Positions 1 to 32,000 of a DNA stretch of 32,000 bases are shown here, piece by piece. The DNA comes from Promethearchaeota archaeon. GTDB lineage: Archaea > Asgardarchaeota > Lokiarchaeia > Sigyniarchaeales > SOKP01. The stretch is from NCBI GenBank assembly GCA_030606485.1, contig JAUWGH010000001.1, positions 720,001 through 752,000 on the forward strand, written 5' to 3'. Positions within the stretch are counted from its first letter, which is position 1; each line of letters opens with the position of its first letter. The notes below the pieces were generated by a model that did no database searches, was not told the origin of the DNA, and saw only the letters and a list, made by a program, of their open reading frames with translations. The position numbers were made by a program, and so were the translations under genes.

Positions 1-227
1 ACATTATCGATATAAGAATAGGAAGTTCTTATTGCATTAAGGGAAAATCACTTCTTATTTCCGAAGGTATTGTATTAGGCATAGATATCGTGGAAATACG
101 AAGCTATATAACAAATATTCTCTCATTGGCAGGATTAGCAATTATAGTTCCCTTGATTTTTTATTATTTCAAAGTAGATTTTAAAAAATTAAAAATAAGA
201 AAAAAGGAATCGAGTAGAGGTTCTTAG
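1..227 (+). CDS. 5'-truncated CDS, hypothetical protein with C-terminal transmembrane helix
   Basis: The frame starting at nt 3 is open to TAG at 225-227 (IIDIRIGSSYCIKGK...ILSLAGLAIIVPLIFYYF KVDFKKLKIRKK...). It has a hydrophobic stretch then a basic tail, and the stop lies 1 nt before the next ATG. Not in the supplied ORF track. Confidence 0.7.
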   Translation, partial: IIDIRIGSSYCIKGKSLLISEGIVLGIDIVEIRSYITNILSLAGLAIIVPLIFYYFKVDFKKLKIRKKESSRGS

Positions 228-228
228 T

Positions 229-837
229 ATGCCAGATTGGATTGCTCATTTAATGTTTGGAACAATTTTATCCTTCATATTGGGAATCAAAAAGGAGAAA
301 AGGATAATTTTTTTAATTGGAAATATAATGCCAGATTTTTTAAGATTTCCTGTCTTTATTACAGAATTTCTAAATCTAGATTTACTTTCTGAATTTTTTA
401 GTTACCCAATAAATGAATCCTCTCATTCTATTATAGGGGTTCTTGCTCTTGCGAGTCTCATTTCAATTTTTTTCGAGGAATCCCTTGAATCTTTAGAATA
501 TGGAGAAATAAAGCACAATTTAAACACAAATAAAAATAACTATAAATTTAAATTGAACAAATTTCAATCGTTCTGGCAAACAAAAATAAAGAGCCCTTTT
601 TTCTTGCTTTTTATTGGAGGTTTATTTCATATTTTTTTAGACAGCTTTATGTGGCCTTGGGCAGGAGGAATAAATTGGCTATATCCTTTTGATTTTGCAA
701 TATTTCGGTGGAGTTTTAAATTATGGTGGCCCTCAAGTTTTGACGCAATAATTCTTTTATTTCCTATTTTTATCATTTCTTTGATTATAAAAAAAGTTTT
801 AAATATCTATAAAGTTAAAAATCATTCAGAGCTTTAA
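229..837 (+). CDS. Membrane-bound metal-dependent hydrolase (YdjM/DUF457-like)
   Basis: Motifs AHLMFG, GNIMPD, SHSIIG and HIFLDSF spaced among hydrophobic segments, typical of this family. Confidence 0.7.
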   Translation: MPDWIAHLMFGTILSFILGIKKEKRIIFLIGNIMPDFLRFPVFITEFLNLDLLSEFFSYPINESSHSIIGVLALASLISIFFEESLESLEYGEIKHNLNTNKNNYKFKLNKFQSFWQTKIKSPFFLLFIGGLFHIFLDSFMWPWAGGINWLYPFDFAIFRWSFKLWWPSSFDAIILLFPIFIISLIIKKVLNIYKVKNHSEL

Positions 838-903
838 TGAGAAGGAAGTAAAATCGCTAAATAGATTTTATTTAAAAAAAGAAAAGTTATTTTGAAGGTT
901 TTA

Positions 904-2070
904 TTAATCAGCAGTTATTTCTATATCCAACTGATCCAGAATCTCTATTAAATCTATTACTTCAAAACCCATATTGAACTTATCATTTGCATCAGATAAA
1001 TTCGTTCTGCAAAATGGACAAGTCGAAGACACAACTGTAGCTCCCGTTTCTTTAGCTTCTTCTAATCTCTCCTTCGAAATTTCTACAGACCAGTCGGGAT
1101 ATCCAATTTTAACGCCTCCTCCTGCTCCGCAACAATATGCGTCTTCTCTGTTTCTCTTCATTTCAACAAAATTAATACCCGGAATCTTCTTATAAACTTC
1201 TCTAGGAATCTCATATATACCAGAGTGCCTACCTAAATGGCAAGGATCATGATAAGTTACAGTTTTATCATAATTTGATTTGAATTTTAATTTCCCTTCA
1301 TCTAAAAGTTGTTTAACTAATTCGGCTGTATGATATAGTTTAAAATCGTATTCAACTCCAAATTTCTCAAAATCATTCTTTAATGTTCGATAACACCCAG
1401 CACAAGAAGTAATCACTTTAGTAGCTCCTGTTTCTTTAATTTTTTCAACATTATAATTCATAAAATCCTTTACGGGACTAATTTGCCCGGTTCTTATAAT
1501 TGGGCTGCAACAACAATGTTCATCGATTAAGGTAAAATCTATGTGGGCTTTTTTAAGAAATCTTAGAGTAGAATCTCTTAAATCTTTTTGACGATAATTT
1601 GATGTGCACCCTATATAATAGACCCATTCTGCTTTATCTAGTAAATTATATTCCTTTTTTAACTCTTCATTATCTGAATTTGGTTCGGCGTAAGGATTAA
1701 ACATTTCTGGGTTCGTAGTGCGTTCCAATAAATTTTTCTGCTTTTCAGGACAAAAACCGTTTTTAACCGCTTCAGCTCGGGCTGCTTCGATAATATCTAC
1801 CCAAAATTCATTAAATTTTACAAATCTGCAATTTTCAACACAATTTCCGCATGTACTACATGCATATAGAATATTAGCTAAATTATCACTCCATTGAAGT
1901 TCATTATTTATTAGACCAAAAATAAGCCACATCCGACCACCAGCACTATACGTTTCGAATCTATACTTGTTATAACTTGGACAATTAAAATCGGAATAAC
2001 TATGATTGAATTTACAATAACCGCATCTAAAACATCTATGTATTATATGTTTAACATCATCTAACGCCAT
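904..2070 (-). CDS. (Fe-S)-binding protein, GlpC/HdrD-like: two 4Fe-4S motifs plus two CCG domains
   Basis: CFRCGYC...CP and CSTCGNCVENC; CCG-domain motifs GCTSNY, CCCSP, CAGC, YHDPCHLGR, CCGAGGG, CPFC. Start moved to ATG 2070 (MALDD), which follows GAGGAGGAG and the upstream stop at 2072-2074. Confidence 0.88.
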   Translation of the reverse strand: MALDDVKHIIHRCFRCGYCKFNHSYSDFNCPSYNKYRFETYSAGGRMWLIFGLINNELQWSDNLANILYACSTCGNCVENCRFVKFNEFWVDIIEAARAEAVKNGFCPEKQKNLLERTTNPEMFNPYAEPNSDNEELKKEYNLLDKAEWVYYIGCTSNYRQKDLRDSTLRFLKKAHIDFTLIDEHCCCSPIIRTGQISPVKDFMNYNVEKIKETGATKVITSCAGCYRTLKNDFEKFGVEYDFKLYHTAELVKQLLDEGKLKFKSNYDKTVTYHDPCHLGRHSGIYEIPREVYKKIPGINFVEMKRNREDAYCCGAGGGVKIGYPDWSVEISKERLEEAKETGATVVSSTCPFCRTNLSDANDKFNMGFEVIDLIEILDQLDIEITAD

Positions 2071-2071
2071 T

Positions 2072-3448
2072 TTAATTCTCCTCCTCACTCCAATTTCCTG
2101 GATTCATAATACCATTTGGATCTAACATCTGGCGAATATTAAAAAACATTTTCTTATAATTGGGATCCATTTTTTGAAGAGTTAGTTTCTGTGCACCCAA
2201 TTCTCCTTTCCAAGGAATGCCACCAAGCTCTAATGCTAAATGATTTGTTTCTTCAAGTGCATTTCTTGCATTCTGCATGTCGTCTGGATCAGCTCTATTG
2301 AAAGAATAAGAAAAGAACATTACGATATTATGAGTCTGTCCAATAAGTCTAGAACCTAATGTAGGAGGTATCCCATATTTTATTGAAATTTCAGCCCCTC
2401 TACGATATGCTTCAGGAATTTTTTCTAATGGCATGTTAGCACCAACATATTCGAAGCCACCTCCTTTTCGGAAATCTGCAGCTCCTGATGCAAATATTGG
2501 TTTTTCTATATAAAGATCTATCATTTTCTGAGTTGCCTTCATATATCTCGCTCCATTTTTACGATATGTTTTTTTAAGTATCTTTATTTTAGTATCAATA
2601 TCTTCTTGACTATCTCCCGTAATATAGACCATAAAAAAGATATATCCTTTCATCCACTCGGGCTTGTCTTGTTTGCCAAGGATTACATCTTCAATGAACT
2701 CCTTGGTTGTAATTTCCAGTAGAAGTTTTGGAATATTTTCTTCATCTTTCATCAATCCAAACACGATTTCCCTAAATTTCGGTTTTGGAAATATTTGAAC
2801 AGAAAGTTTTGTTACGATTCCCATAGTTCCAAATGAACTTAGGAATAATCCTACTAAATCAGGGATGGGCCCTCTTGCAAACCAATAATCGGAAACTGCA
2901 CAAGATCCGAGTTTAACCACTTCACCACTTGCCAAAACAACTTCCAATCCATTAACAATTGCACCGTGATCCCCATATTTCTGTGATAAATAGCCTGACC
3001 CATGAATTAATACATTGCCAGCAATAGTTGCAGAGGGAGGTGCATCAGGGATCGCAGGTTGCAGATCAGGATGATGCTCATTTAAATATGCAAGCAATTG
3101 TCCTGTAGAAACTCCTGCTTCTATTAGTGCATAACGACTTAATTCATTAATTTCAAGTATTTGATTCATTCTTTTCATATCCACCACAATTCCACCTTTT
3201 ACGGGTAGTACCAATCCACTAAGTGTCATTCCTCCACCCATGGGAACCAAAGGTATTTTTTCCTCGTTAGCTAATTTTACAATATTTTGAACTTCCTCGG
3301 TTGTTTTAGGCATTACAACAAAATCAACGGGGCGAGGTAAAGAAGCTCCAGGATCTTGGGAATAAATATAGAGATCTTCGGGGCTATTGGTTGCAAATTC
3401 TTTACCTACAATGTTTTGCAAATCTTTTAATATTTGATCGGTATTCAT
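2072..3448 (-). CDS. FAD-binding oxidoreductase (GlcD/VAO-PCMH superfamily)
   Basis: DFVVMPKTTEEV, PMGGGMTLSG, EAGVSTG, TIAGN, GTMGIVTK and C-terminal LDPNGIMNPG. Directly upstream of the Fe-S/CCG gene. Confidence 0.88.
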   Translation of the reverse strand: MNTDQILKDLQNIVGKEFATNSPEDLYIYSQDPGASLPRPVDFVVMPKTTEEVQNIVKLANEEKIPLVPMGGGMTLSGLVLPVKGGIVVDMKRMNQILEINELSRYALIEAGVSTGQLLAYLNEHHPDLQPAIPDAPPSATIAGNVLIHGSGYLSQKYGDHGAIVNGLEVVLASGEVVKLGSCAVSDYWFARGPIPDLVGLFLSSFGTMGIVTKLSVQIFPKPKFREIVFGLMKDEENIPKLLLEITTKEFIEDVILGKQDKPEWMKGYIFFMVYITGDSQEDIDTKIKILKKTYRKNGARYMKATQKMIDLYIEKPIFASGAADFRKGGGFEYVGANMPLEKIPEAYRRGAEISIKYGIPPTLGSRLIGQTHNIVMFFSYSFNRADPDDMQNARNALEETNHLALELGGIPWKGELGAQKLTLQKMDPNYKKMFFNIRQMLDPNGIMNPGNWSEEEN

Positions 3449-3603
3449 TTATATCGACTCTATTATTAATTTAAGATTCTCTGTTTTAACTTAAATAAAT
3501 ATATTTTTTTAGATTTGACAAATAGTTTAAAATTGAGAAAATAAAAATAAATATAAAATTAAAAAAAAAAAAATAATAGAAATCATCTGGGTTGGTGAAG
3601 AAT

Positions 3604-4263
3604 ATGATAATTGATTTATGGCTTTTATTTAGATGGATTCTCTTGATCATTATGGTTATTTTAATAATATTTTTCGTATTTGTGATGATAATTTTAAGAA
3701 TTATTCGTAGATATCATAAATTTCCAATTCCAGCTTTTGCAACCCGTTTAATTGATAATCCTTGGCGGAGATTCATACAAAAACCTAAAATTATTGCTGA
3801 GCGAATCCATCTTGAGCCTGGAATGATAGTCGTTGAGATTGGCCCGGGTAAGGGATCTTACACCAAAGCAGTAGCGGAAAAAGTTATGCCCAATGGAAAA
3901 GTATATGCCCTTGATATCCAAGAATCCGTAATAGAATCTTTAAAGAAGCGAATTGAAAAGGAAGATATATCTAACATTATCCCAATGATTGGAGATGCCT
4001 ATAATTTTCCCTTTGATGATGAAAGCGTTGATAGGATTTTTGCTAATACATGTCTACCTGAGATTCCGGATCCCGTTAGAGTTTTAAATGATTGCAAGCG
4101 AATTTTAAAAAATGATGGATTAATATCTCTCTGTGAACTACTTCCAGATCCCGATTATCCTCGAAGAAAAACTGAAATAGGCTGGGCTAAAGAAGCAGGA
4201 TTAGAGTTAAAAGAAAAATTTGGCAATTTTTTTTCATACCAACTCAATTTTGGAAAGAAATAA
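3604..4263 (+). CDS. Class I SAM-dependent methyltransferase (UbiE-like) with N-terminal TM helix
   Basis: VEIGPGKG motif I, YALDIQ, GDAYNFPFDDESVD, LKNDG. ATG 3604 follows GGTGA; GTG 3592 is the alternative start. Confidence 0.85.
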   Translation: MIIDLWLLFRWILLIIMVILIIFFVFVMIILRIIRRYHKFPIPAFATRLIDNPWRRFIQKPKIIAERIHLEPGMIVVEIGPGKGSYTKAVAEKVMPNGKVYALDIQESVIESLKKRIEKEDISNIIPMIGDAYNFPFDDESVDRIFANTCLPEIPDPVRVLNDCKRILKNDGLISLCELLPDPDYPRRKTEIGWAKEAGLELKEKFGNFFSYQLNFGKK

Positions 4264-4389
4264 ATAATAAATACTTTAATTTAATATTTGATTATTCAGC
4301 TTTGTTTTTAATGGATTCACAAATTTTTATGATACGTTTATAAATATAAATTGAATTATCATGGAAAAAATTGCGTAGGTAGGTAAATT

Positions 4390-5706
4390 ATGTTATGGTT
4401 AAGTATATTATTGACAATTCTTATTATCTCCGCCATTGTTTTTTTGATTTTCTTATATCGGAAAAAGAAATGTGCTGAAAGCGAAATAGGAATTTGTACT
4501 AAACTAAAATTTAAAGGAAAACATATTAGGCTTAAAAGATTTTTTGCTATTTTATTAATTATTCTTATTGGAGCCTGGATTCTTCTGGGATCGGGTTATA
4601 TTGCTAATCATATTGCTTATATAAGGCCTGTCTCAGGCTATTGGGAATGGCAGGAGTCAAACGGTCAGAAGTATTTATATGTTGAAGCCGATAACTCTTA
4701 TGATCTCGGATATCATACGGGAGTGGCAATGGCTTCAGATATTGTGAAAATGAAACTTGTATTAAACGCATTCGCACTTTTTATGGGTTCCAACATTTGG
4801 GAAATGGAACAAGTTAGTAATCAATATATCGAATATATACCTGAATGGTATATACAAGAATTGCAGGGCATGGCAGATGGTGCCAGTTTTTCTTCAGGAA
4901 CATGGATATCATTTACAGATACATTAGTTCAAGCTGTTTTTATTGAGGCAATGTATGGAAGAATTATTCCTTTACATGAAAATCCAATAGAACCTCATCA
5001 GGTGGGCTGTACAGATTTTGGGGCTGTAAATAACAATGGCTCGATAACAATTGGTCAAACATGGGATTTTTCGATATTATTCTCATGGACTCATCAATTT
5101 GTATTACATAAACTTCCGGGTAAGCCATTGGTATTTACTTACCGAATGGGTGCGTGTCCAGCATTACCTCTTGGAAAAAATGAATATGGACTTACATTGG
5201 TTATGAATTTGGTAATGACTGATGCGATTGCCCCAATCATGACACCTACCTTTGTGTATATTAGAGAGGGATTGGAAAATAATGTAACAGCCGAGGATCT
5301 ATGTAAAACTCTTTTACCCGATAATAAAAGCTCCTATAGCCACAACTTTTTAATGGCTGATAACGATACATTAATTGCAGTTCAATGCTTACCCGAAAAT
5401 GTAACAAAAAAAGTTAATCCACCTACAATTGTTCAAAGCAATACTTATTCAGATTTGTATTGGCAACAATATCTTGTACATCCAGAATATTCAAAACAAC
5501 GCCAGCAATATGCAGAAATACAAATAGTTTCCAATTATACAGATGGAGATTTAACAGAACAAGAATTATTGGCGATGATGGGTGATAATCCAATTATTTG
5601 CCGACCATTTCAAGGTCTTACAGAAAGCTTTACAATTGCATTTATGACTAAAACGCATTTTGGTATTGGAACCGTAAATGATCTAATCGGTGTTATACCA
5701 ATATAA
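4390..5706 (+). CDS. C45-family autoproteolytic Ntn hydrolase/acyltransferase, membrane anchored
   Basis: YDLGYHTG, ELQGMADG, GCTDFG (Cys nucleophile at the processing site), GQTWD, GKNEYGL. Two hydrophobic helices in the first ~70 aa. Confidence 0.78.
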   Translation: MLWLSILLTILIISAIVFLIFLYRKKKCAESEIGICTKLKFKGKHIRLKRFFAILLIILIGAWILLGSGYIANHIAYIRPVSGYWEWQESNGQKYLYVEADNSYDLGYHTGVAMASDIVKMKLVLNAFALFMGSNIWEMEQVSNQYIEYIPEWYIQELQGMADGASFSSGTWISFTDTLVQAVFIEAMYGRIIPLHENPIEPHQVGCTDFGAVNNNGSITIGQTWDFSILFSWTHQFVLHKLPGKPLVFTYRMGACPALPLGKNEYGLTLVMNLVMTDAIAPIMTPTFVYIREGLENNVTAEDLCKTLLPDNKSSYSHNFLMADNDTLIAVQCLPENVTKKVNPPTIVQSNTYSDLYWQQYLVHPEYSKQRQQYAEIQIVSNYTDGDLTEQELLAMMGDNPIICRPFQGLTESFTIAFMTKTHFGIGTVNDLIGVIPI

Positions 5707-5769
5707 TTCAATCAATATAACTTAGAAATATAGGAAACAACTTAGGATAAATCTTAAAAATTTAAAAAA

Positions 5770-7212
5770 TTATAATGCCCTTTCTTTTTTCATTGGAGCG
5801 TTATCGCTTGTTTCAATATACCATCTTAAAAGTTCCTCTTTCAATTTTGCCTTGGTTTCTTTATAATTGTGTACATCTATTAAATTAATTAATTCTTGAG
5901 GGTCTGATTTTAGATTGTAAAGTTCTTCTTTGCCTTCAATCCTATCCACATATTTCCATTCTTTAGTTCTAATCATTGCAGATCTACTCACTGTGCTTGG
6001 GTCATCATAGGAGATCCTAATTTTATCGTAATAGATACCAAGAAGTGGTAAATCTGGTGATTTAATTTTCACTTCAAAACATTGGGGTTCTCTAGGTAAA
6101 TAACCCCCTACGGCAAACACTGAATCACGATGTTCATTAGTTTCACCCTTAATTAGAGGGATTAAAGACTTTCCAAAATGGGTATATTCCGGCTTTAAAT
6201 CTGCAATTTCTAACATAGTTGGAAATAAATCTATTGTTTCTACTAAGTTGCTAATTGAATCTTTATGAGATTTTATTCCAGGAATTTTTATAATTAAAGG
6301 AACTTTTATCAGGCAATCTTGGAAACCCGTGGGCCATTTTTCTGTTAAACCATAGTCAGTTGTATAGTCGCCATGATCTCCAAAGAAAAAAACTGCTGTG
6401 TGATTATAATAATTTTTTTCCTTGAATTTCTCAATAATTGTCCCAAATTGGTCGTCCACCCTCGAAACCATCCCATAATAAGTGGCAATTATTTCTTTTT
6501 TATCTTCTTCTGATAAAAGGTTTAAGTTATAAGATTCATACATTTCTTTCATAAAATGTGGTTTATCATCCAACTTGGGTGGAATTGGGGCAGGAATTTT
6601 CTGTCGATCATACATTGAAAAATAAGGTTCCTCAACGGAATATGGTGGATGTGGATAGACTAAAGCAAGGAATAAACAGAAAGGTTCTGGCGGATTAGAA
6701 TCTAAAAACTCAAGCGCTTCTTGAATAATACTGTAATCTAAATCTTTAACAAGTTTTTCTCCTTTTTTTCCTGAATAAAATGATTTTTTAAATCGCTCTT
6801 CAACAGGAGGTGAATCTAAAAAAGCTTTTAGGTCAACTTTCGAAAAACCTCCAGTTCTTTTAGATACACTTGTTTTAAAAGCTTTTTTGGAAAACAAATC
6901 ATTCCTTCCAATCATTCGAACATAATATCCGGAGTTTTTTAGGAATTTAAATAAATTTTCTTCATGAGGTTGTAAAAGATAATATAGAGAACGATGTCCT
7001 GAACAATGAGGATAAAGTCCTGTGAAAGTAGAACATCTTGAGGGGGCGCATACTGGATTTACAGCAAAACAATTTGTAAATACTACACCTTCTTTACCAA
7101 CTTTATCGAGATTTGGAGTTTTAATTATTGGATTTCCCACACATGCAAGAGAGTCTGCACGCATCTCATCCGGCATAAATATTAAAATATTAGGTTTTTT
7201 TTCAGATGACAT
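5770..7212 (-). CDS. Cys-type sulfatase (arylsulfatase/choline-sulfatase-like)
   Basis: KPNILIFMPDEMRAD, CAPSR (CxPxR formylglycine motif), YPHPPY, GDHGD, EELYNLKSDPQE. Confidence 0.9.
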   Translation of the reverse strand: MSSEKKPNILIFMPDEMRADSLACVGNPIIKTPNLDKVGKEGVVFTNCFAVNPVCAPSRCSTFTGLYPHCSGHRSLYYLLQPHEENLFKFLKNSGYYVRMIGRNDLFSKKAFKTSVSKRTGGFSKVDLKAFLDSPPVEERFKKSFYSGKKGEKLVKDLDYSIIQEALEFLDSNPPEPFCLFLALVYPHPPYSVEEPYFSMYDRQKIPAPIPPKLDDKPHFMKEMYESYNLNLLSEEDKKEIIATYYGMVSRVDDQFGTIIEKFKEKNYYNHTAVFFFGDHGDYTTDYGLTEKWPTGFQDCLIKVPLIIKIPGIKSHKDSISNLVETIDLFPTMLEIADLKPEYTHFGKSLIPLIKGETNEHRDSVFAVGGYLPREPQCFEVKIKSPDLPLLGIYYDKIRISYDDPSTVSRSAMIRTKEWKYVDRIEGKEELYNLKSDPQELINLIDVHNYKETKAKLKEELLRWYIETSDNAPMKKERAL

Positions 7213-7287
7213 TATTATCTCAAATATTTATAGATGCTAAGGCATTTATTTGTTATAGATGGATATAATATTTAAATTAATATAAGG

Positions 7288-8097
7288 ATGCAACAACTGA
7301 TCTTGGAAAAACTTGAAGATTTGAAACAAATTTTAAAAAAGATGGAAAACGTAGCTATAGCCTTTTCAGGAGGGGTTGATAGTACTTTTCTTGTTAAAAT
7401 AGCGAATGATGTTTTAAGAGACAAGGTTTTAGCAATAACAGCAACCTCATCAATCCACCCAGAGTTTGAAAAAAAAGATGCAAAAATATTTGCAGAACAA
7501 AATAGTATTAGACACGTTATTTTTAAATCTGAAGAATTAAAAAATGAGAATTTTAGGGCAAATCCTCCAAATAGATGTTATCTTTGTAAAAAAGAATTAT
7601 TCTCTGCAATTAAAAGTATCGCCAATAAGGAGAATATTAAATATATCTTAGACGCAACAAATTTTGATGATTTGAGCGAGTATAGACCCGGTATTAAAGC
7701 TTTAGAAGAACTTGAGATAATAAGTCCTTTAAAGGATGTAAAATTAATGAAAGAAGAGATAAGAGCGTTATCAAAAGAAATGAATTTAAAGTCGTGGAAT
7801 AAACCAGCATTCGCTTGTTTAGTATCAAGGATTCCGTATGGTATTGAAATAACTGAAAAAAGATTAAAAATGATCGAAAGGGCTGAAGAATATATAATGA
7901 ATTTAGGTATCAGCCAAATTCGTGTAAGATATCACGACAAAATTGCGAGAATTGAAATAAATAAAAACGATATTCCATTATTGTTAAAACATTCAGATGA
8001 AATAAATGCAGAATTAAAAAAATTAGGATTCATTTATATAACATTAGATTTAGAGGGATATAGAACAGGGAGCCTAAATGAGGTTTTAGATATTTGA
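7288..8097 (+). CDS. larE: NPN cofactor sulfur transferase LarE (PP-loop ATPase)
   Basis: AFSGGVDS PP-loop, NRCYLCK, YRPG, KPAFACLVSRIPYG, RVRYH...ARIE, LDLEGYRTGSLN. First gene of a larEBC operon. Confidence 0.93.
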   Translation: MQQLILEKLEDLKQILKKMENVAIAFSGGVDSTFLVKIANDVLRDKVLAITATSSIHPEFEKKDAKIFAEQNSIRHVIFKSEELKNENFRANPPNRCYLCKKELFSAIKSIANKENIKYILDATNFDDLSEYRPGIKALEELEIISPLKDVKLMKEEIRALSKEMNLKSWNKPAFACLVSRIPYGIEITEKRLKMIERAEEYIMNLGISQIRVRYHDKIARIEINKNDIPLLLKHSDEINAELKKLGFIYITLDLEGYRTGSLNEVLDI

Positions 8098-8822
8098 AAA
8101 GGATATTGGAAGATTATAAGGAGGGAAAAATATCATTGGAAGAGGTTTTAGAAAAATTGAAAACTCTGCCTTACGAAGATTTAGAATTTGCAAAAGTAGA
8201 TACTCATAGAGCTCTCAGGAAGGGCTTTCCGGAAATTCTTTATTGTCCGGGAAAAACTATTCCACAGATAATGAAAATAGTTGAGAGTATGATGAAGCTT
8301 AAACATACGGTTTTAGCAACGAAATCTAATAAAGAAATTTTTGATACAATCAAAAAAGTTCATAATGAAGCAGAATATTATGAAAAAGCTAGAATTATTG
8401 TTGTACAAAAGGAACCAGTAAAACTTAAGGAAGGCAAGATATTAATTTTAACAGGTGGGACGTCAGATATTCCCATTGCAGAAGAAGCTGCTGTTATAGC
8501 TGAAATTATGGGCAATAAAGTGGAGAAAGCTTATGATGTAGGTGTAGCTGGTATTCATCGTTTATTTGATATTAAAGATAAAATTTTTGAGGCAAATGTA
8601 ATTATTGTAATAGCCGGAATGGATGGAGCATTGCCAAGTGTTGTGGGTGGATTATCATCAAAACCGATAATTGCAGTTCCAACAAGTGTGGGATATGGTG
8701 CAAGTTTTGAAGGAGTTGGTCCTCTTTTAACAATGCTTAATTCTTGTGCATTCGGAGTCACCGTTGTAAATATTGATAATGGTGTTGGTGCAGGTTATTT
8801 TGCTAATTTAATAAATAGGTGA
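8094..8822 (+). CDS. larB: NPN cofactor carboxylase/hydrolase LarB (PurE-like)
   Basis: AKVDTHRALRKGFPE, GGTSDIPIAEEA, DVGVAGIHRL, AGMDGALPSVV, AVPTSVGYG, MLNSCA, VNIDNG. TTG start overlaps the larE stop. Confidence 0.93.
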   Translation: MKRILEDYKEGKISLEEVLEKLKTLPYEDLEFAKVDTHRALRKGFPEILYCPGKTIPQIMKIVESMMKLKHTVLATKSNKEIFDTIKKVHNEAEYYEKARIIVVQKEPVKLKEGKILILTGGTSDIPIAEEAAVIAEIMGNKVEKAYDVGVAGIHRLFDIKDKIFEANVIIVIAGMDGALPSVVGGLSSKPIIAVPTSVGYGASFEGVGPLLTMLNSCAFGVTVVNIDNGVGAGYFANLINR

Positions 8823-8827
8823 ATCAA

Positions 8828-10003
8828 ATGGAAATTGCATATTTTGATTGTTTCTCAGGCATCAGCGGCGATATGATACTCGGGTCCTTAATTGATTTGG
8901 GTTTGGATATTGAATATTTAAAAAACGAATTTAAAAAAATTAATCTCTCTGGATATGAAATAAATGCTGAAAAAATTAAAAAAAGGGATATTTCATGCAT
9001 AAAAGTAAATATTACTGTAAAGGATAAGCAAAAACATCGGAGTTTAAAAGAAATTAATGCTTTAATCGATAAGAGCGAATTAAATCCAGAAGTAAAGAAA
9101 AAAAGTAAAGATATATTTCTAAAACTCGCTAAAGCAGAGTCAAAAGTTCACAATATTGACATTGATAAAATCCACTTTCATGAAATTGGGGCGATTGATT
9201 CGATTTTAGATATTATAGGAGCCGTTATTGGTCTTGATAAACTTAATCTTAAAAAAATATATTGCTCTACTATTCCTGTTGGGAGAGGTTTTGTTAAATC
9301 AGCACATGGAAAATTACCAATCCCAGCACCAGCAACAAGTGAATTATTAAAAGGAATTCCAACATATTCTACTAAAGTTGAGGGGGAATTAACTACCCCA
9401 ACCGGTGCAGCAATAATTACTTCATTAACAAATAATTTCGGTGAAATGCCATTAATACAAATCGAAAAGATTGGATACGGGGCGGGTAAATCCGATTTTG
9501 ATCATCCAAATTTATTAAGAATTTTTGTTGGCGAGTCTTTAGAGAACTATGACACAGACGTTGTGAATGTGATTGAAGTCAATATTGATGATATGAATCC
9601 AGAATATTATGAAGTTGTTTTTGAAAAATTATTAAAAAATGGCGCTTTAGATGTCTATCTTACAAATATTCAAATGAAAAAAAATAGACCTGGAATAAAA
9701 CTTAGTATTATTACACCATTGGAAATTACTAATCAACTTACAGATATTATCTTTAATGAAACCACTACTTTTGGTATAAGAATTTATAAAACTCATAGAA
9801 AAAAATTGTTTGTTGAGAAGGTAAAAGTAAAAACAAAATATGGTGAAATAACCATTAAAATTGGAAAAACAAAAGATGAAATAAAATTAATATCTCCTGA
9901 ATATGAAGATTGTAAAAAATTGGCACAAGAGAACAATGTTTCTTTGAAGGAGATTTATGAATTAGCTAAATTAAGTTATTTCTCTAAAAAAAAGAAAATT
10001 TAA
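8828..10003 (+). CDS. larC: NPN cofactor nickel insertase LarC
   Basis: AYFDCFSGISGDM, HFHEIGAIDSILDI, GELTTPTGAA, GYGAG, NIDD, MKKNRPG, ETTTFGIR, PEYEDC. ATG 8828 follows AGGTGA; GTG 8819 is the alternative start. Confidence 0.93.
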   Translation: MEIAYFDCFSGISGDMILGSLIDLGLDIEYLKNEFKKINLSGYEINAEKIKKRDISCIKVNITVKDKQKHRSLKEINALIDKSELNPEVKKKSKDIFLKLAKAESKVHNIDIDKIHFHEIGAIDSILDIIGAVIGLDKLNLKKIYCSTIPVGRGFVKSAHGKLPIPAPATSELLKGIPTYSTKVEGELTTPTGAAIITSLTNNFGEMPLIQIEKIGYGAGKSDFDHPNLLRIFVGESLENYDTDVVNVIEVNIDDMNPEYYEVVFEKLLKNGALDVYLTNIQMKKNRPGIKLSIITPLEITNQLTDIIFNETTTFGIRIYKTHRKKLFVEKVKVKTKYGEITIKIGKTKDEIKLISPEYEDCKKLAQENNVSLKEIYELAKLSYFSKKKKI

Positions 10004-10059
10004 TCTCTGTCTGCTCTTTTTGTTGGACTTTATGAATTAGATATTTCTTAGATTTTGTC

Positions 10060-10221
10060 CTATCTAAACCGATATCTCGTTATGATTTTAGAAAGATTCC
10101 AAATCGTTTCTTCATCATTTTCTTTTATTGCTTGGTATAATTTCTTGAAAATATTCGATGCAATTGCACGATCTAAATCCTTCGAGATATCATCCTCAAT
10201 ATTCTTAATTGGTTCAACCAT
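10060..10221 (-). CDS. Small hypothetical helical protein, 53 aa
   Basis: Manual translation gives MVEPIKNIEDDISKDLDRAIASNIFKKLYQAIKENDEETIWNLSKIITRYRFR*. Composition is protein-like, and it explains the antisense + strand ORF 10055-10243. Below the ORF-track cutoff. Confidence 0.6.
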   Translation of the reverse strand: MVEPIKNIEDDISKDLDRAIASNIFKKLYQAIKENDEETIWNLSKIITRYRFR

Positions 10222-10370
10222 AACTTGGTTTGAACTATTTTAAATCAAAAAGATATATACCATCTCAATATTACTATGCATGAAAATTTAGGAATAAAAT
10301 TTCAAAATTATAAAGACGGTTTTAGGAGAATAGATTAGATTAAAATAATTAATTAATTCTATAAGCTTAT

Positions 10371-11810
10371 ATGGAGATTAAAATTAGGTTTGGATTTGCT
10401 ACACTTATTATTATTTTATTTCAATCTACATTAAAAATATCTGGAGTGATTCTAACAAATAGTTTAGCTTTATTATCCGAAACATTGGATACAATAACGG
10501 ATATAGGATTTGTTTCTTTGACGATTTATTGTTTATTCCATAGTTCAAAACCTCCTGATTACGAACATATGTATGGACATGCTAAAATTGAACCAATTGG
10601 AGCATTACTTCAAGGTATCATCTTAATAAATTTATATGGTTTATTGATCTTTTTCACAATTCAAATCTTTATTGAGGGAAGTTTTTTGCCTTCTAATCCA
10701 GATATCGGTTTAATTATAACAATCATTTCTTTCTCAGTGAATTTAATATTTTCTCGAATTCTTATTTGGCAGGGTAGACGTCGTATGAGTCTTATTTTAG
10801 AGATTCAGGGATTAAACTTGTTCCAAGACTCAATACGTTCAATTTTTATATTTGTAAATTTTTTATTTGTGATATTTGGTATCTTATTTACTGATCCATT
10901 ATTCAGTATCGCTCTTTCTCTCTGGATTATTTTAAGTGCTCTGAAATTATCCAAGAAGAGTATAAAAGAGATTTCAGATACAAATCCAATTAATTACCAA
11001 GATATAGAAGAAATACGCCTAAAAATTTTTAATTTAGAGCATGTTAAAGCTGTTGAAGATTTACGCATACGTTCAATCGGAAAGGAATTATTTTTAGAAG
11101 TTAGTCTATTAGTAGAAGATCATATTTCCCTTATTCACGCCCATGAAATAAATATTGCTATTAATGAAATGGCTAAAAATTTTTTTCCTAATTATGATTT
11201 GAAATGTATCATTGAAATGAATCCCGTCGCTGGGGAAGGATCATTAATCGAGAAGATCATAAACTTAGTACCTTCAATGATCTTAGAATTTCTCGGTATC
11301 ATCGATGTTAAAGATTATGCCCTTTTTACTTTAAAAGAAGAAAATTATCTTTCTATTACATTAGTTATTGATGATAAACTTACTCTCAATAAAGCTCATG
11401 AATTATCTTCAGAATTTGAAAAAGTACTAAAAAATCGTGTTCCATTTTTAACTAGAATTACAACCCATATTGAAGCTAAACCTCTGGTTAGACAATATTC
11501 TTTCATTCAAATTGCTCAGTTAGAAATAAACTCTCAGAAAATACAGGAAATAAAAGAATTAATCGAATCCATTTTAAAAGATTGTCCATATGTCAAAGGT
11601 TATCATGGATTTGAATTTTTTACCACTGGCCAAAATTATATACTAGAATTACATGTATTTTTTGAAGGATTATTGAATATTTCTCTTGTTCACGGTTATC
11701 TTACAAATCTAGAACAAAAAATCCGAAATAATATTAAAATTAAAAATCTTCAAGATATTATTCTCCATTCTGAGCCTCTAAGCGGACGAACGGATGGAAT
11801 AATTTTTTAA
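10371..11810 (+). CDS. Cation diffusion facilitator (CDF) transporter with three tandem C-terminal ZT_dimer domains
   Basis: SLALLSETLDTITD (TM2), KPPDYEHMYGHAKIE and NLFQD (TM5), followed by three repeats of the CTD pattern ending CIIEMNP, TTHIEA and ILHSEP. Confidence 0.87.
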   Translation: MEIKIRFGFATLIIILFQSTLKISGVILTNSLALLSETLDTITDIGFVSLTIYCLFHSSKPPDYEHMYGHAKIEPIGALLQGIILINLYGLLIFFTIQIFIEGSFLPSNPDIGLIITIISFSVNLIFSRILIWQGRRRMSLILEIQGLNLFQDSIRSIFIFVNFLFVIFGILFTDPLFSIALSLWIILSALKLSKKSIKEISDTNPINYQDIEEIRLKIFNLEHVKAVEDLRIRSIGKELFLEVSLLVEDHISLIHAHEINIAINEMAKNFFPNYDLKCIIEMNPVAGEGSLIEKIINLVPSMILEFLGIIDVKDYALFTLKEENYLSITLVIDDKLTLNKAHELSSEFEKVLKNRVPFLTRITTHIEAKPLVRQYSFIQIAQLEINSQKIQEIKELIESILKDCPYVKGYHGFEFFTTGQNYILELHVFFEGLLNISLVHGYLTNLEQKIRNNIKIKNLQDIILHSEPLSGRTDGIIF

Positions 11811-11843
11811 ATCTTATTTTAAAAAAAGATTTTATAGATTAAT

Positions 11844-12947
11844 TTAAAATGGAAATTTATATTGAATTAAACCTATTTCTTTTTGCATTATTTTGATATC
11901 TTGTTGAATGCTCTCATTAATTGGAATTCCTACTTTAACTCTCTCCTTTTCAGCTTCAAATTCTTTTTCTCCTGCTGTATAAATTCTTTCTTGACCCGGA
12001 ACCTTTTTTGCGCTTCTTAACCCTCTCATAATATTTCCAGCGGTTTTATTGAAGGTTTTTAAAGGAATAAAATTTTCGATATTAATTGCTAAAAAGAAAT
12101 GTCCGACTTTTAGAAATGTCTTTCCACCTTCTTCGATCCCAATTGTGTCTCTTAAATAAATTCCATCTTGTAGTGCAGCTGAAAGTATTTCTACTAATGT
12201 TGCATATCCATATCCCTTGTATCCACTAGTTTCTTCTCCCTTTCCACCTAAGGGCAATAAAGCCGCAGTTTTATTTGCTAGATCTTTTAATACTTTAGTT
12301 GCATCTGTTTCAGAATTCCCTTCACTATTAATCACCACACCTTCCGGAAGTGGTTTCTTAATTCTATCATATACCTCTACTTTGCCTCTTTGAACGATTG
12401 AAGTTGCGCAATCAATAAGGAATGGAAATTCTTCATCAGTTGGTGCACCAGCAGTTAATGGATTTGTACCTAACATAGGTTCTACTCCAAAAGTTGGGGG
12501 AATTGAAGGTCTAGCATTTGTAACAGCAATTCCAATCATGCCTTCTGCTATTGCCATTAGAGAATAATATCCAGCGATTCCAAAATGAGTAGAATTCCTA
12601 ACCGCTACTGCTCCGAGTCCATATTTTTTTGCCTTTTCTATAGCTAATTTCATAGCATTATAGGCAATAACATGACCCATTCCCACTCCTCCATCTATAA
12701 GAGCTGTTGTAGGACCATCTTTAATAATTTCAAACTCCGTTTTTGGATTATAAATTCCCAACTTTATCCGATCATAATACATCTTCATTCTTTGAATTCC
12801 ATGTGATTCAATTCCTCTTAAATCAGATGTTATCAACACATCTGCACAAATTTCTGCATCATCCTCAGGAACCCCTAACCCAATAAATACATCTTTCATA
12901 AAATTCTTGAGTGTGACTGCGTCGATATACTTAATATTATCTGTCAT
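11844..12947 (-). CDS. Ldh_2-family (type 2 malate/lactate/sulfolactate) NAD(P)-dependent oxidoreductase
   Basis: DLRGIESHG, RNSTHFGIAGYY, LGTNP, DCATS, YKGYG, GHFFLAI, RIYTAGEKE. Confidence 0.9.
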   Translation of the reverse strand: MTDNIKYIDAVTLKNFMKDVFIGLGVPEDDAEICADVLITSDLRGIESHGIQRMKMYYDRIKLGIYNPKTEFEIIKDGPTTALIDGGVGMGHVIAYNAMKLAIEKAKKYGLGAVAVRNSTHFGIAGYYSLMAIAEGMIGIAVTNARPSIPPTFGVEPMLGTNPLTAGAPTDEEFPFLIDCATSIVQRGKVEVYDRIKKPLPEGVVINSEGNSETDATKVLKDLANKTAALLPLGGKGEETSGYKGYGYATLVEILSAALQDGIYLRDTIGIEEGGKTFLKVGHFFLAINIENFIPLKTFNKTAGNIMRGLRSAKKVPGQERIYTAGEKEFEAEKERVKVGIPINESIQQDIKIMQKEIGLIQYKFPF

Positions 12948-12995
12948 AATAATCCACTTTCTTAAAAATCGTTATTAATTAAATTGATCGCCTTC

Positions 12996-13008
12996 AATAA
13001 AAAGGTTT
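12996..13008 (-). promoter_or_regulatory. BRE/TATA-like promoter element for the Ldh_2 gene
   Basis: Minus strand AAACCTTTTTATT about 49 nt upstream of the ATG; a similar motif sits before two other genes. Confidence 0.4.
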
Positions 13009-13044
13009 GATATTTTAAATTCTTTTTATAATAATAACAACACT

Positions 13045-14139
13045 TTAGGGCATCAGACGTGATTGAATAAGTTTAATTTTTGGCTTAAATTCAAATTTTT
13101 CATAATCAACAATAAATTCATTATCCATCTCACCATATTTCTTTATCGAATACAATAATATACCTATCTCTTGTTTTGTAATTACTGGAAATTTATAGTT
13201 AATTGCATTGTATTTAACTTCTTTATCTTGCTTCTTATATCTTTTAATAAATTCAATATGTTGTTGCAATCTATTCTCATTAATTAAATCAACTAATTTC
13301 TTAATTTTTTTGATATTTTGTTTAAATATTGCCATAAATTCTGAGTTAATCTCGTACCCTATTGAGTTTCTTGTTGAAATCATGGCAGCCAATGAAGTTG
13401 TTCCGGTTCCCCAAAATGGATCTAAAACAGTATCCCCATAAATAGAAAACATATTAATCAATCTATATGGAAGATCTATTGGAAATGCTGCTGATCGCTC
13501 TCGTAACTTTTTCTCATTATAATCATTGTTTAGACTTTGAGATACCCCTCTAATATCTACCCATAGATCTGAAAACCATTTATTCCTTTCTTCCCAGAAA
13601 TATGCACTATTATATCTATATTCCGACTTAGGTGGGATTTTTCTTTTATTTTCCCCCTTTCTAAGAATTAAAATATATTCATGTTCGAGAGTGATATAGG
13701 CGTTAGGGGGTAGCATTCCAGATCCTAAGAATTTTGTAGGACTATTTGTAGGTTTTTTCCACAGAATGCAAGGTAACTCAATAAATCCATTATTTTGAAA
13801 AAAATTGACTATTTTAACATGATTAGGAAATAGTTGGAAATTTCTGTTTATATTTCTTGTTGCATCTCCAATATTTATACAAGCGATCCCACCTAATTTT
13901 AAAACTCTTGCAGTTTCTTTCCAAACTTTATTTAATTCATAATGCATTAAGTTAAATGCTTTTTTACCTCTCTCTTCTTTTAATGCTTCTCCAATCTCTT
14001 CATTTAAGGATGAAAATAATGAATCCCACATTTCTATCATGGGATAAGGTGGAGAAGTTATTAATAAATCTACTGTGTCTGATTCTACTTCGCACATATC
14101 AGAAGAGTTTTTAAAAAATATTTTATGAGTAGTTTCCAT
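13045..14139 (-). CDS. Site-specific DNA methyltransferase (amino-MTase, beta class, probably N4-C)
   Basis: Motif IV TSPPY precedes motif I VLDPFWGTGTT; also IGYEIN. Confidence 0.9.
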   Translation of the reverse strand: METTHKIFFKNSSDMCEVESDTVDLLITSPPYPMIEMWDSLFSSLNEEIGEALKEERGKKAFNLMHYELNKVWKETARVLKLGGIACINIGDATRNINRNFQLFPNHVKIVNFFQNNGFIELPCILWKKPTNSPTKFLGSGMLPPNAYITLEHEYILILRKGENKRKIPPKSEYRYNSAYFWEERNKWFSDLWVDIRGVSQSLNNDYNEKKLRERSAAFPIDLPYRLINMFSIYGDTVLDPFWGTGTTSLAAMISTRNSIGYEINSEFMAIFKQNIKKIKKLVDLINENRLQQHIEFIKRYKKQDKEVKYNAINYKFPVITKQEIGILLYSIKKYGEMDNEFIVDYEKFEFKPKIKLIQSRLMP

Positions 14140-14237
14140 TATCGATTCTGAAGTTGAAAAGATTAAAATTTATTAATATAATTAAATTTCTTCCAATTAT
14201 TCATAAATAAATTTCTATTAAATTGTTATTATTATTA

Positions 14238-14561
14238 ATGTCCATTTTATTATCAGAAAAATCTAAAGAGTTTGTTAATAAAAATAATATTTCTTATTTA
14301 TTGATTGATATAATTTTTATTGAGGAACCTTGCACTCAAATTTATGACCCGAAAATAGAAATTATAAAAAACGATGATATAGAAAAATTTGAGAACCTCG
14401 AAAAGGTTTCTGGAAATAAAATTACCTTATACTTATCAAAGCAGTTTATTGAAATTTATGGAAAACTGAACGAATACCAATTGGATATTGGTGGATTTTT
14501 CAAAAAAGTGTTAATTCTTAAAAATATTGACCCAATTATTAAAAATACCTGTAAAATTTAA
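14238..14561 (+). CDS. Hypothetical protein, possibly HesB-like domain
   Basis: MSILLSEKSKEF N-terminus, EEPC...DPKI and a C-terminal beta-rich pattern resemble HesB-like proteins. ATG 14238 preferred over TTG 14223. Confidence 0.5.
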   Translation: MSILLSEKSKEFVNKNNISYLLIDIIFIEEPCTQIYDPKIEIIKNDDIEKFENLEKVSGNKITLYLSKQFIEIYGKLNEYQLDIGGFFKKVLILKNIDPIIKNTCKI

Positions 14562-14610
14562 TTGATAAGGAAAAATAAAATATTTAATAACAAGTAAGCA
14601 TCTTTAAAAA

Positions 14611-15249
14611 ATGCCAAAATATAATCCAAAAGAAGCAAGAGATGTAAAAGCGAGGAAACAAAAAAGAATCGCAGCTAGTAAAAAGAAAAGACATTTTAGG
14701 CAATTCATGCCATATATTCTTATAATTGGAGTAATTATTATTGTTGGGAGTATGGCAATTTACTTTTATTTATCTGACTATAATAACGGTGAAGATGGTG
14801 GCGAAAATGGTGGAAATGGGGATAATAATCAATATGAAACACCCATGACTTTCACAACAATTGATGAAGATACAATTAAATTAGCAGACAATCAAGGAAA
14901 AGTTATTATTCTATATTTCTTTGATTTAGATTGTCCTCCTTGTGGTCCACAAGCAGAGATTTTGGCAGAAATTGATAAGAATTATTCAAGCAGCCAATTA
15001 TTAATCATTCCTATTACGGTTCATTATTGGGATTCGACTAATGATTTAATTATTTGGAAACAAAATTATAATCAAAATTGGGATATTGTTCGTGATGATG
15101 CTTCTTATTCATACAGTACACCATTTAATATTGCTTATACACCTACTACGATTATTTTAGATCAAAATGGTAATATTGTAAAAAAAATGGTTGGTTCTGA
15201 ACAAGGAAGCTACGTTAATATTAAAGCAGAAATAGATTCATTATTATAA
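14611..15249 (+). CDS. Membrane-anchored TlpA/ResA-like thiol-disulfide oxidoreductase
   Basis: Basic N-terminus, a TM helix, a Gly/Asn linker, then GKVIILYFFDLDCPPC and the cis-Pro loop YTPT. Confidence 0.82.
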   Translation: MPKYNPKEARDVKARKQKRIAASKKKRHFRQFMPYILIIGVIIIVGSMAIYFYLSDYNNGEDGGENGGNGDNNQYETPMTFTTIDEDTIKLADNQGKVIILYFFDLDCPPCGPQAEILAEIDKNYSSSQLLIIPITVHYWDSTNDLIIWKQNYNQNWDIVRDDASYSYSTPFNIAYTPTTIILDQNGNIVKKMVGSEQGSYVNIKAEIDSLL

Positions 15250-15299
15250 ATTTAATGCAAATTAGAACTGCATATTAAAATTGTTTAATTATTAAAAAA

Positions 15300-16064
15300 A
15301 TGGTTGATTTTATTCTATTTTTTTTAGCTATTGGTGGAGGAATAGTTTCTTTTTTAACTCCTTGCAATATTGTAACATTACCATCTTTTATAAGTTTCCT
15401 TGGAAGTCAAGCAACTACAACTAAGAAGAGTACGTTAATGAGTCTAACTTTTTCATTAGGTTTCTGTTTGATGTTTGCAATAATTGCTGTATTATTCATA
15501 ATTATTACGGGATTTATTAGATATACATTATTATTAAAATTGTTTTCAGGCATTGTAATAATATGTTTATCAATATATCTTTTTTTTACAAAACAGATTA
15601 CTCGAAAAACTCCATTTTTTGAATCTTTTAAAAATTCAGAAGGTATAGAAAGCAATTCAAATTCATATATTGATGATGAAAATAATGAACCAATTGATGC
15701 ATCAACATTAGAAAATAAAACGATAAAATATAAAGGATATAGTGGGTCATTTATTCTTGGTTTTTCATTGGGGTCTGCATGGATTGGATGTATTACACCT
15801 ATTTATTTAGTAATTGTCACAATTGCTTCAAATCAAGAAGATTTTATTGGAGGATTAATTCTGTTTTTTCTTTACGCTTTAGGGATTATGATTCCTTATA
15901 TAATTATTGGAGCTACAATTGGGAAATTAAATCAAAGATTTTTCGTAAAATTAATTAAATTTGGCTCAAAACTTCAAAAAATATTTGCAATAATTTTGTT
16001 ATATATCGGAATTGAATTAACTTTATCAGCATTTGGGATTACTGGTTTATTACCGTTTATTTAA
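15300..16064 (+). CDS. ccdA: CcdA/DsbD transmembrane thiol reductant transporter
   Basis: GGGIVSFLTPC, the second Cys in WIGCITP, YALGIMIP, and about six TM segments. Adjacent to the TlpA-like gene. Confidence 0.85.
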   Translation: MVDFILFFLAIGGGIVSFLTPCNIVTLPSFISFLGSQATTTKKSTLMSLTFSLGFCLMFAIIAVLFIIITGFIRYTLLLKLFSGIVIICLSIYLFFTKQITRKTPFFESFKNSEGIESNSNSYIDDENNEPIDASTLENKTIKYKGYSGSFILGFSLGSAWIGCITPIYLVIVTIASNQEDFIGGLILFFLYALGIMIPYIIIGATIGKLNQRFFVKLIKFGSKLQKIFAIILLYIGIELTLSAFGITGLLPFI

Positions 16065-16088
16065 AATGAATAAAATTTTTAAATATTT

Positions 16089-16829
16089 TTATAATTCCAA
16101 AAGGTTTTCTAATTTCAACATAACATCAGATGCTTTTCCTTTTAATAAAATGTCTACAATTGTATATGTATATTTAGATGGTTCAATATTTATTTCGATA
16201 AATTTGGCTCCATTTTCTTTTGCGATATATGGAATGGAGGACGCAGGCATAATTTCTCCAGTAGTGCCTATTAAAATAAATAGATCTGCATTTTTTGCTG
16301 CCATTATTGAATCACTGTGAGTTTTTTGAGGAATTGGTTCTCCAAAAAACACAAAATCTGGCTTTAGTAAACCACCACAATCAGGACAATGTGGAGGTAA
16401 TTTCTTTATAAACTTATGACTTTTAAATGTTTTTTTACATTTAATACAAGTTAAGGTTTGTGCTGTTCCATGAAATTCTAAAACATTTTTACTCCCTGCT
16501 TCTTGATGTAAATTGTCTATATTTTGCGTAATTATCGTTTTGATCAATCCTTTTTTCTCCATTTTTGCAATTATATAATGAGCTTTATTCGGTTTTGCTT
16601 GTCCAAAAAAATCATAAAAGATCTCCTTAATTAAGGACCAAGATTTATACGGGTTTTTCAAAAAATAACTGGTTTCCAAAAAGATAGGATTATATTTACT
16701 CCATAATCCGTTTGCACCTCGAAATGGAGGTATTCCACTTTCAACAGAAATACCTGCTCCAGAAAAGACAACAACATATTTTGATTCTAAAATCCATTTA
16801 GTAGCAAGTTGATAAGTATCTTCTTTCAA
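16089..16829 (-). CDS. cobB: NAD-dependent protein deacylase (Sir2/CobB family)
   Basis: SGAGISVESGIPPFRG, TQNIDNLH, EFHG, Zn sites CIKC and CPDC, KPDFVFFGE, IGTTGEIMPA. Confidence 0.92.
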   Translation of the reverse strand: MKEDTYQLATKWILESKYVVVFSGAGISVESGIPPFRGANGLWSKYNPIFLETSYFLKNPYKSWSLIKEIFYDFFGQAKPNKAHYIIAKMEKKGLIKTIITQNIDNLHQEAGSKNVLEFHGTAQTLTCIKCKKTFKSHKFIKKLPPHCPDCGGLLKPDFVFFGEPIPQKTHSDSIMAAKNADLFILIGTTGEIMPASSIPYIAKENGAKFIEINIEPSKYTYTIVDILLKGKASDVMLKLENLLEL

Positions 16830-16940
16830 GTTGAAAAACTTTTTCCAATGGAGTTTATAATTTTTATTGATTAAATAATTGTTATTATTTTAAAAAAGAT
16901 ATAAATTAATTAATATCTTGAAAAAGTATCTAATAGAATT

Positions 16941-17153
16941 ATGAATGTGAAAAAAAATCTATGCCGTTGGTATAATGAGAGTTCCGCAATGAAACGTGCC
17001 TATGATAAAGGGTTAATTGATAAGAAATGGGTTGAAAATTATTGTTTGGTTGGTGGAAAAAATTGTGTTCGAAAAAAAAGATTTGAAGAAGAGGGATATA
17101 TATCACCTGATTATGTTCTTCCAGATGGGAGCGAGGATTCTAAATTAAAATAG
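16941..17153 (+). CDS. Small conserved-looking Cys-containing hypothetical protein
   Basis: C-R-W-Y...MKR...G...KKW...YC...CVR...G..PDYVLPDG pattern in 70 aa, with an ATG start. Confidence 0.7.
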   Translation: MNVKKNLCRWYNESSAMKRAYDKGLIDKKWVENYCLVGGKNCVRKKRFEEEGYISPDYVLPDGSEDSKLK

Positions 17154-17163
17154 TTTTCTAAGA

Positions 17164-17391
17164 TTAATTAATTGTTCCAGAGTATGTAAATGTATGATGG
17201 TTCATTTTAATATAATATCCTCGATCAGTTCCTATTACTTTTCCACAATTAGGGCATTTTATTTCTTTATTATTTAGTAGCACGTAATATTTTTGAATAC
17301 GGCTTTTATAACAACGATGGACATTTCCTTTTCCTAATTTCACGTATTTAATAATTTTCTCTTTACATTTAGCACATTTAATGATAATCAT
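17164..17391 (-). CDS. Small zinc-ribbon-like protein
   Basis: CAKC...KLGKG.VHRCY..RI...CPNCG: two CxxC pairs plus one extra Cys. Confidence 0.72.
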   Translation of the reverse strand: MIIIKCAKCKEKIIKYVKLGKGNVHRCYKSRIQKYYVLLNNKEIKCPNCGKVIGTDRGYYIKMNHHTFTYSGTIN

Positions 17392-17552
17392 TCTTCTTCT
17401 ATTCTTTCCCTCATTTATTTTTATGAGTATCCATCAAATTATTTATAGATTCAAAAGTATAAATACTCAATCCACTAATAGAAGGAAAGAGTTTTCTTAA
17501 ATTTGATATTTTCACTATTACTATTGCAATCATTATGATATCAACTAATAAA

Positions 17553-18128
17553 TCATCTCATTTTTCGATTACCTACATAGCTACCAAGAGTAAAATATGA
17601 TTTTCCTTCATAAAATAATGGTTTCATTAATCCTTTTTGTTTACAGAGATTTTTTATAAAGATATCTTCGTCAAGTGATAATGCAACTACTTTTGCAGTT
17701 ATTATAACTCTATTTTCAGCATCATTTGAAACTTCTTTTATCCAAATTGTTTCACATTCCAAATGAGCCTTGCATTCTTCGATTCTTGGAGGTTTAACAA
17801 CTAAAGATTTAATAGGGGTTAAATTAGCGTGTATAAATTCATCTTCTTCAGATGGGATTGGATCAGCTGTTTTATTAACTTTTCTCAAAAGTTCTATACC
17901 TGGAATATTTAGGACAAACTCATTAGTCTCTAAGATATTTCTATATGTATCTCGATTTTTAGCTGACCCAACACTAATAATTAAAGGATTATAAGAAACA
18001 GGTATAACCATTCCATAAGGGGCAATATTATAAGTATCATTATTATCCATTGTTGAAATAAGATAAACAGGCACTGGTATAAGACATAAAGAGTAATGCT
18101 GTAATTCCAGATCTTTTTTATTTTTCAT
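17553..18128 (-). CDS. Flavin reductase family protein (DIM6/NTAB, split-barrel FMN binding)
   Basis: PVPVYLIST, NIAPYG, DTYRNILETNEFVLNIP, PPRIEECKAHLEC. Confidence 0.88.
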   Translation of the reverse strand: MKNKKDLELQHYSLCLIPVPVYLISTMDNNDTYNIAPYGMVIPVSYNPLIISVGSAKNRDTYRNILETNEFVLNIPGIELLRKVNKTADPIPSEEDEFIHANLTPIKSLVVKPPRIEECKAHLECETIWIKEVSNDAENRVIITAKVVALSLDEDIFIKNLCKQKGLMKPLFYEGKSYFTLGSYVGNRKMR

Positions 18129-18225
18129 AATTCTAAAATAAGTTAAGAAAAAATAAAAAAGAATTAGAATTATTGAGCTTTAATTATTTTAATTATTGAT
18201 TTCTTAATCCTTTTTTTCTGTAGGT

Positions 18226-19752
18226 TTATTTCTCATCGATTTTAATTTCAGTTCCTGCGATGGAAATGCTGCTAGCTGATATCCCTTCAGCATTTTTATA
18301 ATATTCTAATGAACGTGTTTCCACCTTTTTGATATAATCTTGCAATTGTGTTTCAATTTCAACTGGAATCTCGGGAGGAATGTAATTTTGAAGAATTTGA
18401 TCAACTTTTTCTCTAGCTGTTGTAATGATATCCTTAGACCCTTTCTTACGCCAAGTTGTTCTCCTATTACGGTCGATTAACTTTGGTATATACAATTCAT
18501 TCTTCATATGTTCCCGGGTGTGTTTTTCACCTAAGAAATTTGCGCCCGGTTTCCTTTCGGTGGCAACCTTTTTGATAGTATCTAATCCAATTGTATCCTC
18601 ATTTACGGTAATACCATCAAGTACTCTTTTTACTACTCCTGCTAACTCATCATCAATAATAAGTAGTTCTAATGCCTCTGCTAATGTGGATTCATATGTC
18701 CCCGCGCATGTAATATAATTTATACCTGCTTGAGCTGCTAACATCAATGTTTGTAAACGTTCGAATCCATTCTGGAGATCAAAACATTTAGATTCAGTGA
18801 CCGAACCTGGACCTCTTGATGGTATGTTATAAAATCTTGCTATTTGAGCAACTCCAGTAGTAATTAGCGTGGTTTCAATTGATCCTAACGCAGAATTACC
18901 AGATCGCATATCTGTAATACAAGAAACCGTTCCAAAAAATACTGGAGCTCCTGGATTAAATAATTGGGCAAGAACTATACCTCCAAGTATTTCTGCACTG
19001 GTTTGAGTTAATAATCCAGCTAATGTAACAGGAGCAGAACTCCCAGCAAGTGCTTCAGGAGCAATAATTGTGGGTTGTTTATATTTTGCAAATACGGAAA
19101 GACCATTTGTCATAATCTGCGGAAAGTGAAGCGGACTAGTAGGGTTAAAAAAACCTACAAGACGAGGTTTATTAATTAACTCCTTTTCTCCACCTACGAC
19201 AATTGACGCCATATTAATCATATCTTGGCTTGCTACTTTTCCATAACATCCAAGACCGTAAGGTTTCCGAGTATTTTTCACCCATTGATACATTGCATGG
19301 GCATGAATAGCCGTATACTTAACATCATTCGGCCAGACATCTACATGGGAATTATTAATATGTTCTAAACTATCTACAACACGAATTTGTTGAATCATAT
19401 CTTCAAGTAAGGATTTACGTACATTGTTTTTATTATTAGGATCGTAGATTTTAATAGGCGTTCCTATAGTAGCAAACTGAGTACTTGTTGTATTCACTTC
19501 AAAATTAAACGTGCCATCCGGTCCATGTAATTTAAAGGAATTAGGTACCTTTTTTAATTGTTCTTTAACGAGTGTTTCAGGAAATTTTACAAATGTAGTT
19601 TCTTGGTCGACTTCTGCTCCATGTTTTTCAAGGAGATCTCGAGTGTCTTGAGCATCAATCTTGATTCCCACGGTTGAAAGTAATTCTATTGCTGCTGAAT
19701 GAATAGTTAGAATTTCATCCTTTGAAAGAACATTAATACGGTTTAATTTCAT
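18226..19752 (-). CDS. Trimethylamine methyltransferase (MttB) superfamily, non-pyrrolysine member
   Basis: IHSAAIELLSTVG, NPTSPL, LAGSSAPVTLAG, PGAPVFFG, DMRSG, YNIPSRGPGSVTESKCFD.QNGFE, GINYITCAG, IDDE. No in-frame TAG; Val318 sits at the Pyl-equivalent position. Confidence 0.9.
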   Translation of the reverse strand: MKLNRINVLSKDEILTIHSAAIELLSTVGIKIDAQDTRDLLEKHGAEVDQETTFVKFPETLVKEQLKKVPNSFKLHGPDGTFNFEVNTTSTQFATIGTPIKIYDPNNKNNVRKSLLEDMIQQIRVVDSLEHINNSHVDVWPNDVKYTAIHAHAMYQWVKNTRKPYGLGCYGKVASQDMINMASIVVGGEKELINKPRLVGFFNPTSPLHFPQIMTNGLSVFAKYKQPTIIAPEALAGSSAPVTLAGLLTQTSAEILGGIVLAQLFNPGAPVFFGTVSCITDMRSGNSALGSIETTLITTGVAQIARFYNIPSRGPGSVTESKCFDLQNGFERLQTLMLAAQAGINYITCAGTYESTLAEALELLIIDDELAGVVKRVLDGITVNEDTIGLDTIKKVATERKPGANFLGEKHTREHMKNELYIPKLIDRNRRTTWRKKGSKDIITTAREKVDQILQNYIPPEIPVEIETQLQDYIKKVETRSLEYYKNAEGISASSISIAGTEIKIDEK

Positions 19753-19785
19753 AATATAATTTATCTCTTTTTTTTTTTAATTTAA

Positions 19786-20424
19786 TTAAGTTAATAATTT
19801 CTTCATTAGGGAAACTGCCTCGATTGCATCATCCGCCCAACCATCAGCACCAATTTGTTCCGCCCATTCTTCCGAGGTAGGACTTCCACCTACGATAACT
19901 TTATATTTATTCCTTAACCCCCTATCTTCCAACTCTTGAATTAATTGGCGCTGAAAATCCATTGACATTGTTAGCAGAGATGAAAGTGCTATCACTTGAG
20001 CCCCAACTTCTTCTGCTTTTTCAATAAATTTAACAGCAGGCACTTCTTCTCCCAAATTATAAACTTCAAATCCATTAGAAAAGAGGAAGGAGCCAACAAG
20101 ATCTTTTCCAATACTATGGACGTCAGTTTCCACGGTACCAATCACAATTTTGCCACGAGTTTCTCTCTCTTCCCCTATTGCCTTGATGGCTGGATCAAGT
20201 ACTTCATCAATAACAGCCTTTACAGTGTTAGCTGAGCCTACTAAATCCGGAAGGAAAATTTCTTCTTGTTCAAAACGCTTTCCTACAAATTGCATGATCT
20301 TTCCAATTGATTTTATAATTTCAGCTGGAGTTGCTTCCTTATTTTCAATTGTGGACTGGCATATTTTTTTTAATCCATCTTCATCCCATTCCAAGATGGC
20401 TTTTTTCATGCTTTCTTCAAACAT
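19786..20424 (-). CDS. Corrinoid (B12-binding) methyl carrier protein, MttC/MtbC-like
   Basis: N-terminal cap domain (VGKRFEQEEIFLPDL), DVHSIGK (DxHxxG), SSLLT, VIVGG, IGADGWADDA. Lies 33 nt upstream of the MttB-like gene. Confidence 0.92.
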   Translation of the reverse strand: MFEESMKKAILEWDEDGLKKICQSTIENKEATPAEIIKSIGKIMQFVGKRFEQEEIFLPDLVGSANTVKAVIDEVLDPAIKAIGEERETRGKIVIGTVETDVHSIGKDLVGSFLFSNGFEVYNLGEEVPAVKFIEKAEEVGAQVIALSSLLTMSMDFQRQLIQELEDRGLRNKYKVIVGGSPTSEEWAEQIGADGWADDAIEAVSLMKKLLT

Positions 20425-20474
20425 TACACTGCTTTCCTCTTCTAAAAATACTGGAATATTTTTATTTAATTAAT

Positions 20475-20544
20475 TATCTACTAAGATTTGTAAAAAAGGT
20501 TTTTAAAAAGTTCATAAATTAATTAGTAATGATATTAGTAGATA
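20475..20544. repeat. Perfect 10-bp inverted repeat TATCTACTAA (20475-20484) / TTAGTAGATA (20535-20544)
   Basis: Read directly in the divergent intergenic region between the corrinoid gene and the PLP enzyme gene. Confidence 0.6.
20489..20504 (-). promoter_or_regulatory. BRE/TATA-like promoter element for the corrinoid-MttB unit
   Basis: Minus strand AAAAACCTTTTTTACA about 65 nt upstream of ATG 20424. Confidence 0.35.
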
Positions 20545-20601
20545 TAATAAGAATTAAATCAATAAAATTCAATAAATAAAATAAAATTACTGCGATTTAA
20601 G

Positions 20602-21876
20602 ATGGCAGAAAAAAAAAAAGACATTAGGCAAATTGATCAAGAAAATCAAGAAAAATGGGAGAAACAGAAATTTGATACACAATTAATTAGGGCTGGCGAG
20701 GATCCATATCCCGAAACGTCACATAGTATACGCACGCCAATTTATGCAACAAAGTCTTATACATACTCATCTCTATCTGAATTGATTAAAAATCGTTATT
20801 TTTATTCCCGAACAGAAAATCCAACCTTATTTGCTCTTGAAAAAAAACTTGCAACACTTCATGGAGGAGAGAAAGCAATTTCACTCGCATCTGGGATGGC
20901 TGCAGTCCACCTTGCCTGCTCAAGCGTATTACAAAAACGTATAGAGCGATTGCGTCCTAATAGAATTAAAAATTTTTTTCCGCAAACCAACCCAGATAAG
21001 ATTCCTAATATTATAATTCACACAAATCAATATATAGGCTCCTATCGACTATTTACGAGAATTTATCCTCAAATGGGTATTGAAACCAAACGTATCAATA
21101 TGTGTGATTTAAGTGAAGTCAAAAAAGCTATTAATAGCCAAACAAAACTCATCTTTCTCGAAACACCAGCCAATCCAACATTAAACATCCTAGATATCCA
21201 AGAATGTGCAAATTTGATACATGAAGTAGGAGGTAAATGTATTGTTGATAACACTTGGGCATCTCCTGCGCTTCAACACCCTCTTGAATTGGGAGCTGAT
21301 CTTGTTGTTGAAAGCCTAACAAAATATATTAATGGCCATGGAGACTGCCTGGGAGGGGCAATTATTGGACCTAAAAATGAAATTTTGAATATTCGTTACT
21401 TTTGGTTAGAAACACAAGGTCCAGTTCTCAGTCCTTTCAATGCTTGGTTAATACTTCGAGGTGTCAGAACACTTGGTATTCGAATGACTCAGCATTCCTC
21501 AATTGCTATGAAAATTGCGCAGTTCTTAGAGAAGCATCCAAAAATTACAAAAGTTACTTATCCTGGATTGGAATCACACCCAAATCACGAACTTGCAAAA
21601 AAACAAATGTCTGATTTTGGAGGTATGATTGGATTTGAATTGAAATCTGAAGAAGCAAGTAAAAAGTTCATAGAAATCTTAAAATTGATAAAGATTGGAG
21701 TATCACTGGGAGATACGACCTCTCTTGTGATAAATTCATCATTCATGATCCTCGATCTTGCTAAATGGGAGCGAGAATCTATGAATATTTCAAATTCATA
21801 TTTTCGATTCTCAGCAGGATTGGAAGACCCAGATGATTTAATTGATGATCTATCTCAAGCATTAGCCCAATTATAA
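20602..21876 (+). CDS. Cys/Met metabolism PLP-dependent enzyme (cystathionine gamma-synthase/lyase/methionine gamma-lyase family), atypical
   Basis: YSRTENPT, ASGMAA, ETPANPT, VDNTWASP, ESLTKYINGHGD (Lys241), VSLG, RFSAGLED. Confidence 0.9.
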   Translation: MAEKKKDIRQIDQENQEKWEKQKFDTQLIRAGEDPYPETSHSIRTPIYATKSYTYSSLSELIKNRYFYSRTENPTLFALEKKLATLHGGEKAISLASGMAAVHLACSSVLQKRIERLRPNRIKNFFPQTNPDKIPNIIIHTNQYIGSYRLFTRIYPQMGIETKRINMCDLSEVKKAINSQTKLIFLETPANPTLNILDIQECANLIHEVGGKCIVDNTWASPALQHPLELGADLVVESLTKYINGHGDCLGGAIIGPKNEILNIRYFWLETQGPVLSPFNAWLILRGVRTLGIRMTQHSSIAMKIAQFLEKHPKITKVTYPGLESHPNHELAKKQMSDFGGMIGFELKSEEASKKFIEILKLIKIGVSLGDTTSLVINSSFMILDLAKWERESMNISNSYFRFSAGLEDPDDLIDDLSQALAQL

Positions 21877-21886
21877 TCCAAAAACC

Positions 21887-21911
21887 TTTTCCTTAAATGG
21901 AAAATTTTTTT
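21887..21911 (+). terminator. Hairpin plus oligo-T terminator candidate after the PLP enzyme gene
   Basis: TTTTCC-ttaaat-GGAAAA stem followed by 7 T, starting 10 nt after the stop, in a convergent intergenic gap. Confidence 0.5.
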
Positions 21912-21968
21912 AAAAAAAAAGAATAAAAAAATTATTTTAAAATAGACATAATTACTTTAATCTCAAGT

Positions 21969-23360
21969 TTATTGAACACGCTCTTTCTTTTTCTGATGTA
22001 GTTCAATCAATTGACTCTTAATTTCTTCAACACGATTTTTAGGAAAAGGATAGAAATAAAGGCATAAAAGTGAGATACCAAGTGCGATACCGGGGAAAAC
22101 AACAACCAATAATCGCAATCCAAATATTACATCCACTCCTGGGTTTTTTACATATTCTTCCCATCCTGTTGTTGAAAACACTATTCCTACTGTTACAATA
22201 GATAGAACCATTGCGAGTCGCATGAAAAAATTTGTAATTCCAAAGAAGGCTCCTTCACGTCGCACACCGGTTTTTAACTCATCTTCATCAATAACATCTG
22301 CAATAATAAGGTATATGAAGTATAACATACCACCAAAACCAAAGCCCATAAAGATCACTGTAATAAGTGCACTAATATAGGTATCTACGAATAATAAAGG
22401 AAGCGTTGCAGCGAAATACAAAATCATTGAAACTGCATATATATTTTTACTCCCATACTTAACATCTAATTTTCTCCAGATCATAACTGTGATGATGCCA
22501 ACGATAAACATTAATCCCAATAAAATTCCCGTTTCGAAAGTGCTTTCCACATGTAAAATATGTTCACCGAACAGGGGGACAACTGTGGCAAGAACTAACA
22601 GAATATATTCATATAAGAAAAACATTATTGTATACAAAACAAATCCTTTGTTTTTTAATGTATATTTCAGACCTTGGAAAAATTTGAACTCATGTTTATA
22701 GTCTAATTTAAACTCTTCCCGTTCTAATACACCCCATTTTATTGAGAATAGTAGGGATAATCCCACAATAATAGACGTGATAATTCCATTAATTAGATAA
22801 CCACTCATCTCAGTAAGTTCACCAATAAAGAATCCGGGTACTAAAAAAGCTAAAATTAACCCAACTGTAGCAAGAATTTGCTTAATTGTATTAACTTCAG
22901 CTCTTTCCTTCACTGAAGTGTAAAGTTCCGGGAAGAGAGAATCGTATGGGAGTGCAATCATAGTATAGAATGTATCATAGCAAAAAAGCATAATAAGTAG
23001 ATAAAAGAACCCTAATACATGATTACCTGTAGGTGGCATCCAAAGGATTATCTCAATGATAAGAACCGGTATGGTCCCCAGCATAATATAAGGTTTTCTG
23101 CGTCCCCACCTGGTCTTTGTCCGATCTGAAATTATACCGATTAAAGGATCGTTAATTGCGTTCCAAATTGTCCATAAAACATAGGCTAGTATGATATAAT
23201 AAACTGGTAAACCTACTGCAGTAAAATAAAATGAAAAAACCCAAGTATTAAACGCGCTATTAATGAAAAATTGCGCAAAACTTCCCATTCCAAAACTCCA
23301 TTTTTGCAATTTCCCAAATCGTTGAATTTCCACTTCTTGCTGATTTTTTAAATCACTCAT
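21969..23360 (-). CDS. MFS transporter, GPH/MelB-like family
   Basis: WNAINDPLIGIISDRTKTRWGRRKPY, YDSLFPEL, ADVIDEDELKTGVRREG, about 12 TM segments. Confidence 0.9.
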   Translation of the reverse strand: MSDLKNQQEVEIQRFGKLQKWSFGMGSFAQFFINSAFNTWVFSFYFTAVGLPVYYIILAYVLWTIWNAINDPLIGIISDRTKTRWGRRKPYIMLGTIPVLIIEIILWMPPTGNHVLGFFYLLIMLFCYDTFYTMIALPYDSLFPELYTSVKERAEVNTIKQILATVGLILAFLVPGFFIGELTEMSGYLINGIITSIIVGLSLLFSIKWGVLEREEFKLDYKHEFKFFQGLKYTLKNKGFVLYTIMFFLYEYILLVLATVVPLFGEHILHVESTFETGILLGLMFIVGIITVMIWRKLDVKYGSKNIYAVSMILYFAATLPLLFVDTYISALITVIFMGFGFGGMLYFIYLIIADVIDEDELKTGVRREGAFFGITNFFMRLAMVLSIVTVGIVFSTTGWEEYVKNPGVDVIFGLRLLVVVFPGIALGISLLCLYFYPFPKNRVEEIKSQLIELHQKKKERVQ

Positions 23361-23469
23361 AAAAGTATCACTATATTTTATTCTAAATTTATTATTTGAA
23401 GTTTTTTATTACATTAATTTATGAACTTATATATTCTTGACATAAATTAAATATAGAATAAAAAGTAAG

Positions 23470-23490
23470 AAAAAAAGAAATGCTTTTTTT
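23470..23490 (-). terminator. A/T-stem hairpin and T-tract terminator candidate after the 3-hydroxyacyl-CoA dehydrogenase gene
   Basis: Minus strand reads AAAAAAAG-CATTT-CTTTTTTT immediately after the TGA. Confidence 0.4.
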
Positions 23491-24312
23491 TCAATAGGAA
23501 TAAAAACCTTTTTGAGTTTTTAATCCTAATTCACCCTTTTCAACCTTTTCCTTAAGAAGTTGTGGTGGTTTGTCTCTTGGATCTCCGCTTTCTTTATAGT
23601 ATGACATCTCTATATCATAAACAACATCAAGTCCAATAGCATCCATTAATCTAAAAGGTCCAACTCCCATTTTGGTATATATTTTCCATGCTTTATCTAC
23701 TTCTTCAATATCTGCATAACCACCTGCCCAAATTTCCAAACATTCTTTTTTTACGGCTCTCCATACTCTATTAAATACAAAACCAAAACATTCTCTTTTT
23801 ACAATAAGAGGTGTAATTTCTATACTCTCAAGCCATCTTTTTCCTTTTTCGAAAGTATCATCGCTTGTTTTAGAACCTTTCATTATATCCGCCATTGGGA
23901 TTGAAGTTAAGTTATAAAAGTGAATATTTAACACTTTATCCTTTCTTTCAACAGCATCCTCAATCCTTGAAACTGCAATCGATGAGCTATTAGTAGCAAT
24001 TATTGCATTAGGTGGAGCTGTTTTATCAATTTGTGAAAATATGTCCTTTTTTAATTCTAACTTTTCAGGTACTGCTTCAATGATAAGATCTGCGTCTGCT
24101 ACAGCTTCATTAAGATTTTCGTGAAAAGTAACTTCTCCTTCTATTTGATTACGTTTTTTCTTTCTTGTTAATGAATTTGCTAATTTTTCACATCCTTTAG
24201 GATTCACATCATAGAAACGTACAGTATAATCTTTTAATGCTGTTTTTCGTATAATCTGATCCCCCATAAATCCAGCTCCTATTACCGCAACAACATTTAT
24301 ATTTTTATTCAT
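23491..24312 (-). CDS. 3-hydroxyacyl-CoA dehydrogenase family protein
   Basis: VIGAGFMG Rossmann motif, IEAVPEKLELK, TNSSS, IHFYN, GFVFNR, GPFRLMDAIGLD, KTQKGFY. Confidence 0.9.
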   Translation of the reverse strand: MNKNINVVAVIGAGFMGDQIIRKTALKDYTVRFYDVNPKGCEKLANSLTRKKKRNQIEGEVTFHENLNEAVADADLIIEAVPEKLELKKDIFSQIDKTAPPNAIIATNSSSIAVSRIEDAVERKDKVLNIHFYNLTSIPMADIMKGSKTSDDTFEKGKRWLESIEITPLIVKRECFGFVFNRVWRAVKKECLEIWAGGYADIEEVDKAWKIYTKMGVGPFRLMDAIGLDVVYDIEMSYYKESGDPRDKPPQLLKEKVEKGELGLKTQKGFYSY

Positions 24313-24449
24313 ATTTTATTTTCACTAAAAATTTATTTGTGTTTTTAATAATTAGTAATTTGATTAGAGTCTTAAAAAATATATTTTAAAAAAATTATGA
24401 TAAAAAAATATTTTAAAATGATTAAGATAAAACTAAATAAACAATTCAA

Positions 24450-25424
24450 TTAAGATTTAGTTAATTGTTCAATATATCTTAAAAAATAATCATTTTCTTT
24501 TTCAGTTCCTATTGTAACTCTTATGTATTCTGAACTTAATTGCTCAGAAACGTCGTGAACATAAATTTTTTGTTTTAATAATTTTTGAGAAATGTTTTCA
24601 ATACCAGTTTTCATTAAAATAAAATTAGTATAACTTGGAAAAACTGTAATTCCCATTTTTGAAACTGAAGTTACTATTCTTTTTTTTTCTTGTTCAATTT
24701 CTTTAATATATTTTTTCATGTAATCCAAATTATGTAATGCATTAATAGCAGCTACGACACTAGGATAAGGTAACATAATTTCTAAACCAATAAATTTCCT
24801 TTTTATAACATCTCCGCAAAGTATATACCCAATTCCAGAACCCGCTAAACCAAAAGATTTACTTAATGTCCTTACAATGGCTAAGTTAGGAAAATCAATT
24901 AATAAATTTACATAAGATATCTTTGAAAATTCGAAATATGCCTCATCTATTAGAAATATCACATTTTCATTTTCCAAAACTGTCTTTACATCTTTTTTAT
25001 TTAATAGCAGACTTCCAGTGGTATTATTAGGGTTGTCAAACACAATCATAGTTGGTTTATTAATTTCATCAATAAATTGTTCTAAAGAAATTTTAAATTC
25101 GGGTTCTCTTAGTCTGATTTTTAACAGCGGTGAAGAGGTTTTTTGAGCGGTATTTGTGATCAAAATAAATGTTGGATCTGCAATAATTATCTGCCGATTT
25201 CTTGCAAAAAGATAAATGAATTCTTTTATCAATATATCTGAAGCTGAACTTAAAATTATGGAATCTTGAGGAACTTTTGTATAATCAGAGATTAATCCAA
25301 TTAATTCTTCTACTTTTACTTGGGGAGTATAACGATTTATATTTTCAATACTTTCCTTTACAGGGTCAATAATTTCTTTTGGAGGGGGTTTAAACATTTC
25401 ATTTTTATCTAATCTAATTCTCAT
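24450..25424 (-). CDS. HisC/CobD-like class I/II PLP-dependent enzyme (divergent)
   Basis: IRLDKNE, NRY, NPNNTTG, IDEAYFEF, RTLSKSFGLAG, SYTNFIL, IRVTIGT..END. Confidence 0.82.
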   Translation of the reverse strand: MRIRLDKNEMFKPPPKEIIDPVKESIENINRYTPQVKVEELIGLISDYTKVPQDSIILSSASDILIKEFIYLFARNRQIIIADPTFILITNTAQKTSSPLLKIRLREPEFKISLEQFIDEINKPTMIVFDNPNNTTGSLLLNKKDVKTVLENENVIFLIDEAYFEFSKISYVNLLIDFPNLAIVRTLSKSFGLAGSGIGYILCGDVIKRKFIGLEIMLPYPSVVAAINALHNLDYMKKYIKEIEQEKKRIVTSVSKMGITVFPSYTNFILMKTGIENISQKLLKQKIYVHDVSEQLSSEYIRVTIGTEKENDYFLRYIEQLTKS

Positions 25425-25449
25425 ATTTTAATGTCCTTCAATAATAAAT

Positions 25450-26553
25450 TTAACATTCTATTTGCGTTATGAGTTCTTCTTTATATCCAATAATTACTTT
25501 GGTATAACCTTTTAGGATATCATCAACTTTAATATCCCCCGTGTCAACTCTCAAACACATTAATCCTTTCATCTTATCTGCCGTTGCTACAATTTTTATG
25601 TTTTCCTTTCCGACTTTTGAAATGATTTTTGGTGTTAATTGTTTATTTCCTCTTCCAAAAATGAACCCCTGCCCTCCGATAGGGGAAACAATTATTTCCA
25701 CATTATTATATTTATCAAGTAATCTTAGAATACCTTCTTCATTTAAATCTTCTCCAACTCGTTTGTTATTATGTATAGCATCGATACCAAGTAGAGTCTT
25801 GGGTAAGTTTAACGCATCTGTAATTGCTTTAACAGTTGTACCGGGTCCCATTAAATATAAAATATCATCTTTCATGTTTTCAATTACATGATCGGCAATT
25901 TCAACTTTATTTTCCGCTGCAGTCTTATTGATTTTTGAACCTATTTTTCCTGATTGCAATAAGCGCTTGACATTTGGTACCTTTAAATAACCATATAATC
26001 TCGAATCTAATATGCCTTTTCTGAAAGAATCTTCATTAATATCGAGAACTTCTTTTTCTTGGGTATCTGTTCCTTTTACAAAAACATCCACCATTTCCGC
26101 TGCGGCTCTAGGGTTGAGAGCAAAAACAGAACTAAACATTTTTACGCCCGATGGGATAGCAACAACGGGTTTTTTCAATCCAATAGCATCAAAGATGTCT
26201 CTGGCAGTTCCGTCACCTCCACAAAAAATGAGCAAATCAATATTTTCTTCCATCATTATTTTTGCAATTCTTTTTGTATCCTCCGCTGAAGTGTCTTTAC
26301 CAATCTCGCCAATAGTACTAAATTTAAACCCTTTATTTTTAATAATATCTGCACCCATTTTGCCAGGGGCTACAAGAAAAAATATATCTTCTTTGTTTTC
26401 TAATTTAAATAATAATTCATTAAGTCTTTTTGGTGTTATTGGTTGAGCTCCCATTTTTATTGCTCTTTTATAAATATCTCCATCTGTTCCTTTTAGTCCT
26501 ACACTTCCTCCCATCCCGGCGATTGGATTTATTAATAGTCCGATTTTTTTCAT
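25450..26553 (-). CDS. ATP-NAD kinase/AcoX-like family protein (NADK/DAGK fold)
   Basis: INPIAGMGGSVGLKGTDG, GGDGTARD, IPSGVKMFS, EVLDINE, GPGTT, GGQGFIFGRGNKQL, RVDTGD. Confidence 0.85.
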   Translation of the reverse strand: MKKIGLLINPIAGMGGSVGLKGTDGDIYKRAIKMGAQPITPKRLNELLFKLENKEDIFFLVAPGKMGADIIKNKGFKFSTIGEIGKDTSAEDTKRIAKIMMEENIDLLIFCGGDGTARDIFDAIGLKKPVVAIPSGVKMFSSVFALNPRAAAEMVDVFVKGTDTQEKEVLDINEDSFRKGILDSRLYGYLKVPNVKRLLQSGKIGSKINKTAAENKVEIADHVIENMKDDILYLMGPGTTVKAITDALNLPKTLLGIDAIHNNKRVGEDLNEEGILRLLDKYNNVEIIVSPIGGQGFIFGRGNKQLTPKIISKVGKENIKIVATADKMKGLMCLRVDTGDIKVDDILKGYTKVIIGYKEELITQIEC

Positions 26554-26786
26554 ATTATTAAATATAAAATTAAAATAATTCTAATACTTTAATGATTGCA
26601 AATTCTGAACATTTTTAAAAGTCATTGATAAATCTTAATTTTATTGTTGTCTTCAAAACAATTTAATACTAAATTTTTAATTTTAAAATATTAAACAGAT
26701 GGTTATATAAAGAAATTATATATTATTTAGTAAAATATTAATTAAAATCTTCCAAATTAAAAAGTCTTGAATTATTTAATATTTTA

Positions 26787-26999
26787 TTAGCTGAACCAAT
26801 CTAAAACTTGAATATCTCTTGTTGGATGACAACAACTCATTGCATGATTATCTAAATCATAACCCCCTTCATGATGTGCTGCAATAAGAGCTGAACCATC
26901 CGGAATATTTTCTAGTCCAATAACTTTTAACCGATGGTAAAATCTAAAATACCAACGATAAAAAAACTTTTGAGATTTCCTATATGTTTCAATTTTCAT
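26787..26999 (-). pseudogene. 3'-truncated PlsC/lysophospholipid acyltransferase fragment
   Basis: RLKVIGLENIPDGSALIAAHHEGGYD (HX4D motif I), then TAA TAA after 70 codons and only AT-rich non-coding DNA beyond. ATG overlaps the upstream stop (TAATG). Confidence 0.68.
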
Positions 27000-27736
27000 T
27001 ATATCTTTTTTAATATCAATTCTCTTTTTTCTTTCGGTAATTTTTCACTAGCATATCTAAGAATTAATCTTGGGAGATTTTTTTTATTCTCCTCTAAGTA
27101 ATTAAAAATTATATCAGGTTTATATTTTGAACACGTCTTAAGCAACCATCCTATTCCTTTTTGGATATAATCTTCAGGATATGAAAGCATTTTTTCTACC
27201 AAGTTAAATACATAAGACGCATCAAAATCTTTTTTTAAAGAAATAGTTTTTAATAAAATAACCATAGATGCACGTCGAATCCACAAATTTTCAGAATAAG
27301 ACCATAATTCGATAGTTCTTTTCGCTAACTTATCATTTTTTACGAGAAATGGTCCAATTATTCTTATAACACTGCTATCACATAAAGCCCAAGTATCACA
27401 AGATTCGAAAAGAGCATCATGAAATAAATTAATAGTGTGTTCGTCAAACTGTTTTTTAAACCGATTAATAAAAAAAAATCCAGCGAATTTTTCATCGTTG
27501 ATATTAGATTTTAATAAAATTTTAAAAATCTCAATTGAATCATTGAAAGTTACATTATTTTCTTTAAAAACATCTCTTACAATCTTTTCAATCTCAGATA
27601 TTTTAAGAGCATATGTCTTAAAATTGGGATTACTTGAATTAAGAATTTTTAACATTCGCTCTTTTTGATCTTGAGTTAGCGTTTGAGCATTTGCTTTTAA
27701 TTGAGTTTTAATTTCATTTACTACTTTTTGAATCAT
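26999..27736 (-). CDS. DNA alkylation repair protein (AlkD-like HEAT-repeat glycosylase)
   Basis: DTWALCD, W..SENLWIRR, YIQKGIGWLLK, LRYASEKLP. Confidence 0.85.
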   Translation of the reverse strand: MIQKVVNEIKTQLKANAQTLTQDQKERMLKILNSSNPNFKTYALKISEIEKIVRDVFKENNVTFNDSIEIFKILLKSNINDEKFAGFFFINRFKKQFDEHTINLFHDALFESCDTWALCDSSVIRIIGPFLVKNDKLAKRTIELWSYSENLWIRRASMVILLKTISLKKDFDASYVFNLVEKMLSYPEDYIQKGIGWLLKTCSKYKPDIIFNYLEENKKNLPRLILRYASEKLPKEKRELILKKI

Positions 27737-27753
27737 AAGAAATCTCTTATAAT

Positions 27754-28221
27754 TTAATCATATTTTAACACTTTATCTAATAATAAACCTTCGTCGTCAA
27801 TTCCCATTTTCTTGTATAAAGCAATTGCCTTTTTATTTTTAAAACTTGTAGTAATGTGGAATGCTGTAGCTTTTTTTGATCTTGCGATATTAATCAATTC
27901 ACTTAATAGTTTCTTGCCGTATCCTCTATTCTGAAATTCCTTTTTAATATAAAAATTTTGAAGATATGCACTGTAGCCTGCATGTCCAAATTCGGGGTAA
28001 ATCCAAACATCCCCAAACCCCATTAATTGATTATTTTCTTCAACAACGAGTATAGTATGATATTTATCATCAAATCCTTCAATCATTATTTGCTTTATTA
28101 TATCTTTATTTATCTCTATTTCACCAAAATCACCTTGGTAAATCTCATCAATTGCCTCTTCAAATAATACAGTTAAATCCACTAAGGTATCAATATCTTC
28201 CTTCTCTGCTTTGCGAATCAT
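27754..28221 (-). CDS. GNAT family N-acetyltransferase
   Basis: IRKAEKED N-terminus, FYIKKEFQNRGYGKKLL acetyl-CoA motif, N..AIALYKKMG. Confidence 0.88.
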   Translation of the reverse strand: MIRKAEKEDIDTLVDLTVLFEEAIDEIYQGDFGEIEINKDIIKQIMIEGFDDKYHTILVVEENNQLMGFGDVWIYPEFGHAGYSAYLQNFYIKKEFQNRGYGKKLLSELINIARSKKATAFHITTSFKNKKAIALYKKMGIDDEGLLLDKVLKYD

Positions 28222-28243
28222 AATTTTAAGTCTTATTTTATTT

Positions 28244-28675
28244 TTAAATTGAGAAAGAAATTTTTTTAAGATCTTCTTCTGAATCTGCTTTCCCGATAAT
28301 TATACAGTTTTTTATATTAAGATTATTTAAGTTTAAAGAACTGTCTTTAGCAACAACACAATTTTCTAAGTTAATATTAGCTCCAATCTTTACATTATCA
28401 AGAAGAATACTATTAGTAAGTTGGACATAATCACCTATTTCTGAATTATTTCCAACATAAACATTTGGTCCCAACAGAACATCATCGCCTAATTTAACTT
28501 TATCTCCAAGATATACTGGTTCAATAAAGGTGGGGTAATCACCGACGTAATTTTCAACATGAAGCCCTTTAAATTGCGTTTTAAATAAGTCTAACATTAA
28601 ATTATAAATTTTTGAAGCATCAATTTCTTGATTATTTGCTAAAATATTTCTAATAATTTCCAATTTTTCTTTCAA
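28244..28675 (-). CDS. Stand-alone left-handed beta-helix (hexapeptide repeat) protein resembling NDP-sugar synthase C-termini
   Basis: IEPVYLGDKVKLGDDVLLGPNVYVGNNSEIG...NSILLDNVKIG hexapeptide periodicity, with no nucleotidyltransferase domain. Confidence 0.7.
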   Translation of the reverse strand: MKEKLEIIRNILANNQEIDASKIYNLMLDLFKTQFKGLHVENYVGDYPTFIEPVYLGDKVKLGDDVLLGPNVYVGNNSEIGDYVQLTNSILLDNVKIGANINLENCVVAKDSSLNLNNLNIKNCIIIGKADSEEDLKKISFSI

Positions 28676-28783
28676 TTTCTTTCAATCCTTCTTTTTACTT
28701 GTTGGCTATAATACTCCTAATTTTTAAACAATTTTATATCTTCAATGGCATTATTTGTCCATATTATTTATTTTAATACAAAA

Positions 28784-29506
28784 TTACTTTCCTAAACCAA
28801 TGATTTCAATTAATTTATTAATATTTTCTCCTGTTTTTGCACTTGTAGTTATAACTTGAATATTAGGATTAATTTTTTTTGCATCACTTATCATTTTATC
28901 TATGTTTGTTTCTAATATCTCAGCCAGATCTATTTTATTAATTACTGCAATATCGGACATTTTAAACAACATTGGATGCTTTTCAATAACCCATTCTCCT
29001 TCTGTAATCGAAACAATTGTTATTCTTTTATCTGTGCCCAAAACGAAATCAGAGGGACAAATTAAATTTCCGACATTCTCAATAAAAATAAGATCATAAT
29101 TATTCAAATCCTTATTTTTAATTATCTGGTTTATATGATAAGCGTTTAAAGCACACTCTCGGCCGGTATTAATTTGGATTGACTCCGCATTGTGTTTTTC
29201 TATTCGATTTGCATCCACTCTGGTTGTAACATCACCGCATATAACTAATATCCTATATTTTGAACCTAATTTTTCAAGTATTTTTTCTATTATTGCAGTC
29301 TTGCCAGCGCCAATTGCACCGACTATATCAACGGATTTTATGTTATGTTTTTTAAATTCTTGATTTATTTGGTCAGCTAAAATTTCATTTTGTTTCATAA
29401 TATCTTCTTCTATTTGTATCGCAAGTTCCCTTTCTTTTCCTTTAGTCAATTTATTACTGTCAAGTTCCATAAACCTTTGAATTTCACGTTCTTCTTTATC
29501 AGACAT
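28784..29506 (-). CDS. hypB: HypB-like nickel-chaperone GTPase (variant metal site)
   Basis: GAIGAGKT P-loop, GDV.T..DA, ENVGNLICP, EG....KHP.MF, NKID, SAKTGE. The canonical CH motif reads CA. Confidence 0.85.
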   Translation of the reverse strand: MSDKEEREIQRFMELDSNKLTKGKERELAIQIEEDIMKQNEILADQINQEFKKHNIKSVDIVGAIGAGKTAIIEKILEKLGSKYRILVICGDVTTRVDANRIEKHNAESIQINTGRECALNAYHINQIIKNKDLNNYDLIFIENVGNLICPSDFVLGTDKRITIVSITEGEWVIEKHPMLFKMSDIAVINKIDLAEILETNIDKMISDAKKINPNIQVITTSAKTGENINKLIEIIGLGK

Positions 29507-29557
29507 TTAATTTTACCAAAATACGTGTTAAAATTTTTTATTACTGATATTGTTATT

Positions 29558-29573
29558 AATAAATTAAAGGTTT
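29558..29573 (-). promoter_or_regulatory. BRE/TATA-like promoter element for hypB
   Basis: Minus strand AAACCTTTAATTTATT about 52 nt upstream of ATG 29506. Confidence 0.4.
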
Positions 29574-29659
29574 AAAAAAAATTTAACTTGATTTCTAATT
29601 CTTAGAAAAAGGAAAAAGAAGAGAGAAAAAAAAAAGTTATCAATTATTAAAATCAATTA

Positions 29660-31186
29660 TTATTTTTTCAGTTCCATTACTTTTCTAAACTTTTCTAACA
29701 TTTTTCTGGGAGTTACAGGTGGTCTATCATATCTATGTAACTTTTTTCTTATTCCAAACAAATATTTCGCTATATCCTTCAATTTTTCAATATCATATCT
29801 TGCCATCATTGTAATAGTCTCCATCTGCGGAGAGCCTCCGCCATGCAATCCTGCAACTTGCATTACACCAGCAAGATCTGCGACCAACATATTTTCTATT
29901 CCCCTAAAACAACGGTATATATTTACAGGATCTACTCTTGGATTTCTCTTTAAATACTTCATTGCCAATTCACCCACATCTTTAGCAAAGAAAGAACCCT
30001 CAAAAGGCAATGCAGCAACAATTCCACCAGAAAGATCGGCTAATATTTTATATTCATTATAAATCTCCTCGCCAGCTAATCTCCTTCCTGCGTTAGTTAA
30101 TATTTCATCCGGAATGTAGGTCCCGGAGGGTGCTTTTTCAGCACGATACGCGCTTGCTATACCTGCAGCATTTACAAGCTCAGCTGTTCCTATTAAATGA
30201 GACAATTTATCTCTAACATGAGAAGTTTTTTCGATCCCGTTATATTCCGCCACTAATGCGGCAGCGCTTGCAATAACTTCAGATACAGCTGGTTTACAAC
30301 CAGTATATGAATGTCGATGATAATGAGCGAACATTAAAGCCAAAAAACCAGCGTAGGGAGTTTGCCTTGGATCCGCATTTCCGTTTAAAAAAACTCGCTC
30401 ATTTGGAACAAAAACATCATCAAAGATAATCATGGTTTCAACATCACCTAATCTTAACCCCGGAGCTTCCAGACCATATTTACTTTGCCGGAAATATGCT
30501 GGTCTAACAAGTAATTTAACACGATCCCAATCTGATGGTAAAGCAAATGCAACTGCATAATCATTATCTTTAGGCCCCATAAATCTTGTTGGAACTGCGA
30601 CAAGTTCATCAGCATAAGCTGTATTTGTGATACATATTTTACAACCTCTCACAACAATACCATCTTCTTTTGTTTCAATCACCCTCAAATATTGATCAGG
30701 ATCTTCTTGTTCGTGAGGACGTTTTAATCTATCTCCCTTAGTATCAGTTTGTGCGCAGCTTGCGACCAAATCGTTTTCTTGGAAATATTTAAGATACACT
30801 TCAAATCGTTTATAGAAATCAGTTCCTAATGCTTGGTCAACCTCATATGTAATAACAGATAATGCATTTATTGCATCTATTCCCATACATCTCTGAATAC
30901 AACCTCCTACTCTATGGCTAAGAACACGGGTCATTTGTTGCTTTTTCAATAGATCATCTACACTATGGTGTATATGACAAAAACGGTTTATCCTTTTCCC
31001 AGTTAAATGAGAGGTTGCAGTGCATAAATCCTTATATTCTTCTTCATCTACATGATCAAAAGTTTCTTTTATTATATTCATACCTCCCCTAATTCGGGGG
31101 TCGTCTCTTCCCACTATTTCTTCCCCTATCCAAATATTATGCTTCATCTTTTTAAGATCTTCATAATATTGCTCAAAAGTTCTCAT
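29660..31186 (-). CDS. abfD: 4-hydroxybutyryl-CoA dehydratase (HpaB/AbfD family, Fe-S type)
   Basis: CIQRCMGID (CxxxC) and HRHSYTGCK supply all four [4Fe-4S] ligands known for AbfD; also QTDTKGDR, GLHGGGSP. ATG 31186 (MRTFEQY) preferred over TTG 31216. Confidence 0.85.
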   Translation of the reverse strand: MRTFEQYYEDLKKMKHNIWIGEEIVGRDDPRIRGGMNIIKETFDHVDEEEYKDLCTATSHLTGKRINRFCHIHHSVDDLLKKQQMTRVLSHRVGGCIQRCMGIDAINALSVITYEVDQALGTDFYKRFEVYLKYFQENDLVASCAQTDTKGDRLKRPHEQEDPDQYLRVIETKEDGIVVRGCKICITNTAYADELVAVPTRFMGPKDNDYAVAFALPSDWDRVKLLVRPAYFRQSKYGLEAPGLRLGDVETMIIFDDVFVPNERVFLNGNADPRQTPYAGFLALMFAHYHRHSYTGCKPAVSEVIASAAALVAEYNGIEKTSHVRDKLSHLIGTAELVNAAGIASAYRAEKAPSGTYIPDEILTNAGRRLAGEEIYNEYKILADLSGGIVAALPFEGSFFAKDVGELAMKYLKRNPRVDPVNIYRCFRGIENMLVADLAGVMQVAGLHGGGSPQMETITMMARYDIEKLKDIAKYLFGIRKKLHRYDRPPVTPRKMLEKFRKVMELKK

Positions 31187-31613
31187 TTTTTTATTTATCC
31201 CTTTTATATTTTTCAAATAAATTTTTTTAAATTAATATAGTTAATTAAAATAATCAACTCGGATGTTAATAAGTCTATTTTTTTTATTTAAAATAAGAAA
31301 TTTTACATTGTAATATAACAATAATAGGCGATTTGATATATTTGAAATAAAACTGAATATTTAGAAGAATTCATAAAAAGTAAATGGCTTGCTAATGCAC
31401 ATATATTATTTGTGTATTATTTGGATATTCTCTGGATCACATACAAGTATAATTTAGAAATAGATCGTGATATTTTTCGAGTTTAAATATCATCATAATT
31501 CAATTTACTATAAAAAATTAGATTTAAATAATTTTTTAAAAAAAAGGTTGTGTGTTGGATTGAAACTGTGGAAAAAAGGTCGATATGATTTTAGAACGTC
31601 AGTAGAGGAGACT

Positions 31614-31916
31614 ATGGGATGTTTACACAGAATGGGGGCAGTTGAGAGCTCACATCTCTCACAGTATTTAATTAAAAAGTATAATTTGTCTTCCTTAGAT
31701 CAGGTTGAAGATGTAAAAAAGCAGTTATTGAGGGGTAATATTTTAATTATTAATGTAGCTACTATTTTGGGGGATCAAAATGTGTCAATAATTGATTTTA
31801 AGAGATCTATTGATCAAATAAGGGCGGAGATTAATTTAACAGGAGGATCTATAGGAAGGATCGGAGATACTTATTTAATAATTACACCAAATAGCCATAT
31901 AAAGATTTCCCACTAA
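31614..31916 (+). CDS. sepF: Cell division protein SepF (archaeal type)
   Basis: SLDQVEDVKKQLLRGNILIIN...GGSIGRIGDTYLIITP matches the archaeal SepF core. GAGGAG lies 3 nt before ATG 31614; TTG 31560 is an alternative start. Confidence 0.82.
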   Translation: MGCLHRMGAVESSHLSQYLIKKYNLSSLDQVEDVKKQLLRGNILIINVATILGDQNVSIIDFKRSIDQIRAEINLTGGSIGRIGDTYLIITPNSHIKISH

Positions 31917-32000
31917 ATAATTCCAAAGCGAAAAACTAAAAACCATAGTAACTTTGAATATAAATAGAGATTTTGATTTCAATTATTTTGTGAGTGAAAT

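Follow-up and report, generated by a model that had tools for sequence, protein, structure and literature searches.

Gene content of the locus

The window analyzed here spans 32 kb of the genome of a Loki-type archaeon (Asgard) that originates from cold-seep sediment. Three genes on its minus strand encode a corrinoid protein (positions 19786–20424, 212 aa; B12-binding_2 and B12-binding domains, PF02607 and PF02310, E 3.1e-23), a methyltransferase of the MttB superfamily (paralog A, hereafter MttB-A; 18226–19752, 508 aa; MTTB domain, PF06253, E 2.4e-106) and a flavin reductase-like protein (17553–18128, 191 aa; Flavin_Reduct domain, PF01613, E 1.9e-23). The corrinoid protein gene lies 33 nt upstream of mttB, and 97 nt separate the latter from the flavin reductase gene. 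An AT-rich intergenic region of 177 nt (20425–20601) divides the corrinoid-mttB arm from a divergent, plus-strand gene for a PLP-dependent enzyme (20602–21876, 424 aa; Cys_Met_Meta_PP domain, PF01053, E 1.4e-121). ORF calls and Pfam profiles establish the identities of these genes and reproduce exactly the ORFs, strands and gaps given in the preliminary description. One neighbor had been missed: the gene beside the PLP enzyme gene and convergent with it encodes a cation symporter of the MFS_2/GPH family (21969–23360, minus strand, 463 aa; PF13347, E 2.6e-65; TIGR00792, E 5.2e-53).

An Rfam scan gives no match at the gathering score. A metatranscriptome yields no sequence matching the stretch, and one possible RNA run, which gives three short contigs, is probably DNA. 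A spike in read depth is seen at 17068–17531 in two metagenomes; this sequence is not a repeat in the genome.

The methyltransferase, the corrinoid protein and the PLP enzyme

MttB-A matches the PF06253 profile with 356 bits over positions 28–495 of 500, that is, the whole TIM-barrel domain, and scores 420 bits against TIGR02369, under the cut-off of 525. The reading frame has zero internal stops and no in-frame UAG, and Val318 aligns with the pyrrolysine (X of 7XCL) of Methanosarcina barkeri MttB, which bears out the preliminary assignment to the non-Pyl members of the family and the stated absence of a Pyl codon. A weak PYLIS_3 remnant begins directly after the Pyl-equivalent codon. The TAG in the ortholog from G016 was considered as a Pyl codon and rejected given that it is the C-terminal stop and that the Pyl position in this protein is also Val. 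The AF2 model of MttB-A (pLDDT 89.6) is similar to MtgB (2QNE; Z 53.9, rmsd 2.1 over 474 residues, 33% identity) and to MttB (7XCL; Z 51.9, 32% identity).

In MtgB, betaine is bound by Y97 and F356 (cation-pi) and by R312 and H348 (carboxylate); in all characterized MttB-family members, the acid group is bound by the R312 equivalent (PMC13080624). Only one of these four contacts is retained in MttB-A, namely Arg313, the equivalent of the carboxylate-binding R312. MtgB Y97 is replaced by Ile96, in a column that adjoins an alignment gap, which makes this assignment less certain; H348 corresponds to a gap beside Cys349, and F356 to Thr356. An invariant residue of the pocket, Cys349 lies where His348 is found in MtgB, and MttB-A shows no obvious zinc site. 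Given that three of the four betaine-binding residues are absent, MttB-A appears not to be a plain glycine betaine enzyme, in agreement with the preliminary reading.

The corrinoid protein, whose nearest NCBIfam models are MtgC and pyl_corrinoid (both under their cut-offs), contains the motifs DVHSIG (DxHxxG, base-off/His-on), SSLL and VGG. It is the predicted methyl carrier, with MttB-A as the putative cognate MT1.

Comparison with the described systems brings out both the likeness and the difference. The MtgB/MtgC pair of Desulfitobacterium hafniense (PDB 2QNE, 9YCE; PMC13080624) belongs to the same superfamily, has the same fold and is non-Pyl; as in the locus studied here, the MT1 adjoins its cognate DxHxxG corrinoid protein, and the carboxylate-binding Arg is shared (R312, R313). 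The present locus, however, has no MtgA-type MT2 and instead contains the PLP enzyme and the MFS_2 transporter, which are found in no described Mtg system. The trimethylamine-specific MttB/MttC of M. barkeri (PDB 7XCL/7XCN) shares the fold and the corrinoid partner, whereas MttB-A has neither UAG nor pyrrolysine. The Eubacterium limosum enzymes MtpB, MtcB, MtyB and MthB (PMC8604678, PMC12155760, PMC13080624) are quaternary-amine demethylases that, like MttB-A, are non-Pyl members of the family and have the conserved Arg; they use an acidic onium compound to methylate the corrinoid protein, as is predicted for MttB-A. They are set apart by their descriptions, in which the products (e.g., norcarnitine and dimethylglycine-type amines) enter no PLP lyase step, and by their MtqC/MtqA partners. 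MttB-A is distinct from both MtgB and MttB.

The PLP enzyme scores below every NCBIfam cut-off, e.g., 347 bits against TIGR01328, methionine gamma-lyase (MGL; cut-off 549.7), and 365 bits against PRK07811, MetB (cut-off 513). The closest solved relative is the MGL of C. freundii (2RFV, 311 bits), the catalytic core of which consists of Lys210, Ser207, Ser339, Tyr113, Tyr58∗ and Arg60∗ (PMC9307983). All equivalents are present (K241, S238, S368, Y144, Y68 and R70), so that the fold and the core catalytic residues are common to this enzyme, MGL and cystathionine gamma-synthase/lyase (CGS/CGL). The position of MGL Cys115, however, is occupied by Gly146, within the motif YIGS (YIGSYRLF) in place of the MGL-type YGCT. 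In MGL, Cys115/116 has a role in substrate specificity. Since the enzyme lacks the MGL-type Cys and is CGS/CGL-like at this motif, methionine may not be its substrate. Further differences are an N-terminal extension, a basic insertion of 21 aa compared to the nearest homologs (residues 111–135, low pLDDT), a lid loop that is 12 residues shorter and precedes Tyr68/Arg70, and the replacement of the HPAxMTH motif by EYTxxMTG (INSSFMI in the genus of the window). The enzyme had been called atypical, and these features, together with the missed cut-offs, agree with that term and distinguish it from canonical MGL and CGS.

Clustering at 50% places the orthologs in one full-length cluster, and the next homologs, MGL, CGS and CGL included, are at most 46% identical; a search of the ESM Atlas returns generic trans-sulfuration clusters only. 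The protein, the only true Cys/Met-family member in the genome (100% complete), thus belongs to an isolated Asgard clade and, judging from its sequence, is expected to be a gamma- or beta-eliminating lyase or a replacement enzyme.

Distribution of the gene neighborhood in Asgard archaea

Orthologs of the PLP enzyme are present in 76 of 400 Asgard genomes, 71 of which are among the 134 genomes of the window's own Lokiarchaeial family. In a set of 41 relatives, 12 possess the ortholog (64–92% identity), always adjoining the genes for MttB-A and the corrinoid protein, and the same holds for all 17 loci that were inspected. The pairing is therefore not unique to this genome: the same partners recur in many genera in three gene orders, in which the MttB-A–corrinoid arm stands back to back with MttB-B (a second MttB paralog) followed by the PLP enzyme gene, with the PLP enzyme gene followed by MttB-B, or with the PLP enzyme gene only. 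The back-to-back arrangement of the corrinoid protein and PLP enzyme genes is also seen in G001, G016 and L061. Identity among the corrinoid proteins of the cassette loci is 57–88%. Of the 12 cassette loci on contigs of sufficient length, 10 have an ortholog of the MFS_2 transporter (55–72% identity) next to the PLP enzyme gene, as do L061, L063, L065, L068 and L069; the transporter is presumed to be the importer of the cassette. A PLP enzyme homolog in G043, 47% identical and encoded on a 6-kb contig that has no MttB gene in its vicinity, was treated as an outgroup.

MttB-B is encoded in most copies of the cassette and is absent from the genus of the window. MttB-A carries the signature APEALAGS / GTVSxxTDM, and the fixed differences between A and B include the equivalents of MtgB Y97 and F356 as well as Glu233, which in the AF2 model of MttB-A is located at a barrel strand end. 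Because the four-gene forms sit at two places on the PLP enzyme tree, MttB-B must have been lost at least two times; the PLP enzyme gene was retained at each loss. The window copy is such a trimmed four-gene form, without MttB-B.

Two genomes of the same genus, G002 (94% complete) and G003 (90% complete), encode neither the PLP enzyme nor MttB-A, and the PLP enzyme ortholog was likewise not found in many complete relatives. This patchy distribution, the co-inheritance with MttB-A and the isolated position of the clade indicate that the PLP enzyme is not a housekeeping MetB, which agrees with the earlier view that it is something other than a normal biosynthetic enzyme. Together, MttB-A, the corrinoid protein, the PLP enzyme and the MFS_2 transporter form a conserved accessory Asgard cassette that is gained and lost as a whole and has been kept through three rearrangements, and this synteny suggests a functional link between the neighbors.

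The flavin reductase does not share this pattern. Its adjacency to the cassette is confined to G000 and G001, which represent one genus; orthologs (71–79% identity) are encoded on other contigs in the cassette-bearing G016 and G006 and are also present in the cassette-free G019 and G014, and none was found in G011, G012, G017, G022, G024 and G030. The gene lies on the mttB strand, 97 nt downstream, and had been proposed to be a component that assists corrinoid reduction; corrin reductase (CobR) is a member of the same flavin reductase family. Such a role, as corrinoid reductase or activator of the system, is nevertheless very improbable given that the two genes are separated by a T-rich tract between the mttB stop and the flavin reductase start, that the genome encodes a full-length RACo, and that most genomes with the cassette either have no such gene or encode it away from the cassette, while it is present in cassette-free ones. 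The cassette is independent of the flavin reductase, which seems to be a bystander.

Possible pathway and substrates

Among the ORFs of at least 100 aa in the window, there are no MT2, RACo or Pyl-related genes. The absence of an MT2 and of a RamA/RACE activator noted in the preliminary description thus holds for the window; it does not hold for the genome, which encodes elsewhere a canonical full-length RACo activase (C10:826263–828167), MtrH, a Pterin_bind protein, a homocysteine methyltransferase (HcyMT) and 11 URO-D genes.

The cassette probably catabolizes a methylated compound. From the gene content, we infer the nature of the substrate and the order of the steps, and lean slightly toward a scheme in which an acidic methyl-onium compound is imported and demethylated onto cobalamin, after which the product undergoes gamma-elimination. 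The MFS_2 transporter would take up a carboxylate-bearing quaternary ammonium or sulfonium compound, from which MttB-A would pass a single methyl to the corrinoid protein in its Co(I) state. The resulting methyl-Co(III) would be unloaded by a methyltransferase encoded elsewhere (of the MtrH, Pterin_bind or URO-D type), and the RACo protein of the genome would re-activate the corrinoid. The demethylated product, a free alpha-amino acid, would then be the substrate of the PLP enzyme, which would cleave it by alpha,gamma- (or beta-) elimination and so release a leaving group together with ammonia and a 2-oxoacid. Because cassettes without MttB-B keep the PLP enzyme, a single demethylation must, if the two activities are coupled, yield an amino acid on which the PLP enzyme can act. 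The leading and most concrete candidate, tentative as it is, would be S-methylmethionine, which would yield first methionine and finally 2-oxobutyrate. Plants are a better-known source of S-methylmethionine than cold-seep sediment, and we know of no MttB-family member that acts on a sulfonium. There is only a modest chance that this would be the first corrinoid-dependent pathway for sulfonium amino acids, with an MttB-family enzyme demethylating S-methylmethionine or a similar compound and a new, Asgard-specific gamma-lyase splitting the product.

An alternative, also raised in the preliminary description, is methionine synthesis, whereby a betaine methyl would pass via the corrinoid to homocysteine made or recycled by the PLP enzyme. 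There is no MetE in the genome, and its only homocysteine S-methyltransferase domain is encoded in a second MttB cluster (MFS_2-MttB-CorP-HcyMT-MttB, contig C1). This cluster resembles MtgBCD of Ruegeria pomeroyi, a betaine-linked split methionine synthase (PMC12478193) that provides a precedent. As in the locus studied here, an MttB-family enzyme and a corrinoid protein are there tied to sulfur amino-acid metabolism; in the present locus, however, HcyMT is lacking and the link consists of a PLP lyase-type enzyme. No copy of the cassette contains HcyMT, and the option is disfavored because a stand-alone HcyMT is absent from 7 of the 12 cassette-bearing relatives. Moreover, G002 and G003 retain the HcyMT cluster without the PLP enzyme, so that homocysteine supply in these organisms is independent of this enzyme. 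This reading thus appears unlikely.

Quite unlikely as well is the reverse order, in which the PLP enzyme would cleave an imported gamma-substituted amino acid and MttB-A would demethylate the onium leaving group. A wider substrate site is suggested by the shortened lid loop ahead of Tyr68/Arg70 and by the change in the HPAxMTH motif, and some members of the Cys/Met PLP family are able to expel bulky leaving groups from the gamma position. We know, however, of no natural gamma-substituted amino acid with an onium-bearing leaving group, as this order would require. The conserved Arg313 of MttB-A, too, points to an acidic substrate, as in intact betaines (PMC13080624).

It is very doubtful that MttB-A demethylates methionine itself, with the PLP enzyme pulling the unfavorable reaction by destroying homocysteine. 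The CGS/CGL-like residue at the Cys115 position of the PLP enzyme and the invariant Cys349 in the MttB-A pocket would be compatible with this possibility, and methionine is abundant for a peptide fermenter. A thioether methyl is, however, energetically well below methyl-H4MPT or methyl-THF (as follows from methionine synthase and Mtr thermodynamics), and all corrinoid thioether methyltransferases known to us are zinc enzymes of another fold, whereas MttB-A has no evident zinc site. Methionine was largely rejected as a substrate of MttB-A on these thermodynamic grounds. Least credible is the chance adjacency of a glycine betaine MtgB/MtgC pair and a housekeeping MetB or MGL, for although MtgB and MGL are the best solved relatives, MtgB Y97, H348 and F356 are not kept, all NCBIfam equivalog cut-offs are missed, and the unit has persisted through three rearrangements, being acquired or lost as a whole.

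In this cassette, a cobalamin methyltransferase is paired with a dedicated PLP lyase-type enzyme; no paper was found that describes such a combination, as the preliminary description had surmised. Asgard archaea carry many members of the MttB superfamily, most of which has no assigned substrate, and the cassette described here is strongly conserved and widespread in a single Lokiarchaeial family, with copies in roughly half of the genomes sampled; the trimmed four-gene form represents the minimal protein set. The identity of the substrate would show one of the compounds on which uncultured Asgard archaea of sediments feed, and might uncover a new route in the marine cycling of methyl groups and possibly of sulfur; if the sulfonium reading is true, C1 and sulfur amino-acid catabolism would be coupled in these organisms.

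Gene content of the locus

The recomputed ORF map matches exactly the coordinates and gaps of the four genes in the preliminary description, namely those encoding a Flavin_Reduct protein (17553-18128, minus strand), an MTTB protein (MttB-A, 18226-19752, minus strand), a corrinoid protein with B12-binding_2 and B12-binding domains (19786-20424, minus strand) and a Cys_Met_Meta_PP protein (the PLP enzyme, 20602-21876, plus strand), all assigned by Pfam. A further gene, not listed there, encodes an MFS_2/GPH symporter (21969-23360, minus strand, profile matches) and adjoins the PLP gene in convergent orientation. Profile scans of all ORFs of at least 100 aa detect no genes for MT2 (the methyltransferase unloading the corrinoid protein), the reductive activase RACo or pyrrolysine functions in the window, so that the reported absence of these functions holds locally. 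It does not extend to the genome (G000), which encodes a full Fer2-RACo activase 86 kb away (G000:C10:826263-828167) and, elsewhere, MtrH, one stand-alone Pterin_bind protein and eleven URO-D genes. The names of close homologs identify the organism as a Loki-type Asgard archaeon, and about ten studies of cold seeps and marine sediments have yielded metagenomes that contain its DNA.

A 723-nt spacer that had seemed empty holds two small ORFs; these, encoding a 75-aa double CxxC zinc-ribbon protein (17164-17391, minus strand) and a 70-aa Cys-rich protein (16941-17153, plus strand), match nothing in Pfam. In two runs, metagenome contig depth at 17068-17531 is 2-5x the flanking level; this sequence is single, with no repeat within the genome. 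The importer is followed by genes for a short protein of the 3-hydroxyacyl-CoA dehydrogenase family (273 aa) and a HisC-like aminotransferase (324 aa, with a short N-terminus) at 23491-25424 (minus strand), which are probably unrelated to the cassette described below because their synteny with the importer is common to only one relative, G001. The window also contains larE-larB-larC-like genes (PP-loop, AIRC and Ni_insertion; 7288-10003, plus strand) and no LarA-like gene.

Conservation of the cassette

An ortholog of the PLP enzyme is present in 12 of the 41 relatives, and in all 12 it adjoins an A-type MttB and a corrinoid protein gene; hence the pairing is not unique to this genome. In two further genomes, MttB-A lies at a contig end. 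In the commonest layout, the gene for a paralog, MttB-B, is followed by the PLP gene, with MFS_2 beside it, and is divergent from the corrinoid protein and MttB-A genes; in G198 and G113, PLP precedes MttB-B. MttB-B is missing from the cassettes of the window, of G001 and G016, and of L061, an unrelated MAG. Given that these forms occupy two separate places on the PLP tree, MttB-B was lost at least twice, with the PLP gene retained, and the four-gene form is the minimal cassette. In one copy (L031, G011:C110:3786-6967), the two MttB paralogs are back to back, about 180 nt apart, and no corrinoid gene is present, which means that this genome must encode the carrier at another site.

Among 400 Asgard genomes, 76 encode a PLP ortholog, 71 of which belong to the window's own family (71 of 134), and its presence is patchy inside genera; G002 and G003, from the same genus as the window, possess neither MttB-A nor the PLP enzyme. 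This pattern, along with the constant association with MttB-A and the corrinoid protein, indicates an accessory module that is passed on as a whole rather than housekeeping methionine biosynthesis, which argues against a normal biosynthetic MetB.

The flavin reductase, initially proposed as a component that could assist corrinoid reduction, is a bystander: G000 and G001 are the only genomes where it lies next to the cassette, its orthologs (71-79% identity) map to other contigs in G016 and G006 and also occur in G019 and G014, which have no cassette, searches of six genomes with the cassette found no ortholog, and RACo is available. A T-rich tract separates its gene from mttB.

The second methyl-transfer cluster of the genome (L049, G000:C1:138750-145618) encodes, in order, MFS_2, MttB, a corrinoid protein, a homocysteine methyltransferase (HcyMT), a second MttB and a SAM-methyltransferase-like protein. 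HcyMT contains the only S-methyl_trans domain (PF02574) of the genome, in which MetE was not found, and has an MttB as its neighbor in every genome of the window's genus, as well as in several other genera; both MttBs of this cluster lack the conserved carboxylate-binding Arg. The cluster resembles a split methionine synthase linked to betaine, comparable to the system of PMC12478193. The cassette is independent of this HcyMT, which is missing from 7 of the 12 cassette-bearing relatives.

MttB-A and its probable type of substrate

The reading frame of MttB-A is open, and the HMMER alignment places Val318 (motif GSVTESK) at the pyrrolysine of Methanosarcina barkeri MttB (7XCL). A weak match to the Rfam PYLIS_3 model (18702-18800, minus strand; 21.8 bits against a gathering score of 38) starts directly after the Val318 codon, which confirms the register, and is probably only a coding-sequence homology remnant. 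The AF2 model (pLDDT 89.6) resembles two solved structures about equally closely: MtgB, the Desulfitobacterium hafniense glycine betaine methyltransferase, with a Z of 53.9 at 33% identity, and MttB, with a Z of 51.9 at 32%. In MtgB, glycine betaine is held by cation-pi contacts with Y97 and F356 and by carboxylate contacts with R312 and H348; all characterized members use acidic substrates and therefore keep R312 (PMC13080624). In MttB-A, only this arginine is retained (R313); Y97 is aligned with Ile96, H348 with a gap adjacent to Cys349, and F356 with Thr356. Thus, MttB-A is a non-Pyl member that, judging by these residues, probably acts on an acidic onium compound, and it is not a plain glycine-betaine enzyme.

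MttB-A and MttB-B are 52-60% identical, and fixed substitutions distinguish them at seven positions (I96/V, E233/A, V276/M, T280/M, M282/P, Q334/M and T356/S), two of which are the equivalents of MtgB Y97 and F356; in the AF2 model, Glu233 of MttB-A lies on the catalytic face of the barrel, at the C-terminus of one of its strands. Hence, their substrates are probably related but different, and MttB-A may recognize an extra positive or hydrogen-bonding group.

The PLP enzyme and a possible pathway

The best solved relative of the PLP enzyme, the only real Cys_Met_Meta_PP protein of this 100%-complete genome, is the methionine gamma-lyase (MGL) of Citrobacter freundii (311 bits). All MGL catalytic residues (taken from PMC9307983) have equivalents (K241, S238, S368, Y144, Y68 and R70), whereas the YGCT motif is replaced by YIGS. 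Compared to its nearest homologs, the enzyme has an N-terminal extension, a lid loop shorter by 12 residues, a conserved basic 21-aa insertion (modeled with low confidence) and a rewritten HPAxMTH motif. It misses all NCBIfam cut-offs; when the library is clustered at 50% identity, its clade comprises one full-length cluster, the next nearest proteins are at most 46% identical, and on the PLP tree it is set apart from the outgroups by a long stem. The ortholog at G250:C65:50046-51311, from another Asgard genome, contains one in-frame TAG, which may be a near-terminal stop codon or may point to a pseudogene or to recoding.

A literature search found no published description of a cassette combining MttB with a PLP enzyme. 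Cassettes without MttB-B keep the PLP enzyme, so if the two activities are coupled, a single demethylation must expose a free alpha-amino substrate. To our knowledge, S-methylmethionine, which would yield methionine, is the only common natural compound that fits; it is a candidate of low probability, and the missing MGL-type Cys calls for caution. On balance, we favor a role of the cassette in the import and demethylation of an acidic methyl-onium compound, with subsequent cleavage of the product: one methyl group would be transferred to the corrinoid protein by MttB-A and passed to a distantly encoded MT2, and the demethylated amino acid would be cleaved by the PLP enzyme.
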